Of a DNA stretch of 64,000 nucleotides, positions 1-64,000 are shown piece after piece. The stretch's first letter is position 1. Each line of letters starts with the position of its first letter. The position numbers were made by a program, and so were the translations under genes. The notes beneath the pieces are model-generated. The model was not told the DNA's origin and searched no databases. It worked only from the letters and a program-made list of their open reading frames with translations. The DNA is from an uncultured Gammaproteobacteria bacterium (lineage in GTDB: Bacteria > Patescibacteriota > Patescibacteriia > Magasanikbacterales > JBBTQS01): contig OZ246400.1 of assembly GCA_965230935.1 (NCBI GenBank), forward strand, positions 4,090-68,089. Reading direction: 5' to 3'.

Positions 1-75
1 ATGAACCAAGAGCATGATATTCTCAAGATGTTGATCGATGCGCCCGAACGAACAGTAGATGATTGGATTGAATAA
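1..75 (+). CDS. 3' end of an upstream hypothetical protein (partial, runs off the window start)
   Basis: Open frame from base 1 to TAA at 73-75, followed by a rho-independent terminator. No family recognised. Confidence 0.3.
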   Translation: MNQEHDILKMLIDAPERTVDDWIE

Positions 76-85
76 ACTTAGGGGT

Positions 86-110
86 AAAAACCCGCTTCGG
101 CGGGTTTTTT
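86..110 (+). terminator. rho-independent terminator
   Basis: A-tract, then stem CCCGC / loop TTCG / stem GCGGG, then TTTTTT (aaaaacccgcttcggcgggtttttt). Confidence 0.8.
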
Positions 111-111
111 G

Positions 112-140
112 ATTGACAAAAAACGGTTTATGTGGTAGTA
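112..140 (+). promoter_or_regulatory. sigma70-like promoter (TTGACA-17-TAGTAT) for the helicase gene
   Basis: TTGACA at 112-117, a 17-nt spacer, then TAGTAT. It sits immediately after the terminator and before the helicase start. Confidence 0.5.
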
Positions 141-152
141 TTAGTTTCTTCT

Positions 153-1463
153 ATGAGAGAAAAAGAATCACAAACAGGTACATTTGCAGGTCTTGGCATC
201 GCAAAAAATTTTTTGGAGTGTTTACACAAAAAAGGATTTACAACACCAACCCCAATCCAGCATCAGATTATCCCAGGAGCAGTACAGGGGAAAGATGTTA
301 TTGGTATTGCACAAACAGGAACCGGAAAAACACTTGCATTTGGTATCCCTATGATCCAACGTCTTGGTACCTTAAAAGGGCAAGGGCTTGTTTTGGTTCC
401 AACACGTGAGCTTGCTTTGCAAGTGGATGAAGCATTACGCCACGTGGGAGCGTCACTTGGATTACGCACTGCTGTTATCATCGGGGGTACGTCACAGCAT
501 CCACAAGTTAAGGCATTACAAAAGAATCCGCATGTGGTTATTGCAACACCAGGAAGACTTGCAGATCTTATGCAGCAAAAGAAATACACACTTGATCGTG
601 TTTCCATTGTGACGCTAGACGAAGCAGATAGAATGTTGGATGTTGGTTTTTTGCCGCAGATTACAAAAATTCTTCAAGCGGCACCAAAACAAAGACAGAT
701 CATGTTGTTTTCGGCAACCATGCCAAAGTCCATCTCACAACTTGCTACCAAATTCATGACCATTCCACTTCGTATCGAGGTGGCACCACAAGGGACGTCA
801 GCTGAGAATGTAGAACAAGAAATTTTTGTAGTACGAAAGCCAGAAAAGATACGACTTCTTGATTCTATTCTTACAGAATATCGCACAGAGACTATTCTTA
901 TCTTTTCCCGGACAAAACATGGTGCGAAAAAAATGGCTCGTCAAATTAGGGCCATGGGGCATACGGCAACAGAAATTCATGGGAATAGATCTCAGGCGCA
1001 ACGAAGGAATGCCCTGGAAGGGTTTACCCAGAAGAAGTATCGAATTTTGGTAGCAACTGATATCGCAGCACGTGGTATTGATGTATCACATATTTCACTC
1101 GTTATTAATTACGACCTTCCAGACAACTCAGAAGATTACGTGCATCGAATCGGAAGAACGGGACGAGCAGGAAAATATGGCAAAGCAATTTCATTTGTTA
1201 CTCCTTCACAAAAAGCAGATGTGCGAAAAATTGAACAGTTGATTAGAAAAGCACTTCCGATACTCAGGCTGCCAGAATTGCCACCGCAAAGGGAGCGTCC
1301 ACCAAAAGAACTTCAACATAACAAGTCTCATACCCAAAAAAGAGCTGGAGCGCGTTTTCAGGGAAGCAAGACAAAAAGAAAAAAGAAGAAAAGTGGAGGA
1401 GGGTATACTAAACGAAAAGGTGGAAGTTTAAAATTAAATAGATCGAAGAGGAAACGGAGATAG
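153..1463 (+). CDS. DEAD-box ATP-dependent RNA helicase
   Basis: Q-motif region TPTPIQ, Walker A AQTGTGKT, DEAD box (LDEADRML), SAT, HRIGRTGRAG, and a Lys/Arg-rich C-terminal tail. The frame is open from GTG 132; I chose ATG 153 because the predicted -10 overlaps 132. Confidence 0.9.
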   Translation: MREKESQTGTFAGLGIAKNFLECLHKKGFTTPTPIQHQIIPGAVQGKDVIGIAQTGTGKTLAFGIPMIQRLGTLKGQGLVLVPTRELALQVDEALRHVGASLGLRTAVIIGGTSQHPQVKALQKNPHVVIATPGRLADLMQQKKYTLDRVSIVTLDEADRMLDVGFLPQITKILQAAPKQRQIMLFSATMPKSISQLATKFMTIPLRIEVAPQGTSAENVEQEIFVVRKPEKIRLLDSILTEYRTETILIFSRTKHGAKKMARQIRAMGHTATEIHGNRSQAQRRNALEGFTQKKYRILVATDIAARGIDVSHISLVINYDLPDNSEDYVHRIGRTGRAGKYGKAISFVTPSQKADVRKIEQLIRKALPILRLPELPPQRERPPKELQHNKSHTQKRAGARFQGSKTKRKKKKSGGGYTKRKGGSLKLNRSKRKRR

Positions 1464-1465
1464 AT

Positions 1466-1975
1466 TTATTTACTCAGCACCTTACATTCTCTTGTTTTTT
1501 CTGCAATGAGAATGGTAAAAGATTCGCCAACTCGCTTGCCGAGTAATGCGCTGCCAATCGGTGAAAGGTGCGAGATGGTGTTTTTACCTGGATCAGTTTC
1601 GCTTGGGCCAAGAATGGTGTACGTTTTTTTCTGTCCGTCAAGTGCAATGGTTACCGTGTCCCCAAGAGCAATCTCCTGTGTGTTTTGTTTTTGTATAATG
1701 ATGGCTCTTTTGAGATGATCTTCAATATGAAGGATTCTTCTATTGATGCCTCGTAACTTGCCTTTAGCAAGTTGATACTCTGCGTTTTCTGAAAAATCCC
1801 CCAGTTCTGCCAGTCGTTGTACTTCACGAGCGGCATGTGGGTGTTTTTTCTTCAGGCGATGTAGTTCATTTTCCAACTCTTTCTTTTTGCGTTGGGTAAT
1901 ATGTGGATCTGGCTTGAGATTGGTAAACTTACCGGGTTTTCGATAGGGTACTCGCATATGAAAAGATAGTAGCAT
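1466..1975 (-). CDS. greA: transcription elongation factor GreA
   Basis: N-terminal coiled coil plus the conserved AELGDFSENAEY motif and a C-terminal FKBP-like domain. AGGAAT Shine-Dalgarno lies 5 nt upstream of the ATG at 1975. Confidence 0.85.
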   Translation of the reverse strand: MLLSFHMRVPYRKPGKFTNLKPDPHITQRKKKELENELHRLKKKHPHAAREVQRLAELGDFSENAEYQLAKGKLRGINRRILHIEDHLKRAIIIQKQNTQEIALGDTVTIALDGQKKTYTILGPSETDPGKNTISHLSPIGSALLGKRVGESFTILIAEKTRECKVLSK

Positions 1976-2058
1976 GTATTCCTACTGATAAAAACCCAAT
2001 GAGCTTTTGCTAGGAAGATAAAAGTATTACCTGAAACAAGAGAGGAGCCTGAATAAGA

Positions 2059-2604
2059 TTATAAATCATGTGCGTCAATACCATCACTTATCAAGCGTTG
2101 TATTTTGCGGACGTAGTCGATATGTTTAATATTTGATTGGACATCTTCTGTTCGAGGGTTCCAAACAGATTTCATTCCCACGATTTTTGAAACCGTGGTA
2201 GTGTCATTGATAAGCATTACCGTTTGTAAATCCACTGAGGTGCTATCATTTTCTATCGGCCGTCTTTCGTTGATTGATCGATTCAGTTTTTGAGTGAGAA
2301 TTGTTTGTTTGATTTGTTCAAGCTCGGCATCGTCGAGCGTAAACGATAAGGATTTCTCAGTATCAAAATCTTCATCCGGATGATAGCCACCATAATGCCA
2401 GGTGTATGTTCCTTGATTATCTGCGATGGTAAGAGTTTCAACTTCCCAGTGTGCGTCCATGCTGTGTTCTTGCTCTTCAAAAGCGATTGAAAGATAAAAA
2501 TCATGGCCAGTGGGTATTTCAACTGGAATTTTGGGCGTGCGAGTGAGAGCGATTGCCAGAAGGGCTAATGCAGTCGCCACGACAAGTAAAAGAGATTTTT
2601 TCAT
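2059..2604 (-). CDS. hypothetical secreted protein/lipoprotein (signal peptide)
   Basis: N-terminus MKKSLLLVVATALALLAIAL is a typical signal peptide. No family recognised. Confidence 0.6.
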   Translation of the reverse strand: MKKSLLLVVATALALLAIALTRTPKIPVEIPTGHDFYLSIAFEEQEHSMDAHWEVETLTIADNQGTYTWHYGGYHPDEDFDTEKSLSFTLDDAELEQIKQTILTQKLNRSINERRPIENDSTSVDLQTVMLINDTTTVSKIVGMKSVWNPRTEDVQSNIKHIDYVRKIQRLISDGIDAHDL

Positions 2605-2670
2605 AGCTTTGGGCTAATTGTAGCATATCTAGACAAACGTGAGAGAATCCTATATATTTGGTGCAGTCTT

Positions 2671-2752
2671 GGGTCGGTACCGAAGCGGTCAAACGGGGCT
2701 GACTGTAAATCAGCTGGCTACGCCTTCGGGGGTTCGAATCCCTCCCGGCCCA
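2671..2752 (+). tRNA. tRNA-Tyr (anticodon GTA)
   Basis: 7-bp acceptor stem GGGTCGG/CCGGCCC, anticodon loop CTGTAAA (GUA), long variable arm, T-loop GGTTCGAATCC, discriminator A. No CCA is encoded. Confidence 0.85.
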
Positions 2753-3127
2753 CAGTATGATTTTGTATGATCTTTCATCAGCAAAAATGGCTACTCATTA
2801 AGTGGCTATTTTTGTTTTCAAATAAAAAACAGCACCCCAGCGTTGCGCCAGAGTGCGTGAAGGAAAAGGGTTAGACGGGCTCGAACGCGACGCAAGCTCC
2901 TACACAAGTATCGCGAACGGCCCACCACGACGGAGGTTCCAATGGAATTACATCATGGTGAACTTCGCCCGCCTTACCCAGCTCCGCAGTGTTCACCGCG
3001 GAACTTGTATCTGAAGTGCCCAAGGGCAAGGGAGTAGTGATCCCCCGCCCCCAGGCCGGTTGTGGTGTTCACCGCGTGATGCGAGGACCCTGGCAGGTCA
3101 CTCAAATCACGCAAGAAGGAGTACGAA

Positions 3128-3400
3128 ATGCACTCGTCCCCCTGCCCGCGTTGCGGATTCTTCCACCCCCGAGACCCAAGGAGTTCACCAAGGGTCAATT
3201 GTTTTGATCAATTGCGCGGGCGGCGAAGGGGATCCGACCCCCCTTCAACCACCCACGACTTCGGCTGCAGACAGATCCTGAGACCACGCCGTCAGACCGG
3301 CATGACCTCGCAATCGAGACAAGGAAACACGCTAATGAGAACTTGCCCCTTCTGCTGTAACTGTCTTCGTCCGCGTGTAAACAAGTATACAAAATACTGA
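3128..3400 (+). CDS. small Cys-rich basic ORF inside the GC-rich island (possible zinc ribbon: CPRC...CPFCC)
   Basis: AAGGAG Shine-Dalgarno 7 nt upstream of ATG 3128, and the stop overlaps a perfect hairpin. The Arg-rich composition could instead be a wrong-frame artefact of GC-rich DNA. Confidence 0.25.
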   Translation: MHSSPCPRCGFFHPRDPRSSPRVNCFDQLRGRRRGSDPPSTTHDFGCRQILRPRRQTGMTSQSRQGNTLMRTCPFCCNCLRPRVNKYTKY

Positions 3401-3425
3401 ACACCTGTCAAGTACAGGTGTTCAG
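3397..3425 (+). terminator. perfect 11-bp-stem hairpin (CTGAACACCTG-tcaagta-CAGGTGTTCAG)
   Basis: Perfect inverted repeat read directly from the sequence. No strong U-tract follows, so it could equally be an operator or RNA hairpin. Confidence 0.4.
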
Positions 3426-3574
3426 TCAAGATCGACGATAGATATTCCAGAGAATCCGAATGTATTGGCTCACTTGACTCATCTCCCACTCATTCAGTTC
3501 GGAAAACGGGAAGTTCGGCCCACCAATGCAAAAAGGCGCCTAATTTAGCAGCCTTTTTCATTCTTCTAAAGCAT

Positions 3575-3607
3575 TGACATTGTTCACTTTTTGTGGTGAA
3601 ATAGAAT
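3575..3607 (+). promoter_or_regulatory. sigma70-like promoter (TTGACATTGT ... TGAAAT/TAGAAT) inside an AT-rich pocket of the GC island
   Basis: TTGACA at 3575-3580, TGAAAT at 17-nt spacing, followed by TAGAAT. It shares the 11-mer ATTGACATTGT and TAGAAT with the tRNA-Thr promoter at 5809-5837. Confidence 0.45.
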
Positions 3608-3685
3608 TTGCCCTCTTGATTCGAGTAGGGTCTGCCAAACAATCCATTTGTTTTGAAGACCTTCTTCGTATCGTCCGGAGAGGCG

Positions 3686-3828
3686 CGCTCGGCGTGAAAA
3701 TACAGACCACAACAACGGTGTTGTAACATGTCGCTCGGTGACATGGTTTGTCAGAATTTCCCCAGACGAATAGTGCTCGGCACTAGGGGTGCTACGTGCA
3801 TAGCAATGTGCTGTTTCACTCGGTGAGA
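3686..3828 (+). repeat. four direct repeats of (C)GCTCGG(C/T)(G/A) at ~42-46-nt periodicity in the leader upstream of the 3861 ORF
   Basis: GCTCGG at 3687, 3733 and 3775, and ACTCGG at 3818. Four copies of a 6-mer in ~140 nt at a regular period are unlikely by chance. Confidence 0.4.
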
Positions 3829-3860
3829 CAAGTGGTGATTCTTTAGAAGACGGAGGAACC

Positions 3861-4724
3861 GTGGACGATCAAGTCTATAAACGGTATCTCGAGCTCGCGA
3901 AACTTCTTAGGAGATGCGGGCTCTTCAGTGTTTACCTGGCTATCATGATGGCAGCCAGGTCGCGCAAGCAGTTCGACACCATGATGGCGGAGCTGCCTGA
4001 CCACGCACGACTGATGCGCGAGGATCAGGTGGTGCTCTGGAAGGCTCTCAGCGCTGTCTGGGGGAAGGGTATTCCGACGGCAGATCACCTGAACTTGGCG
4101 GGGCGTGAGCTCCTGTTCAAGCCGGTGTTCGACGATCCGAAGGCCACTCTCGTCTGGTACTACAAGTTCGTGTTGTGTAAGGACCGTGAGCCTGCGAGCC
4201 TTTCCGCCTATGGGATTGGCCGACAGGACGAGCGACGCCTCATTCATGGTATCGAGGAGCGTTCGGGACGTGGGGCGCAGCACTTCTCGGTTCAGTGTGC
4301 TGGTCAGCTCTTCAGCGTCGGCTGCAACCTATTCGATGATGTCATGCTGGTGGAGTTCGAGCTTTCTGTCAAGAACCTCACCGAGCAGATGACACAGGCC
4401 ATCCGCAGCTGTAAGTCGCTGATGCGTCTGAACACGCGTCGTGGCTCAAGCGTTGATGACAAGGTGACCTTCGTCGTCGAGCTCAGCAACGTGGATGACC
4501 TGGCCGCCGTGGTCACCCAAGTCGAAACGGGGTGTGGACCTCTCGACCTGCTCGATCCTGACGACTTCACATTCGAGCGCCTGCTCACGGCGCGTCTTCG
4601 TGATCTGGAGCTGCCGCTCGAGTCGTCGGTCGGTCGAGTCGTCGACCACAACCCTGCGCTGAAGCATCACTTCCCCAAACATCCTGAGGGGCAGTGGAGC
4701 ATCCAGTTCCCGGCCATGGACTAA
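3861..4724 (+). CDS. hypothetical protein (GC-rich island cargo)
   Basis: GTG start with GGAGGA Shine-Dalgarno at 3852-3857, a 287-codon open frame, and a terminator hairpin after the stop. No family recognised. Confidence 0.6.
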   Translation: MDDQVYKRYLELAKLLRRCGLFSVYLAIMMAARSRKQFDTMMAELPDHARLMREDQVVLWKALSAVWGKGIPTADHLNLAGRELLFKPVFDDPKATLVWYYKFVLCKDREPASLSAYGIGRQDERRLIHGIEERSGRGAQHFSVQCAGQLFSVGCNLFDDVMLVEFELSVKNLTEQMTQAIRSCKSLMRLNTRRGSSVDDKVTFVVELSNVDDLAAVVTQVETGCGPLDLLDPDDFTFERLLTARLRDLELPLESSVGRVVDHNPALKHHFPKHPEGQWSIQFPAMD

Positions 4725-4764
4725 CCTCCATCGTGGTCTAAACTCACAAAACAAACACAACCAG

Positions 4765-4800
4765 AACGCAACCCTACGGGTTGTCGTTTTGTTTAGTTTT
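4765..4800 (+). terminator. rho-independent terminator
   Basis: Stem (ACG)CAACCC / GGGTTG(CGT) followed by a T-rich tract tcgttttgtttagtttt. Confidence 0.5.
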
Positions 4801-4957
4801 GATTTGTTACTGATTCATCCGGCTTGTAAATCTTCCCAAAATCAAAACACACCATCGTTGGTGTGTCTTGTTGGTTTGCCTAAACTTCCGTCATCTCCTG
4901 CGACGGCAATGCCTAGGGCTTGCTCGGATGACCGAGTGCGCCGCCACGCGCTCCCGA

Positions 4958-5570
4958 TCAGTCCTTGATGCGGACCACGCCGTCCGTGCCGACCTCCAGG
5001 GTCTGCTCGACGATGGCCGCCGCCACCGAGGCGTTGAGGCTGGTCCACAGCGTGTTGGTCGCGACGGCCTTCGCCAGCTCCCGGTCGCGCGCGAGGTCCG
5101 TCAGCTCGCAGCGCGCCGAGGTGAAGCCGTCCTGAGCCGCCGCGAGCCGAGCCAGGTTGGCCGGATCGCAGAACGGGTCCGCCAGGTCGTCCACCAGGAC
5201 CACGATGGCGTCGTCCACGTGCTCCTCGATCTCGGTCGCGTTGCCCTTGGTGCACTTGCCGACCACCGGCGTGGCGTCCTCGACGTTGCTCGGACCACCG
5301 GCGGGGTTGCTGTGGTTGCCGCCGACCAGCTCGACCTCGGTGAACTCCACACACAGGATGAACGAGTTGGGGTGCTGCGCCGTGAGCTCGGAGATGAGCT
5401 CGTCGGTGCAGTCGCCCTCCTCCTCGTACGTCAGCGTGCTGCTCCCGTCCTTGGCTTGGACCTCGATCTCGGCGACGGTCGTGGTCTGCGCGAGGGCGGT
5501 GGCGGGGACGGCGAAGGTGGCGGCGATGGCGGCGATGCAAAGAACGAACTCGATACCATAGTGACGCATG
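4958..5570 (-). CDS. hypothetical secreted protein (GC-rich island cargo)
   Basis: Internal ATG at 5570 gives MRHYGIEFVLCIAAIAATFAVPATALAQ, a clear signal peptide, with GGAG just upstream. It lies in the longest frame, 4958-5710. Several acidic, Cys-containing segments follow. Confidence 0.55.
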
Positions 5571-5808
5571 GATCTTCTCCCTTTCGATGATGCGCGTTCG
5601 ATGTGGGGTGTGAAGGATTCCTTCCCTCCTACTGCATCTCGCTTCCCACTTGGCGAGATGAGGTCCCTAACTCCCTCCTCGGAAGATTGAAACAGTAGAC
5701 TATAGCACATTTGGACGGTTTTGTCAAGGGTGTCAAAGTAACAATTTAGCTAAAATAAGGTTAATTTGATAAAATAGGCCAATTTCCCCCCGGATAAATT
5801 AGGCTAAA

Positions 5809-5837
5809 TTGACATTGTGGTAATTTGAAGGTAGAAT
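5809..5837 (+). promoter_or_regulatory. sigma70 promoter for tRNA-Thr (TTGACA-17-TAGAAT) with upstream A/T-rich repeated motifs
   Basis: Consensus -35 TTGACA, a 17-nt spacer and TAGAAT. Repeated AAAATA(A)GG..AATTT motifs at 5745-5806 resemble a UP element. Two hairpins in the leader precede the tRNA. Confidence 0.6.
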
Positions 5838-5938
5838 ATAGGGGCAAAAGTTGTCTTGCCGCCAACCTTAGCAACTTCGTCGCTAAGGTTGCTCGTTCGG
5901 AAAAGCATGAACGCAAGCGTTCAGCTTTTCACTCACTC

Positions 5939-6012
5939 GCCACCTTAGCTCATCTGGCTAGAGCGACGGTTTTGTAAACCGTAGGTACCGGGTTCGAGTC
6001 CCGGAGGTGGCT
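5939..6012 (+). tRNA. tRNA-Thr (anticodon TGT)
   Basis: Acceptor GCCACCT/AGGTGGC, anticodon stem ACGGT/ACCGT with loop TTTGTAA (UGU), T-arm CCGGGTTCGAGTCCCGG. Confidence 0.9.
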
Positions 6013-6101
6013 CACTTTCGAGGATGTACAGGCCGTGTTTATGGTGGTACATCTCACGGAATCCATTGCGGTCTACACTGAGGTTGATAACGAATCAACC
6101 T

Positions 6102-7844
6102 ATGGAAATCGACAGACTCCTGATGGAGTTCGCCGGGGACCGCGTGGCCTTGCGCGGCTACTCGCCCCACACAATGCGGCGCCAAGTGCAGGCGGCGCGA
6201 CAGTTCTTCACGGTCACCGGCATCGGCGCCCTATCAGAGGTGAGCTACGACGTGGACGCCCGCCAGAGCCAACAGCTACGCGATGAAACTGACTTGACCG
6301 CTGAGCAGGTTCAGCCGAGCAGTTCGCCGAACTGGTGGCAGTTTCTCACGCTCCCGAAGGGGCGCGTACGTCAGTACTGGACGCGTGCAGCCCGCGAGGT
6401 GGTTAGGGAGGTTGAGGCTTCAGAGTCCCCACTGGTCTTCATCACCTTCCATGCGAAATATCAAAGCGATGTGTACCGATGGCGGTTCTCACCATGTAAT
6501 CCGGTGCTGCTGCAAACGATAGGCATCAGAGCCTTCTTTACCCTCATCGATGATGTCTACCAGATGCACAAGCGGCGTCCCGGAGACATTCAGAGCGAAC
6601 GTCAGATGTGCTTCAAGTACGAAGATCCGGCGGAGCGCGCGCTCGCCCTGGTGAGAGAGACTAAGGCTTCCCTCGTCGAGCTGATCAGGTGGCGGCAAGA
6701 GGAGATTGCGACGACGGAGATGCTTGCGGCTGTGTCCGGTTGTTCTGCGCAGCTCGTGTCGATCCGACATCCGCTGGCCACGATGCACAAGCTGTTGGAA
6801 TCACCCGAGTCGGCATTTTACTTCTCACATCCGATTACTGGAGTTCGCGCCGACCCGAACTTTCCGGACGTGGTTGGTCTGAAGGAGATCGAGGATATCT
6901 CAAGCGAGCTCCGCGGTCGCTTCACACTGATTGAACCAACTACTATTGACGAGTACAGGATTGAGCAGCTGGGGCAGGGCACCCCCGCACCGCGTCTGAT
7001 TCCTCGACTGTCATGCCGATGGCCGTTCCCGGCTGGTGAGGACGAGATGCTTGGCGGCTCCGACGGCTTTCCCACGTTCGGTAAGCAAGAACTGCTCTGT
7101 CCGCGCGAGAACGTCGTCGCGCTAGAGTTGGAGGAATTCTTCGCGGATTTGCTGGCCGGAACCGCCCCGGAGGAGCCCACACATCTGGTTTCGGAGTCGA
7201 TCGGTGGCTTGGTTGATCTGCTAAAAGAAGACATCACCTGGCGGGATCACACGCTTGTAGACCAATGCGGACGCCTCGTGGTGTTCCGCCCGGCGTACCG
7301 CGGGATTCCGTCGACCGGAGTTCGCAGAGAGATTGAGTACTATCGGAAGCTAGCTCTTAGCGGTCCACAAGACAAACACTTCTGCGTATTGCTTCACCCG
7401 CCGGACGACGATGACGCCTTGGCCCAGTACATAGCGTTGAAACTTGTTTCTTCGTGGGCCGAGGACTCGGGCGTGGGCCCGCACATTCGACCACGTCTTG
7501 ATGTCGGGGCCGAAAATCAACTCATTCGAGACCTGACGGTCGCGCTCGGCAGCGACGCCGATGAGGAGACCACGGCCCGAGCATGTGCGGATGCGCTTTC
7601 CCCACGGATTGAACCGGAAGTCAGCGGACCGTCCCCAATGACGAGTGGTCGTCGTGTCGGAGCGCGAACAAGGAACAAAGAGGTCTTGCAGGCGGCCGCA
7701 GCCCGCGCGCTGTCGACGATACAAGATCACCGCTACTTTCGCTCTGGCGGCCTGATGCCAGGACGCGCGGCCGCCACTGACGATGCACGGCCACCACAAC
7801 CCTGCTGTTTTCTGAGTAATACGCCGTTTGGTGCAGTCGTTTAA
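6102..7844 (+). CDS. large hypothetical protein; the N-terminus resembles the core-binding (SAM-like) domain of tyrosine recombinases
   Basis: LMEFAGDRVALRGYSPHTMRRQVQAARQFF follows the XerC/XerD N-domain pattern (..RGLS.NT..AYRRDL..F). No canonical R-K-H-R-H-Y catalytic domain was recognised. Only weak RH...Y resemblance at RHPLATMHKLLESPESAFYFSH. The frame is open from 6024. Confidence 0.5.
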   Translation: MEIDRLLMEFAGDRVALRGYSPHTMRRQVQAARQFFTVTGIGALSEVSYDVDARQSQQLRDETDLTAEQVQPSSSPNWWQFLTLPKGRVRQYWTRAAREVVREVEASESPLVFITFHAKYQSDVYRWRFSPCNPVLLQTIGIRAFFTLIDDVYQMHKRRPGDIQSERQMCFKYEDPAERALALVRETKASLVELIRWRQEEIATTEMLAAVSGCSAQLVSIRHPLATMHKLLESPESAFYFSHPITGVRADPNFPDVVGLKEIEDISSELRGRFTLIEPTTIDEYRIEQLGQGTPAPRLIPRLSCRWPFPAGEDEMLGGSDGFPTFGKQELLCPRENVVALELEEFFADLLAGTAPEEPTHLVSESIGGLVDLLKEDITWRDHTLVDQCGRLVVFRPAYRGIPSTGVRREIEYYRKLALSGPQDKHFCVLLHPPDDDDALAQYIALKLVSSWAEDSGVGPHIRPRLDVGAENQLIRDLTVALGSDADEETTARACADALSPRIEPEVSGPSPMTSGRRVGARTRNKEVLQAAAARALSTIQDHRYFRSGGLMPGRAAATDDARPPQPCCFLSNTPFGAVV

Positions 7845-8046
7845 TTGCGCTTCGCAACGGTAGTCGGCCGACTCCTCACTGAGAAGAGGCGTTCGCATTT
7901 GCGAACACTGGACCGAACTGGCACCTGCAGCCGCCCGGGCTAGACAGATCCGCATGAGAAATGTTACTGTTGATCCGTCCCGCATGGCCCCGACCGGTTG
8001 AGAGTTGTTGCGGCGCTAAATTTAGCTAATCCAATAGAACAACCCC

Positions 8047-8090
8047 TTTGTAAACCGTAGGTACTGGGTTCGAGTCCCAGAGGTGGCTCA
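8047..8090 (+). repeat. attR-like direct repeat: displaced copy of the tRNA-Thr 3' half
   Basis: 42 of 44 bp are identical to 5969-6012, and the two mismatches are compensatory within the T-stem. Confidence 0.75.
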
Positions 8091-8139
8091 AGGAAGGATA
8101 AAAAAGCCATGGGGACGTAGTGAGCGAAAGCGAACGTCT

Positions 8140-8161
8140 GTCCCAGAGGTGGCTCAAGGAG
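8140..8161 (+). repeat. second tandem copy of the tRNA 3' terminus (GTCCCAGAGGTGGCTCAAGGAG)
   Basis: 21 of 22 bp match 8074-8095, about 45 bp downstream. The intervening sequence contains a GGACG/CGTCC hairpin. Confidence 0.6.
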
Positions 8162-8174
8162 TAACCAAAATACT

Positions 8175-8330
8175 ATGTCACAAGATAATCTGACTAGAAT
8201 GGAGTGTACTGGGTGCCAGCAAGTAACCCATCACACCAAGAAAAATAAAAAGAAGCTTAAAGACCGCCTTACCCTCAAAAAGGGGTGTAAGTTTTGTGGT
8301 AAGCATACCGACCACAAGGAGACGAAGTAA
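8175..8330 (+). CDS. rpmG: 50S ribosomal protein L33 (zinc-ribbon form)
   Basis: 51-aa ORF MSQDNLTRMECTGCQQVTHHTKKNKKKLKDRLTLKKGCKFCGKHTDHKETK. It matches the L33 pattern ..C..C....TKKNKRN....LELKK.C..C.KHT.H.E.K. It is absent from the ORF track because it is under 60 aa. Confidence 0.85.
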   Translation: MSQDNLTRMECTGCQQVTHHTKKNKKKLKDRLTLKKGCKFCGKHTDHKETK

Positions 8331-8377
8331 TACGGTTGAGACAAGAGAGAAAGCGTGCTACAATGCCATAATATTTT

Positions 8378-8827
8378 ATGGCATTTCGCATATGTACAAC
8401 GTGTTTCGTCAAAAAGCCTGTAGAACATTTTAGTGTACGAGATATTCGGATCGGTCGGCGACATCGAGTATGTAAGATGTGTCACAAAACGTATCGTCGT
8501 AAGCATTACCTGCGTAATAAAGAGAAGTACATTAAAAAGGCGCGCAGGTGGAATGGGAAACAACGTAAGAGTATAGAAGATTTTTTATTCCGATATTTAT
8601 CAAAACACCCTTGTATTGATTGTGGGGAGGGTGACGTGGTGGTACTTGATTTTGATCATCGCTATGATAAGCGCATGGCGATCACGCAGATGATGAAGAA
8701 TTGCTACGCACTTGAAACGATCAAGAAAGAGATAAAGAAATGTGAAGTTCGTTGTGCTAATTGCCATAGAAGGCGAACTGCTATAGAATGTGGGTACTGG
8801 AAAATTAAACGTCAATTGGGCCCATAG
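8378..8827 (+). CDS. HNH endonuclease (free-standing, homing-endonuclease-like)
   Basis: N-terminal Cys-rich zinc-binding region (CTTCF...CKMCH), then an HNH core CIDCGE...LDFDHRYDK...CANCHRRRT. Confidence 0.8.
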   Translation: MAFRICTTCFVKKPVEHFSVRDIRIGRRHRVCKMCHKTYRRKHYLRNKEKYIKKARRWNGKQRKSIEDFLFRYLSKHPCIDCGEGDVVVLDFDHRYDKRMAITQMMKNCYALETIKKEIKKCEVRCANCHRRRTAIECGYWKIKRQLGP

Positions 8828-8897
8828 TTTCAATTGGCAAAACGCAAGTCTCCAAAACTTGAGTTCTTCGTTCAAATCGAAGTGGGCCTGCCAATCT

Positions 8898-8926
8898 AAA
8901 ACACCCCTCGCTGAGGGGTGTTTTTA
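8898..8926 (+). terminator. rho-independent terminator (bidirectional-looking)
   Basis: A-tract, then stem CACCCCTC / GAGGGGTG, then TTTTT (aaaacacccctcgctgaggggtgttttt). Confidence 0.75.
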
Positions 8927-8942
8927 TATCACGTTTCAAATA

Positions 8943-9152
8943 CTAATATTCATCCTCATCAAAATCTTTCTTTTTCGTCCATTCAATTTTGCCATCAGTA
9001 CTGATCTTGGCTAAGAACCACATCAGAATTGGTAGACCAATGATGAGAGCAAGTAAGGTAATTACGCCTTGAGTTTCTGTCATAGAATGTGATATCTGTT
9101 TGCCTTGATCATACCGGAACAAGTGGAAATGTTCAACCAATCCTGTTACCAT
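8943..9152 (-). CDS. possible small membrane protein
   Basis: One predicted TM helix (VITLLALIIGLPILMWFLA). No Shine-Dalgarno. It overlaps the 5' end of the frame of the next + strand gene. Confidence 0.3.
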   Translation of the reverse strand: MVTGLVEHFHLFRYDQGKQISHSMTETQGVITLLALIIGLPILMWFLAKISTDGKIEWTKKKDFDEDEY

Positions 9153-9161
9153 ACCAATACT

Positions 9162-10004
9162 ATGCAGCAGTCCAAATCTACGATAGCAAAAAATATTAGA
9201 GCAGCAGAACTTGCCGTGCTTAAAAAGCAGTGGTGGCTTTGGGTGCCGCTTTGGCTCATTGTTGTTACAATCATTGCGCTTGAAGTGAGCGCGAGTTCTG
9301 GCGAAAGTTCATTTGGTATTTTTCTCGCCTTTGTCTTATTTGGAGTAATGATGTGGCGGGTGCAACATGTGCGTGGTGATTTTTGGAAAGCGTTCGCGTT
9401 AGAACACGGGCTGGTATATAACAAAAGGGGATCAACTGATGATGAAAAAGGATTGATATTCAATCAAAAAGATCACGCTGCTTTCACCAGTTATAGCCAC
9501 ATCTATCATCTGCTCACTGGAACTCACCGTGGCCGCCTAATGCGCATGTTTGAGTTAACCTTTACTCAAAAGATAGGGAAGCATGAGAAAAAATATTGGT
9601 TTACGGTTTTTGAACTAACAATGAAAGGAACCTTTCCCCACATATATTTGAACTATAAGCATGATGGTTACGTGGCAAAAATGAAAGGAAATGTTACTAA
9701 GATTCCACTACCAGGTGACGTCGCCAATCAGTACACACTTTACGCTCCACATCAGTATGAAATTGAAGCACTGGAAATTTTTACCCAGTCAATTTTCCAA
9801 TTTTTGTTGGATGGTCAATTTTCGCTCGATGTTGAAATCATTGATGGTGAAGTAATCTTTTATCGACACAAGCGAGTGAATAGTCGGGAGGAGCTTGAAG
9901 AAGCGTTTACCCATGCTGCAGCGCTTTTTGAAAAAATTGCGGCGCGTCTTGATCGGTCAAAATTGTACACCATTGGTGACCATCCGCATGAGATAACGCA
10001 ATAA
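9162..10004 (+). CDS. hypothetical membrane protein (two N-terminal TM helices, soluble C-domain)
   Basis: Open frame from TTG 9105. ATG 9162 was chosen as the start. TM segments WWLWVPLWLIVVTIIALEV and FGIFLAFVLFGVMMW. Immediately followed by an ABC transporter pair. Confidence 0.6.
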   Translation: MQQSKSTIAKNIRAAELAVLKKQWWLWVPLWLIVVTIIALEVSASSGESSFGIFLAFVLFGVMMWRVQHVRGDFWKAFALEHGLVYNKRGSTDDEKGLIFNQKDHAAFTSYSHIYHLLTGTHRGRLMRMFELTFTQKIGKHEKKYWFTVFELTMKGTFPHIYLNYKHDGYVAKMKGNVTKIPLPGDVANQYTLYAPHQYEIEALEIFTQSIFQFLLDGQFSLDVEIIDGEVIFYRHKRVNSREELEEAFTHAAALFEKIAARLDRSKLYTIGDHPHEITQ

Positions 10005-10008
10005 TAGT

Positions 10009-10722
10009 ATGCAGGCACTTAGTGTTTCTCACTTTACCAAACGATATGGAAAAAATTTGGCTGTAGATAACCTATCTTTTACGGTTGCGCCAGGTGAGTT
10101 TTTTGGATTTTTGGGTCCTAATGGAGCCGGAAAAACAACTACGATTAGTGCCATTACCGGAACCGTGAGATTTTCAGAAGGGGCTATCATGGTATTTGGC
10201 ACTGATGTGCAGAATAATTATCGTGAAGCTCGTAAAAAAATTGGCGTATCACCACAAGAGTTTAATGTTGATATATTTGCTACAGCGGAAAAGATCCTTT
10301 GGTACGCTGGTGGGTATTATGGGATGAATAAGACAAAACGTCGTGACCGGATCAAGACCCTGTTTGAAATATTAGAACTCACTGCTCATGCACATAAACG
10401 GTTTAAAGAGTTATCCGGGGGGCTCAAGCGAAGAGTCATGTTGGCGCGTGCCATGATTCATGATCCTGAGATATTGATTCTTGATGAACCAACAGCAGGA
10501 GTTGATGTGGAGTTATGTCAACAATTGTGGAAGTACTTACAAGAAATTAATGCACAAGGTAAGACGGTGATTCTTACCTCACATTATCTTGAGGAGGTCG
10601 AACTTCTTTGCAATCGTATTGGTGTTATCGCGAATGGAAAGTTGGTTGGCATTGATTCCAAAGATGCTTTTGTGCGCCATGGAAGTCTTGAGCAAGAATA
10701 CTTGCGTCTGACGCAATCATGA
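10009..10722 (+). CDS. ABC transporter ATP-binding protein
   Basis: Walker A GPNGAGKTT, signature LSGGLKRR, Walker B ILILDEPTAGVD. Confidence 0.9.
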   Translation: MQALSVSHFTKRYGKNLAVDNLSFTVAPGEFFGFLGPNGAGKTTTISAITGTVRFSEGAIMVFGTDVQNNYREARKKIGVSPQEFNVDIFATAEKILWYAGGYYGMNKTKRRDRIKTLFEILELTAHAHKRFKELSGGLKRRVMLARAMIHDPEILILDEPTAGVDVELCQQLWKYLQEINAQGKTVILTSHYLEEVELLCNRIGVIANGKLVGIDSKDAFVRHGSLEQEYLRLTQS

Positions 10723-11489
10723 ATAATATGAACTGGATTGGCCTACACACAATCATTATTCGTGAAATCCAGCGTTTTTTGCGAGTGGCTATACAAACAT
10801 TGGTCAGTCCATGGATTTCTGCTGCGTTGTATATTTTTGTGTTCGGGTTTATTGTGGGATCGAGAATCGCAGAGATCAATGGGGTGCGCTATATTGAATT
10901 TGTGATGCCAGGAGTACTTATGCTAAACGTTATTTCTTCGTCATTTTCTCAAACAAGTTCTTCATTATACTTTGGAAAGTTTGTTCGTTACATTGAGGAG
11001 ATGCTTGTTGCTCCTCTTTCTAGTATTGAGATCGTCACTGGATTCTTGGTAGGAGGAATTGTTCGTGGGGTCGCAGTTGGCATAGGGGTTTACGCGATCG
11101 CGATATTTTTTGGTGCAGCTGGGATTGAGCACCCAATACTCTTTTTGTTATATAGTGTTGTTGTTGCAGCTATTTTTTCACTGCTCGGATTACTAATCGG
11201 GTTATGGTCTGATAGTTTTGAACAGCTCTCAATGCTTAATACATTTGTCATCACGCCGCTTACATTTCTTGGTGGGGTGTTTAACTCCATTGACATGCTT
11301 CCGACAACATTGCAGAGTGTTATGCGATTTAATCCATTTTTTTATTTTGTCGACGGATTACGGTACTCAATGACTGGAATTCAAGAGTCCAATCTTTTTA
11401 TAGGATGGGTGTTGATAAGTTTTTTACTAATTAGTTTTGGATTCTGGGTTTGGGTGCTTTTTTCTCGTGGGTACAAGATTCGTTCTTAA
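10719..11489 (+). CDS. ABC-2 type transporter permease
   Basis: ATGA start/stop overlap with the ATPase gene. Six predicted TM segments with ABC-2 family topology. Confidence 0.8.
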   Translation: MNNMNWIGLHTIIIREIQRFLRVAIQTLVSPWISAALYIFVFGFIVGSRIAEINGVRYIEFVMPGVLMLNVISSSFSQTSSSLYFGKFVRYIEEMLVAPLSSIEIVTGFLVGGIVRGVAVGIGVYAIAIFFGAAGIEHPILFLLYSVVVAAIFSLLGLLIGLWSDSFEQLSMLNTFVITPLTFLGGVFNSIDMLPTTLQSVMRFNPFFYFVDGLRYSMTGIQESNLFIGWVLISFLLISFGFWVWVLFSRGYKIRS

Positions 11490-11496
11490 GTGATCT

Positions 11497-12000
11497 ATGA
11501 GTGGTACGACACATGCAATGGTTGGGGCAAACGCAGTTTGGCTGACCACCATAACTCTTGATCCGGCAGTAAATGAACAGACGATCATGTTGATCGCAGT
11601 AGGCGCATTCGTGGCGCTCCTACCTGATATTGAGGCCAAGCAGGCAAAGATACATTTTTTAGGTAAAGGAGTGCTTCGTCCATTCCAGGGCATGTTCCGA
11701 CATCGGGGGTTTACCCATTCCTTTTTAGCGATAGGGCTCGTATTTTTAATCAGTTATCTTGTCTTGCATGAGGTAAATATATGGTTACCGTGGGTAATTA
11801 CAACAAGCTATGCCAGCCATTCGATTATTGATGGACTGAACTACCCTGGTGTTAAGTATTGCTTCCCGTGGCGAAAACGCATCCGCCTTGTTCCAAAAAT
11901 ATTAGCAACAAAAGTAAAAGGTCCAGTTGATCAAGGATTATTTATAATTTCTACAATGACATTATTATTTTTTGTCCTTCAAGGTGTGTACTCATTATGA
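11497..12000 (+). CDS. membrane-bound metal-dependent hydrolase (DUF457/YdjM-like)
   Basis: Small polytopic membrane protein with a His-rich N-terminus (TTHAMVG) and a conserved IIDGLN segment typical of DUF457. Confidence 0.65.
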   Translation: MSGTTHAMVGANAVWLTTITLDPAVNEQTIMLIAVGAFVALLPDIEAKQAKIHFLGKGVLRPFQGMFRHRGFTHSFLAIGLVFLISYLVLHEVNIWLPWVITTSYASHSIIDGLNYPGVKYCFPWRKRIRLVPKILATKVKGPVDQGLFIISTMTLLFFVLQGVYSL

Positions 12001-12473
12001 AAAAGGAATATGCAACGTTTGGTGCGGGTTGTTTTTGGGGAGTAGAGGAGATGTTTCGTGTTTTGCCGGGAGTGCTCAATACCACAGTTGGATTTATGGG
12101 CGGGAATGTTGATGATCCATCGTATGAACAGGTTTGTACAACTGAGACTGGTCATGCTGAGGTAGTGCATATTGAATTTGATCCAAAGATTATCTCTTAC
12201 ACAGAACTTCTCGATGTATTTTGGGAGGCTCACGATCCAACACAATTGAACCGACAAGGTGCTGATATTGGTACACAGTATCGTTCTGTTATCTTTTACT
12301 ATTCAGCAGAACAGCAAAAACAAGCGACACAATCAAAAAAAGTACTGGAGTCATCAGCACAATTTTTTCGTCTCATTGTTACCCAAATTGTTCCTGCTGC
12401 TGATTTTTTTAAAGCAGAAGAACACCATCAACAGTATCTTGCTAAGCGTGGGAAGGGGAGTTGTGTAACCTAG
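11997..12473 (+). CDS. msrA: peptide methionine sulfoxide reductase MsrA
   Basis: GAGCFWGVEE active-site motif followed by VGFMGG; 158 aa. ATGA overlap with the upstream gene. Confidence 0.9.
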   Translation: MKKEYATFGAGCFWGVEEMFRVLPGVLNTTVGFMGGNVDDPSYEQVCTTETGHAEVVHIEFDPKIISYTELLDVFWEAHDPTQLNRQGADIGTQYRSVIFYYSAEQQKQATQSKKVLESSAQFFRLIVTQIVPAADFFKAEEHHQQYLAKRGKGSCVT

Positions 12474-13678
12474 TGAAGACTTTTAAGTGGTACATCAGCC
12501 CACTGGGCAACCACTTTTTTGATCTCATCTGAGCCCACTTTAGGGCGACCAGGAGATTTGGTAAGGTCTTTTTCAATCTCTTCAATGCGTTTCACTGTTG
12601 CTACCATGGTTTTGCGGATTTTGTTGAGTTCCTCTTTCGTATTGCGTTCTTTTTCTTGTGATTTGAGGTTAGATAACTTTTCTTTAAGTGCCATCAACTC
12701 TTTAGGACAGTCATCAAATTCACACCGTGCTTGGTATGACGCGTCGTGCAATAGCGCAACTGCTGACTCTGGTGCGCTACTTTCGCGGACTTTAACCGCA
12801 GCGCTGGCCTCGTCAATCAAGTCAATCGCCTTATCTGGGAGTTTACGATTGGTAATGTACTCAGCAGATAATCGCACGGCATCACGTACTGCTTCATCTT
12901 CAATCTCAACATCATGATAATCTTCGTAATTAACTTTTACTCCCATGAGGATTGTGATTGCTTCTTCAACACTTGGTTCGTCAACCGTAATCACTTGAAA
13001 TCGTCGCTCCAATGTCTCGTCTGGTTTAATGTACTCTTCGTATTCTTTAAGACTAGTCGCGCCAATCAATTGCAGCTCACCGCGCGCAAGTGCCGGTTTG
13101 AGAATATCAGTGAAGTTTACTGCGCCCTCTGTTCCTTTGGTTTGAATCAGCATGTGAATCTCATCAATAAACAGGATAATCGTGCGATTCGCCGCTTTGA
13201 TCTGTCCGATCAATTGTTGGATACGCTTTTCAAACTCACCACGATATTTTGTACCGGCAAGTAGCTCAGTAACTTGTAAGGCAAGCACTTGTTTATTTTT
13301 AAGATTCGCCGGGATGTCTCCGGTAGCGATCTTAAATGCTAGCCCTTCAACAATAGCAGTTTTCCCAACACCAGCTGGACCAACCAATAGGGGGTTGTTT
13401 TTGGTACGACGAGACAAGATATGAATTGCGCGCCTGATTTCGTCTTCGCGTCCAATTACCGGATCAACTTCACCTTCGTTGGCATCTCGCGTGACATTGA
13501 TACAAAACGGAAGATCACCTGGCTTGGTGCTCATCCCATTTCCCAGCTTGGGGAGCTTGGGCAGTGCAAAGTCTCCTTGACGCATATAGCGATACACAAA
13601 GAAGAATAACAACGCCGCAAGAATAAAGTAGAATACTGGCGTGATGCTGGTGCCAAATTCTGGGATGGGGATTTCCAC
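12470..13678 (-). CDS. membrane-anchored ClpA/ClpB-type AAA+ ATPase with a single (D1) nucleotide-binding domain
   Basis: N-terminal TM helix (VFYFILAALLFFFVYRY) replaces the Clp N-domain. DPVIGREDEIRRAIHILSRRTKNNPLLVGPAGVGKTAIVEGLA is a canonical ClpB D1 signature with Walker A. It ends at IKKVVAQWADVPLKSL, exactly where a D2 domain would start, so there is no D2. Confidence 0.75.
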   Translation of the reverse strand: MEIPIPEFGTSITPVFYFILAALLFFFVYRYMRQGDFALPKLPKLGNGMSTKPGDLPFCINVTRDANEGEVDPVIGREDEIRRAIHILSRRTKNNPLLVGPAGVGKTAIVEGLAFKIATGDIPANLKNKQVLALQVTELLAGTKYRGEFEKRIQQLIGQIKAANRTIILFIDEIHMLIQTKGTEGAVNFTDILKPALARGELQLIGATSLKEYEEYIKPDETLERRFQVITVDEPSVEEAITILMGVKVNYEDYHDVEIEDEAVRDAVRLSAEYITNRKLPDKAIDLIDEASAAVKVRESSAPESAVALLHDASYQARCEFDDCPKELMALKEKLSNLKSQEKERNTKEELNKIRKTMVATVKRIEEIEKDLTKSPGRPKVGSDEIKKVVAQWADVPLKSLH

Positions 13679-13695
13679 ACTACGGAGCTACAGGA

Positions 13696-14871
13696 TTAAA
13701 AGGAAAGACACTTGACTTGCGGGCTCACTTTAAATGGGAATTCTTTTACTGATCCTGGATATGACCAATTGTTGTCTGGATGGGCATTCACACAAAGTAC
13801 ATCATTCGCTTTTGGTGATAATGCGTACGTGTCTAGGGTTACAAAGAGATCCTCGGTCATTCCGGAATCGATTTCCACTGGATCAAAGGTGAAGGTGATT
13901 GTGCTACTGACCACGTTATATACGTCAGCGAGTGGAACCTCTTTTGCTTGGAGAAGATTTGATGAGAAAATATTGTCCTCATACAATTTTGCTTCAATGG
14001 TGGCTGGTAAGTCTGGTGATGCTGGATCGGTTTTCCACATGGCGGAGTTTACGTTAATTGTAAAACTGTCAAAGGAAATTGGTTTTGCATCTGCAGTCGG
14101 TGGCAATGTTGCATCAAAAATAGCAACTACGTGATCATCTCCATAAGAGCTTGCACCTGACGGCGATGAGTTGTTGTAATTAATGACCGGGTTTGGGAGT
14201 ACTATTTCCGGTTCCTTTTCTGTAATAAACGTTGGATATGAAAATGATTTCCCGATCACTTTTGTGACATTCGCTTCCACATCTTTGCTGTGCACCATGA
14301 ATGCGATTGGTGATCCTTCAAGTGCGGGATTTACATATTCTTTGGGCATGACATCAGCAGTGATGGTGAATTGCGTTAAGGTGCTGGTCGCCAAGAACAT
14401 ATCAAGCTCTTGGAACGTAACTTTTACCCCTTCACTGGTGGCAATTCCCGAGGCAATGGCTGGGATCGTTTTTGGTTTAAAGTCACTATCATAGAAACCG
14501 AAGTCAGACCACAGTTGGAAATTCGTAAATAGTGATGCCGCATCAGCAATCAGTGCTTTGTTGCGTGGGCGAATAATAAGACTTAGCTCATCAACACCAA
14601 CCGGGCCACTTGCTTTCGCAGTCATTTGAAAATCGATCAGCTCTACGGTTTTTTGAGCAAAATGGTATTCCTTTTGTGGTTCTTGTGGTGAAGAATCAAC
14701 CACTTTGATCCAGCTGCGCCCCGGCAGAGTTGCAAACCCGGCAGCAATTGCACCAAAGGCGAGTAACAGCCCTACTGTTACTGTTACTTTTTGTCCAACA
14801 GATGCTTTGGTTGCCACTTGGGTTGCACTTGTAGTTTTTGCACGAGCACGTGAAGTTTTTTTAGTTGGCAT
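13696..14871 (-). CDS. hypothetical type-II membrane-anchored protein with a large extracytoplasmic beta-rich domain
   Basis: Basic N-terminus MPTKKTSRARAK, TM helix VTVGLLLAFGAIAAGFATL, and about 340 extracytoplasmic residues. Upstream and co-directional with the ClpB-D1-like ATPase. Confidence 0.65.
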   Translation of the reverse strand: MPTKKTSRARAKTTSATQVATKASVGQKVTVTVGLLLAFGAIAAGFATLPGRSWIKVVDSSPQEPQKEYHFAQKTVELIDFQMTAKASGPVGVDELSLIIRPRNKALIADAASLFTNFQLWSDFGFYDSDFKPKTIPAIASGIATSEGVKVTFQELDMFLATSTLTQFTITADVMPKEYVNPALEGSPIAFMVHSKDVEANVTKVIGKSFSYPTFITEKEPEIVLPNPVINYNNSSPSGASSYGDDHVVAIFDATLPPTADAKPISFDSFTINVNSAMWKTDPASPDLPATIEAKLYEDNIFSSNLLQAKEVPLADVYNVVSSTITFTFDPVEIDSGMTEDLFVTLDTYALSPKANDVLCVNAHPDNNWSYPGSVKEFPFKVSPQVKCLSF

Positions 14872-14884
14872 ACGACAAAATAAG

Positions 14885-15733
14885 ATGAATAGATTCAGCG
14901 ATAGTATAGCATATTATGGAGATAGTTTGCATGTCACTCTTGGTGCTTACACCAAGGCATGCTATAGTACGCTAACGTCTTTCTTCATGATTATGCGTAA
15001 CCAAGCTAATCATCACGAGCATATGCTGTATGAGCATGCTCGCCAGTGGCTCATGCTTATTGTTCGGTATTGTTTTGCAGATGCAACTGTGGTGTTTACC
15101 GGATCGCATGAAAAAGGTACCGCCATCTCGCCACTTACTGATATTGATTGTTTAGTGGTGTTTGTTGATCAAACCTATCGATCTGATGATCCAGCAGAAT
15201 TTATGAGGTGGTTCATGAACGCGTTGTCTCAACGCGCGCCACATACTTCTATGGTCCTTCGTGCACATGCGATTACTGTCCAGTATTGCGCGCAAATGTA
15301 TATTGATCTTACTCCGGCTATACAAACGAGGTATGGTGGGTACATGATTCCGGAAGTATTTCCGTATACTGTCGCGCGGTGGGTGTACTCAAATCCAGAT
15401 CACCATATTATGCGTTTGCGAAATGAGAATCAGCGGCATCGTGGGATACTCCTTGATATTATTCGACAGGTCAAACAGTGGCGAAATCAACATTGTCCCT
15501 ATATCAAATCGTTTCATTTGGAAAGTTTGATTATCGAAAGTTTGCGCCATAAAGATGTTCTTTCCGTAGTACAGGGATGTCAATTATTTTTTGCTCGTGC
15601 TCTGCGATTGTCACAAATGCCATGCCTGCGTGATAGTGCAAATCCAATGCGATTAGTTGATGACTACCTTACCCTTGAACAGCGAGAGGATTTTCTTCAT
15701 CAATTGACTCAAGCGCAGACTTGCATTGCATGA
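14885..15733 (+). CDS. Pol-beta-superfamily nucleotidyltransferase, cGAS/DncV-like (CD-NTase/SMODS-type) motif arrangement
   Basis: [23 protein letters not shown] matches the hG[GS]x9-13DhDh motif. The third-Asp strand MYIDLTPAI matches hDhhPA. A C-terminal helix [10 protein letters not shown]...[11 protein letters not shown] resembles the conserved K-S-x-h-h-E-h-L helix of CD-NTases/OAS/Mab21. The frame is open from 14705; the ATG at 14885 was chosen. Confidence 0.65.
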
Positions 15734-15768
15734 GATATGTAGTACAATCTATCTACTTACTATTACTT

Positions 15769-16440
15769 ATGCGCATTTCATTATCGTTATTTTTACTCGC
15801 AATGGTATTGGTCGGGGCAGGGTGCGTCGGCACACAAGAGCCAGCACCGTCTCGAGCAGTACCACTTGATTATAATTCATCAAAAACGCAAGATACGTCT
15901 ATGAATACTCCGGCACAACCAGACATTACACCAGATGCTGACACTGATGTGGCAGTCGAAGCAGCCACTGCTATTATCAAAACCTCGCTTGGTGACATTA
16001 CCGTAGAATTTTTTGCTCAAGATTCACCAAAAACCGTTGCAAACTTTGTGAAGCTTGCCAGCGATGGATTTTATGATGGTATAAAGTTCCACCGCATTAT
16101 CTCAGATTTTATGGTTCAGGCTGGTGATCCACTGACAAAAGACGATAGTAAACAACCATTGTGGGGGACTGGTGGCCCAGGATATGAGTTTGCTGATGAG
16201 TTTAACTCTCATCCGCTGGTGCGCGGATCATTGGCAATGGCCAACTCAGGGCCAAACACCAATGGAAGCCAGTTTTTTATCGTGACTGCTGAGGCGACCC
16301 CATGGCTTGATGGCAATCACACGAATTTTGGTCGGGTGGTTGACGGGATGGATGTGTTGGATAAGTTGAATGTGGTAGCAACCGAAGGTCCTGATCGTCC
16401 GGTTGAGCCAGTGGTGATTGAAGGAGTAAAAGTACAATAA
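15769..16440 (+). CDS. cyclophilin-type peptidyl-prolyl cis-trans isomerase, probable lipoprotein
   Basis: Signal peptide with Cys ([12 protein letters not shown]). Cyclophilin core [15 protein letters not shown]...[19 protein letters not shown]. Start could be ATG 15730. Confidence 0.85.
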
Positions 16441-16462
16441 TGATCAATTGATTGGAGTGGTA

Positions 16463-16491
16463 AGCGCACACCCATGCGGGTGTGCGCTTTA
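16463..16491 (+). terminator. terminator hairpin
   Basis: AGCGCACACCC / GGGTGTGCGCT 11-bp stem followed by TTT. A TTGACA-17-TAAAGT promoter-like sequence follows, before the HlyD gene. Confidence 0.5.
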
Positions 16492-16541
16492 CATTAAATA
16501 CAATTGACAACATTTCTAAAATTCGCTAAAGTTACGTTCCT

Positions 16542-18311
16542 ATGGAACGCATAAAACAGCTTTGGAATTGGATTAAAACACATAGAAAAACAAGTATTGC
16601 CATTGGTATTGTTGTGGTGCTTATTATTGCCCGTATCTTTGGCGGTGACGACGGACCTGCTCGTGAATTTATTACTGTTGAGAAGCAAGATATTACCCAA
16701 TCAGTAGATGTTACCGGACAGGTGATTGCTGCAGCACAGGTTGACTTGGCATTCGAGCGAAGTGGCAAAGTGGCGCAAATCAATGTCGAGGTAGGGGATC
16801 ATGTTGAGCAGGGGCATGTGTTGGCAGTGCTCAACAACGCAGGATTGAGTGCCCAGCTGCAAAGCGCTAATGCAAGTGCCCTAAGCGCACAAGCATTGGT
16901 TGCACAGTATGAATCTGCATTGTTGGCTCAGCAAGTAAAACTTGAAGAGGTGTTGCGCGGTGCGCGCGATGAAGAAGTAACCATTGCACAAACAAAGGTT
17001 GATAATGCACTCATCAGTGTGCAAGACGCACAAGATAAGCTTGATTCAGTACAAGATAAAGCGCAAAGCGATCTTGATCAAGTGTATGAGGACATGGCGG
17101 ATGTATTGCACGATGCGGTGACCAAAGCTGACGATGCACTCAATCGTCTGGTTGATTCACACTTTAGCGCTGACAATACTGCCAACCCTGAGCTTACCTT
17201 TGTTACGGCAAATTTGAACATTGGCCAACAGGCAGAGTCGTCTCGCGTGTTTGCCACCAGCGCCTTAAGTCAATTAAAATCAATTTTGGCGACGTTGCCC
17301 ACTGATGGTGCTGCGCGAGCAAGTGCATTGTTGAATGCACAATTACACTTCAATGTCATCCGTGATTTTTTCACGACCATGACTACGGTTATGGTGGAGG
17401 CCCGTGGGCTTGATGAAAGTACCCTTGATACCTATCGCAATAATGTCAGCACTGCTCGTACAAATGTAAACACCGCAATTACTACTATTACTGCTCAACT
17501 ACAATTGGTGGATACACAGCAAGCAACAAATGACAATGCTATTGCTGCTGCGCAGATCACCTTGAGTAATGCGCAAAACGTACTGAATGTAGCGCACAAA
17601 GATTTGGATTTGGTGTTGGCCGGTCCTACAATCGAACAGATCCAGGCACAAGAAGCGGCCGTTGCCCAAGCGCAAGCAAATCTTGATTCACAAAAAGCAC
17701 AGTTGCAAAGTGCGTGGGCAAATGCCGCGAATGTCCGCGCGTTGATTGGTCAAACAGTGATCAGTGCACCAATTGCTGGTGTGGTGACCAAACAGGATAC
17801 GACAGTCGGTGAGATTGTTAGTGCAAATGCCGTGGTACTTGGGGTCATTGCCAATACACAATATGAGATCGAAGCATTTGTCCCAGAAGTAGATGTGGCA
17901 AAGCTTACTGTTGAGGATGAAGCGACGGTCACACTTGATGCCTACGGCAGTGATGTTGAGTTTAACGCTGTTGTAAGCACTATTGATCCTGCTGAGACTA
18001 TTGTTGATGGATTGGCAACCTACCGCATCCGCGTGCAGTTTATGCAAGATGACGAGCGCATTCGTTCGGGGATGACCGCAAACATGGAAATTGATACGGA
18101 TAGTCGCGAAGGGGTGATTGCAATTCCGCAGCGAGCAGTATTACGCGAAGATGGTAAAAAAGTGGTTCGTATATTGCGCCCAGATGAATCAATTGAAAAC
18201 GTGCAAATTACCACCGGTTTGCGTGGCTCTGATGGATTGATTGAGGTACTCTCAGGCGTGGAAGTCGGACAACAGGTGATCACTTTTCTTGAGGAAGAAG
18301 AGGAGTCATAA
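16542..18311 (+). CDS. HlyD-family/MacA-like periplasmic adaptor subunit
   Basis: N-terminal TM anchor, a long Ala/Gln-rich coiled coil, and a C-terminal beta-barrel/lipoyl-like region. Followed by MacB-like ATPase and FtsX-like permease genes. Confidence 0.8.
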   Translation: MERIKQLWNWIKTHRKTSIAIGIVVVLIIARIFGGDDGPAREFITVEKQDITQSVDVTGQVIAAAQVDLAFERSGKVAQINVEVGDHVEQGHVLAVLNNAGLSAQLQSANASALSAQALVAQYESALLAQQVKLEEVLRGARDEEVTIAQTKVDNALISVQDAQDKLDSVQDKAQSDLDQVYEDMADVLHDAVTKADDALNRLVDSHFSADNTANPELTFVTANLNIGQQAESSRVFATSALSQLKSILATLPTDGAARASALLNAQLHFNVIRDFFTTMTTVMVEARGLDESTLDTYRNNVSTARTNVNTAITTITAQLQLVDTQQATNDNAIAAAQITLSNAQNVLNVAHKDLDLVLAGPTIEQIQAQEAAVAQAQANLDSQKAQLQSAWANAANVRALIGQTVISAPIAGVVTKQDTTVGEIVSANAVVLGVIANTQYEIEAFVPEVDVAKLTVEDEATVTLDAYGSDVEFNAVVSTIDPAETIVDGLATYRIRVQFMQDDERIRSGMTANMEIDTDSREGVIAIPQRAVLREDGKKVVRILRPDESIENVQITTGLRGSDGLIEVLSGVEVGQQVITFLEEEEES

Positions 18312-18319
18312 TCAATAGT

Positions 18320-19042
18320 ATGGCGTTGATTGAAGTTCGTGATTTAGAAAAAACATATTACAGCGAGACAGGAGATGTGGCGACCCGTGCTTTGCGCGGG
18401 GTTTCTTTTGATATTGTTGCCGGGGAGTTTGTAGCGATCATGGGACCATCGGGGAGTGGGAAATCCACACTATTGCAGATGCTCGGCTTTTTAGACAGTC
18501 CAACCGCAGGCACATATGACTTTGACGGGAAAGAAGCTGCAACATATGACGAACCTGCTCAAGCACACGTGCGCAATTTTAACATGGGGTTTGTGTTCCA
18601 GACGTTTAATCTTCTTGGTCGAACGAGCGTACTTGAAAATGTAAAATTACCTTTGTTGTATTCGGATATTTCTGAGCAAGAGTGGAATCAGCGTGCTCAA
18701 GCAGCTATTGCGTCCGTTGGGATGAGTCATCGGTTAGATCATGAACCATCACAACTCTCTGGTGGAGAAAAACAGCGCGTGGCGATTGCGCGTGCATTGG
18801 TGTGTAGTCCAGATGTGATTTTTGCTGATGAGCCTACAGGAAACCTTGATTCAGCATCAGGAAAAATGGTGATGGAGGTGCTGCAAGAGCTGCACAGCAA
18901 AGGACACACGATTATCCTAATTACGCATGAAAGTGACACTGCTCGTCATGCACAGCGTATTATTCGTTTGCGCGATGGGGAGGTTGAGAGTGATGAACGA
19001 TTGAATAATCAGCTCAATGCCCGAGAATCTTTTGCTAAATAA
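18320..19042 (+). CDS. ABC transporter ATP-binding protein (MacB/LolD-like)
   Basis: Walker [10 protein letters not shown], signature LSGGEKQR, Walker [12 protein letters not shown]. Confidence 0.9.
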
Positions 19043-19043
19043 T

Positions 19044-20282
19044 ATGCGTATTCAAGACCAACTTTCCACTGCCGTTACTGCGCTGAAGACGAACCGCTCG
19101 CGTTCGTTACTCACGATTCTAGGTATTGTGATTGGTATTGCCGCAATTATTATTGTGATGGCTGCAGGAAAAGGAGCAGAGTCTTTGATTCTTAACGAGA
19201 TTAGCGCGTTTGGATCACGCAATATTTCAATTGACCCTGGTCGTCCCCCAAGTGGTCCGTCCGATTTTGCAGAAATTTTGACGGATACGCTTACGATCAC
19301 TGATGTACACGCGTTGCGCAAGCAAGAAAATGTACAAGGCGTTATTGAAGTAAGTCCATCAGTGCTGTTAGTAACTAATGTCGGGTTTGAAGATCAAAGT
19401 TTTCGAACCAATGTTATGGGGAGTACTGACTTTTTTCTGGAATCATTTAAGGTATTACCAAATCGCGGACGGGTATTTTCTGATGAAGAAGTGCGCCAGC
19501 GCGCGGATGTTGCGGTAATTGGAGAAGAGGTTCGGCGTGAGTTATTTGCGAACCGTGATCCGCTTGGGGAGAAGGTCAAAGTCAAAAATCGTACCTATCG
19601 GGTGATTGGGATTTTGCCGCCAACCGGAACGATTGCGTTTTTCAATTTTGACAAACTGATTTTAGTGCCCTATACCAGCGCACAACAGCACTTGTTAGGG
19701 ATTGATCACTTCCACAACATTGTGGTAAAAGTTGATGAAAACGCATCAATGGCGCGCGCGGTTGAAGATGTGCGGCTTACCTTGCGTGAGACGCATGGCA
19801 TTACTGACCCGGATAAAGAAGATTTTAACATCAACACGCAAGCCGATGCAGTCGAACGTATTGGGGTAATCAGTACTGCGCTCTCGGCACTGCTCATCGC
19901 GATCGCATCGATCGCATTGGTGGTTGGTGGGATTGGGATTATGAATATTATGTTAGTTTCAGTCACGGAACGGACTCGCGAGATTGGATTGCGTAAAGCA
20001 CTTGGGGCAACGCGCAGCAATATCTTGCAACAGTTTTTGCTCGAATCGATTTTACTGACCAGTATCGGGGGAGTGTTGGGTATTTTAGTTGGTGCCGGGA
20101 TTGCATGGTTGATTGCCGTGATTATGGTCAAGTTTGTGGCTTCTGGGTGGGGATATGATTTTCCAGTATCAGCGGCAATCATGGGTATTGCGGTTTCTGC
20201 AGTGATCGGATTAGTCTTTGGGCTGTATCCTGCCCGCCGAGCAGCGGATAAAAGTCCAATGGAGGCGCTTCGTTACGAGTAG
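19044..20282 (+). CDS. ABC transporter permease, FtsX/MacB-like
   Basis: N-terminal TM helix, a large periplasmic domain, and three C-terminal TM helices (FtsX fold). The alternative start at 19017 overlaps the ATPase gene. Confidence 0.8.
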   Translation: MRIQDQLSTAVTALKTNRSRSLLTILGIVIGIAAIIIVMAAGKGAESLILNEISAFGSRNISIDPGRPPSGPSDFAEILTDTLTITDVHALRKQENVQGVIEVSPSVLLVTNVGFEDQSFRTNVMGSTDFFLESFKVLPNRGRVFSDEEVRQRADVAVIGEEVRRELFANRDPLGEKVKVKNRTYRVIGILPPTGTIAFFNFDKLILVPYTSAQQHLLGIDHFHNIVVKVDENASMARAVEDVRLTLRETHGITDPDKEDFNINTQADAVERIGVISTALSALLIAIASIALVVGGIGIMNIMLVSVTERTREIGLRKALGATRSNILQQFLLESILLTSIGGVLGILVGAGIAWLIAVIMVKFVASGWGYDFPVSAAIMGIAVSAVIGLVFGLYPARRAADKSPMEALRYE

Positions 20283-20324
20283 TATTTGGCGCGAGATACT
20301 CCTGTTGGTACAATATCGGCATAT

Positions 20325-20849
20325 ATGCATCATATTTTGTTACGCATCTTTGGTATTCTGGTTGTTTTGGGGTTTGCCATAACATTTTTGGGGTTGACAC
20401 TTCGTGGGGTAGTAGATCTCACCAATGCAATACGGATCGGCGATGTGATATACGGAACAGCCTTTTTGCTGATTGGTATTGTATTTTTTACTATTGCCGT
20501 TCAAACGGTACGTCGAATTTGTGCTGCAGATTGGGTACATCAGTTTTTGTCTCGCGCACGTACACGCAAGCCACAATATATGGTAACCGCGGCGCTTGTG
20601 GTACTTACCATGGTGTTTGCGGTTGAGATCGGTTCGATTCTCGCATTACTTGGTCAGGCGATTGGTTTTTTCTTTATCAGTACGGCACGGGTGACGTATC
20701 AGAACCTGATTGGCATTGATTTGTATACCATTCGATTTGACTTTTTTGCCTGGGTGTTTCAATGGTACTTTATTGATTATATTGTACGAGCGGTGTTTCG
20801 ATTTGCACATAAACGCTCGCTTAAGCACCAGCATCGTGCAGGCAGTTAA
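20325..20849 (+). CDS. hypothetical polytopic membrane protein
   Basis: Four or five hydrophobic helices. Open from TTG 20286; ATG 20325 chosen. No family recognised. Confidence 0.5.
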   Translation: MHHILLRIFGILVVLGFAITFLGLTLRGVVDLTNAIRIGDVIYGTAFLLIGIVFFTIAVQTVRRICAADWVHQFLSRARTRKPQYMVTAALVVLTMVFAVEIGSILALLGQAIGFFFISTARVTYQNLIGIDLYTIRFDFFAWVFQWYFIDYIVRAVFRFAHKRSLKHQHRAGS

Positions 20850-20911
20850 GCGTGCATAATATTTTGTTTTGTTAAGTGCTGCGGTATACTAATCGGCGAG
20901 GACATGTCTTT

Positions 20912-21775
20912 ATGCGACCAGATAATTTGTCTACAAAAATATTTCTCGACGGTGGTGATCCAGAGGAAACCAAGCGTATTAAGAACCTGCTCGGTTTTGT
21001 AGATGGGCAAACCACTAATCCGACCTTAGTTGCCCACAATCCAAAAGCCACAGCACGGGTTGCTGCTGGTGAGAAATTTTCGCAAGACGAGATTTTTGAT
21101 TTTTATAAGACATTGGTGAGCGCCATTAGTCCGCTCGTATCTGATTCGGTTTCAATTGAAGTGTATGCCGATGGTAATACCACTACTGAACAAATGGTTC
21201 AGCAGGCTCAGCACATGAATACCTGGATCCCAAATGCGCATATTAAATTACCGATCACTCATGCTGGTCTTGGTGCAGCACACACCTTAGTTGCGCAAGG
21301 TATACGAGTTAACATGACGTTGTGTTTTACTCAGCAACAGGCAGCAGCAGTATATGCCGCTACCCGAGGTGCTAAGCGGGGACAAGTGTATGTTTCTCCG
21401 TTTATCGGACGACTTGACGATGGTGGACAGGATGGGGTATCGCTTATCACCAATATTCTTCAGATGTTCTGCGCAGGTGATAGTCATGTCATGGTGCTTA
21501 GTGCAAGTGTACGTACTCTTGATCATTTGCTTGGGGTGCTTGCGTGTAAGAGTGATATTGTGACGTGTCCCGTCAAAATTTATGACCAGTGGAGCGCAGC
21601 ATCGCTGCCAGTACCTGATGCACAATATCAATATCCGGCAGGTGATTTGCGGCCCATTTTATATGAAGAGGTTGACTTGGAGTTATCATGGGAGCAATAT
21701 GATATTGCACACCCACTGACTGATGCTGGGCTGCAACGGTTTAGTGATGATTGGAATAATTTAATTACCACCTAA
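20912..21775 (+). CDS. tal: transaldolase / fructose-6-phosphate aldolase family
   Basis: KIFLDGGDPEE...TTNPTL N-terminal motif of the short transaldolase/Fsa family. GAGGA Shine-Dalgarno 10 nt upstream of ATG 20912. Confidence 0.85.
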   Translation: MRPDNLSTKIFLDGGDPEETKRIKNLLGFVDGQTTNPTLVAHNPKATARVAAGEKFSQDEIFDFYKTLVSAISPLVSDSVSIEVYADGNTTTEQMVQQAQHMNTWIPNAHIKLPITHAGLGAAHTLVAQGIRVNMTLCFTQQQAAAVYAATRGAKRGQVYVSPFIGRLDDGGQDGVSLITNILQMFCAGDSHVMVLSASVRTLDHLLGVLACKSDIVTCPVKIYDQWSAASLPVPDAQYQYPAGDLRPILYEEVDLELSWEQYDIAHPLTDAGLQRFSDDWNNLITT

Positions 21776-21779
21776 CGCT

Positions 21780-22751
21780 ATGATGGAAACTGCTATCGCT
21801 GATTTTGCAAAACAATTTGCTTTTGCGCCTCAGATTGAAAACGTTGATGCGCTTGTGCGTAAATCACATGTCATTGTATGTGGCATGGGCGGCTCACATT
21901 TAGCTGCAGACCTGATTCAAACCTTATCTTCACAAACTCCGGTGACGGTTTTGTCTGATTATGATTTACGAGGTGCATTTAGCAAAGAAGTGTTACAGCA
22001 TAGTTTGGTTATCACCAGTTCCTATTCTGGAAACACCGAAGAGGTATTGAGTTGCTATGATCAGGCAAAAGAGGATGGGTTGTCGTTAGCTGCTATTGCG
22101 GTTGGGGGGAAGCTTTTGGAGCAGGCTAAGGTAGATGGAATTGCCTATGTCCAGATACCTGACACCGGGATTCAGCCCAGGAGCGCTTTGGGATTTAGTT
22201 TTCGTGGGTTGTGCGCGCTGATCGGTCTTGAAAGACTTTTGAAAGAATCTGGCACACTTGCTGATACGCTTGCACCAGAAGAGTATCGTGAGTCTGGTAA
22301 GCAGCTCGCACAATTATGCAAAGATCAGTTGCCGGTCATCTATAGCTCACGACGTAATCAGGCTGTAGCGTACAATTGGAAGATTAAGTTGAATGAGACC
22401 GGGAAAATTCCAGCGGTGTATAATGTTTTTCCAGAACTAAATCACAACGAAATGAATGGATTTGACGTGCAGGCTAAGAGTCAACATCTTTCCAAGAATA
22501 TGCAGGTGATATTTTTGAATGATACTGATGATCATCCACGCGTACAAAAACGCATGCAGGTATGTGCGCAATTATATCGCGACCGAGGTATTGCAGTTCA
22601 GGAGGTGCCCCTGGAAGGGGATAATCAGTTTGTAAAAGTGTTTGGCTCATTGGTATTGGCGGATTGGGTGGCAGTACATACTGCTGCACTGTATGGACTT
22701 GAAGCTGAGCAAGTACCGATGATTGAAGAATTTAAAAAGATGATTGCGTAG
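21780..22751 (+). CDS. bifunctional phosphoglucose/phosphomannose isomerase (SIS domain)
   Basis: VIVCGMGGSHLAADL SIS-domain motif. About 320 aa, archaeal-type PGI/PMI. Confidence 0.8.
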   Translation: MMETAIADFAKQFAFAPQIENVDALVRKSHVIVCGMGGSHLAADLIQTLSSQTPVTVLSDYDLRGAFSKEVLQHSLVITSSYSGNTEEVLSCYDQAKEDGLSLAAIAVGGKLLEQAKVDGIAYVQIPDTGIQPRSALGFSFRGLCALIGLERLLKESGTLADTLAPEEYRESGKQLAQLCKDQLPVIYSSRRNQAVAYNWKIKLNETGKIPAVYNVFPELNHNEMNGFDVQAKSQHLSKNMQVIFLNDTDDHPRVQKRMQVCAQLYRDRGIAVQEVPLEGDNQFVKVFGSLVLADWVAVHTAALYGLEAEQVPMIEEFKKMIA

Positions 22752-22959
22752 GGGTATGTTTTCGTTCGAAACCATCATGGCAATTTTTGAAACATTGGGC
22801 ACAGTACTTATTGGTATTGCTGCACTTCGGGTACATCATCATGTGCTCACCGAGCGCAAAATTGACCGTGCGGTGATCAAAACCATGCGAGTGGAGCAAC
22901 ACCTCGGTATCATGGGGATATTACTCATTGTGCTTGGGTTTTTGTTGCGGTTTGTATAA
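22744..22959 (+). CDS. possible small membrane protein
   Basis: 71 aa with two hydrophobic helices. It overlaps the end of the isomerase gene. No family recognised. Confidence 0.3.
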   Translation: MRRGMFSFETIMAIFETLGTVLIGIAALRVHHHVLTERKIDRAVIKTMRVEQHLGIMGILLIVLGFLLRFV

Positions 22960-23053
22960 TTCATCCACAGGGGAGACTTGCAACCCTGGAGTGTTGTGAT
23001 AAATTAGTTAAAGACTTGCTTAAACATTTAAACATTAATGTATTGGAGAGCGC

Positions 23054-23368
23054 ATGTTAGATCAGGTTCAAGTGAAAAAGATTCAAAAACATTTGCAACG
23101 CGCAGATGATCGACTGGTGAAGGTATTTGCAGCGCTCAGTGATCCGGGCCGGTACCGTATTTTTATGTCGCTTATTGATCATGAGGGTATTTGTGTTACT
23201 GAAGTGGCTAATATTCTTGGGGTATCAGTGCCGGCGGCATCACAACAGCTTAAGATTATGGAAAATGGAGGATTGATTGTACGTCAACGTGATGGACAAA
23301 AGATTTGCTATGAAACGAATACGCAAGATCCGTGTGTGCGGGCGATTATCAAGTTAATTCAGCAATAG
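23054..23368 (+). CDS. ArsR/SmtB-family transcriptional regulator
   Basis: Winged helix-turn-helix motif CVTEVANILGVSVPAASQQLKIMENGGLI. GGAGAG Shine-Dalgarno upstream. Confidence 0.85.
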   Translation: MLDQVQVKKIQKHLQRADDRLVKVFAALSDPGRYRIFMSLIDHEGICVTEVANILGVSVPAASQQLKIMENGGLIVRQRDGQKICYETNTQDPCVRAIIKLIQQ

Positions 23369-23369
23369 T

Positions 23370-24398
23370 GTGGAAAAGAAAACCATCATCGGAATTATCG
23401 CAGTTATTACTTTGTTTTTTGTAGGGTGGGGATTATATCGTGTACTTGGATTTTCTCGTGTTGTTCCTGCACAACCATCCACTTCTGTTTCACCAACTGG
23501 TGAGTTGCTCAATCCGGATTATACGATTGTGCAGACAACCAATGGCGTACAGCATACCGTGCCACTCAACGAAATTCGTGGAGGTGGTCCACCAAAGGAT
23601 GGAATCCCGCCGATTGATAATCCAAAGTTCATCTCAATCACTGAAGCTGATGAGGTGCTTGATGACAGTGCTCCTGGTGTTGCGGTCGCATTTGCCGATC
23701 AAGCACGATTTTATCCATTTAACATTTTGGTGTGGCATGAGATTGTTAATGACACGTTTGACGATACGCGAGTGTTAATTTCGTATTGTCCACTATGTCT
23801 TTCCGGTATTGTCTTTGATCCGGTTGTTGATGGCGAGCGTGTTGAGTTCGGCACTTCTGGAAAGTTGTGGAATTCAAATTTGGTGATGTATGATCGCAAA
23901 AACGAAAGTTATTGGTCACAAATTTTAGGTACCGCGATTGTGGGGGAGAATGCAGGAGAACAGCTTGAGGTGTTGCCATCAGATCAGATGCGCTATGGCG
24001 AGTGGAAAGCAGCGAATCCAGAGGGAGTCGTGCTATCGCAAGATACCGGGACTGCGCGACCATATGATCGCGATCCATATGGTGATTACTACACTACTGC
24101 GGGAACGATTTTCCCCTTGAGTAATACCGATGACCGGCTTTTTGATAAAGAATATGTATTAGGTGTGGTAATCAATGGACAAGCAAAAGCATATGTTCCA
24201 GCAGCGGTACAAAAAGTCGGTTTCGTAGAAGATGAGGTTGGTGGTACTGCGATTATCGCTGAGTATGATGCGTCTTTGGATGTAGTGCAGCTTTTTACAA
24301 TAGATGAATTTGGTGCGCGTACTCGACTCAATCCGTTCCCTACGTTTTGGTTTAGTTGGGCCGCAAGTTACCCACAAAGTGAGATTTATGCTGAATAA
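23370..24398 (+). CDS. DUF3179-domain secreted protein
   Basis: N-terminal TM/signal region, then the DGIPPIDNPKF motif characteristic of DUF3179. GTG start directly after the ArsR stop. Confidence 0.6.
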   Translation: MEKKTIIGIIAVITLFFVGWGLYRVLGFSRVVPAQPSTSVSPTGELLNPDYTIVQTTNGVQHTVPLNEIRGGGPPKDGIPPIDNPKFISITEADEVLDDSAPGVAVAFADQARFYPFNILVWHEIVNDTFDDTRVLISYCPLCLSGIVFDPVVDGERVEFGTSGKLWNSNLVMYDRKNESYWSQILGTAIVGENAGEQLEVLPSDQMRYGEWKAANPEGVVLSQDTGTARPYDRDPYGDYYTTAGTIFPLSNTDDRLFDKEYVLGVVINGQAKAYVPAAVQKVGFVEDEVGGTAIIAEYDASLDVVQLFTIDEFGARTRLNPFPTFWFSWAASYPQSEIYAE

Positions 24399-24401
24399 TC
24401 T

Positions 24402-24959
24402 ATGAAGTTTTTTTTGGGATTTTTTGCTGTTGTCGTCTTGGTTGTTGCCGGTATTTTCTGGTATGGCGCCACTGGATTGCCAGATGCACCGGTAATCCAA
24501 GATGGGCAAGAGCAGGGCATATGGAAGAACAATGGCCCAGCTACAAATCCTGAGCTGGTTCCTGATCTTTCCTTTGAGGATTATCAAGGTAACGTGGTGG
24601 CATTGCGGGACTTGATCGGTAAGCCATTGGTCGTGAACTCATGGGCAACCTGGTGTCCGTTTTGTAAAAAAGAGTTACCTGATTTTGCCCAGGTGCAAGA
24701 GATATTTGGTGACGAGGTGTTGATCGTTGCTATTGATCGCGCTGAGTCTCTTGAGCAAGCCAAAGCCTATACTGATGAGCATGGCATCACCGACAAACTG
24801 TTGTATCTGCTTGACCCAGACGACACATTTTATACTACGATCAGCGGATTTTCCATGCCAGAGACTCTTTTTGTAAACAGTGAAGGGATTATCGAACATC
24901 ATCGTCGCGGCATTATTGATGCAGTAGAACTTGATGCACGTATTCGTCAATTACCATAA
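24402..24959 (+). CDS. TlpA/ResA-like thiol-disulfide oxidoreductase (thioredoxin fold)
   Basis: Membrane anchor plus WATWCPFCKKELP (CxxC active site). Confidence 0.85.
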   Translation: MKFFLGFFAVVVLVVAGIFWYGATGLPDAPVIQDGQEQGIWKNNGPATNPELVPDLSFEDYQGNVVALRDLIGKPLVVNSWATWCPFCKKELPDFAQVQEIFGDEVLIVAIDRAESLEQAKAYTDEHGITDKLLYLLDPDDTFYTTISGFSMPETLFVNSEGIIEHHRRGIIDAVELDARIRQLP

Positions 24960-24979
24960 TCTACCTTTCTTACTACGGT

Positions 24980-25762
24980 ATGGATCCACAAACAACCACC
25001 CTTATTGCCCCTGCATTTATTGCCGGTCTGCTCACATTCTTAGCACCATGTACATTGCCACTGGTTCCCGGATTTTTGGGATTTATCAGTGGGGTGTCAG
25101 CTGATGATATCAACACCAAGGATCCGGAACAAGCACGAAAGATTCGTCGAAAGATTTTTCTAAATGGCGTGCTTTATGTGGTTGGATTCAGCTTAGTGTT
25201 TATCTTGATGGGAAGTCTGTTTGGTCTTGGTGGATTTGCGATTGCCAAGTATCGGATTTGGCTTACTAGGATTGGAGGAATTTTTGTGATTATTTTTGGT
25301 CTGTACATGATGCATGTACTCAAGTTTAAATTTTTAAACTTTTTAGGGAGCACGAAACGAGTTAATTCCTTTAGTTGGCTCAAACCTGGTCGTCCGTCCA
25401 GTTCATTGTTGTTTGGCGCAACGTTTGCGTTTGGGTGGTCACCTTGTGTAGGGCCGATCTTGGGCTCGATCTTGTTGTTAGCATCAAGTTCGGCAACCGT
25501 GGCGTCAGGAGCGTTTTTGTTGGCAGTATTCTCACTTGGTCTTGGAATTCCATTTTTAGTAATTGCCGCCGGGATTAGTTCGGCAGCAAAATATCTTCAT
25601 CGAATTGAAAAACATCTTAAGGTAATCTCAATGATCGGTGGAGTGTTCTTGGTGTTCCTTGGGGTGTTGATGGTAACGAATAATTTGGGAGTGTGGATCG
25701 GCTTTTTCTTTGAGATTTTTTCTGGATTGAATTACGAAGAGCGTTTGCTTGATTTTCTCTAA
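24980..25762 (+). CDS. ccdA: cytochrome c-type biogenesis protein CcdA / DsbD transmembrane domain
   Basis: Six TM helices with the conserved Cys pairs (LAPCTLPL and SPCVGPIL). Confidence 0.85.
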   Translation: MDPQTTTLIAPAFIAGLLTFLAPCTLPLVPGFLGFISGVSADDINTKDPEQARKIRRKIFLNGVLYVVGFSLVFILMGSLFGLGGFAIAKYRIWLTRIGGIFVIIFGLYMMHVLKFKFLNFLGSTKRVNSFSWLKPGRPSSSLLFGATFAFGWSPCVGPILGSILLLASSSATVASGAFLLAVFSLGLGIPFLVIAAGISSAAKYLHRIEKHLKVISMIGGVFLVFLGVLMVTNNLGVWIGFFFEIFSGLNYEERLLDFL

Positions 25763-25800
25763 ACCCACCTTATGGCTATGCTATACTAATTTCCAATACT

Positions 25801-26259
25801 ATGTCGACTACCGATCACGAAAATCAAGAACCGCACTTTGAGTATTCTCAAATAACGGATTTTATTTATATTGGTACAAATATGTGCTGCAAGGCTGATT
25901 TTGACAAGGGTTTGCTTGCGCAAGGCATTTTTGCTGATATTTCTTTGGAGAAGGAGCGATTGGACAATCCGTATGGTGTTGATTTCTTTTTATGGTTGCC
26001 CACTGAAGACCATACGGCTCCGGCTCAAGCACAATTGTATCTGGGTGTGCATGCACTTCAGGCATTGGTTGAACACAAGCAGAAAGTATATGTTCATTGC
26101 AAAAACGGCCATGGACGCGCACCGACATTGGTTGCGGCCTATTTGATCTCTCAAGGAAAAGGAGTAGAGGAGGCAATTACCTATATTAAGCAGCGACGAG
26201 AGAGCATTCATTTGGAAGATGCACAGGTCGAGGCCTTATACACATTTGCCAAGCCGTAG
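25801..26259 (+). CDS. dual-specificity/tyrosine protein phosphatase
   Basis: Active-site P-loop VHCKNGHGRAPT (HCx5R). Confidence 0.75.
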   Translation: MSTTDHENQEPHFEYSQITDFIYIGTNMCCKADFDKGLLAQGIFADISLEKERLDNPYGVDFFLWLPTEDHTAPAQAQLYLGVHALQALVEHKQKVYVHCKNGHGRAPTLVAAYLISQGKGVEEAITYIKQRRESIHLEDAQVEALYTFAKP

Positions 26260-26330
26260 TACAGGGCAGAACCCCTTGATTCTTTATATTCAATTGTGTA
26301 TAGTACAATCTAACCACTAATCTAACGCAT

Positions 26331-27128
26331 ATGCATGAGCAACAATCACATCATCATCTGCCAAAGCACCAAAATAGTATGGGTGTAGACAAGCGAAGCG
26401 CGGTTATCGGCTTTGTTGGCGGATTTTTATCACTATGTACCATTGGATTTTTTATTCTATTAGGCGTGGTCTTAACTGGCGATGACGCTGGTGCGCCAGC
26501 TGCGCGAGCCGTTGCCGCAAGACCAACAAATGTTGCTGCGCCAAGTGCGCCTACACCGGCAGCGCCATCAGCGCCAACTCCAGGAAATATCGATATCGCA
26601 TTGAGTGATGACGACTTCATTAAGGGAGATGTAGATGCGCCAATCACCTTGGTTGAATATTCAGATCTTGAATGTCCATTCTGTGAGCGATTTCATCCAA
26701 CTGCAGAGCAAGTGGTGGCTGACAATGACGGCAAAGTAAACTGGGTATATCGTCACTTCCCGTTGCGTTCGATTCATCCAACTGCAGCACGAAAGGCTGA
26801 GGCATCGGAATGTGCAGGAGAAATTGCCGGTGGAGCAGGATTTTGGGGTGTGGTTGATGGGATTTTTGAAGGCGCACCAGCAAGCACTGATGATCAGTTG
26901 GCTGACTTAGCAGCACAACATGGTGCTGATCGTGGCGCATTTACCGAGTGTTTGAACAGTGGTCGTGGTGCTGAGTTAGTTCAACAAGATGAATCTTCAG
27001 GATTGGCAGCAGGAGCACAAGGAACTCCATATTCAGTGATTGTTGGACCAAATGGAGAAACATTCCCTGTTTCTGGTGCATTACCAGCAGCACAGATCCA
27101 GCAGATCATTGATGGGATTGATGTATAA
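26331..27128 (+). CDS. DsbA-like thioredoxin-domain protein (membrane anchored)
   Basis: TM anchor, an Ala/Pro-rich linker, and LECPFCERFHP (CxxC) in a thioredoxin fold. Confidence 0.8.
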   Translation: MHEQQSHHHLPKHQNSMGVDKRSAVIGFVGGFLSLCTIGFFILLGVVLTGDDAGAPAARAVAARPTNVAAPSAPTPAAPSAPTPGNIDIALSDDDFIKGDVDAPITLVEYSDLECPFCERFHPTAEQVVADNDGKVNWVYRHFPLRSIHPTAARKAEASECAGEIAGGAGFWGVVDGIFEGAPASTDDQLADLAAQHGADRGAFTECLNSGRGAELVQQDESSGLAAGAQGTPYSVIVGPNGETFPVSGALPAAQIQQIIDGIDV

Positions 27129-27152
27129 GGTTTGATTTATTCAGCTCTCAAG

Positions 27153-27179
27153 AAAAGCCCGGCTGTGTCCGGGCTTTTG
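27153..27179 (+). terminator. rho-independent terminator
   Basis: AAGCCCGG / CCGGGCTT stem followed by TTTT (aaaagcccggctgtgtccgggctttt). Confidence 0.75.
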
Positions 27180-27231
27180 AATAAAAACGAGATGTCTTGT
27201 AAAATAGAGTCAGTAACATAGTCTTTGGAGT

Positions 27232-28320
27232 ATGGTTTTTGAAGACATTCTTGATCGATTTTCCAATCTTGATCAAATACACTACGGTGGCAATAGTGCC
27301 CAAGAGTATTTGATGGCGATTGGTATTTTTATTCTGCTGTTGGTGGTGCTCAAAGTATTTCATGTTGTGGTGTTAGCGCGCTTGCGTCGTTTGGCTAAAA
27401 AAACTGATACTGATTTTGATGATGTGGTGATTGACATTGTTTCGACGATTCAATTGCCGCTGTATTTTTTTGTGGCGGTATATTTTTCCGTGATTGCCTT
27501 AACTATCCCACAATGGCTTGAGAAAGGAATCAAACTCGTCTTTATTCTTGTAATTGCGTACGAAGTCGTGCGGGCGTTAGAGAAAATCATTGAATACGGC
27601 GTTCGTCGGTATGAGCAAAAGATCGCCAGTAGTGGTGAGCAAGCTGAAGCGGCAAAACCAATGATTGGTTTTACTCGGGTGGCATTGCGTATCGGAGTAT
27701 GGTTGATTGCAATCACCTTTGTACTTTCAAATTTTGGCGTGAATGTGACGTCAATTATCGCAAGCCTTGGGATTGGTGGAATTGCGATTGCATTGGCGTT
27801 GCAAAATGTGCTGACAGATATTTTTAGTTCATTTTCAATTTATATTGATAAACCATTTGAAATTGGGGACATGATCATGGTGGGGGAGCATAAGGGGCGT
27901 GTCGAGAAAATTGGGCTTAAAACCACGCGTCTGCGCTCACTTGAAGGCGAACAAATCATAGTAAGCAATAAGGAGCTGACTAGTGCGCGGGTACAGAATT
28001 TTCAACGTCGTGAGCGTCGTCGAGTAAAGATGTTTTTGTCATTTGAATATGGTTCAACAACCAAGACTATCGAGAAAATTCCCACGCTAGTTGAGAGCGT
28101 GATCAGCGAAGTCGAGCATGCACGGTTTAATCGCTGTTATTTTAGTGAATATCGAGACAGTGCTATAGTATTTGAAGTGGTGTACCATATTGATTCAGAT
28201 GTGTATACTATGTATATGCAAGCAAAACACGAGATAAATCTTGGATTGTATCGTGCATTTGCTAAGGCAAAAATTCCATTTGCCTATCCAACGCAAACTA
28301 TTTTTGTTCGTAAATCATAA
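27232..28320 (+). CDS. mechanosensitive ion channel, MscS family
   Basis: TM helices followed by the MscS beta-domain (GDMIMVGEHKGRVEKIGLKTTRLRSLEGEQIIVSN). Confidence 0.85.
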   Translation: MVFEDILDRFSNLDQIHYGGNSAQEYLMAIGIFILLLVVLKVFHVVVLARLRRLAKKTDTDFDDVVIDIVSTIQLPLYFFVAVYFSVIALTIPQWLEKGIKLVFILVIAYEVVRALEKIIEYGVRRYEQKIASSGEQAEAAKPMIGFTRVALRIGVWLIAITFVLSNFGVNVTSIIASLGIGGIAIALALQNVLTDIFSSFSIYIDKPFEIGDMIMVGEHKGRVEKIGLKTTRLRSLEGEQIIVSNKELTSARVQNFQRRERRRVKMFLSFEYGSTTKTIEKIPTLVESVISEVEHARFNRCYFSEYRDSAIVFEVVYHIDSDVYTMYMQAKHEINLGLYRAFAKAKIPFAYPTQTIFVRKS

Positions 28321-28330
28321 TCATTTTTCT

Positions 28331-30937
28331 ATGACACATGTTCTTTCATCTTGGCGATATTCTCATGTCTTTTGGGTACTGATTATGGTTGCGGCCATGG
28401 TTGGGTTATTTCTGAGTAGTCAAAGTGCTTTAGCAGCAATTGATGTTACTGGTGGGGGTTCTGATACTTGGATTAGTCAAAATACTCAAGTAGTCACCTT
28501 GGATCCAATGTCAGTCGGGTGTGCGCAAGATGCTGATGTGCCAGGTGCATTTTGGATTTTACTTGGTGGCGATGAGGGATTGAAGTACCGTGCCGGGGCA
28601 ACCTTGACCTTTGATTATGTTGGTGATTGGAATGGGGCTTCTGGGCAACAAACTTATGTCACGCCGTCAGCAGCAACATCGTACTCGATTAGCGGTGGTG
28701 TTCCAACCTGTAAGAAAGGGGACCGATTGATCATCTCAGGACTAATAGTGCTTTATGATGGTGTGACCACACAAGATGCCAGTGCAAATCCTGGTGCACG
28801 TGCTGTTGGAGGAAATACGTATTCAACCGGAGAGGTACACGCCGATACGCAATCACCGGTGCTCTCTGGTGCTGAGTACAAAGACACTGACTTTGATGGA
28901 ACGGTTGATGCCGTTGCATTAACGTTTGATGAAAGTGTTAGTTACGATACTTTTATCGATGTCGACTGGTCAGTGGTTGGCAATGATATTCCTAACTTGA
29001 AGATCACTGGAGTAAGTGGTGTATCCGGGAGTACAGTAACGCTTAATGCAACTGCTGATGCGAATGTCACTGGTGCAAAATCATTGGCCGGCACCAGTCC
29101 ACAGATTAGTTTGAATACAGCATCGATAACTGATGATCATGGTAATGGTAATGAAATATTCTCGTTGTATCCGGTTCGTGATAAGGCAATGCCGGCATTT
29201 TATGACGGTATCTTGGTGGATCAAGATGATGACGGAAAATTTGATGCGGCGACACTGTTGTTTACTGAATATGTGAATTATGATTCGTTAATTACCAGTG
29301 CAATTAGTTGGGCAATAACGAGTTCTGACGACTTTGATTTGCCTGGGTTTACCATCTCAAGTGTCCAGTCCACTGCAGCAACACCAAACTATGTTTGGCT
29401 TGAGTTTCCAGAATCAAATAACCAGTTTACCGGAGTTGGCGATCTTGCACTAACATTCCATGGTTCATCAATCAAGGATATTAGTACGAATGAAAATATC
29501 ATGACAGCCGCTGTTTTGACTGCTCCTGGACAGCCCTTCTCATCATTTCCTGTATTGCGTGAAGATACCAAGCCGCGCTTGCTCAGTGTGTCTCCGGTTG
29601 ATAACGCGACCTTGGTTGATACTGCCGGATCAATCTCTTTGACTTTCTCAGAGCCGATGAGTTCTGCAGATATGTTTTCTGTTCCAAGTGCGTTTACGCT
29701 TAATGAGTCCTCATGGTCTACCGATAAGCAAACAATTACCTGGACCTATTCTGGAATGGCTGAGAATACCACCTATGATGTGACCGTTGATGGTGGTACT
29801 GCAGAGGGTGGGTGGACTCCTGCAAACAAACAAGTGACTGCAGTCAATGGATTACCACTTGAGTTTTCATTTACCACAGGAGAAAACGCACTCACCATCA
29901 CCAACAAATCATTGTCGATTAACTCAGGAGCTGGTACGACCAATGATCAAACCGTTACCTTGACGATTGGCGCCACTAATGCAACGCAGATGCAAGTGAT
30001 TAATGGAACTGATTTTAGTGGAGCAGCATGGATCAGTTATGCAACAGAAAAAAGTTGGGCATTGCCGGGGAGCACGGGAAACAAAACGATTTGTGTGCGA
30101 TTTAAAAATGACACTGAAGAGAGTGGGAGTGTGTGTAGCACCATTGTGTATGACCCTGATTTTGGATCAAGCTCCGGTGAGCAGGATCCGCCAGCAACAC
30201 CAGCTCAACCAAGTGATCCAGGATCTACTGCACCAGGGTCACAAGCAAATCCATTTACTTCTGTTGCGCAACTCAACCAAGGAGATTTGATCAAGTTGCC
30301 AAATGATAATGATCCTGACACACAGCTTGATACTGCAGTATATTACTTTGGTGCTGATGGTAAGCGATATGCGTTTCCTAATCCAAAAGTGTATGCAACA
30401 TGGCATACGGATTTCTCCGCAGTAAAAGTTGTAACTACTGATGTGCTCGCATCGGTTACGTTGGGCGGAAATATGTTGGTACGCCCTGGAACCTATTTCA
30501 TTAAATCTCCAAGCTTAGCTGATGTGTATGCGGTAACTCCGGGTGGTGTATTACGTGCCTTTGAAAACGAAGCGGCTGCTATTGCATTATATGGTGCCAA
30601 TTGGGGCGCACGTCTGATTGATATGCCTGATGGGTTTATGGTCAATTATATCTTTGGCGGCGATCCACTCACCACAAGCAGCTTGTTGCCAGAAGGAGCG
30701 ATTGTAAAACACACTAGCGGAGGGAGTGCAACCAATTATTATGTGAAATCTGGGGCACTCCATGAGTTTACCGGCAGCGCGTTTGCTGATAATGGATTTA
30801 TTGCCTCATTCTTGCTCGGTATTGATAGTGCAACCAAACAACAGTATTCTAGCAGTAGCTCAATCTCTGCAAAGACCGACGCGTACTCAAAGTTCATCAA
30901 GAAAAATAAGAAGACCGGAGCAGTAAGTCAGTTGTAA
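28331..30937 (+). CDS. large secreted surface protein with a C-terminal domain shared with 58325-61258
   Basis: Signal peptide MTHVLSSWRYSHVFWVLIMVAAMVGLFLSSQSALA. Thr/Ser/Gly-rich repeats. The C-terminal ~150 aa (AVYYFGADGKRYAFPNPKVYATWH...) is paralogous to the C-terminus of the 977-aa protein. The frame is open from 28241. Confidence 0.7.
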   Translation: MTHVLSSWRYSHVFWVLIMVAAMVGLFLSSQSALAAIDVTGGGSDTWISQNTQVVTLDPMSVGCAQDADVPGAFWILLGGDEGLKYRAGATLTFDYVGDWNGASGQQTYVTPSAATSYSISGGVPTCKKGDRLIISGLIVLYDGVTTQDASANPGARAVGGNTYSTGEVHADTQSPVLSGAEYKDTDFDGTVDAVALTFDESVSYDTFIDVDWSVVGNDIPNLKITGVSGVSGSTVTLNATADANVTGAKSLAGTSPQISLNTASITDDHGNGNEIFSLYPVRDKAMPAFYDGILVDQDDDGKFDAATLLFTEYVNYDSLITSAISWAITSSDDFDLPGFTISSVQSTAATPNYVWLEFPESNNQFTGVGDLALTFHGSSIKDISTNENIMTAAVLTAPGQPFSSFPVLREDTKPRLLSVSPVDNATLVDTAGSISLTFSEPMSSADMFSVPSAFTLNESSWSTDKQTITWTYSGMAENTTYDVTVDGGTAEGGWTPANKQVTAVNGLPLEFSFTTGENALTITNKSLSINSGAGTTNDQTVTLTIGATNATQMQVINGTDFSGAAWISYATEKSWALPGSTGNKTICVRFKNDTEESGSVCSTIVYDPDFGSSSGEQDPPATPAQPSDPGSTAPGSQANPFTSVAQLNQGDLIKLPNDNDPDTQLDTAVYYFGADGKRYAFPNPKVYATWHTDFSAVKVVTTDVLASVTLGGNMLVRPGTYFIKSPSLADVYAVTPGGVLRAFENEAAAIALYGANWGARLIDMPDGFMVNYIFGGDPLTTSSLLPEGAIVKHTSGGSATNYYVKSGALHEFTGSAFADNGFIASFLLGIDSATKQQYSSSSSISAKTDAYSKFIKKNKKTGAVSQL

Positions 30938-30955
30938 ATCGTAACCCCTGCGCCT

Positions 30956-32116
30956 ATGGTGTGGCCAAAACAAGGGGGACAATTATTTGCTCGACGCGAC
31001 TTTGCGTCCATTGATGAGGCAGTGAATTTTTACGAAACCGTGATTGCTAATCTCGGCGTAAGTTTTGCATTGCTTGATCGAAAAAATAGCATTATCTGTA
31101 TTGCGCCAGAAGCGCTTCCTAAAGGAACATCTGAAGAGCAGGCCGTTGGGAAAAATTTTTTCGACATCATGCCACATTTGCTTGAAGCCAAGTTCCCCGA
31201 GATGATTGATCGGGTATTTGAATCATCTCAACCGATTATTGATTTATATGCGCGTCATACCACGTCTGCCGGACTCTCCGGATTTTTCCATCGCAAGTTT
31301 TTTCCGGTGGTGATTAGTGGGGTATGTGAAGCAATAGTACTTATTGTTGAGGATGTAAATGAATATCGTTTGGCAAAATTGCATGCGCATGAGTCAGAGT
31401 TTCGATACCAACGGCTTATCGAAAGCATGAATCTTATTTCGTTTCGTCTTGATGCGATTGGAAAATTTACCTACATCAACAAGGCGAGTTTGCAGGTGTT
31501 TGAATGGAGTCCGGCAGAGATGTTAGGAACCGCCTTTGTGCAGTATGTCCACAAAGATGATGTGGGAAAGTTTTGGAAAGTATTTTGGCAAGTGGTAAAC
31601 AAAGATCAAGATTATGGCACGGTAGAGGAGCGAATTGTAACGCGCACCGGAAAAGTAAAACATATTCGGTGGAACATCCACCCGCTCTATGATGAGGAGG
31701 GGAAAATTGTTGGCTCGCAGGGAGTAGGGGAGGACATCACCCAACAGCAAGAATTATTTGAGAATTTGCAAACCAGTTATGGCAAATATCGAGGTTTCTT
31801 TAATGCGTTGCCGGTTCCGGTATGTATTGTTGGTAAGAATGATGTAGTGGTAGGTGCCAGTCGTAAGATGTGTAAGTTATTGCTCTTTTCTCAAAAAGAG
31901 ATGCGAGAGATGACTATTTTTGATATACTCTCTTTAGATGAGCTTCCGCGATTTTCAAAAATGTGGATCAAACTCAAAAACACCGGAGGAATCCCACAGC
32001 ATGAAACTGTACTGACGCGTAAAGACGGGTCTTCGGTTCGTGTCATGGTGAATGGCGTCCGGTTTGGTGAGTACTACATGTTCATTTTTAAGCGGGAGTT
32101 GTCATCATCGTCTTAA
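30956..32116 (+). CDS. PAS-domain sensor protein (tandem PAS, no recognisable output domain)
   Basis: Repeated PAS-like blocks (e.g. ERIVTRTGKVKHIRWNIHPLYDEEGKIVGSQGVGEDITQQQE). No kinase or GGDEF domain. Confidence 0.65.
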   Translation: MVWPKQGGQLFARRDFASIDEAVNFYETVIANLGVSFALLDRKNSIICIAPEALPKGTSEEQAVGKNFFDIMPHLLEAKFPEMIDRVFESSQPIIDLYARHTTSAGLSGFFHRKFFPVVISGVCEAIVLIVEDVNEYRLAKLHAHESEFRYQRLIESMNLISFRLDAIGKFTYINKASLQVFEWSPAEMLGTAFVQYVHKDDVGKFWKVFWQVVNKDQDYGTVEERIVTRTGKVKHIRWNIHPLYDEEGKIVGSQGVGEDITQQQELFENLQTSYGKYRGFFNALPVPVCIVGKNDVVVGASRKMCKLLLFSQKEMREMTIFDILSLDELPRFSKMWIKLKNTGGIPQHETVLTRKDGSSVRVMVNGVRFGEYYMFIFKRELSSSS

Positions 32117-32124
32117 GATTTTTC

Positions 32125-33282
32125 ATGGCAAACTCACGACGAGCAGTGTCCTTTTTTGAGGCAATGATGTTGATCGTCGGTTCTGTGGTTGGAGCCGGCG
32201 TTCTTGGTATACCGTATGTTGTCTCCCAGGTGGGGTTTGGTCTTGGGGTGGTGTATTTGGTGGTACTCGGAGCAGTAAGTATTGGGCTGCATTTGGTGTT
32301 AGGTGAGGTAACGTTGCGCACCAAAAAGTTTTTACAAATTGGCGGTTTGGCAGAAAAGTACATCGGACCGCGGATAGGGACTGCGGTAAAGTTGCTTGTG
32401 GTGCTCATGGGAGCAAGTGCACTGGTCGCCTATGTCATTGGAATGGGTCAAGCAGCATATGCAATTTTTGCAGATACGGCGATCGGATTTACTCCATATA
32501 TCTGGAGTATTATTTTTTGGGCATTTGGTTCGTTGATTGTTGCCGCTGGTTTGCGCACACTCGCGCATATGGAGTTTGTATTTGCGAGTATTATCTTTTT
32601 GATCATGATTATCATTGCCGGAATTGCGGCACCGAGTGTTGCGTATGATCAACTTACGCATGTGAGTTTTGCTCATTTCTTTTTGCCGTACGGTGTGATT
32701 TTGTTTGCATTTCATGGAACGGTTGCTATTCCGCAAGTGGAGGAATTATTGCCTAAGCAGCAGCGACGAATGAAACGGGCGATTTTGTATGGTGGTGCCG
32801 TACCGATTGTGCTGTATTTGTTGTTTACCTGGGCAGTAGTTGGTGTTACCGGCGTTGATACTACACCAATTGCGACCATTGGGTTGGGTGAGTATTTGGG
32901 TCCTGGTGCTATTATTTTTGGTAATCTTTTTGCGTTATTTGCCATGATTACGAGTTTTTTTGGTATTGGACTAGCATTGCGGCGCACATTTGAATGGGAT
33001 TTCAAACTCCCTCCATTGTGGGCAATAGTACTCACGCTGGGGATTCCATTGGGTGTATTTTTATTGGGCTTGCGAGATTTTATTGCAACCATCGGTATTG
33101 CCGGCGCGCTGTTTGGATCTCTTGAGGCACTTATTATTATTGTTATGTTTTGGAAATCTCGTAGTAACGGTGACATGCCGGCACGTGCGTATGCACTCCA
33201 TTGGGCCAGCTTTTTGATCGCAATCTTAGCCATTGTCTTTTTGATTGGCGGTGTGTATGGTGTATTAGAGTTATTAGCGTAA
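32125..33282 (+). CDS. amino acid permease (aromatic amino acid/HAAAP-like transporter)
   Basis: Eleven or so TM helices. The N-terminus AMMLIVGSVVGAGVLGIPY resembles Trp/Tyr permease family proteins. Confidence 0.65.
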   Translation: MANSRRAVSFFEAMMLIVGSVVGAGVLGIPYVVSQVGFGLGVVYLVVLGAVSIGLHLVLGEVTLRTKKFLQIGGLAEKYIGPRIGTAVKLLVVLMGASALVAYVIGMGQAAYAIFADTAIGFTPYIWSIIFWAFGSLIVAAGLRTLAHMEFVFASIIFLIMIIIAGIAAPSVAYDQLTHVSFAHFFLPYGVILFAFHGTVAIPQVEELLPKQQRRMKRAILYGGAVPIVLYLLFTWAVVGVTGVDTTPIATIGLGEYLGPGAIIFGNLFALFAMITSFFGIGLALRRTFEWDFKLPPLWAIVLTLGIPLGVFLLGLRDFIATIGIAGALFGSLEALIIIVMFWKSRSNGDMPARAYALHWASFLIAILAIVFLIGGVYGVLELLA

Positions 33283-33286
33283 CGAT

Positions 33287-34531
33287 ATGAAACACATTGT
33301 TATTTTAGGTACTGGATTTGCAGCGCTTGATACCTATCGCCATGTACACAAGTTGATCCATCGTCGCACTGATGTGCGTATTACTATTGTAGGACGCAAC
33401 AATTATTTTTTGTTTACTCCAATGTTGCACGAGATCGCCGCAGGAAGTGTGGGGCGCAGTCATATTGTGCAGCCGGTGCGTGAAGTGGTGCGGTGTTGTT
33501 TGGAGTCATTCCATCAAGCAGAGATTGAGAAAGTAGACATCGAAAAAAAGCAGATACACACGAGTACCGGTGTAGTTTCGTATGATTATCTTGTCGTAGG
33601 GCTTGGTTCACGAGTGAATTATTTTGGGGTCAAAGGCGCCAAACAACATACGTTGGCGTTGAAGACTATGCAGGACGCTGTGGCATTGCGCAATCATATC
33701 ATCTCAGTTTTTGAGCAGGCGACAAAAGAGAAAAATACAAAAAAACGTAAGCAGCTATTAAACTTTGTGATTATTGGAGCTGGGCCTACTGGTGTGGAGT
33801 TGGCAGGACAAATGGCTGATTTAGTATATCACGCGTTTCGACCACTCTATCAAGAGATTGATTATAAAGAAGTTAAAATCACCTTGGTGCATCGTAATGA
33901 ACGCGTGTTGCATGTATTTCGAGAGAAAACCAGTGTCCAGGCGCTTAAGCGACTTAAAAAAATAGGAATAACCGTGAAGCTCAAGACAGGAGTGGTTGCG
34001 GTTGATGAGCAAGGAGTAGAGCTTGATTCAGGGTCACGAGTTGAATCCAAAACCGTAGTTTGGGCTGCCGGTACGGCATCAGTGGCTCCGGATGTTTTAG
34101 ACGCAAAGTGGCTCAATAAGCGCGGACAAATAAAAGTTCGCCCGGAGCTTCATATCCCGGATCATCCCAATGTATTTGCCTTGGGTGATTGTGCTGCGCT
34201 TGATGGTGATTTGGCTCCGTTTGCTCCAGCGACCGCACAAGCAGCACAAGATGCCGCAAAAATTGTCGCTCGTAACGTGAATATGGCATGTAGTGATGTT
34301 TCAGAAGAAAAATACAAATCATTTATTTTCAAACAAAAAGGATATATTATGCCGATTGGCGATTGGTTTGCTGTGGCTGAGATCGGCCCGTTCACGTTTA
34401 GTGGGCGTGTGGCTTGGTGGATGCGTCGAACGGTATTTATTCAACATTTGAATAGTTGGATGAACCGACTTCGGGTCACGATTGATTGGACATTGCATAG
34501 TTTTATGCATCGTGACACGAGTGAGTTGTAA
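33287..34531 (+). CDS. FAD-dependent pyridine nucleotide-disulfide oxidoreductase, NDH-2-like
   Basis: Rossmann motifs IVILGTGFAAL and IIGAGPTGVELAG. About 410 aa, type-II NADH dehydrogenase-like. Confidence 0.8.
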   Translation: MKHIVILGTGFAALDTYRHVHKLIHRRTDVRITIVGRNNYFLFTPMLHEIAAGSVGRSHIVQPVREVVRCCLESFHQAEIEKVDIEKKQIHTSTGVVSYDYLVVGLGSRVNYFGVKGAKQHTLALKTMQDAVALRNHIISVFEQATKEKNTKKRKQLLNFVIIGAGPTGVELAGQMADLVYHAFRPLYQEIDYKEVKITLVHRNERVLHVFREKTSVQALKRLKKIGITVKLKTGVVAVDEQGVELDSGSRVESKTVVWAAGTASVAPDVLDAKWLNKRGQIKVRPELHIPDHPNVFALGDCAALDGDLAPFAPATAQAAQDAAKIVARNVNMACSDVSEEKYKSFIFKQKGYIMPIGDWFAVAEIGPFTFSGRVAWWMRRTVFIQHLNSWMNRLRVTIDWTLHSFMHRDTSEL

Positions 34532-34533
34532 AT

Positions 34534-35346
34534 ATGGAAATACTGCAGGCTATTGTTTTGGGGGCGTTGCAGGGTGTGACGGAGTTTTTGCCTGTTTCTA
34601 GTTCTGGTCATTTGGTGTTGTTGCCGTATGTGGCAGGCTGGGATTCACTTGGTTTGGCGTTTGATGTAATTTTGCATCTTGGAACCTTTGCCGCTATTGT
34701 TGTAGTCTTCTTTACGAAGATTGCGCAGTTACTGCGAGGATTTTTTATGCCAACTCGATACCGGGCCGATGCGCGCCTTGCCTGGATAATTATCGCAGCA
34801 AGTATTCCAGCAGCGGTAATTGGGTTTGCTTTGGTTGATATTGTTGAGGGATTTTTGCGCGATCCGCTTGTGGTAGTATTTGGGTTATTGTTTGGTTCGA
34901 CATGTTTGTGGTTTGCCGATCATTTGATTGCTGAGAAGAAGCGAACCGTGAAAAAGATAGAGCAGGTTGGGTTTTGGCAGGGGATTGGTATTGGTATGGC
35001 ACAGACATTGGCGCTTGTTCCAGGAGTATCTCGATCCGGAGTGACCATGAGTACTGCTGCGTGGCTTGGATTTGATCGTCCGACCAGTGCAGCGTTTTCA
35101 TTTTTGCTTGGTGCGCCAGTGTTCTTAGGAGCAGGAGTGCATCAAATTATGGCATTGGTGAACAAGCCAAATGGTGTTGCTACACTGTTGAGCACCCCGA
35201 TGATCGTTGGATTTGTAAGTGCACTGTTTGTTGGCATGATTGCGATTCGATTTTTACTCAAATACTTACATGCCCATAGTTTTCGTGGATTTGTGTGGTA
35301 TCGCACCGTCTTAGCGCTCATCATTTTTGTGGTGTTATTTACCTAG
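34534..35346 (+). CDS. uppP: undecaprenyl-diphosphatase UppP (BacA)
   Basis: GVTEFLPVSSSGHLVL motif and a polytopic membrane topology. Confidence 0.9.
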   Translation: MEILQAIVLGALQGVTEFLPVSSSGHLVLLPYVAGWDSLGLAFDVILHLGTFAAIVVVFFTKIAQLLRGFFMPTRYRADARLAWIIIAASIPAAVIGFALVDIVEGFLRDPLVVVFGLLFGSTCLWFADHLIAEKKRTVKKIEQVGFWQGIGIGMAQTLALVPGVSRSGVTMSTAAWLGFDRPTSAAFSFLLGAPVFLGAGVHQIMALVNKPNGVATLLSTPMIVGFVSALFVGMIAIRFLLKYLHAHSFRGFVWYRTVLALIIFVVLFT

Positions 35347-35391
35347 TATGCTTGGTTTACAAAACTGCCTATTTTCGCGTATACTTTGGGT

Positions 35392-36084
35392 ATGATAATC
35401 GACTTTTTCCAGCATACATTGTACGAGCCCTTGTTTAACTTGCTGGTCTGGATTTACAATAATTTTACTGCACAAAATTTTGGATGGGCGGTTGTGATCA
35501 TGACCGTTGGTTTTCGTGTTATTATGTTGCCGCTTTCCATTATTTCGGAGCGTAACAAGCTGCGATATGCCATGCTGCACAAACGTATTTCCAGTATTAA
35601 ACATGATTTTGGAAAGGATCCGGTAGCGATGCGTAATCGGATTCGGTTGTTATTTGAGGAGTATCGTATTAGTCCGTGGGCCAAAACGATTGTGTTATTG
35701 GCGCAAGTATTGCTCTTTTTAATTCTGTACTGGGTATTTTTGCGTGGAGTCAACAGCGAGCAGATTGGTACGATTCTCTATGATTTTGTGGGTCACCCTG
35801 GTATAATCAATACAGATTTTTACGGCTTTAATATTGCTGCTCGCAGCGCGTTGTGGGCCGGCGCCACTGGTATTTTGTTCTTCTTGATTGTGCTTATTGA
35901 ACAGCACGGTCAGCGGTTAAAAAGAGCTGATTTGTACTATCGCGTCCTGTTTCCGTTCTCGATATTTATTTTTTTGTGGTTGCTGCCAATGGTAAAGTCG
36001 TTGTTCTTTATGACCTCAGTACTATTTAGTTTGGTACTGATTCTGTTGCGAAAACTTTTTATCAAAACACCAAAATCAAGATAA
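35392..36084 (+). CDS. yidC: membrane protein insertase YidC/Oxa1 family (short form)
   Basis: GWAVVIMTVGFRVIMLPLS conserved YidC core helix. About 230 aa. Open from TTG 35386. Confidence 0.8.
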   Translation: MIIDFFQHTLYEPLFNLLVWIYNNFTAQNFGWAVVIMTVGFRVIMLPLSIISERNKLRYAMLHKRISSIKHDFGKDPVAMRNRIRLLFEEYRISPWAKTIVLLAQVLLFLILYWVFLRGVNSEQIGTILYDFVGHPGIINTDFYGFNIAARSALWAGATGILFFLIVLIEQHGQRLKRADLYYRVLFPFSIFIFLWLLPMVKSLFFMTSVLFSLVLILLRKLFIKTPKSR

Positions 36085-36093
36085 TTGCAATCT

Positions 36094-36669
36094 ATGTCAG
36101 CTGAATCCGTTGATAAACTCATGTATTCATTTGTGATCGAGGACGTCCTCAAAGGCGTCTTTATTCACGTACCACCGGGATATGTCGCGTGTGTATATGA
36201 TTTAGGTCGGGGAGTGCTTAAAAAAGTGTTGACTCCTGGACTGCATTTGAAAATTCCGTTTTGGCAAAAGGCCAAGTTGTTTAACACGCAAACACTTGAA
36301 TATAGTATTTCGCGCGAGTTTAACCCAAAGAATGAAAATGCGATGGGGGATATTCCGATTCAAGTGGAGACCAAAGATGATAAAAAGTTGGTGATCGAGG
36401 GGACGGTATTGTTACGATTGGACATTCATCAGATCCCAGCAATTTGGCAAACGATTGGTGAGGATTTTATTCATAAAATTATTCGGCCGACCATTCAATC
36501 ACGTATGCGTTTGATTATGTCGCATTGGAAAGGGCAAGAGGTAATTTCGACTAAGCGGGACGAGGTGGAAGAAGATATCCGTTCGCAGCTTGAAAAATTG
36601 TTTAAACGTCGTGGAATTTTTGTTGAGGATGTGTTGCTCTCAGAGGTAAGTCCGGTGGGGAGGGGATAG
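36094..36669 (+). CDS. SPFH/band-7 (prohibitin/HflC-like) domain protein
   Basis: VPPGYVACVYDLGRGVLKKVLTPGLHLKIPFWQKAKLFNTQTLEY is an SPFH N-terminal signature. Relatively short at 191 aa. Confidence 0.75.
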   Translation: MSAESVDKLMYSFVIEDVLKGVFIHVPPGYVACVYDLGRGVLKKVLTPGLHLKIPFWQKAKLFNTQTLEYSISREFNPKNENAMGDIPIQVETKDDKKLVIEGTVLLRLDIHQIPAIWQTIGEDFIHKIIRPTIQSRMRLIMSHWKGQEVISTKRDEVEEDIRSQLEKLFKRRGIFVEDVLLSEVSPVGRG

Positions 36670-36691
36670 TCAATTTTAAAGCGAAGAAATA

Positions 36692-36717
36692 ATACACCGT
36701 TAATGGCGGTGTATTTT
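36692..36717 (+). terminator. rho-independent terminator
   Basis: ATACACCG / CGGTGTAT stem followed by TTT. Confidence 0.65.
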
Positions 36718-36805
36718 GGTATTCTTCTTCTTGACCGGGAGTTAGATGCCTGCTATTTTATGGTCAACGTGTCATCACTGGGGTGACACAAGGAGGATTG
36801 AGCAC

Positions 36806-37177
36806 GTGGACGGCACATGTAAGCTTCTACTCGTCGTGAGCAGAGGAAGGAAAGATGGCCCTGCAGCCACTAAAGGAGCACAGGTCAGTGATGATCTGGA
36901 GGGCAAGATCATTGTGCGCATGGTGAGGTGGCCAACCATACCTACGCGTGGTGATCTGTGCGTGTTTGGTCGTACTGAGGATGGAAAGGTGATTTCGAAG
37001 TACCTGGAACGCTCAGCACGATCCATTCAGCACGACTTTGATCACGACGTGGTTCGGGTTTGCTATCGCGGTCTTGAGCCCGCACTGTTCGACGTACTAG
37101 CGAACCAAGACGGTTGGCAGACGTTGGAGAAGTGGGAGGCTGGGCTTGCTTCGTCTCAAGACACCGCAGAGGGCTGA
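36806..37177 (+). CDS. hypothetical protein (GC-rich micro-insert cargo)
   Basis: AAGGAGG Shine-Dalgarno at 36791-36797, then GTG 36806. 123 codons. A short hairpin GTGTCA..TGACAC lies just upstream. No family recognised. A longer ATG-initiated frame runs from 36746. Confidence 0.45.
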   Translation: MDGTCKLLLVVSRGRKDGPAATKGAQVSDDLEGKIIVRMVRWPTIPTRGDLCVFGRTEDGKVISKYLERSARSIQHDFDHDVVRVCYRGLEPALFDVLANQDGWQTLEKWEAGLASSQDTAEG

Positions 37178-37252
37178 GTAGCCCGACACGCACGCAACAC
37201 AACTTCATACAACAGACAGCCGTTGACGCCATGTTCAGCGGTTTGTGTATTC

Positions 37253-37280
37253 TTGACAGGTTTTATAGGTGTGCTATGCT
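37253..37280 (+). promoter_or_regulatory. sigma70-like promoter of the hrcA operon (TTGACA-16-TATGCT)
   Basis: Consensus -35, a 16-nt spacer, and a -10 that abuts the CIRCE operator. Confidence 0.55.
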
Positions 37281-37283
37281 TGC

Positions 37284-37310
37284 TTAGCACTCTCTTGACC
37301 TGAGTGCTAA
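37284..37310 (+). promoter_or_regulatory. CIRCE operator (HrcA binding site)
   Basis: TTAGCACTC-N9-GAGTGCTAA is a perfect match to the CIRCE consensus. It sits immediately upstream of hrcA-grpE-hsp20-dnaK. Confidence 0.9.
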
Positions 37311-37327
37311 TCAATAGTAAACTTGCT

Positions 37328-38020
37328 ATGCAAGATCGACAATTACAACTTTTGAAGGGTCTTGTTGATATGTATGTGCAGACCGCAGAGCCGGTTGGTT
37401 CTCAAGCATTGCTTGATTATTGCAATCTCAATGTAAGCTCAGCTACGGTTCGAAATGATCTGAAAGTGCTGGAGCAGGAAGGTTATGTCAGCTCTCCACA
37501 CACCAGTGCTGGGCGAGTGCCAACAGCAAAAGCCTATCGCTATTATGTTGAGCATTGTATTGCTCCAGTAGTCTCACAAGAGGTCTTGGGTGTTGCCCAA
37601 GAGCACGCAACGGTTGCTGATCCAGTAGTACGCACCAAGGCATTTGCCAAAGCACTTGCGGTACAGATTAACCAAGCGGTGTTTGTGGTCATCTCCCCAG
37701 AGCAACTGTACTACACCGGGTTGTCCCACTTATTCTCGCAGCCAGAGTTTGCAGATCAGGGAAGTGTACAAAATGTGACGCGCTTGCTTGATCGGTTTGA
37801 TGAGGTGGTGCATGATCTGTTTGGTTTGGTGGAAGACAAAGACATGCATGTGCACATTGGTCCTGGAAATCCATTTGGTGATGTGTGTTCTATTATGCAT
37901 ATTCCCTGCGAGATTACTGCAGGGCAGAAAAGTTTGTTTGGTATTTTAGGACCAACACGAATGGACTACAACACGACCATTGGGGTAATGAAATGTGTAA
38001 AAGAATTTTTAGCAAAGTAG
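37328..38020 (+). CDS. hrcA: heat-inducible transcription repressor HrcA (short form)
   Basis: N-terminal winged-helix ERQLQLLKGLVDMYVQTAEPVGSQAL. The first gene after CIRCE. 230 aa. Confidence 0.8.
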   Translation: MQDRQLQLLKGLVDMYVQTAEPVGSQALLDYCNLNVSSATVRNDLKVLEQEGYVSSPHTSAGRVPTAKAYRYYVEHCIAPVVSQEVLGVAQEHATVADPVVRTKAFAKALAVQINQAVFVVISPEQLYYTGLSHLFSQPEFADQGSVQNVTRLLDRFDEVVHDLFGLVEDKDMHVHIGPGNPFGDVCSIMHIPCEITAGQKSLFGILGPTRMDYNTTIGVMKCVKEFLAK

Positions 38021-38021
38021 T

Positions 38022-38504
38022 ATGGCAAAAAAGAAGATGAAAAAAGATGAGCTTGAACAGCAAAGCGCAGAATATCTTAACAATTGGAAACGTGCACTCG
38101 CTGATTATGAGAATCTACAAAAAGATTTGGCGCGGCAAAAGACCCAGATGCGGGTGAATATGATGGAACATGTGGCGCAAGTGGTTCTGCCGATTCTCGA
38201 TAACTTTGCCATGGCATATGAACATCAGCCAAAAGAGGTGAGTGAAGAATGTAGCCAGTGGATGGCTGGAATCGGGCATATCAAAACCCAATATGAGCAA
38301 ATGATTCGTGATTTGGGACTCCAGCCAATCACAACCGAGGGCAAGGTTGATCCTACACAGCATGAGGTGGTAGAGACAATAGAGGATCAGGAGAAAGAGG
38401 ATGACACGATTGTGCGCGTAGCACAAGTTGGATATACGTTTAATTCAACAGTAATTAGACCAGCAAAAGTCGTGGTTGTTAATAACAAGAAATCTAATCA
38501 ATAA
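38022..38504 (+). CDS. grpE: nucleotide exchange factor GrpE
   Basis: GrpE coiled-coil (WKRALADYENLQKD) and C-terminal beta domain (IVRVAQVGYTFNSTVIRPAKVVV). Confidence 0.85.
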   Translation: MAKKKMKKDELEQQSAEYLNNWKRALADYENLQKDLARQKTQMRVNMMEHVAQVVLPILDNFAMAYEHQPKEVSEECSQWMAGIGHIKTQYEQMIRDLGLQPITTEGKVDPTQHEVVETIEDQEKEDDTIVRVAQVGYTFNSTVIRPAKVVVVNNKKSNQ

Positions 38505-38507
38505 CAT

Positions 38508-38942
38508 ATGGCAATTATCAAATGGTCACCAATGACCGACCCATTCGATGAAATGGATCGCATGATCAAACAGTTTGCTGGGTTGCCAGCGATTCGTCAG
38601 CAAGCTGGATTTATTCCACCGGTTGATGTATACGAAACTGATGACGCGATTGTTATCGAAACTCCACTCGCTGGATTTAATCCAGGCGATGTCACAGTTG
38701 AGATGGAAGGCGACACCTTGGTGATTGCCGGGGACAGCAATAGTGAGCGTGAGGTGGATGAGAAGAATTATTATCGCAAAGAGGTTCGTAATGGGACATT
38801 TCGACGTGTGCTGCGTATGCCAGCGAAGATTGATAAAGCAGCTATCAGCGCGGAGTTTGAAAGCGGATTGCTCAAGATCACTGCGCCGAAGATGCAAAAG
38901 GAAGAGAGTAAAAAGATTGAAGTTAAAATCAATAAGAAATAA
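38508..38942 (+). CDS. small heat shock protein (Hsp20/alpha-crystallin family)
   Basis: Alpha-crystallin domain: DVYETDDAIVIETPLAGFNPGDVTVEMEGDTLVIAGD...GTFRRVLRMP...ISAEFESGLLKITAPK. Confidence 0.85.
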   Translation: MAIIKWSPMTDPFDEMDRMIKQFAGLPAIRQQAGFIPPVDVYETDDAIVIETPLAGFNPGDVTVEMEGDTLVIAGDSNSEREVDEKNYYRKEVRNGTFRRVLRMPAKIDKAAISAEFESGLLKITAPKMQKEESKKIEVKINKK

Positions 38943-38962
38943 AACTACATAACTGAAACACT

Positions 38963-40921
38963 ATGCCAAAAATTCTTGGAATCGATCTTGGAACTACCAA
39001 CTCAGCCATGGCAATCATGGAAGGTGGAAGTCCGAAGATTTTGGAAAATGCAGAAGGAAACCGCACTACGCCATCAATGGTGGCAGTGTCCAAAACCGGT
39101 GAGCGGTTGGTTGGTTTAGTTGCCAAGCGACAAGCTGTGACTAATCCAGAGAATACCTTGTATTCAGTTAAGCGTCTGATCGGGCGAAGTTTTGATGATT
39201 CAGAAGTAAAGGCGGTAATGGAGACCGCGCCATACAAGATTGTCAAAGCTGGTGAGGGTGTAAAAGTAGCAATGGGAGACAAAGAATATACTCCGCAAGA
39301 GATCGCAGCCATGGTTTTGGGTAAGCTTAAAGCTGATGCTGAAGAGCGTTTGGGGGAGAAGATTGAAGAAGCAGTGATTACCGTTCCTGCATATTTTGAT
39401 AATGCACAACGACAAGCAACCAAGGATGCAGGGGAAATTGCAGGTTTGAAAGTCGCTCGTGTGATTAACGAGCCTACTGCTGCGGCATTTGCGTATGGGT
39501 TTGATAAGAACAATGATCAAAAGATCGCGGTATATGACTTGGGTGGTGGAACATTTGATGTTTCGATCTTAGAAGTTGCTCATGATGCGCAAGAGAATCA
39601 AAACACGGTTGAGGTGAAAGCAACTAATGGTGATACCCATTTGGGTGGAGATGACTTTGATCAACGTATCATGAAGTGGATTATTGAAGAGTTTAAAAAG
39701 ACTGAAGGCATTGATTTATCAGGCGATCCACTGGCGATGCAGCGTATTAAAGAAGCGGCTGAAAAAGCGAAGATCGAGCTTTCGAGCGCAGCTGAGACTG
39801 AGATTAACCAGCCATTTATTACTAGCGATTCAAGCGGGCCAAAGCACATGGTGATGAAGTTGTCGCGCGCAAAAATGGAAGAGTTGGTTGATGATCTGGT
39901 TACCAAGAGTTTGGAGCCATGTAAGCAAGCGTTGCAAGACGCTGGACTTTCAACCAGTGAGATTAATGAAGTGATCTTGGTTGGTGGAATGACCCGCATG
40001 CCACTCGTGCAAAAGAAGGTTGAAGAGTTTTTTGCGAAAAAGCCGCACATGGGCGTTAACCCGGATGAAGTGGTCGCATCTGGTGCTGCGATTCAGGCAG
40101 GCCAGCTGCAAGGTGATCTTGGTAAAGACATTTTGCTTTTGGACGTGACACCGTTGTCTCTTGGTCTTGAGACTTTGGGTGGTGTAAGCACCAAGCTTAT
40201 CGATCGCAATACCACCATTCCTACCAAAAAGACACAAGTGTTTTCAACTGCTGCTGATAATCAGCCATCTGTTGAGATTCATGTGTTGCAGGGTGAGCGT
40301 GAGATGGCAGGGGATAACAAGACTCTTGGGCGATTTATCTTAGATGGATTACCACCAGCACCACGTGGTGTTCCGCAAGTTGAGGTGAGCTTTGACATTG
40401 ATGCCAATGGAATCTTAAACGTATCTGCAAAAGATAAGGCAACTGGTAAGGAGCAATCTATTCGAATCGAGGCATCAAGCGGACTTTCTAAAGATGAGAT
40501 CGAGAAGATGAAAGCTGATGCTGAGGCGCATGCAGATGATGATAAGAAAAAGCGTGAGTCAATTGATATTCGCAATACGGCTGACACCATGGTCTACACC
40601 ACTGAGAAAATGCTTAAAGAAGCAGATGAGAAAAAGGTAAAGATCGAGGATGCGGACAAAAAAGATGTCGAGGCAAAGCTTGAGGCGCTTAAGAAGGTAA
40701 AGGATGGCGAGGATATTGAGGCGATCAAGAAAGCGTCTGACGAACTTGCCACCACTGCGCAAAAAGTTGGTGCCGCAATGTATCAACAAGAGCAAGCAAA
40801 GCAGCAAGCGGCCGGTGGAGCCGGTGCGCAAGGTGCTGCGGCCGGTGACGGTGCTAAAGCAGATGAGAAGAAAGATGATGTGGTTGAGGGAGAGGTTGTT
40901 GATGAAAGTGATAAGAAGTAA
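38963..40921 (+). CDS. dnaK: molecular chaperone DnaK (Hsp70)
   Basis: [23 protein letters not shown], the substrate-binding domain and an acidic/Gly-Ala C-terminal tail. 652 aa. Confidence 0.95.
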
Positions 40922-41086
40922 TTACTAGATAATCGTGCAGCAGTGACTGTGCAGGTACTCACGAACTGTTTTGGCTTGGATCGTGCGGAGCACGGCAAAA
41001 CAGTGAGTGCGTAGCGAAGCGGTCCGCAGGAGACCGCAAGCGCACCTGCATAAGTGACTGCTGTGCTATTTATTCAGGAATTGATT

Positions 41087-42145
41087 ATGTCCAAAGACTA
41101 CTACAACATCCTCAACATCGACAAAAGCGCCTCTGAAGCAGATATCAAGAAGGCGTATCGTCGCATGGCGCATAAATACCATCCAGACAAAGATGGAGGA
41201 GATGAGACAAAATTTAAAGAAGTAAACGAGGCGTACCAGGTACTTGGTAATCCACAAAAGAAACAACAGTACGATCAGTTTGGTACAACATTTGATCAAG
41301 CAGGTGCAGGTGGCCAAGGGCCATTTGGCGGTTTTGGTGGTCATGCTGGTGGGTTTAACATTAACTTTGAAGATTTGGGCGACATGTTCGGCGACTTTTT
41401 TGGCGGTGGCGGTGGGCGGACTCGTCGCCGCGCCAAAGGGCAGGATGTTGTTATTGATGTCACACTATCATTTGCAGAATCCGTGCTTGGTGTTGAAAAG
41501 ACTATCAAGCTTCGTCTTGGTGTTGATTGTGCAGTATGTAGTGGTTCTGGAGCTGAGCCAGGCACCGGCACGAAGAGTTGCGGGACCTGTAATGGTTCTG
41601 GACAAGTAACGCAGATGCAGCGCACCATCCTTGGTGCTATGCAATCCACACGGGTATGTGATACGTGTAGTGGACAAGGGTCAGTTCCAGAAACACCATG
41701 TAAACACTGTCGTGGTGTAGGAGTAGAGAAGCGCGAAACAGAAACTACGGTTCGGATTCCGGCAGGGATTGCTGATGGTAATACGATTAAATTTCTTGGC
41801 AAAGGCGAAGCGTCGTTGAAAAAAGGCGATCGCGGTGATTTGTTTGTTCGGATTCATGTGCAAACAGACGATCGGTTTATGCGTGATGGATTTGATCTGC
41901 GCGCAACAGAGTATCTTAATTTTTCTCAAGCAGCACTTGGTGATACTATCACGGTGCAAACCGTTGATGGGGAAGTGAAGCTTAAAATTCCTTCAGGAAC
42001 CCAATCAGGAACCGTATTTCGTGTACGCGGTAAAGGAGTTGCTGATCGGGGTGATTTGTATATTACCGCACAGGTAAATGTGCCAAAGAAAATGAATCGT
42101 AAGGCAAAGAAACTTTTAGAGCAGTTGGAGCAAGAGTTGTCGTAA
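41087..42145 (+). CDS. dnaJ: molecular chaperone DnaJ
   Basis: J domain with HPD (YHPDKD), a G/F-rich region, four CxxCxGxG zinc-finger repeats, and a C-terminal domain. Confidence 0.9.
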   Translation: MSKDYYNILNIDKSASEADIKKAYRRMAHKYHPDKDGGDETKFKEVNEAYQVLGNPQKKQQYDQFGTTFDQAGAGGQGPFGGFGGHAGGFNINFEDLGDMFGDFFGGGGGRTRRRAKGQDVVIDVTLSFAESVLGVEKTIKLRLGVDCAVCSGSGAEPGTGTKSCGTCNGSGQVTQMQRTILGAMQSTRVCDTCSGQGSVPETPCKHCRGVGVEKRETETTVRIPAGIADGNTIKFLGKGEASLKKGDRGDLFVRIHVQTDDRFMRDGFDLRATEYLNFSQAALGDTITVQTVDGEVKLKIPSGTQSGTVFRVRGKGVADRGDLYITAQVNVPKKMNRKAKKLLEQLEQELS

Positions 42146-42226
42146 GCATTGACAAAAGTGGGGTATCGTGAGACGATAGACTATCGTCTGAGTCCTCAGG
42201 CGGTGTAACCACAAGAAGGAGTACCA

Positions 42227-42466
42227 ATGACGGAGCACTCAGCGCTACTTGTTGCAGATGTTCCGCCAGGGGGAATATTTCTGTATCAATATCCGCAAGG
42301 CGGGGAAGACATCCTGGTGCTCGGGTCTCCTAAGCCCGACACCATGTACGTGTACGTTCACGTGTTTGGTGACACAAACGGCGAGCGTTTTCTCCTCGCG
42401 CTTACGCGATCAATCGTTCGAGTCTTTGGCTCACGTGACGAGGCGCGTAAGCACGCGGATCAATAA
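42227..42466 (+). CDS. hypothetical small protein (GC-rich micro-insert cargo)
   Basis: AAGGAG Shine-Dalgarno 7 nt upstream of the ATG. 79 codons in a GC-rich segment, followed by a hairpin and T-tract at ~42483-42510. Confidence 0.4.
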   Translation: MTEHSALLVADVPPGGIFLYQYPQGGEDILVLGSPKPDTMYVYVHVFGDTNGERFLLALTRSIVRVFGSRDEARKHADQ

Positions 42467-42543
42467 CCATACTCCACAACCACGACGCGCAGCACCTGCT
42501 GTGCGTTTGTGATTTATGGTATTTTGGGATACAGTATCTTCAT

Positions 42544-42981
42544 ATGAAACCAGGAATAGATTACATCGGCGTTGGTTGCGGAGCATTGATTTTTAATGAT
42601 CAAGGGCAGATGTTGCTTATGCAACGCGCAAAAGGTGCAGCCAACGAGCCTGGATTTTGGGCAAAGCCTGGTGGTGCTATTGAATTTGAAGAAACTGCAG
42701 AGCAAGCAATTAAACGCGAAATCAAAGAAGAGCTTAATATTGATATAGAGATTATCGGCTGGCTGCCACATGTGGATCACAAAACAGCCGAAGGACAACA
42801 TTGGGTAGCAATTAATTTTGTGGCAAAGGTGGTTGGCGGAGAACTTACTAACATGGAGCCGCACAAATGTGATGCAGTCGAGTGGTTTGACTTTGATGCA
42901 CTTCCTGAAAAATTAAATCAAGTTACAACAGAACCGATTGAGCAATACAAAAAAGGGAATGTGATTATGCGGGCTGTATAA
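42544..42981 (+). CDS. NUDIX hydrolase
   Basis: Nudix box GGAIEFEETAEQAIKREIKEELNI (Gx5Ex7REUxEExGU). Confidence 0.8.
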   Translation: MKPGIDYIGVGCGALIFNDQGQMLLMQRAKGAANEPGFWAKPGGAIEFEETAEQAIKREIKEELNIDIEIIGWLPHVDHKTAEGQHWVAINFVAKVVGGELTNMEPHKCDAVEWFDFDALPEKLNQVTTEPIEQYKKGNVIMRAV

Positions 42982-43033
42982 GTTCGTTCTCCAAAATACA
43001 AAAATAGTGTATACTAAGGGCAATCAAGACATT

Positions 43034-43588
43034 ATGGAGGGCGCAATTAGTGTACTTAATGACTTCGCCCAATCGATTAACTGGGGCGCTCCAACATGGG
43101 ATCTGTTCATTTGGATCTTCTTTATTGTTGCGTCTTTTTTGTATGGTATCTCTCTTGGTCGCGATCGTATCATTGTGATTATGGTTGGGTTGTATATGGC
43201 GCTTGCCATTGTTGGCAACTCACCATTTTTGCAAAACTTTACCGCTAATATTCAAATTCAAGGGTTTGGGGTAAAGTTCTCGATTTTTGTTGGTCTTTTT
43301 ATTCTCTTTTTCTTTTTACTTTCTCGCAGTGCACTGGCCGAAGCGCTCGAAGGAATAAAAACAGCCAAAGGCAATTGGCTTCAAGTTGTAGTCTTTAGTT
43401 TGCTGCACGTCGGTTTGCTTGTCAGCATTATTTTGTCCTTTTTGCCGGCCGGATCAGTTGATGTGCTCTCACCATTCACTCAAAAGATATTCAATAGCGA
43501 CACAGCTCGATTCTTGTGGCTACTGCTTCCGGTGATCGCCATGATTCTTTTTCAAGATACAAAAAAAACCGGTCACGACGAATACTAG
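43034..43588 (+). CDS. hypothetical polytopic membrane protein
   Basis: Five hydrophobic helices. No family recognised. Open from GTG 43007. Confidence 0.5.
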   Translation: MEGAISVLNDFAQSINWGAPTWDLFIWIFFIVASFLYGISLGRDRIIVIMVGLYMALAIVGNSPFLQNFTANIQIQGFGVKFSIFVGLFILFFFLLSRSALAEALEGIKTAKGNWLQVVVFSLLHVGLLVSIILSFLPAGSVDVLSPFTQKIFNSDTARFLWLLLPVIAMILFQDTKKTGHDEY

Positions 43589-43612
43589 TGACCAGTACGC
43601 TTTTGTACAATA

Positions 43613-44014
43613 TTACTCGCGCGCGTCCAAGGTTTTGTTTACCCAGCTATCAGCATGGGTATTTTTTTCACGGCGAATGTGAGAGAAGGTGACTTTCCCA
43701 AGTGCAGTTGCGGCGTTGTAGGCTTTGACAAACAGTTTTTGGATTGATGGTTCCTTTACTTTCCAATTCTGATTCATTTGCTCTACCACCAATTTAGAAT
43801 CCAAATAACAATCCGCCGACGTTGCCCCAAGTTTTTTCGCGCGTACTAGTGCTGAGATAATTGCTGAGTATTCAGCAAAGTTATTGGTTTGCTCACCAAG
43901 ATACTCGCCATATTCTGCAAGCACCTTGCCACGGGAGTCTTGAATCACCACACCAGTTGCGGCCGGTCCAGGATTGCCGCGTGAGCCACCATCAGTGTAA
44001 ATCGTTACGTTCAT
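43613..44014 (-). CDS. rnhA: ribonuclease HI
   Basis: IYTDGGSRGNPGPAA and NNFAEY catalytic motifs. 133 aa. Overlaps the recJ stop. Confidence 0.85.
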   Translation of the reverse strand: MNVTIYTDGGSRGNPGPAATGVVIQDSRGKVLAEYGEYLGEQTNNFAEYSAIISALVRAKKLGATSADCYLDSKLVVEQMNQNWKVKEPSIQKLFVKAYNAATALGKVTFSHIRREKNTHADSWVNKTLDARE

Positions 44015-45762
44015 ACTTTTTTAATATCAACAATCTTAAGTTGCAGTTCTTGTCGTCCGTTCCATGAATTAATCCCAATTTCAAATACAATGTCTGCGCA
44101 GTCATTTGCGCTAAACTCCTCAAGCCACTTTTGACTAAAGAAGCTAATAAATTTTTGCACCACACGTCCGTCAGGGGAGCGCGCTAACAATCGCATATGG
44201 TTAGCTTTTTTCCCCACCGGCTGCACATCCACAATCATGGCACGACGTGTCACGAATAATGGTTCTGGATTGGCCACCCCAAACGGCGCAAACCGCTCGA
44301 GCACGCGCCAAAGATCCCAGTTCACTTCATCCAGATTCACCTCAGTTTCAAGCGCGAGTTTGGACACAAGCTCTTTATCACCTAGCTCCCGCTTTGCAAT
44401 CGCCGTCATGGCACGGGTAAATTCAGTATACATGTCTTTGCTTACCAATGAGAAGCCGCACGCCTGTGGGTGGCCGCCGAACTTGGCAAAACAATGCGAT
44501 GCTTCGCCAAGTGCACGGGTAATATGAAATTGCTCGATGCTGCGTCCAGATCCAACATAGGTGTCATTAGCTTCACCTAGTACAATCACTGGTTTGTAAA
44601 ATTCATCTTTTAGTCTACTGGCGATCAAACCAACAATGCCTGGTGACCAGCCGTCACCACGCACAAATAAAATCGGGTCGTTGTCTTGATGGTTGGCATG
44701 GATAAATTTTCGTCCAGCTTTGGTAAGTGTTTCGGTGAGTTTTTGCCGTTGCACATTATGATCTTGAATGGTTTGTGCCAAGGTTTGCGCGCGTTGCGCA
44801 TCAGTCTCAAGTAACAGCTCCAATGCATCTTTGGCATGTGCCATGCGTCCGGCAGCATTAATTCGAGGTGCAATACGAAATCCAATTGTGGACGTATCGA
44901 TCGTTGGCGGCTCGCCATTAATTGGCTGTGTAATACGCGCAGTTTCAAATAGCTTCTGCATACCTTGGCGTTTGGTTTTGTTCAGTACCATCAAACCAAA
45001 GCGGGTGAGCGCACGGGTTTCGTCAAGCAGTGGAACCATATCAGCAACTGAGGAGACCGCGACCAGGTCAAGGAGCCATTTTTCAAAGGCCTCGTGACTT
45101 ATCCCATCAATCGTTTCATTCCCAAGTGATTGATGTTTTCGTAATAATCCCTGGCATAGTTTAAAGGCAACACCACCGCCAGAAAGTGTTTTGTCAGGAT
45201 AGATTTCTCCTTCGCATTTTGGATGCAAAATCGCATATGCTTGCGGGACTTCTTCTGGAATTTGATGGTGATCAGTAATAATGACATCAATCCCTTTTGT
45301 ATTTGCCAGGGCAATTTCTTGTGCATTACTAATCCCGCAATCGCAGGTAATAATGACATTGGTGCCTTCTTGCGCCAATGTTTCTATAGTATTGGTGTTG
45401 AGTCCATAACCATCTTTTTCGCGATGCGGTAAAAAATATCCTACATCAGCGCCCAACGCCGAAAGCGTAGTACAGAGTACTGCAGAGCCACAAATTCCAT
45501 CAGCATCATAGTCCCCATGGACAATAATTTTTTCGCCGTTATCAATCGCCGAAAAAATACGATCCACGGCTTTATGCATATCAGTAAATAAAAACGGATC
45601 ATGGACATCGCGTTCGTAACTCGGATTTAAAAACCGATCAATAACCGCCTTCTCATGCAAATCACGGTTAAACAACAGTTGGGTAATAATTGGTGGAAAT
45701 TGTTTGTGTAAATCAAAAAACGAATCAGGAGCCTTTGCTTTGAGCGCCCAAACTTTTTGCAT
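44011..45762 (-). CDS. recJ: single-stranded-DNA-specific exonuclease RecJ
   Basis: DHH motifs (HGDYDADGICG, ITDHH), plus DHHA1 and OB-fold regions. 583 aa. Confidence 0.85.
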   Translation of the reverse strand: MQKVWALKAKAPDSFFDLHKQFPPIITQLLFNRDLHEKAVIDRFLNPSYERDVHDPFLFTDMHKAVDRIFSAIDNGEKIIVHGDYDADGICGSAVLCTTLSALGADVGYFLPHREKDGYGLNTNTIETLAQEGTNVIITCDCGISNAQEIALANTKGIDVIITDHHQIPEEVPQAYAILHPKCEGEIYPDKTLSGGGVAFKLCQGLLRKHQSLGNETIDGISHEAFEKWLLDLVAVSSVADMVPLLDETRALTRFGLMVLNKTKRQGMQKLFETARITQPINGEPPTIDTSTIGFRIAPRINAAGRMAHAKDALELLLETDAQRAQTLAQTIQDHNVQRQKLTETLTKAGRKFIHANHQDNDPILFVRGDGWSPGIVGLIASRLKDEFYKPVIVLGEANDTYVGSGRSIEQFHITRALGEASHCFAKFGGHPQACGFSLVSKDMYTEFTRAMTAIAKRELGDKELVSKLALETEVNLDEVNWDLWRVLERFAPFGVANPEPLFVTRRAMIVDVQPVGKKANHMRLLARSPDGRVVQKFISFFSQKWLEEFSANDCADIVFEIGINSWNGRQELQLKIVDIKKV

Positions 45763-45767
45763 ATAGC

Positions 45768-45881
45768 TTAATAGCCAATGTTTTGTCCACTCAAAAGCGG
45801 AAGGATGGTAAAGAAGAGCATGCCAAGCACCATGAGCCCGACAAAGATAAGTTGCACAACTTTTTTATGCTTTTTGCGCAT
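45768..45881 (-). CDS. possible 37-aa small membrane protein between lepA and recJ
   Basis: MRKKHKKVVQLIFVGLMVLGMLFFTILPLLSGQNIGY: a basic N-terminus plus one TM helix. The stop is 5 nt from the recJ start. Absent from the ORF track (under 60 aa). Confidence 0.3.
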   Translation of the reverse strand: MRKKHKKVVQLIFVGLMVLGMLFFTILPLLSGQNIGY

Positions 45882-45887
45882 AGAGAT

Positions 45888-47684
45888 TTATCGTTTAAGT
45901 ACGGCGATGTATGCTTCTGGTGGAATATCAACTTTGCCTGCACCCATTGCCATCATTTTCTTTTTTCCTTTCTTTTGTTTTTCAAGCAACTTACGTTTAC
46001 GCGTGACATCTCCACCATACAATTTTGCAGTGACATCTTTGCGCATAGCACTCAGTCGTTCTGCAGCAATAACTTTTCCACCAATCGCCGCTTGAATTTT
46101 TAGTGCAAACATTTGACGTGGCAGTGTTTCTTTCAGTTTTTTTACAATCGCTTTACCGGTTTTAAATGCTTCGTCTCGCCACACAATCGTTGCCAGTGCC
46201 TCGACCGGTTCTTCTGCTACTAAGATATTCAGTCGAACCACATCAGCAACACGATGTTCCGTGACTTCGTAATTAAGCGAAGCATATCCTGAGCTAACAG
46301 TTTTTAGTTTATCATAAAAATCAACCAAAATCGACGCAAGTGGCATATGATAATGCAGTACCACACGTCGACTTTCCCCAGTACCGGTTAAGTACTCCGT
46401 ATTAATGTATTCACCGCGCTTGTCTTGCACCAATGACATGATATTCCCAATCGTCGCTTGAGTAGTCACAATATCAACGGTAACCCATGGCTCGAGAATC
46501 TGTTTGATGTGTGTTGGGTCAGGGAGATCAAGTGGGCTTTTAACAATTATTTCTTCATCGCCAGTTTTGGTGACGCGATACGCAACTGAGGGGACAGTCG
46601 CGGTGATTTCTAAATTATGCTCGCGGCGCAGGCGCTCTTGGACAATCTCCAGATGGAGGAGTCCCAAAAAGCCACAGCGAAATCCATAGCCAAGCGCTTT
46701 TGAGTGTTCAGGTTCAAACTGAAGTGATGCATCAGAAAGTTCGAGCTTGTCCATGGCTTCGCGAAGTGCCGCATAGTCATTTCCTTCTTTTGGAAAAAAT
46801 CCAGCAAACACCATTGGGGTAACTTCTTGATATCCAGCAAGCGCCTCAGTTTGTGTCCGCGATTTTTCAAGCGTGACGGTGTCACCAACGCGACAGATTT
46901 TGATATCTTTAAGACCAGTAACAAGTAAGCCTATCTCTCCGGTGTTAATGGTTTTGGCCGAAGCAAACTGCGGAGTAAAGTATCCAACATCAACTAGCTC
47001 GGCACTCCCTTGCGTACCCATGTAATACACTTTGTCTCGTCCGTTTGCTGCACCATCCATCACGCGCACCGAAGCCACCACACCTTTGTACTCATCATAA
47101 TACGAGTCAAAGATGAGCGCGCGAAGTGGTGCATCAGGATTGCCTTTTGGTGCTGGGATGCGAGCAGTAATCGCATCCAAAATATCTTCAACGCCCTGGC
47201 CGGTTTTTCCACTGGCTAATATGATGTCTTCTTCAGCACAGCCGATGAGACCAATAATTTCTTCTTTGGTTTTTTCAACATCGGCGTTGGGTAAATCAAC
47301 TTTGTTGACCACTGGAATGATTTCGAGATTTTGCTCGATCGCCAAATACAAGTTTGCCAATGTTTGCGCTTGAACCCCTTGAGTGCAATCTACTAACAAG
47401 AGCGCGCCTTCGACAGCAGCAAGTGATCGGGATACTTCATAGGTAAAGTCCACATGACCGGGGGTGTCAATCAAATTCAGGACATGATCTTTGTGTTCCA
47501 TGCGAACAGGCTGTAGCTTGATGGTAATTCCACGCTCACGTTCCAAATCCATTTGATCAAGGAGTTGTGCTTTCATCTCACGCTCAGAAATGGTTCCGGT
47601 AACTTCAAGAAGACGATCGGCAAGCGTGGACTTGCCGTGGTCAATATGCGCGATAATACTAAAGTTTCTAATGTGATCTAACAT
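45888..47684 (-). CDS. lepA: elongation factor 4 (LepA)
   Basis: N-terminus IRNFSIIAHIDHGKSTLADRLL with GTPase G-motifs and the LepA-specific C-terminal domain. 598 aa. Confidence 0.95.
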   Translation of the reverse strand: MLDHIRNFSIIAHIDHGKSTLADRLLEVTGTISEREMKAQLLDQMDLERERGITIKLQPVRMEHKDHVLNLIDTPGHVDFTYEVSRSLAAVEGALLLVDCTQGVQAQTLANLYLAIEQNLEIIPVVNKVDLPNADVEKTKEEIIGLIGCAEEDIILASGKTGQGVEDILDAITARIPAPKGNPDAPLRALIFDSYYDEYKGVVASVRVMDGAANGRDKVYYMGTQGSAELVDVGYFTPQFASAKTINTGEIGLLVTGLKDIKICRVGDTVTLEKSRTQTEALAGYQEVTPMVFAGFFPKEGNDYAALREAMDKLELSDASLQFEPEHSKALGYGFRCGFLGLLHLEIVQERLRREHNLEITATVPSVAYRVTKTGDEEIIVKSPLDLPDPTHIKQILEPWVTVDIVTTQATIGNIMSLVQDKRGEYINTEYLTGTGESRRVVLHYHMPLASILVDFYDKLKTVSSGYASLNYEVTEHRVADVVRLNILVAEEPVEALATIVWRDEAFKTGKAIVKKLKETLPRQMFALKIQAAIGGKVIAAERLSAMRKDVTAKLYGGDVTRKRKLLEKQKKGKKKMMAMGAGKVDIPPEAYIAVLKR

Positions 47685-47692
47685 GAGCCAAG

Positions 47693-49312
47693 TTAATCAG
47701 CTCCTCCTGTAGTATCTGGTGGTTCTGGCACCAGTGCTTTTTGTCGAAAGAGTCTTTGTCTGACGACCGCGATAAACGTGTGTAATTCCTCTGATTTGAG
47801 TGCATACAGGATCAGGCCATAGACCAGTAATCCGAGAATACCAGGCACCAGTCCTTGTGTAAACACAGCCCAAAATGTTTGCGTACCAATCGTCTCTCCA
47901 ATCCAGGTTTTGGTTTGCTGCACCACAAAGGACATTACCACTGCTGCGACAAAGATTTTGTACGAACTATGGAGGATTTTTTGCTCATGCAAGGTCCCGA
48001 TTTCCAGGCGCAGCGCAACCCAAAGCAAGGCAAACTGGATCACGGCACCGAGTGAGAAGGCAAGAGCAACGCCGGCAATACCATAACTATCTTTAAGGTA
48101 GAGCGCGGCAAAAATGTTTACAATGATTCCTACAATCCCGGCATAGAGTGGTGTTTTGGTGTTGTGCAGCGCATAAAACGCGCGGTTTACTAGTGGGACG
48201 AGCGCTTGAGCGAACAATGAGATCGTGAATGCGGCAAGTGCATCTCCTGTTGCAATAGTTGCGGTCCAATCAAATGCGCCAGTCCCAAGAACCACACGGG
48301 TAATTTGGGCGCGAAGGATTAAAAAGAGCACGGTGATCGGAATGATTAAAAACAAAATTTGTCGCGTGGTGTTGTTAATGTGCGTGACCATCTTTTCAAT
48401 CTCGCCGCGTGAGATTAATGCACAAAACGTTGGGAACGCGGCAATAGCGAATGACACACCAAAAATACCAATGGGCAGCCCTTGGATGTTATTGGCAAAG
48501 TGAAACACCGCTACCGAACCGGCCGCAATAGTTGAGGCAATGGTTGTCATCACAATAATATTGATTTGTGTTGCTCCAAGACCAAGCATGCGTGGCACCA
48601 TCAGGCGAATAATCTCATGAAGATTTTTATCCTTGAGGTTGAGCAGCGCGTTATATTTGAAACCGCTTTTGCGCAAAATCGGAATTTGAATCAGCAGATG
48701 TAGCAGCGCGCCGAGAACCACTCCAATTGCTAATCCTGCCGGGCCAATTTGCGGTGCAATAAATACCGCACCAATAATAATGCCGACATTATAGAAGATC
48801 GGAGTAAGTGCATAGATAAAGAAGTACTTGAGCGATTGCAATACTCCAGAGACCACTGAGCTGATTCCCAAAATGATCGGGCTCAAAAACATGATCCGCA
48901 TGAGCATGGTGGTCAGATCAAGTTTTTCTTGAGAAAAGCCCGGAGCAACCACTTCAGCAAGTGCTGGTGCAATAATGATAAGCACAATACCCACGCCAAT
49001 GAGGACAAACCCAAGCAAGTTAATTACCGAATTGATCAACTCCCATGCCTTGGCTTTATTTTTCTCCCACACACCAGCAAAGACCGGGATAAGCCCTGCG
49101 GAGAGTGCACCCATAACCAGCAGCATGTATACCAAATCCGGGAATCGAAATGCCGCAACATAGGCGTCCATGATATCGCCAGCACCAAAGTAATGCGCAA
49201 AGATCCTCTCACGAATAATGCCAATAAAGCGACTTAAAAAAGAAGCCCCAGCAAGGATGATCGCTGCGCTGGCAATGGTCTTTGATTGGCCGGTCATTAA
49301 TTTACGGATCAT
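47693..49312 (-). CDS. murJ: lipid II flippase MurJ
   Basis: 14-TM MOP-superfamily profile. N-terminus SRFIGIIRERIFAHYFGAG is typical of MurJ/MviN. 539 aa. Confidence 0.85.
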   Translation of the reverse strand: MIRKLMTGQSKTIASAAIILAGASFLSRFIGIIRERIFAHYFGAGDIMDAYVAAFRFPDLVYMLLVMGALSAGLIPVFAGVWEKNKAKAWELINSVINLLGFVLIGVGIVLIIIAPALAEVVAPGFSQEKLDLTTMLMRIMFLSPIILGISSVVSGVLQSLKYFFIYALTPIFYNVGIIIGAVFIAPQIGPAGLAIGVVLGALLHLLIQIPILRKSGFKYNALLNLKDKNLHEIIRLMVPRMLGLGATQINIIVMTTIASTIAAGSVAVFHFANNIQGLPIGIFGVSFAIAAFPTFCALISRGEIEKMVTHINNTTRQILFLIIPITVLFLILRAQITRVVLGTGAFDWTATIATGDALAAFTISLFAQALVPLVNRAFYALHNTKTPLYAGIVGIIVNIFAALYLKDSYGIAGVALAFSLGAVIQFALLWVALRLEIGTLHEQKILHSSYKIFVAAVVMSFVVQQTKTWIGETIGTQTFWAVFTQGLVPGILGLLVYGLILYALKSEELHTFIAVVRQRLFRQKALVPEPPDTTGGAD

Positions 49313-49314
49313 AC

Positions 49315-50013
49315 CTATTGTTTTGGTGGGAAGTCGACGCTCAGCACGGTAAAGTCAGTTCCTTTGGTTTCTTCATCAATATCCTCAAGGTACAGTGTGG
49401 CAAAGATGTCTTCTTTGCGGAACGTCATCTTAATGGTTCCTGGTTTACTGGTGTGTCGTGTACTGACAAAGTCATTCTTTTCAAATTCGTTTGCATAAAA
49501 ATCCGCAATAAACTGCATTTGCGCACCAAGGTTATTCCATTCAATAACAACCGTGTCGTTTTCTTCAAGTACCGGTGTGGTAGTGAGTTCTAAAAAGTCA
49601 TCCCAGGTAAATGATTTGCGGTATACCACATGACCGGACTCAACGGTTTTTTCGATTTTCTTTTCTGGATTTAGTGGATTGTACGCGGCAAAGATCGGTG
49701 CCAAAATGACCTTCGGGAAAAACGAGGCAATTTCAAACCCCCGACTTTTTTGGTGCGCAGAAATGTATTTAACACTACTAGTATTGTCTTGGTTATACAG
49801 TGTGACCATATCTTGGGGAAAGTGACCGGGAAGTCCACTGATATCTTTGGGTCCTGGTCCAATAGCAATACGCACGATGATGATGATGGCAATGACAAAA
49901 AGTGTGATGCAGCCCAGGCCACTCACACAGCTTCGCTTTAGGCAGGAACTCTTCTTTCCCAGGGTTTTCATTGTTGGGTCCTGGATCTCAACTGAAGATG
50001 GTTCTTGTCTCAT
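49315..50013 (-). CDS. hypothetical membrane-anchored protein
   Basis: One TM helix (GCITLFVIAIIIIVRIAIG) then an extracytoplasmic domain. An alternative start at the internal Met (MKTLGKK) is possible. Confidence 0.55.
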   Translation of the reverse strand: MRQEPSSVEIQDPTMKTLGKKSSCLKRSCVSGLGCITLFVIAIIIIVRIAIGPGPKDISGLPGHFPQDMVTLYNQDNTSSVKYISAHQKSRGFEIASFFPKVILAPIFAAYNPLNPEKKIEKTVESGHVVYRKSFTWDDFLELTTTPVLEENDTVVIEWNNLGAQMQFIADFYANEFEKNDFVSTRHTSKPGTIKMTFRKEDIFATLYLEDIDEETKGTDFTVLSVDFPPKQ

Positions 50014-50082
50014 ATATGGCGTAGTGTAGCAAATATCGCCCTATGGTACAATAGATTAGGCAATATTTTTTCAGCTAAATCT

Positions 50083-51435
50083 ATGAAAATACATTTCTAT
50101 GGCGCAGCTCGGGAGGTAACCGGATCGTGTTATCTGGTCGAACTCCATGAGCATAAAATCTTGGTGGATTGCGGGATGTTTCAAGGAAGTCGCTATGCGA
50201 GTGAGAAAAACTTTGAACCGTTTCAATTTGATCCAACTCGTGTTGATTCAGTTCTGGTGACCCATGCGCATATTGATCATAATGGTCGTATTCCTAAGTT
50301 GGTTCATGAAGGGTTTCGAGGAAAGATTTATGCGAGCGAACCGACCGCGGCGCTTTTGGAGATCATGTGGAATGATGCGGTTCGGATCATGCGATACGCC
50401 TTTGAGAAAAATAAAGACCCTATGCTTTACAGTGAAGAGGATGTTAAGCGTGCGGTCGAGATGATTCATCCGGTCCCGTATCATGAACCGGTTCGGTTGC
50501 CTGGTGATGGGGTGGCAAAGTTTTTTGATGCTGGGCATATTATTGGTTCGGCGTGGATTGAGATCAAGCAGGCAGGCAAGACTGTGGTATTTTCTGGTGA
50601 TGTGGGTAATGATGATGTGCCAATCATTCGTGAGACTGAACCAATTGCGCAGGCCGATGCTGTGATTTGTGAATCAACGTATGGTGACCGGCTGCATGAG
50701 AGTGCCATTGCGCGATCATCGCGGCTCAAGACCGTTATTGAGGATTCAGTAAAACGTGGGGGCGTATTGATGATCCCGGCATTTAGTTTGGAGCGCACAC
50801 AAGAGATTTTGTATGAGCTTAATTGGCTGATTGAAGAGTGTAAATGTTTGCCGCGCGTACCGATTTATCTTGACTCGCCGCTAGCGATTCGCGCGACAGA
50901 AGTATTTAAAGAGTTTACTGACTATTATGATCAGGATGCGTTGGCGTTGAAAAAGCTTGATGGTGACTTATTTGATTTTCCCGGTTTAGAAGTGACGCTT
51001 GATAGTTCTGCATCGCGCAAGATCAATAGTGCCAAAAATCCCAAGGTGATTATTGCTGGTGGGGGAATGATGGTTGGTGGGCGAATTTTACATCATCTTA
51101 TACGCTATCTTGGTGACAAAAATAGCACATTGTTGATCGTGTCGTATCAGGCTGATGGAACACTTGGACGTAAGATTCAAGATGGTGCAAAAGTAGTGTC
51201 GATTTTTGGCAAACGCATTGAGGTGAAGTGTCGTGTTGAACGACTTGGATCCTATAGTGCGCATGGAGACCAAGCAAAAGTGTTGCGTTGGTTAGGGACT
51301 GCAGATCCAAAACCTAAGCATGTGTATTTAAGCCATGGCGATCCTTCAGCACAAGATGAATTTGTCCAATGTATTGAACGGGATTTGGGTGTGGCAGCGA
51401 GTGCACCAGAGTTTGGGGGAATAGTGGAGGTATAA
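50083..51435 (+). CDS. metallo-beta-lactamase/beta-CASP family ribonuclease (RNase J-like)
   Basis: HxHxDH motif (VTHAHIDHNG), downstream His/Asp motifs, and a beta-CASP region. 450 aa. Open from 50005. Confidence 0.8.
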   Translation: MKIHFYGAAREVTGSCYLVELHEHKILVDCGMFQGSRYASEKNFEPFQFDPTRVDSVLVTHAHIDHNGRIPKLVHEGFRGKIYASEPTAALLEIMWNDAVRIMRYAFEKNKDPMLYSEEDVKRAVEMIHPVPYHEPVRLPGDGVAKFFDAGHIIGSAWIEIKQAGKTVVFSGDVGNDDVPIIRETEPIAQADAVICESTYGDRLHESAIARSSRLKTVIEDSVKRGGVLMIPAFSLERTQEILYELNWLIEECKCLPRVPIYLDSPLAIRATEVFKEFTDYYDQDALALKKLDGDLFDFPGLEVTLDSSASRKINSAKNPKVIIAGGGMMVGGRILHHLIRYLGDKNSTLLIVSYQADGTLGRKIQDGAKVVSIFGKRIEVKCRVERLGSYSAHGDQAKVLRWLGTADPKPKHVYLSHGDPSAQDEFVQCIERDLGVAASAPEFGGIVEV

Positions 51436-51475
51436 TCTTAGTTGCCCAGTAGCACCACATATCATGAAATCACAA

Positions 51476-51503
51476 AGGCCCGGCGCGAAGCGCCAGGCCT
51501 TTT
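51476..51503 (+). terminator. rho-independent terminator
   Basis: AGGCCCGGCGC / GCGCCAGGCCT stem with one mismatch, then TTTT. Confidence 0.7.
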
Positions 51504-51775
51504 CAAGGTCAACTGAATTTCGTCGGTCAGAAGTCAAAATAATACTGTCTCTTCATACCATTCCAATTCGTAGTTGTGAACCCCGATTCTATGTCGTCCG
51601 GATCTGATATCGGGATCGAGAAGCAAACATAGAAATTACATACTAGCACGATCGACAAGATTTGTCAAGTTTGTGGTGTTTTGGCTCTATTTTAGCAAAA
51701 TGTACAAAAAAGAAAGGTCGTGATACTATTGCTATAGACCCTACTACCCCTCAAAAGAGGGCATTTTGTGATTTT

Positions 51776-53842
51776 ATGGCATTTTCACTCAAGTCAGCGT
51801 TCAAGCCAACCGGTGATCAACCACAAGCGATTAAGTCGCTTGTTTCGGGTTTGCGAAAAAAGCAAAAACTCCAGACCCTTCTTGGGGTAACTGGTTCTGG
51901 AAAAACGTTTACCATGGCCAATGTAATTCAGCAGGTTCAGCGGCCAACATTGGTATTGGCGCATAACAAGACATTAGCTGCGCAGTTATGCAGTGAGTTT
52001 CGAGAATTTTTCCCCGACAGTGCGGTTGAATATTTTGTCTCATATTATGACTATTATCAGCCAGAAGCGTATCTACCCAATTCAGACACGTACATTGAAA
52101 AAGAGTCTATGGTCAACGAAGAGATTGACCGATTACGTCATAGTGCAACACAGCGTATTTTAACGCGTAAGGATGTTATTGTGGTGGCATCGGTATCGTG
52201 TATTTACAACATTGGGTCACCGAAAGAATATCAAGATATTGTATTGCGTGTGTTTGTAGGTCAGCAGTTTGATCGCGGTGGACTTTTGGCGCAGCTTATT
52301 AAAATGCACTTTGAACGTACGAACGGCGAGTTGGCTCGAGGGACATTTCGATTGCGCGGTAGTGTATTTGAGATTATGCCGGTCAATGAGGAGATGATTT
52401 ATCGCATTGAAATGGACATGCACAACGCTGTGCAGCAGATCGAAACCATTGATCCACTCACGCGCAAGGTTGTGGCCGAAGGTGAAGACGCTTGGTTTTT
52501 TCCGGCCGCACATTATGTGTTGCCCGAGAAAACACGCGAGCCGGGGTTTGCATCGATTAAGCACGAGCTTAAGCAACGATTAGCTGATTTTGAAGCGCAA
52601 GGCAAAACATTGGAGTATGAACGACTCAAGCGTCGAACGCGGTATGATCTGGAGATGATTGAGCAAATTGGCTATTGTAAAGGGATTGAAAATTATTCGC
52701 GCCATTTTGATGGGCGTGATCCTGGTGATCCGCCGTATACACTGTTTGATTACTTTAATACGCATGACGAGTGGATGCTGATCGTTGACGAGTCTCATGT
52801 GACATTGCCACAAGTGCGTGGGATGCATGGTGGAGATCGGGCGCGAAAAGAGAATCTCATTGAGTTTGGGTTTCGGTTGCCCTCAGCTCGTGATAATCGA
52901 CCATTGCAGTTTCATGAGTTTGAATCACGCATGCCACAGACCGTGTGCGTAAGTGCAACGCCAGGACCATATGAACTCCAGCATAGTGAGGCCATTGTTG
53001 AACAAATCATTCGTCCAACTGGTCTGCTTGATCCTGAGTTAATAATTGCTCCGGTGACCGGAAAAGGGAAACAGCGCTCACAAGTCGAGGATGTCATGGA
53101 TCGTATTGCCAAGCGCAGCGCAAAGCAGGAACGCACCATTGTGACTACACTCACGAAAAAAATGGCAGAGGATTTGGCTGGATATCTTGAAGAAAAGGGG
53201 ATTGCCTGTCGATATCTCCATAGTGATATCAAAACAATCGAGCGCATTGAGATCTTGTCGAATTTTCGCAAAGGAATTTTTGATGTGTTGGTGGGAGTTA
53301 ATCTATTACGCGAAGGGTTGGACTTGCCCGAAGTTTCGCTCGTGGCAATATTGGACGCTGACAAAGAAGGATTTTTGCGATCAGAAACATCATTGATTCA
53401 AACCATTGGTCGGGCAGCACGGAATGTAAATGGTCAAGTGGTGTTGTATGCGGATCAGATGACCGGGTCACTCAATCGTGCGATTGAAGAGACCAATCGT
53501 CGTCGGGAAATCCAATTAGCATACAACAAAAAGCACAACATTACCCCACAGACTATTCGCAAGTCGATTCGGGACTTGGTCGAAGAATTTGGTATTGTTC
53601 CTGATAGTGAAAAAGCAGCAAACGCAAAAAAGCGAAAAGGGAAATCGCGTACCGGCAATCGTATTTTAGATATTGAGCTCAGCGGAGATGCGCGACCGGT
53701 TGAAGTGATTATTCGTGAAAAAGAAAAGCAGATGAAAGAAGCGGCTAAAGAACTGGCATTTGAGTTGGCAGCTGTGTTGCGTGATGAGATCGCAAGTTTA
53801 AAAAAATTATCCAAAGTTTCGTCAGCTAAGGCGAAGAAATAA
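51776..53842 (+). CDS. uvrB: excinuclease ABC subunit B
   Basis: FKPTGDQPQAIKSL, helicase motif I GVTGSGKT, the beta-hairpin region, helicase motifs, and a C-terminal UVR domain. The frame is open from 51662. Confidence 0.95.
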   Translation: MAFSLKSAFKPTGDQPQAIKSLVSGLRKKQKLQTLLGVTGSGKTFTMANVIQQVQRPTLVLAHNKTLAAQLCSEFREFFPDSAVEYFVSYYDYYQPEAYLPNSDTYIEKESMVNEEIDRLRHSATQRILTRKDVIVVASVSCIYNIGSPKEYQDIVLRVFVGQQFDRGGLLAQLIKMHFERTNGELARGTFRLRGSVFEIMPVNEEMIYRIEMDMHNAVQQIETIDPLTRKVVAEGEDAWFFPAAHYVLPEKTREPGFASIKHELKQRLADFEAQGKTLEYERLKRRTRYDLEMIEQIGYCKGIENYSRHFDGRDPGDPPYTLFDYFNTHDEWMLIVDESHVTLPQVRGMHGGDRARKENLIEFGFRLPSARDNRPLQFHEFESRMPQTVCVSATPGPYELQHSEAIVEQIIRPTGLLDPELIIAPVTGKGKQRSQVEDVMDRIAKRSAKQERTIVTTLTKKMAEDLAGYLEEKGIACRYLHSDIKTIERIEILSNFRKGIFDVLVGVNLLREGLDLPEVSLVAILDADKEGFLRSETSLIQTIGRAARNVNGQVVLYADQMTGSLNRAIEETNRRREIQLAYNKKHNITPQTIRKSIRDLVEEFGIVPDSEKAANAKKRKGKSRTGNRILDIELSGDARPVEVIIREKEKQMKEAAKELAFELAAVLRDEIASLKKLSKVSSAKAKK

Positions 53843-53850
53843 GTACCCGT

Positions 53851-54489
53851 ATGAAGAAATTACTATTCTTATTTGCAAGCTTGGCGCTTATTGGCGTTGG
53901 TTGCTCTCAACTCATTGATAATGAGATTGAACATCAGACAAATTACCGCTCAATGCTGCCGGATCATAATGATCGTCCACCGGAGTTTACCCAAACGCAT
54001 GGTGAATCAAATGTCGTGTTTGCGTTTCGTGCGGGTCAAGAAGTCTATGGAGGTCAACTGGGCAAGTCAATGCATGACTTAATTCAAACGCAAGGTGAGC
54101 TTATGGATGAGAATAAAGCATTCCTTGCATTATATGCAGTAGATCAGATGGATCCTGCACAAAGCTTTGTCGGGTATGTGTTAGCGTTGCATCCAAACAC
54201 TGCGTATCAATTGTATCCACTCGAGCCGGTTACCAATGAAATGCCAACTTTTGTTGAATCAGTATTCTTTATGGATGTGGCTGGAGACGAGCAAAAGGAG
54301 ATTTTGGTGCTCTATTCAACCATGACTGGGATCGGGCCAACCGGTGCGCAACCATATTATGAAACCGCAGTATATACGTTTGAGACTAAGCCGGATGGTT
54401 CAAAAAAATATGTGCGGCTTCCGGAGATCGAAAGCGAGCTGGTTGAGCTGTATCCAGCAGAAGTAGTACAAGCAAAATTGGCAAAATAA
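53851..54489 (+). CDS. hypothetical lipoprotein
   Basis: Lipoprotein signal MKKLLFLFASLALIGVGC. No family recognised. Confidence 0.6.
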   Translation: MKKLLFLFASLALIGVGCSQLIDNEIEHQTNYRSMLPDHNDRPPEFTQTHGESNVVFAFRAGQEVYGGQLGKSMHDLIQTQGELMDENKAFLALYAVDQMDPAQSFVGYVLALHPNTAYQLYPLEPVTNEMPTFVESVFFMDVAGDEQKEILVLYSTMTGIGPTGAQPYYETAVYTFETKPDGSKKYVRLPEIESELVELYPAEVVQAKLAK

Positions 54490-54498
54490 TTACCACAC

Positions 54499-57033
54499 AT
54501 GAAAGAACACATCACCATCACCGGCGCGCGTGAGCATAATCTAAAAAACGTTTCACTTGAGTTACCGCGCAATAAAATGATCGTTTTTACCGGGTTGTCA
54601 GGTTCTGGCAAGTCGTCGTTGGCATTTGATACGATTTTTGCAGAAGGGCAGCGGCGATATGTTGAGTCACTCTCTGCATATGCGCGTCAGTTTTTAGGGG
54701 TGATGCAAAAACCGGACGTCGATGAGATTGAAGGATTGTCCCCGGCGATTGCTATTGATCAAAAAGCACATAGTGCCAATCCGCGTTCAACCGTTGCTAC
54801 GATTACGGAGATTTACGATTATCTGCGCGTGTTGTTTGCCCGGGTTGGAGCACCGAGCTGTCTTGAGTGTGATCGGCCAATTGCCAAGATGAGTGCTGAG
54901 GAGATTGTCAGCGCGGTGTTTGCCGGAGTGACCAAACAGAAGAAAGGCAAAGAGAATTTTGTTCCGGTGCGTGTGTTCGCTCCTGTAGTGTTTGGTCGCA
55001 AAGGTCAGTATTATCAATTGCTCTATGATTTGTATAACTCCGGATTTAGCACCGTGCGTATTGATGGGGCAATCAAGTCGCTGAAAAGTCGCGTAAAATT
55101 ATCACGATACAAACAACACACAATTGAGGTTGTGGTTGATGAGATTCCAATACCGCGCGCGTCAAGCAAGATTGATTCGGATCTTCGTCAGCGTGTTGCT
55201 GAAGCAGTGGAGACAGCGATTGAATACGGTAATGGCACATTGAGTGTTGATTATACTGCTGTAGATGAGCACACCTTTTCAACCAAACACGCTTGTCCGC
55301 ATGATGGGTTTGCGTTTCCAGAAATCGAACCACGATTGTTTAGCTTTAACAGCCCGTACGGCTACTGTCCAGAATGTACCGGACTTGGGACGGAGAGTTT
55401 GTTTTCTCAAACTGTGTGTAAAACGTGTGGTGGAGCACGACTGAATCCAGCAGCACTGCATGTGCGCATTGGTGGGCAAAATATTGTGCAAGTGACTTCA
55501 ATGAATATTGAACATGCGATGCAGTGGTGCATGGATTTGGAGGACAAGAACGTGCTCAGTACTCAGGCGCAAGAAATATCAACACAAGTGCGTAAAGAAA
55601 TTTTTGCTCGCCTTGAGTTTATGATGAATATCGGGTTGCACTATTTGACTCTTGATCGTAAAGCAGGAACACTCTCTGGCGGCGAGGCACAACGGATTCG
55701 TTTGGCATCCCAGTTGGGCTCGCGCCTCGTCGGGGCGATGTATGTGCTTGATGAGCCAACTATTGGTCTGCATCAGCGGGATAATGAACGATTGATCAGA
55801 ACCCTCCATGAGTTGCGTGATTTGGGCAATACGATTTTGGTTGTTGAACATGACGAGGATGTGATTATGTCCTCTGATTATTTGGTTGATATTGGTCCGG
55901 GCGCTGGTGTACATGGCGGCGCAATTGTGGTAGATGGCACATTACCAGCGGTGCTTAAAAAGAAAGGATCGCTTACTGTCGAGTATCTTACTGGCAAAAA
56001 ATCAATTCCAACTCCGAAAAAACGCCGTAAGATTCTCAATGAGAAGTTGCAGATCATTGGTGCTACTGAAAATAATTTGAAAAATATCAATGTTGATATT
56101 CCGCTTCGTCGGTTTGTGTGTGTGACTGGTGTATCAGGTTCTGGAAAGTCATCATTAGTTAATGAGGTCATGTATAAGACATTGGCCAAGCACTTGCATG
56201 GTGCAAAAGCACATCCAGGTAAACACAGCAGCATTAAAGGAATCACCCACCTTGATAAGGTGCTCATGATCGATCAATCAGCAATTGGGCGCACACCTCG
56301 TAGCAATCCGGCAACCTATACCGGTGCGTTTACCTATATTCGTGAGCTCTTCGCGGCCACTACTGAAGCACGAGTTCGTGGGTATAAAGTTGGTCGGTTT
56401 TCGTTTAATGTGAAAGGTGGGCGCTGTGAGAATTGTCAGGGAAACGGCCAAATTGCTATTGAAATGCATTTTTTGCCAACAGTGTATGTTACGTGTGATA
56501 TTTGCAAGGGAACCCGGTTTGATCATGAGACATTGCAAGTGAAGTTTAAAGGAAAGAATATTGCCGAGGTGCTCGCCATGACTATTGAAGAGGCTGAGGA
56601 GTTTTTTCAAGATGTTCCTTGGATTTATCAGCGTTTGAAGATTTTGAACGAAGTTGGGTTGGATTATTTGACGCTTGGGCAATCAGCAACCACACTCTCC
56701 GGTGGAGAAGCGCAACGAATTAAGTTGAGTAAAGAGCTCGCGCGTCGCGATACTGGTCGCACGCTTTATGTATTGGATGAGCCCACCATTGGTTTGCATT
56801 ACGAAGATGTGAAAAAGTTGCTTGATGTGCTGAATCGGTTAGTGACAAAAGGAAATTCAATCGTGATTATTGAACATAATCTTGATGTGGTCAAAATGGC
56901 AGATCATATTATTGACCTTGGTCCTGAGGGTGGAGAAGGGGGTGGGAAAGTTATGGCTTCTGGGACACCAGAACAAGTAGCGAAGAATCCTAAAAGTCCA
57001 ACAGGAGAATATTTAAAACGAGTACTGAAATAG
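54499..57033 (+). CDS. uvrA: excinuclease ABC subunit A
   Basis: Two ABC ATPase modules (GLSGSGKSSL and GVSGSGKSSL Walker A, two LSGGEAQR signatures) and zinc-finger Cys clusters. 844 aa. Confidence 0.95.
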   Translation: MKEHITITGAREHNLKNVSLELPRNKMIVFTGLSGSGKSSLAFDTIFAEGQRRYVESLSAYARQFLGVMQKPDVDEIEGLSPAIAIDQKAHSANPRSTVATITEIYDYLRVLFARVGAPSCLECDRPIAKMSAEEIVSAVFAGVTKQKKGKENFVPVRVFAPVVFGRKGQYYQLLYDLYNSGFSTVRIDGAIKSLKSRVKLSRYKQHTIEVVVDEIPIPRASSKIDSDLRQRVAEAVETAIEYGNGTLSVDYTAVDEHTFSTKHACPHDGFAFPEIEPRLFSFNSPYGYCPECTGLGTESLFSQTVCKTCGGARLNPAALHVRIGGQNIVQVTSMNIEHAMQWCMDLEDKNVLSTQAQEISTQVRKEIFARLEFMMNIGLHYLTLDRKAGTLSGGEAQRIRLASQLGSRLVGAMYVLDEPTIGLHQRDNERLIRTLHELRDLGNTILVVEHDEDVIMSSDYLVDIGPGAGVHGGAIVVDGTLPAVLKKKGSLTVEYLTGKKSIPTPKKRRKILNEKLQIIGATENNLKNINVDIPLRRFVCVTGVSGSGKSSLVNEVMYKTLAKHLHGAKAHPGKHSSIKGITHLDKVLMIDQSAIGRTPRSNPATYTGAFTYIRELFAATTEARVRGYKVGRFSFNVKGGRCENCQGNGQIAIEMHFLPTVYVTCDICKGTRFDHETLQVKFKGKNIAEVLAMTIEEAEEFFQDVPWIYQRLKILNEVGLDYLTLGQSATTLSGGEAQRIKLSKELARRDTGRTLYVLDEPTIGLHYEDVKKLLDVLNRLVTKGNSIVIIEHNLDVVKMADHIIDLGPEGGEGGGKVMASGTPEQVAKNPKSPTGEYLKRVLK

Positions 57034-57051
57034 TTCCATTGTTTATTGTCT

Positions 57052-58320
57052 ATGGCAACTATTGCCCAACAAGTTAAGCATCTTCCGGATCAGCCCGGAG
57101 TGTACACGTTTCGTAATGTGCAGAGTGAAGTTATCTATGTTGGTCGCGCGACATCGTTGCGCACTCGAGTAAAGTCATACTTTGCCAAGAAATTCTCAGT
57201 GACCGATCGCGAAGCGCGTCCAATTGAGCGCATGATTGATGAGGTGGTTCAGATTACCCATGAGGTCACTCCTACGGTGATTGAGTCAGTGATTTTGGAA
57301 GCAAATACGATTAAGCAATTGCGCCCAAAATACAATGTGATGTTGCGCGATAATCGGAGTTTTGCGTATTTGGGGCTTACCAAAGACGAATATCCACGAT
57401 TTACTATCGTGCGTGGACATGAGCTTGGTGTTGATTGGTTTGTCGGTAAACAGGAGGTGCCAAAACAGTTTCAGGTATTGTTTGGTCCGTTTAAAAGTGC
57501 GCATGTAATCAATACAACACTCAAGATTTTGCGCAAAATTTTTCCGTATGCAACGTGCAAGCCAGGGCGATCACGCGCATGTTTGTATTATCAAATCGGA
57601 TTATGTCCCGGCGTGTGTATTAGCGCAGTAAGTTCGACTGAGTATCGTAAGCGTATTCGTCCAATCATTCTCTTTTTTCAGGGAAAGAAGCGGTACATTG
57701 TTCGGGATTTGAACGCTCAGATGAAAACATTAGCTCAGCAAAATAAATTTGAACGCGCAGGAGAAATCCGTGATCAGTTATTTGCAATTGAACATATCCA
57801 AGATATCGCATTGATTCAAAAAGAATATGAAATCGACCACAAAGGAAATCCAATCCTTGGTCGCATCGAAGCATATGATATTTCAAATATCAGCGGTACG
57901 TCGGCTACCGGATCTATGGTGGTATTTGAAGCAGGGGAAGCCAACAAGTCACAGTACCGCAAGTTTCGTATCAAGACCGTGAGTAAAAGTAACGATGTTG
58001 CGATGATGCGTGAAGTTATTGGGAGACGATTGGCGCACCCAGAGTGGCCACTTCCTGATGTGTTTGTTATTGATGGTGGTAAGCCGCAAGTAAATTGCGT
58101 GCATCACGAGCTTGAGTCGGCCGGGATTACTATTCCGATACTTGGAATCGCAAAAGGGCCAACCCGTAAGAATGCACGTATTGTGCAAATCGGCGGGGGA
58201 GCAAAATTGGCACGTCTTGCGCGGACATATCTGTCAGTCTTACTTGCGGCACGTGACGAAGCACACCGTTTTGCGGTACAATATCATCGTAAGCGTAGAG
58301 AACGTTTGATTCGTAATTAG
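57052..58320 (+). CDS. uvrC: excinuclease ABC subunit C (lacks the C-terminal helix-hairpin-helix domain)
   Basis: GIY-YIG (GVYTFRNVQSEVIYVGRA), the UvrB-interacting UVR domain, and an RNase H-like region. It ends at ...DEAHRFAVQYHRKRRE, where an (HhH)2 domain would normally follow. The frame is open from TTG 57046. Confidence 0.9.
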   Translation: MATIAQQVKHLPDQPGVYTFRNVQSEVIYVGRATSLRTRVKSYFAKKFSVTDREARPIERMIDEVVQITHEVTPTVIESVILEANTIKQLRPKYNVMLRDNRSFAYLGLTKDEYPRFTIVRGHELGVDWFVGKQEVPKQFQVLFGPFKSAHVINTTLKILRKIFPYATCKPGRSRACLYYQIGLCPGVCISAVSSTEYRKRIRPIILFFQGKKRYIVRDLNAQMKTLAQQNKFERAGEIRDQLFAIEHIQDIALIQKEYEIDHKGNPILGRIEAYDISNISGTSATGSMVVFEAGEANKSQYRKFRIKTVSKSNDVAMMREVIGRRLAHPEWPLPDVFVIDGGKPQVNCVHHELESAGITIPILGIAKGPTRKNARIVQIGGGAKLARLARTYLSVLLAARDEAHRFAVQYHRKRRERLIRN

Positions 58321-58324
58321 TGTA

Positions 58325-61258
58325 ATGAGCACGCTTCGTTTTCATACTATTGGATTGCTTGTCATCCTCAGTATTGCAGTAGGATTTTTTTTGGTATCTG
58401 AAAGTGCGCACGCTGCGATAAAAACGTGGGACGGCGGCGGTGGAGGTGATACCAATATGAGCACAGCCGCCAACTGGGATGCTGACACATTGCCAACAGC
58501 AGGGGACACTCTCACTTTTGACGGCACTTCAGGGAATAACGCGACGTGGGATAGTGGTTTTGTTTCTGCTACTAATTGGCAGGTCAATATGGCAACCGGG
58601 TACACCGGTACGATCACATTGACCAGTAGTACCTTAACCATCGCATCGACCACTGTTGTTGCCGGAACATTTAGCGTTGGGAGTAATACCCTTGATGTTA
58701 CTGGAGAAACCACAATTAACGGGGGAGTGGTGACCTCTACTACTGATGGCGGAACAATGGATTTTGATGGCGATGTTAATTTACTCAGTGGAACGTTTCA
58801 TCCGGCACAAACCGTGACCGCTGCAGCAAACTGGGTTGTCAGTGGTGGGACGCTGGTGAACTATACTGCTCATGATTGGACATTGACATTTGATAGCACA
58901 TCAACCAACCAGAGTGTTACTGCCGGAGGGGCATCTGTTTCATATTACAATGTAAAGATAAACAATACAGAGGGGGCCTCGTCAGATGTAGTCACCATTA
59001 GTGATGCGTTTACCGCAGTAGGGTATGTGACTGTTCAAGATGGTAAGCTTTCCACCGGCGGTGCTATTGATTTAACCGGCGATCTTACGATTTCACAAAA
59101 TGCACAGGCAGAGTGGGAACATACCAGTGGGACTACTAATTTTGAGGGAAGTATTTTTGAAAGCAGGAGCGGTGCAATTACCATTTCTACGCCAAATCCA
59201 ATGACCCTTGATGGATCGTCTACTCAATTTGTATCATCCACTGCTAGTTTTCCAGGGTTTGTGATCAATAAAACCGGCACTGCGCAATTTGGAAGTGCGG
59301 TTGGGGACATGACCACGTCGACATTTGGGAACTATTTTAATCTCACCAGTGGGAATGCTGACTTTGCCACTAACAATATTGGTGTAGATATTGGGAGCTT
59401 CATATCGATAGGAGCATCAGCCGGGACATTAAGTTGGGGAACACGAGCTTTTTACGTTGAAACTGACACGACAATCAACGGTGGAACCATTACTCCGGGA
59501 ACCGGACAGTTTATTTTAGATAAGGAGACAAGCGCTACGCAGACAATTACATTAAATGCCGCTGCAAGTCTTGGTTCAATGCGCGCCTATCTTTTCCCAT
59601 TTGCCCGAACCATTGATATTAACGGTTCATACGGGTTAACGCTTACTGATCTTGCAATCGACACTGGGATGACAGTGGATATTGACGGTGCAAGTACTAC
59701 GATTAGTAGTTCTATTAGCAACGACGGAACCTTAACTGAAGGAACCGGGTATGTGCTTAAAGCCAATGATTCGACAATTATCACTGATTCTGGTGGAACA
59801 GAACAGAATTCAATTGCCTATGTTGATGGCACTTTACTGTACTTTAGTGTTACTGATGAAGACGAAAATACTGATGGTGCCACTGCTGATACCATGAGTG
59901 TGACCGTGAGTACTCCGGATGGTGATTCAGAAAGCGTTACATTGACTGAGACTGGTACAGCAACAGAGGTATTTACCGGTTCGATCCAAATTGCCAATAC
60001 CGGAACGATAAGCCCAAGTAATAGTAAGTTGGAGCTCAATGGTGAAGTAACAGTCACACTATCCTATACTGATGCACAAGATGCAACAGATACTGGTACT
60101 GACACCGCAGTTTTGTCTGGTCCTTCGGTTGCAGGCAGGACAATTATCAAACCAAAATACGCGCAGATTTTGATTAATAATGATGCGTTTACCACTACTG
60201 AGCGCGAAGTAGTGCTTTCACTTGATGCCGATGATGTGGTCGAGATGTTGGTAAGTGAGGATTCGACGTTTTCAGGATTAACCTGGCAAGCATTTACTGA
60301 TCGGATACCCTTTACCTTGTCAGATGGATTTGGAACCAAAACCTTGTACGCGCGCTTTGCGAATACCAGTGGTAATTTGTCTGAGGTTGTTTCTGCTTCA
60401 ATCGAGTACATTGATACTGATGCCCCTACCCAGCCCGATGGAACAGTAAGTTCACCAGAAGGTGATGTCGTGCCAGATGCAGGTGAAGAGATGGTACTCG
60501 ACACTGATAATGATGGATTAGCTGATGAGGCAGAGGTCGCCATGTGGAAAACTGATCCTACAAACCCAGATACTGATGGAGACGGATATAACGATGGTCT
60601 TGAAGTACGCTCCGGATATAGTCCTACTGGTCCTGGAAAACTTGCTGATGTGCTTGATACTCCAGGGTCAGTGGTCAAAAATGTGAGCACGTTTGCGGTA
60701 TACTATATTGGTCGAGATGGGAAACGACATGCTTTTCCTAATGAGCAGATTTATCGAACCTGGTTTGATTCTTTTGTTGGTGTGCACACGGTTCGTGATC
60801 GTGATTTGGCCAAAGTCCCTCTTGGTAAGAACATGAAGGTTCGTCCAAGTACAAGACTCATTAAAATTACCACTGATCCCAAAGTATATGCCGTTGGTAC
60901 TGGTGGCACTATTCATTGGGTGGTGGATGAGTTTTTGGCAACAGATCTGTATGGAACAGACTGGGCAAAGCAGGTGATTGATGTTTCTGATGCGTTGTTC
61001 CCAGACTATATGCGTGGAGCAGATATTGGGACGTATTGGTATCCCAATGGAACCATTGTGCGCCAAGCAGGCGAAATCTTCTTTGTAGAAAATATGATTT
61101 GGAGGCGGTTCCGTGATACGCACGCGATAGAGCATAATGTTGTTAATGCGCCACTTATCAAACAAGCGCCCGGAGGCACAACCGGTGTGGGCGGGCTAGT
61201 TATTGATGAACGTGAGGATCATATTGTATTTCCAACAGGATTTTCTGCACAAAATTAA
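58325..61258 (+). CDS. large secreted surface protein (beta-helix-like repeats, Asp-rich calcium-binding-like motif, C-terminal domain shared with 28331-30937)
   Basis: Signal peptide, Thr/Gly/Ser-rich repetitive region, DTDNDGLADEAEVAMWKTDPTNPDTDGDGYNDGLE (thrombospondin-type-3-like Asp repeats), and a conserved C-terminus (AVYYIGRDGKRHAFPNEQIYRTWF...). Confidence 0.7.
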   Translation: MSTLRFHTIGLLVILSIAVGFFLVSESAHAAIKTWDGGGGGDTNMSTAANWDADTLPTAGDTLTFDGTSGNNATWDSGFVSATNWQVNMATGYTGTITLTSSTLTIASTTVVAGTFSVGSNTLDVTGETTINGGVVTSTTDGGTMDFDGDVNLLSGTFHPAQTVTAAANWVVSGGTLVNYTAHDWTLTFDSTSTNQSVTAGGASVSYYNVKINNTEGASSDVVTISDAFTAVGYVTVQDGKLSTGGAIDLTGDLTISQNAQAEWEHTSGTTNFEGSIFESRSGAITISTPNPMTLDGSSTQFVSSTASFPGFVINKTGTAQFGSAVGDMTTSTFGNYFNLTSGNADFATNNIGVDIGSFISIGASAGTLSWGTRAFYVETDTTINGGTITPGTGQFILDKETSATQTITLNAAASLGSMRAYLFPFARTIDINGSYGLTLTDLAIDTGMTVDIDGASTTISSSISNDGTLTEGTGYVLKANDSTIITDSGGTEQNSIAYVDGTLLYFSVTDEDENTDGATADTMSVTVSTPDGDSESVTLTETGTATEVFTGSIQIANTGTISPSNSKLELNGEVTVTLSYTDAQDATDTGTDTAVLSGPSVAGRTIIKPKYAQILINNDAFTTTEREVVLSLDADDVVEMLVSEDSTFSGLTWQAFTDRIPFTLSDGFGTKTLYARFANTSGNLSEVVSASIEYIDTDAPTQPDGTVSSPEGDVVPDAGEEMVLDTDNDGLADEAEVAMWKTDPTNPDTDGDGYNDGLEVRSGYSPTGPGKLADVLDTPGSVVKNVSTFAVYYIGRDGKRHAFPNEQIYRTWFDSFVGVHTVRDRDLAKVPLGKNMKVRPSTRLIKITTDPKVYAVGTGGTIHWVVDEFLATDLYGTDWAKQVIDVSDALFPDYMRGADIGTYWYPNGTIVRQAGEIFFVENMIWRRFRDTHAIEHNVVNAPLIKQAPGGTTGVGGLVIDEREDHIVFPTGFSAQN

Positions 61259-61286
61259 AAAATCAAATTTAGCAAAACCAAAATAA

Positions 61287-61721
61287 ATGAGTATGCATTA
61301 TAAAACCTTATTTGCCCTTGTGGCCACACTCGTACTCTTAGGAGTAGGATGTGGATCAGATGAGTTGCCACCTCGCGAGCGGGAGCTCACGATAGCTGAC
61401 GGGTACACCATGCAGCATTTGGAAAATTATCAGCTCGTTGTTGGAGATGATAAACATACTATTAGTGATGGAGAGTGTCTGGTGTACTTGGATGGAGAAA
61501 ATCCATTGTCAGTTGCATCATGGATTCCAGAACCGAATACCAAAAAACTTGGTGAATTGAGTTACAACTTTACCACGTTCCGCGAGAATGGAAACACCGT
61601 GCGAGTTGATGCAAAGGCGCTGAGCGCGCCAATTACGTTTTCACTGGATAATCCGACCGGGTTTCAACGATGTATTGATGAATTTGAAACCATGTTAGGC
61701 ACCGTAGTGCACACACCATAA
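61287..61721 (+). CDS. hypothetical lipoprotein
   Basis: Lipoprotein signal LFALVATLVLLGVGC. No family recognised. Confidence 0.55.
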   Translation: MSMHYKTLFALVATLVLLGVGCGSDELPPRERELTIADGYTMQHLENYQLVVGDDKHTISDGECLVYLDGENPLSVASWIPEPNTKKLGELSYNFTTFRENGNTVRVDAKALSAPITFSLDNPTGFQRCIDEFETMLGTVVHTP

Positions 61722-61740
61722 TTATTCTTAGTTTCATTAT

Positions 61741-62133
61741 ATGGAAACATCATTATTCTTAGCGCAACTGATTGGGTTGACGCTTATCATAGCCGGCTTG
61801 GCCGTACTTGTGCGGCAAAAGCCGTTGACCAAAGCCATGTCTGCCGCGGTCAAAGATACCATGTTTTTGTTCTACAGTGGTATCGAAGGGGTGGTTGTTG
61901 GTTTGGCTCTTATCTTGAACCACAATATTTGGCAAGGAGAGTCATATCAAATTGTACTCACTGTGTTAAGTTGGTATGTGTTGCTTAAGGGAATTGTATT
62001 GTTGTTTGCACCACAAAAGTTTTTTTCAAAATTAATGAAAAAGTTTCGGAGTGGACCATGGGTAACGATTGATGCATTGGTTATCATCGCTCTTGGTGCA
62101 TATCTCGCTTCTTGGGGGTTTGGACTGATTTAA
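61741..62133 (+). CDS. hypothetical membrane protein (four TM helices)
   Basis: 130 aa, strongly hydrophobic. Confidence 0.5.
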   Translation: METSLFLAQLIGLTLIIAGLAVLVRQKPLTKAMSAAVKDTMFLFYSGIEGVVVGLALILNHNIWQGESYQIVLTVLSWYVLLKGIVLLFAPQKFFSKLMKKFRSGPWVTIDALVIIALGAYLASWGFGLI

Positions 62134-62154
62134 AAGACAGCGAGTTATTACCTA

Positions 62155-62184
62155 AAACAAGCCTGATTCCAGGCTTGTTTTAGT
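62155..62184 (+). terminator. rho-independent terminator
   Basis: ACAAGCCTG / CAGGCTTGT stem followed by TTTT. Confidence 0.75.
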
Positions 62185-62228
62185 TTTCCACAGGGGAGGG
62201 TTTGCATCCACAGTAAAAGTGGCTTAAA

Positions 62229-62265
62229 ATGGGGAATGAGGATGACAAGTGGGGATAAGTGGGGA
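62229..62265 (+). promoter_or_regulatory. direct repeats (A/G)TGGGGA in the mraZ upstream region (candidate MraZ operator)
   Basis: ATGGGGA at 62229, GTGGGGA at 62249 and GTGGGGA at 62259, on a 10-bp lattice, with a degenerate ATGAGGA between them. Confidence 0.5.
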
Positions 62266-62308
62266 AGGGAGCCACTTATCTCTACCTTACTATTGCTCAA
62301 CAACCACC

Positions 62309-62740
62309 ATGTTTATTGGAGAGTTTACTCATTCGATCGATGATAAAGGCCGGCTTGCAATCCCGGGTAAATTTCGTGCTGCCTGCAAAGGTGGTGTGGT
62401 GGTTACCCGAGGACTTGATCAATGTCTATTTCTGTACACCAAAAAAGAATGGGTTGCGCTTGCAAAAAAGCTTGCCGCACTACCCATTAGCCAAGCAAAC
62501 ACCCGTGCATTCGCCCGACTCATGCTTGCGGGCGCAATGGATCTCAATCTTGATTCCCAAGGACGCGTTCTGATTCCAGAATATCTGCGTCGGTATGCCG
62601 GATTCAAAAAAGAGACAGTAGTTGCTGGACTGTACAACCGTCTTGAGTTGTGGGACACCACACGATGGAATCGATACAAGACGGCAACAGAAAAAGACTC
62701 CGGTGCAATTGCGGAGCAATTAGGCGAACTTGGTGTCTAA
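62309..62740 (+). CDS. mraZ: transcriptional regulator MraZ
   Basis: MFIGEFTHSIDDKGRLAIP N-terminus and the second DxxxR module (NLDSQGRVLIP). 143 aa. Open from 62249. Confidence 0.85.
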   Translation: MFIGEFTHSIDDKGRLAIPGKFRAACKGGVVVTRGLDQCLFLYTKKEWVALAKKLAALPISQANTRAFARLMLAGAMDLNLDSQGRVLIPEYLRRYAGFKKETVVAGLYNRLELWDTTRWNRYKTATEKDSGAIAEQLGELGV

Positions 62741-62741
62741 T

Positions 62742-63626
62742 ATGCGCCACATTCCAGTACTTCACGATGAGACAATCGCGTCTCTGAATTTGTCAGCCGG
62801 TGCAATAGTGATTGATGGCACACTTGGCGATGCCGGGCATAGTGAGTTGATTGCCAAGAAGATTGGTAAGCGCGGTACGCTTCTTGGACTTGATCTCGAT
62901 CCTGAGTCCTTGTTGCGAGCAAAAAAGTTTTTAGACGCGTATCAGAATACCGTAACGTTGGTGCGTGATTCGTTTCGCAATATCATTGCGGTTGCCGCGA
63001 CGCATCAGATTGAAGCTGTTGATGCCGTACTCCTTGATCTTGGATGGAGTTCTCCGCAGTTTGCGCAACGAGGAAGAGGGTTTTCTTTTCAACAGGATGA
63101 ACCACTCAACATGCGCTATGACGGCAAACAAGATGATGGGGTGGTGACGGCAAAATACCTTCTCGCCACCAATAGTGCCACTGAGCTTGCCTTGATCTTC
63201 TCACGCTATGGAGAAGAAAAGCATGCACAAAAGATCGCCAGAGCCATTGTGCAGGCACGACGCAAGACACCAATCAACACTACGACGCAATTGGTGCAAA
63301 TTATTGAAATGGTGTATGGGAAGACGCGCGGAAAAATTCATCCGGCAACCAAAGTGTTTCAAGCCTTGCGTATTGCGGTGAACGATGAATTTGAAGCGCT
63401 GAAAGATGGATTGGTTGGTGCGGCGCAACTGTTGCGTGATGGCGGAAGACTGGCAGTAATCACGTTTCATTCCGGAGAGGATCGTATTGTCAAGCGGTTT
63501 ATGCAACTGCATCCGCAACTTGAGATTGTTACCAAAAAACCAATTACTGCATCGGCAGCTGAGCGGGCACAAAATCCGCGTGCACGAAGTGCCAAACTTC
63601 GTGTGGCTCAAAAAACAAGTACATGA
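62742..63626 (+). CDS. rsmH: 16S rRNA (cytosine1402-N4)-methyltransferase RsmH
   Basis: HIPVLHDE N-terminus and the SAM-binding DGTLGDAGHS motif. Directly after mraZ. Confidence 0.9.
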   Translation: MRHIPVLHDETIASLNLSAGAIVIDGTLGDAGHSELIAKKIGKRGTLLGLDLDPESLLRAKKFLDAYQNTVTLVRDSFRNIIAVAATHQIEAVDAVLLDLGWSSPQFAQRGRGFSFQQDEPLNMRYDGKQDDGVVTAKYLLATNSATELALIFSRYGEEKHAQKIARAIVQARRKTPINTTTQLVQIIEMVYGKTRGKIHPATKVFQALRIAVNDEFEALKDGLVGAAQLLRDGGRLAVITFHSGEDRIVKRFMQLHPQLEIVTKKPITASAAERAQNPRARSAKLRVAQKTST

Positions 63627-64000
63627 AATTTCTCGTAAGTTACAATCGACTCAAACGTTCAGCAACAAAAGCTTCGCGACCAGCATCTCGTCGTCGAAGA
63701 AGCTTTTCTCTAATTGCCTGGTATCACCAAATACGTACGTCCACCACAGTGCGCATATCTTTGGTTGTGGCGATCGTATTGTTTGGCGTGGGGTATAGTG
63801 TTGCCACGAGTAATGTATCGACTAAAGGCTATGAGATGAAGGTAGTTGAACGACAGATTGCTGAGCTGAAAGAACACAATCAACAGCTCAAACTCTCCAT
63901 TGCCCAATATCGATCACTCGATCGCATTGAAAAGCGTATTACGGCACTTGGCATGGTTCCGGTGGATACTATCCAATATATCTCCACACAAGGATCAAAC
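63623..64000 (+). CDS. ftsL: cell division protein FtsL-like (partial, runs off the window end)
   Basis: ATGA overlap with the rsmH stop. Basic N-terminus, one TM helix (ISLVVAIVLFGVGYSV), then a coiled coil (VVERQIAELKEHNQQLKLSIAQY). No stop codon before base 64000. Confidence 0.5.
   Translation, partial: MKFLVSYNRLKRSATKASRPASRRRRSFSLIAWYHQIRTSTTVRISLVVAIVLFGVGYSVATSNVSTKGYEMKVVERQIAELKEHNQQLKLSIAQYRSLDRIEKRITALGMVPVDTIQYISTQGSN

Follow-up and report, generated by a model that had tools for sequence, protein, structure and literature searches.

Introduction

Genomic islands and horizontal gene transfer account for up to 13% of genome length in the Patescibacteria (PMC12455944). Here, we describe a GC-rich insert in a 64-kb stretch of DNA, hereafter the window. 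The insert lies between a gene for an SPFH protein and hrcA and carries one open reading frame, ORFx. That the organism might be a Patescibacterium had been raised in a preliminary description of the window, and the DnaK sequence bears this out: it is 69-76% identical to those of Magasanikbacteria, Moranbacteria, and Parcubacteria MAGs.

Several described systems resemble the insert. Genomic islets and ORFans, as known from the island 'novel gene pool' and from Patescibacteria islands (PMC12455944), share with it an atypical GC and GC3 content, a variable intergenic site, absence from relatives that keep the synteny, a protein without homologues, and co-occurrence with larger GC-rich islands. 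The insert differs from these in its very small size (~0.5 kb, one gene) and in that no integrase, transposase, or tRNA is present at the site. Moreover, no donor or homologue of ORFx was traceable elsewhere in the sets searched.

Phage morons are likewise single ORFs of deviant GC content with their own promoter and terminator, and they lie between conserved genes; the insert, too, sits precisely between neighbouring transcription units, both of which stay intact. For ORFx, the predicted promoter consists of consensus matches (TTGACC, 17 nt, TATTTT) and the putative terminator is a weak hairpin (z = -1.8). A second ORF of the window, ORFy (42227-42466), shares this layout. Unlike a moron, ORFx resides among chromosomal housekeeping genes (SPFH, the hrcA operon) and not in a phage or prophage genome, and it has no match in PHROGs, phage records, or IMG/VR.

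The small size and intergenic position of the insert, together with a short flanking direct repeat that may be a target-site duplication, also recall miniature inverted-repeat elements (MITEs), integron cassettes, and small IS-derived insertions. However, no inverted repeats were found at the ends of the insert and no second copy occurs in the window or in its other islands, which rules out a MITE or IS-derived element. In contrast to integron cassettes, ORFx has its own promoter-like site, and neither an attC-like element nor an integrase is evident.

Finally, ORFx immediately adjoins a perfect CIRCE operator and the hrcA-grpE-hsp20-dnaK-dnaJ cluster, as a member of the CIRCE/HrcA regulon might. 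However, this lone CIRCE (37284-37310) is 3' of the ORFx stop codon and of a terminator-like hairpin. No second CIRCE was found in the window at up to 3 mismatches, and none precedes ORFx, either in its promoter or in its leader. Heat-shock control, which had been considered for ORFx, is thus not suggested by the layout; judged from its arrangement, ORFx would be a neighbour of the regulon and not a demonstrable member.

Organization of the locus

The insert has as neighbours the genes for NDH2, BacA, YidC, SPFH, HrcA, GrpE, Hsp20, DnaK, and DnaJ. The features of the locus are as follows:

36085-36669, plus strand: SPFH/Band_7 gene, intact upstream host neighbour (Pfam Band_7, E = 2e-25)
36691-36715, plus strand: intrinsic terminator of the SPFH gene, an 11-bp stem followed by a T-tail
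36719-36735, plus strand: direct repeat, copy at the left junction, GTATT(CTT)3GAC, overlapping the -35 of the ORFx promoter-like site
36731-36759, plus strand: predicted ORFx promoter-like site, TTGACC, 17-nt spacer, TATTTT, extended TG; 9/12 consensus matches
36769-36789, plus strand: 5'-leader hairpin, GTGTCAUC / GGUGACAC, an 8-bp stem that ends 1 nt before the Shine-Dalgarno (SD) sequence
36790-36796, plus strand: SD sequence AAGGAGG, 9 nt 5' of the GTG start
36806-37177, plus strand: ORFx, GTG to TGA, 123 codons
37218-37243, plus strand: weak terminator-like hairpin 3' of ORFx, 9 pairs including G-T, 8-nt loop, tail TGTGTATTCT
37247-37257, plus strand: direct repeat, copy at the right junction, GTATTCTTGAC, overlapping the -35 of hrcA promoter P1
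37253-37280, plus strand: predicted hrcA promoter P1, TTGACA, 16-nt spacer, TATGCT; host sequence
37284-37310, plus strand: CIRCE operator, TTAGCACTC-N9-GAGTGCTAA, 0 mismatches, single copy in the window
-35 TTGACC at 37295, in the 9-nt spacer of CIRCE, and -10 TAAACT ending at 37323, plus strand: predicted promoter P2
37328-38020, plus strand: hrcA, downstream host neighbour (Pfam HrcA and HrcA_DNA-bdg)

All of the sequence features listed in the preliminary description were found, with coordinates off by a base or two at most. These include the single SD-led ORF, which is present as described: GTG 36806 after AAGGAGG, 123 codons, or 143 from an upstream ATG.

The flanking genes are those of the host. 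Along its entire length, the SPFH protein shares 68-74% identity with the ~190-residue SPFH proteins of syntenic relatives; as these are equally long, truncation of the gene by the insertion was ruled out. The SPFH terminator folds at -12.6 kcal/mol (z = -3.5), and none of 200 shuffled sequences folded as well. On the other side, hrcA heads the hrcA-grpE-hsp20-dnaK-dnaJ cluster, and its 230-residue product, P0002, begins at ATG 37328. Promoter P1 scores 10/12 consensus matches and includes a TG; its equivalent in two relatives (L086 and L087) consists of TTGAC(A/T), ~17 nt, and TAnnnT, directly 5' of CIRCE. A CIRCE with TTGACA in its loop and a -10 thereafter, the arrangement of P2, is conserved in L083 and L086-L090.

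The hairpins of the insert are less distinct. The leader hairpin, GTGTCA...TGACAC, leaves the SD sequence unpaired and is no more stable than shuffled sequences (z = -0.6). The terminator-like hairpin at 37218-37243 has a fold energy of -13.7 kcal/mol (z = -1.8).

Composition and Shine-Dalgarno usage

The GC content of the segment 36740-37250 is 53.6%, and that of ORFx (36806-37177) is 55.1%. The background, evaluated in 510-bp windows outside 2500-8100, is 44.7 ± 2.5% (sd). The highest of these windows, at 54.3%, is the segment itself; no stretch of this scale is richer in GC except within the large islands at 2.8-8 kb. The GC content of ORFx was not reached by any of 1132 gene-internal 372-nt host windows (maximum 52.7%), nor was its GC3 of 0.556 (0/1132; maximum 0.540); the mean GC3 of the host is 0.40. 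Composition and codon usage thus both lie outside the host range. The claim of a discrete GC-rich insert of foreign composition, running from the SPFH terminator to the hrcA promoter and CIRCE, is therefore upheld (53.6% versus 44.7 ± 2.5%), and normal genome variance, which would have undone it and was gauged from the 1132 host windows, does not account for ORFx, which exceeds all of these windows in GC and GC3.

The ribosome-binding site is equally atypical. With both strands of the window counted, AAGGAGG occurs once, at ORFx, as compared with 4.85 ± 2.29 expected occurrences. The energy of the anti-SD duplex is -11.4 kcal/mol for the ORFx leader versus a mean of -1.29 kcal/mol for 55 host leaders, a weaker pairing than that of random 20-mers (-2.61 kcal/mol). 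Indeed, host genes have almost no SD motifs, and a strong SD sequence at the first start of an ORF is confined to four GC-rich segments of the window, of which this insert is one. In this SD-poor host, a consensus SD sequence is as sharp a flag of foreign genes as GC content, of which it is independent, and it could help to sort native from acquired genes in Parcubacteria-like genomes.

Based on these data, the insert is probably a lineage-specific foreign islet of ~520 bp, a self-contained single-gene cassette that was acquired horizontally and occupies a hypervariable spacer. The GC3 and the SD-type ribosome-binding site would be donor traits, as the host has 40% GC3 and is essentially SD-less, which argues for horizontal acquisition. 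The donor would have been an SD-using organism or mobile element of ~55% GC or higher. The islet would have been inserted into a short spacer between the SPFH terminator and the P1 promoter and CIRCE of hrcA, bringing a sigma-70-like promoter, a leader hairpin, a consensus SD sequence, a 123-codon ORF, and a weak terminator. We infer that ORFx is translated and that its promoter and terminator work. A subgroup of the Parcubacteria is reported to be without the anti-SD motif (PMC9297842); if this host is as well, ORFx may be translated poorly and its SD sequence may be a functionless relic. The locus raises the question of whether SD-led imports undergo any translation in lineages reported to be without anti-SD.

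Distribution among relatives

Close relatives were gathered using DnaK and protein clusters. The YidC-SPFH-hrcA-grpE-hsp20-dnaK synteny is kept in related Patescibacteria, and the spacer between SPFH and hrcA is variable. Among the 18 syntenic loci from GTDB, 11 have a spacer of 114-307 bp and the other 7 have one of 481-1967 bp; in 6 of these 7, it holds unrelated ORFs of at least 60 codons. Cargo at this site in relatives is varied, at 0.5-4 kb. In the closest HrcA relatives (58-65% identity), other genes, or none, are found 5' of hrcA.

In the window, the spacer from the SPFH stop codon to the hrcA start codon is 658 bp. Subtracting ~522 bp for the insert and one repeat copy leaves ~130 bp, the size of insert-free spacers in relatives. 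ORFx is absent from the 18 GTDB loci and from the 8 loci of the closest HrcA relatives, and thus from relatives that retain the flanking genes; among 97 loci searched, it is carried by same-strain assemblies alone. The presence-absence comparison proposed at the outset thus found the insert missing from every related genome examined. HrcA sequence patterns had no match in GTDB genomes and JGI contigs. Exact look-ups of HrcA and SPFH were used to seek members of the same population without the insert, and all contigs that extend to the site had it.

Coding potential and homology of ORFx

The predicted product of ORFx has 123 residues, a mass of 13.6 kDa, and a pI of 5.7. By inspection, no signal peptide or membrane segment was predicted, and the product would be a small acidic soluble protein. 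The GC contents at codon positions 1, 2, and 3 are 0.645, 0.452, and 0.556, respectively (GC1 > GC3 > GC2). The codon score of the frame is +0.06, and those of the other two frames are -0.55 and -0.61; a periodicity test on the ORFx frame gave p of about 0.03-0.04. Dinucleotide shuffling of the region produced an ORF of 123 codons or more in 6% of cases, such that length alone is only marginally significant. Thus, ORFx carries an intrinsic coding signal together with a translation start signal, and the evidence for coding from these signals is moderate and not decisive. The start at GTG 36806 is favoured over ATG 36746 (143 codons), as the 20-codon extension scores as non-coding (-0.52) and is without an SD sequence. 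Antisense ORFs at 36942-37232 and 36775-37026 were rejected: their frame statistics are worse, and they have no Pfam match.

Searches for homologues returned ORFx itself only, both in a word-indexed search of 5.8 billion protein clusters and in an exhaustive phmmer search of 1.84 billion representatives. No match was found in Pfam at E ≤ 1 or at E ≤ 10, in PADLOC, or among PDB sequences at E ≤ 10, and no credible match in PHROGs (best E = 0.15) or NCBIfam (best E = 0.08). Phage and plasmid records, where a search had been proposed, yielded nothing by tblastn or blastn, nor did scans of IMG/VR and JGI metagenome contigs. ORFx resembles neither the same-site cargo proteins of relatives nor any ORF from the other islands. 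At the level of these protein sets, ORFx is a true orphan; it had been described as unrecognised, and in the 5.8 and 1.84 billion sets it is strictly so. Its presumed role is accessory and not housekeeping.

It is unlikely that the segment is a decaying residue that deletion has left of a larger foreign insert, in which case the 123-codon ORF would be fortuitous or a dying pseudogene without function. Several observations are compatible with decay: the same spacer holds varied cargo of up to 4 kb in relatives, ORFs of this length arise in shuffled sequence as noted above, the frame score lies under that of every host gene (0.14-0.56), the single-sequence AlphaFold2 model of ORFx is unconfident (pLDDT 45.7), and no homologue was recovered, parent family included. 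However, the cassette is compact and complete, with a promoter-like site, an SD sequence at the ideal spacing of 9 nt, an ORF, a hairpin, and little spare sequence. Moreover, the ORFx frame stands out clearly from the two alternative frames and from the antisense ORFs, and a fragment of a real gene normally matches its family in a local HMMER search such as that of the 1.84 billion representatives.

Orphan genes are abundant in CPR genomes, and ORFx could in principle be a native, fast-evolving, lineage-specific gene that was never transferred, in which case its GC content would stem from a local mutation bias or from its amino-acid composition. GC1 and GC2 exceed those of the host as well (host, 0.547 and 0.393), so that the amino-acid level accounts for some of the excess in GC. 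We nevertheless regard a native origin as improbable: GC3, which amino-acid identity constrains little, exceeds both the host mean and the maximum of the host windows, a consensus SD sequence stands inside a genome whose genes lack one, and the gene is missing in all relatives with flanking synteny.

Folding of the plus strand

In a genome richer in AT, a GC-rich island is often the sign of a structured RNA. If the product were a plus-strand non-coding RNA or a cis-acting RNA element, the ORF would be incidental. The plus strand folds well at 36760-37250, with z = -3.05 (1/100 shuffles match) and z = -2.7 in a re-run, and is more extreme than 18 of 18 host sense windows (mean -0.60, sd 0.90, minimum -2.5). 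The minus strand reaches only z = -1.6, which fits helices that contain G-U pairs. However, z falls to -2.5 in one of the host windows, and the excess, of about 2.3-2.7 sd, was a post hoc finding. Known RNA families were ruled out using Rfam 15, which returned three tRNAs in the window at the gathering score and nothing at the insert; at E ≤ 5, matches in 36600-37400 were at chance level (E 1.7-3.2). Three-base periodicity and the perfectly placed SD sequence and start codon favour coding, and an RNA product is very improbable.

Junctions and assembly support

The junction repeat is an 11-bp direct repeat, GTATT(CTT)nGAC. The local-alignment p is about 0.02, and the repeat ranks about 17th-18th among ~1900 genome windows, which is statistically weak; TTCTTGAC occurs four times in the window, twice at the two junctions. 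At this significance, a strong claim of a target-site duplication was dropped, although the repeat may represent one. For the preferred reading, a horizontally acquired islet, integration probably occurred by illegitimate or microhomology recombination at GTATTCTTGAC, which would have left the short flanking direct repeat and a duplicated -35 box.

All available assemblies that carry the insert are 100% identical, and a contig of ERR2281805 covers the left junction, as judged from its called genes. A chimera of the metagenomic assembly, with foreign reads stitched into a CPR contig, might also show a sharp change in composition and no relatives, but is extremely improbable, as separate Megahit-style ENA and Logan assemblies (ERR2281800, ERR2281801, and ERR2281804; PRJEB17505) span both junctions at 100% identity, one spanning contig is 107.7 kb, a 931-kb contig also has the identical hrcA protein, and the junctions sit exactly between terminator and promoter.

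The other GC-rich segments

The preliminary description had noted three further segments of the same style and proposed repeated acquisition from a high-GC donor, speculatively an actinobacterial host. The three are indeed GC-rich (57.4%, 58.8%, and 53.7%), and the shared style holds in that strong SD sequences at first starts of ORFs are restricted to the four segments. A single donor is unlikely: GC3 is 0.55-0.56 in the two micro-inserts versus 0.67-0.94 in the large islands, and the four have no DNA similarity beyond a 13-16 nt match at the ribosome-binding site. There is no evidence for an actinobacterial source of ORFx, which has no homologue anywhere and whose GC3 of 0.56 is far under actinobacterial values. 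Among the island proteins, that encoded at 6024-7844 alone has homologues; these lie on taxonomically unassigned contigs with 55-57% GC.

It is a long shot that ORFx and ORFy represent an undescribed class of very small, SD-led, single-gene mobile cassettes that target the terminator-promoter junctions of SD-independent, Parcubacteria-like CPR genomes. Such cassettes would possibly integrate by microhomology, copying the host -35 box, and might be delivered by CPR phages or in host-derived DNA. In a variant of this idea, the well-folding plus-strand transcript would itself be the functional product. If such a class exists, a consensus SD sequence without a host anti-SD would point to an unusual mode of translation or a very recent arrival.

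The islet otherwise represents an ordinary horizontal acquisition, of note mainly for a classic ribosome-binding site that the host's own genes lack. It confirms that sub-megabase, streamlined Patescibacteria genomes acquire and retain foreign DNA at permissive intergenic sites, in this case directly upstream of the heat-shock operon. The larger GC-rich islands in the window adjoin tRNA genes.

A GC-rich single-gene insert upstream of hrcA

The segment between the SPFH gene and hrcA, at 36740-37250, has a GC content of 53.6%. The background, based on 510-bp windows outside the big islands, is 44.7 ± 2.5%, placing the insert at the top of the distribution. Its single ORF (ORFx) is 55.1% GC, and its GC and GC3 were each matched by 0 of 1132 gene-internal host windows of 372 nt, where host refers to the genome's own genes. 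The composition stands well apart from the background. The anatomy and GC-richness reported in the preliminary description were confirmed from the sequence, and the three other intergenic segments that it listed (2830-5710, 6013-8046 and 42150-42510) are GC-rich as well, at 57.4%, 58.8% and 53.7%.

Features of the insert and its flanks
ends 36669, +, SPFH/Band_7 gene (Pfam E = 2e-25)
36691-36715, +, strong SPFH intrinsic terminator, stem plus T-tail (fold z = -3.5)
36731, +, predicted ORFx promoter-like site: TTGACC, 17-nt spacer, TATTTT, extended TG
36769-36789, +, 8-bp leader hairpin, not significant alone
36790-36796, +, AAGGAGG, Shine-Dalgarno (SD) sequence, 9 nt before the GTG
36806-37177, +, ORFx, GTG to TGA, 123 codons (ORF reading)
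37218-37243, +, weak terminator-like hairpin (z = -1.8)
37253, +, predicted sigma-70-like hrcA promoter: TTGACA, 16-nt spacer, TATGCT
37284-37310, +, CIRCE, TTAGCACTC-N9-GAGTGCTAA, perfect match, sole copy in the window
37328, +, hrcA ATG, start of the called product (Pfam HrcA and HrcA_DNA-bdg)

The GTG at 36806 is the likely start of ORFx, as the 20-codon extension from the ATG at 36746 scored as non-coding (-0.52) and lacks an SD. The predicted product is 13.6 kDa with a pI of 5.7, and neither a signal peptide nor a membrane segment was seen on inspection. Nothing in these signals suggests heat-shock control of ORFx, since the only CIRCE lies 3' of both its stop codon and the terminator-like hairpin. 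Downstream, a -35 hexamer (TTGACC/TTGACA) occurs inside the 9-nt CIRCE spacer of hrcA, with a -10 approximately 17 nt further on (37284-37323). This layout is kept across all the closest relatives (in the hrcA-region loci L083 and L086-L090, immediately 5' of position 5001), so HrcA binding would cover the -35 directly. A second predicted promoter, P1, immediately 5' of CIRCE, is common to the window, L086 and L087.

Coding potential of ORFx

The intrinsic evidence that ORFx is coding is consistent and of moderate strength. GC at codon positions 1, 2 and 3 is 0.645, 0.452 and 0.556, three-base periodicity gave p ~0.03-0.04, and ORFs of 123 codons or longer arose in 6% of the region's dinucleotide shuffles. 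Using a codon model trained on host genes, the ORFx frame scored +0.06 and the other two frames -0.55 and -0.61; antisense ORFs in the insert also scored worse. The ORFx score is below that of all host genes (0.14-0.56), as expected from foreign codon usage. An AlphaFold2 single-sequence model was unconfident (pLDDT 45.7). We consider it more likely than not that ORFx is translated. A minor alternative is that the product of the insert is a structured RNA from the plus strand: the RNA at 36760-37250 folds unusually well (z = -3.05; -2.7 on re-run), with a more extreme z than all 18 host sense windows (-0.60 ± 0.90, minimum -2.5), and the minus strand gave z = -1.6. No Rfam family matches the insert. 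In this single sequence, the predicted fold has 36907-36918 paired with 36945-36956 in a G-U-rich helix of 12 bp.

ORFx is a strict orphan. It retrieved only itself from 5.8 billion protein clusters and from 1.84 billion cluster representatives in a full HMMER search, bearing out its description as unrecognised. The contigs that encode these self-matches come from a single sequencing project, that of the window itself, and their DNA is 100% identical to the window. No match was found in Pfam, PHROGs, NCBIfam, PADLOC or PDB sequences, nor in phage records, plasmid records, IMG/VR or JGI contigs.

Shine-Dalgarno sequences distinguish probable imports from host genes

The most reusable point of the analysis is the contrast in SD usage between host genes and imports. 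Host genes in the window are essentially devoid of SD motifs, including those with secure starts: dnaK (38963), grpE (38022), hsp20 (38508) and hrcA (37328). Across 55 host leaders, which are A/T-rich, the anti-SD duplex energy averaged -1.29 kcal/mol, weaker than that of random genomic 20-mers (-2.61 kcal/mol). The corresponding values were -11.4 kcal/mol for ORFx, -8.3 for the ORF at 42227 (ORFy) in a second micro-insert, and -9.5 and -8.4 for the island ORFs at 3861 and 5569 (minus strand). AAGGAGG occurs once in the 64 kb, at the ORFx ribosome-binding site (RBS), versus 4.85 ± 2.29 expected. In a scan for a strong SD plus start codon, hits at the first starts of ORFs fell only within the four GC-rich segments; sites elsewhere in the window were chance occurrences inside host genes. 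The scarcity of SDs in host genes fits the published report of a Parcubacteria subgroup whose 16S rRNA is missing the anti-SD motif (PMC9297842).

A consensus SD in a host without them looks like a donor trait, and constitutes a marker of foreignness independent of composition. It supports a horizontal origin and argues against ORFx being a native, fast-evolving gene, which we consider unlikely.

The insertion site in relatives

The DnaK is 69-76% identical to homologs from MAGs labelled Magasanikbacteria, Moranbacteria, Parcubacteria and Patescibacteria. The organism is therefore a Patescibacterium, as had been guessed, of a lineage that is Parcubacteria-like and not Saccharibacteria. The gene order YidC-SPFH-[gap]-HrcA-GrpE-(Hsp20)-DnaK-DnaJ is kept in 18 GTDB loci, with an SPFH-to-hrcA gap of 114-307 bp in 11 and 481-1967 bp in 7. 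In six of the seven long gaps there are unrelated ORFs, each 60 codons or longer and most with host-like GC. Among the closest HrcA relatives (58-65% identity), the content 5' of hrcA varies between genomes:
three unannotated genes
a guanylate cyclase, an acyltransferase/HAD gene and a 201-aa gene
none, with BacA directly 5' of CIRCE

This same-site cargo is heterogeneous (the cyclase, a 338-341-aa ORF that is PP2C phosphatase-like by eye, a Maf-like ORF, also by eye, and orphans), offers no guilt-by-location hint to ORFx function, and includes no protein similar to ORFx in the closest HrcA relatives. Across 97 loci, ORFx was carried by same-strain assemblies only and was missing from the fetched related loci. 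With varied cargo or an empty gap in relatives, the position just 5' of the hrcA promoter and CIRCE is a hypervariable spot, of which ORFx is this lineage's private filling.

In some relatives, the hrcA-dnaJ cluster is bordered by orphan ORFs whose GC exceeds that of their own genome (hrcA-region loci):
L077, 2764-3219, 49% versus 41% genome GC
L086, 4229-4834, 53% versus 48%
L089, 9732-10337, 59% versus 52%
In this clade, foreign genes may thus have landed repeatedly at the cluster edges.

Origin of the insert

A repeat, GTATT(CTT)nGAC, is present at both junctions (left, 36719-36735, n = 3; right, 37247-37257, n = 1), each copy overlapping a -35 box. Two of the four copies of TTCTTGAC in the window are at these junctions. 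The local alignment p was only ~0.02, and the left junction ranked ~17th-18th among ~1900 windows; a target-site or microhomology duplication is plausible. The SPFH stop and hrcA start are 658 bp apart; subtracting the insert and one repeat copy (~522 bp) leaves ~130 bp, which matches the length of the empty site in relatives. Runs ERR2281800, ERR2281801 and ERR2281804 were assembled separately, and the assemblies cross both junctions at 100% identity, which strongly disfavours an assembly chimera.

The insert is real and of an ordinary kind: in a CPR genome, a variable site holds a small islet of foreign DNA with one orphan gene. Genomic islands and horizontal gene transfer have been documented in Patescibacteria (PMC12455944). 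It is best explained as a horizontally acquired, self-contained single-gene cassette, similar in layout to a phage moron. The source would have been SD-using with ~55% GC or more. The cassette sits where two transcription units meet, a permissive junction. Judging from the flanking repeat, microhomology recombination at GTATTCTTGAC may have integrated it, an event through which the cassette would have gained a duplicate of the host's -35 box. ORFx is presumably an accessory gene.

Other GC-rich segments

The proposal of repeated acquisition from one high-GC donor found support for the repetition but not for the single donor: GC3 is 0.55-0.56 in the two micro-inserts and 0.67-0.94 in the large-island ORFs, and the segments have no shared DNA beyond a 13-16-nt match, CAAGAAGGAGTAC, between the RBS regions of ORFy and ORF 3128-3400 of a large island. 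An actinobacterial donor found no support for ORFx. The second micro-insert (42146-42543), between dnaJ and a NUDIX gene, was missing from all relatives examined. Its orphan, ORFy (42227-42466; 79 codons, GC3 0.55, in-frame score +0.25), has a AGAAGGAG SD; its leader contains a perfect hairpin of 8 bp, and a strong terminator follows it (42484-42507, z = -4.3).

The two large islands (2754-5938 and 6014-8100) are 57-59% GC, peaking at 69%. They lie directly 3' of tRNA-Tyr (2671-2753) and tRNA-Thr (5939-6013), the classic position of integrative elements, although no integrase was detected in them. ORF 4958-5569 (minus strand) has GC3 0.94 and its product has an N-terminus resembling a signal peptide, and ORF 3861-4724 weakly matched a type IV methyl-directed restriction enzyme in PADLOC (E = 0.005). 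The one island protein with homologs, encoded at 6024-7844 (606 aa), has 12, all unannotated and 35-48% identical. In the loci fetched for these (L094-L097), the homologs are on contigs of 55-57% GC, immediately 3' of a GGDEF or dCMP-deaminase-domain gene; L094 additionally has a gene pair, AAA_21/DUF3226, and an ATPase of 1749 aa close by. This context looks like a defence island. Finally, the second island and tRNA-Trp (8818-8893) flank an HNH endonuclease gene of host-like GC (8378-8827; PHROG 2255, E = 8.5e-29), whose 3' end overlaps the tRNA by ~10 nt.
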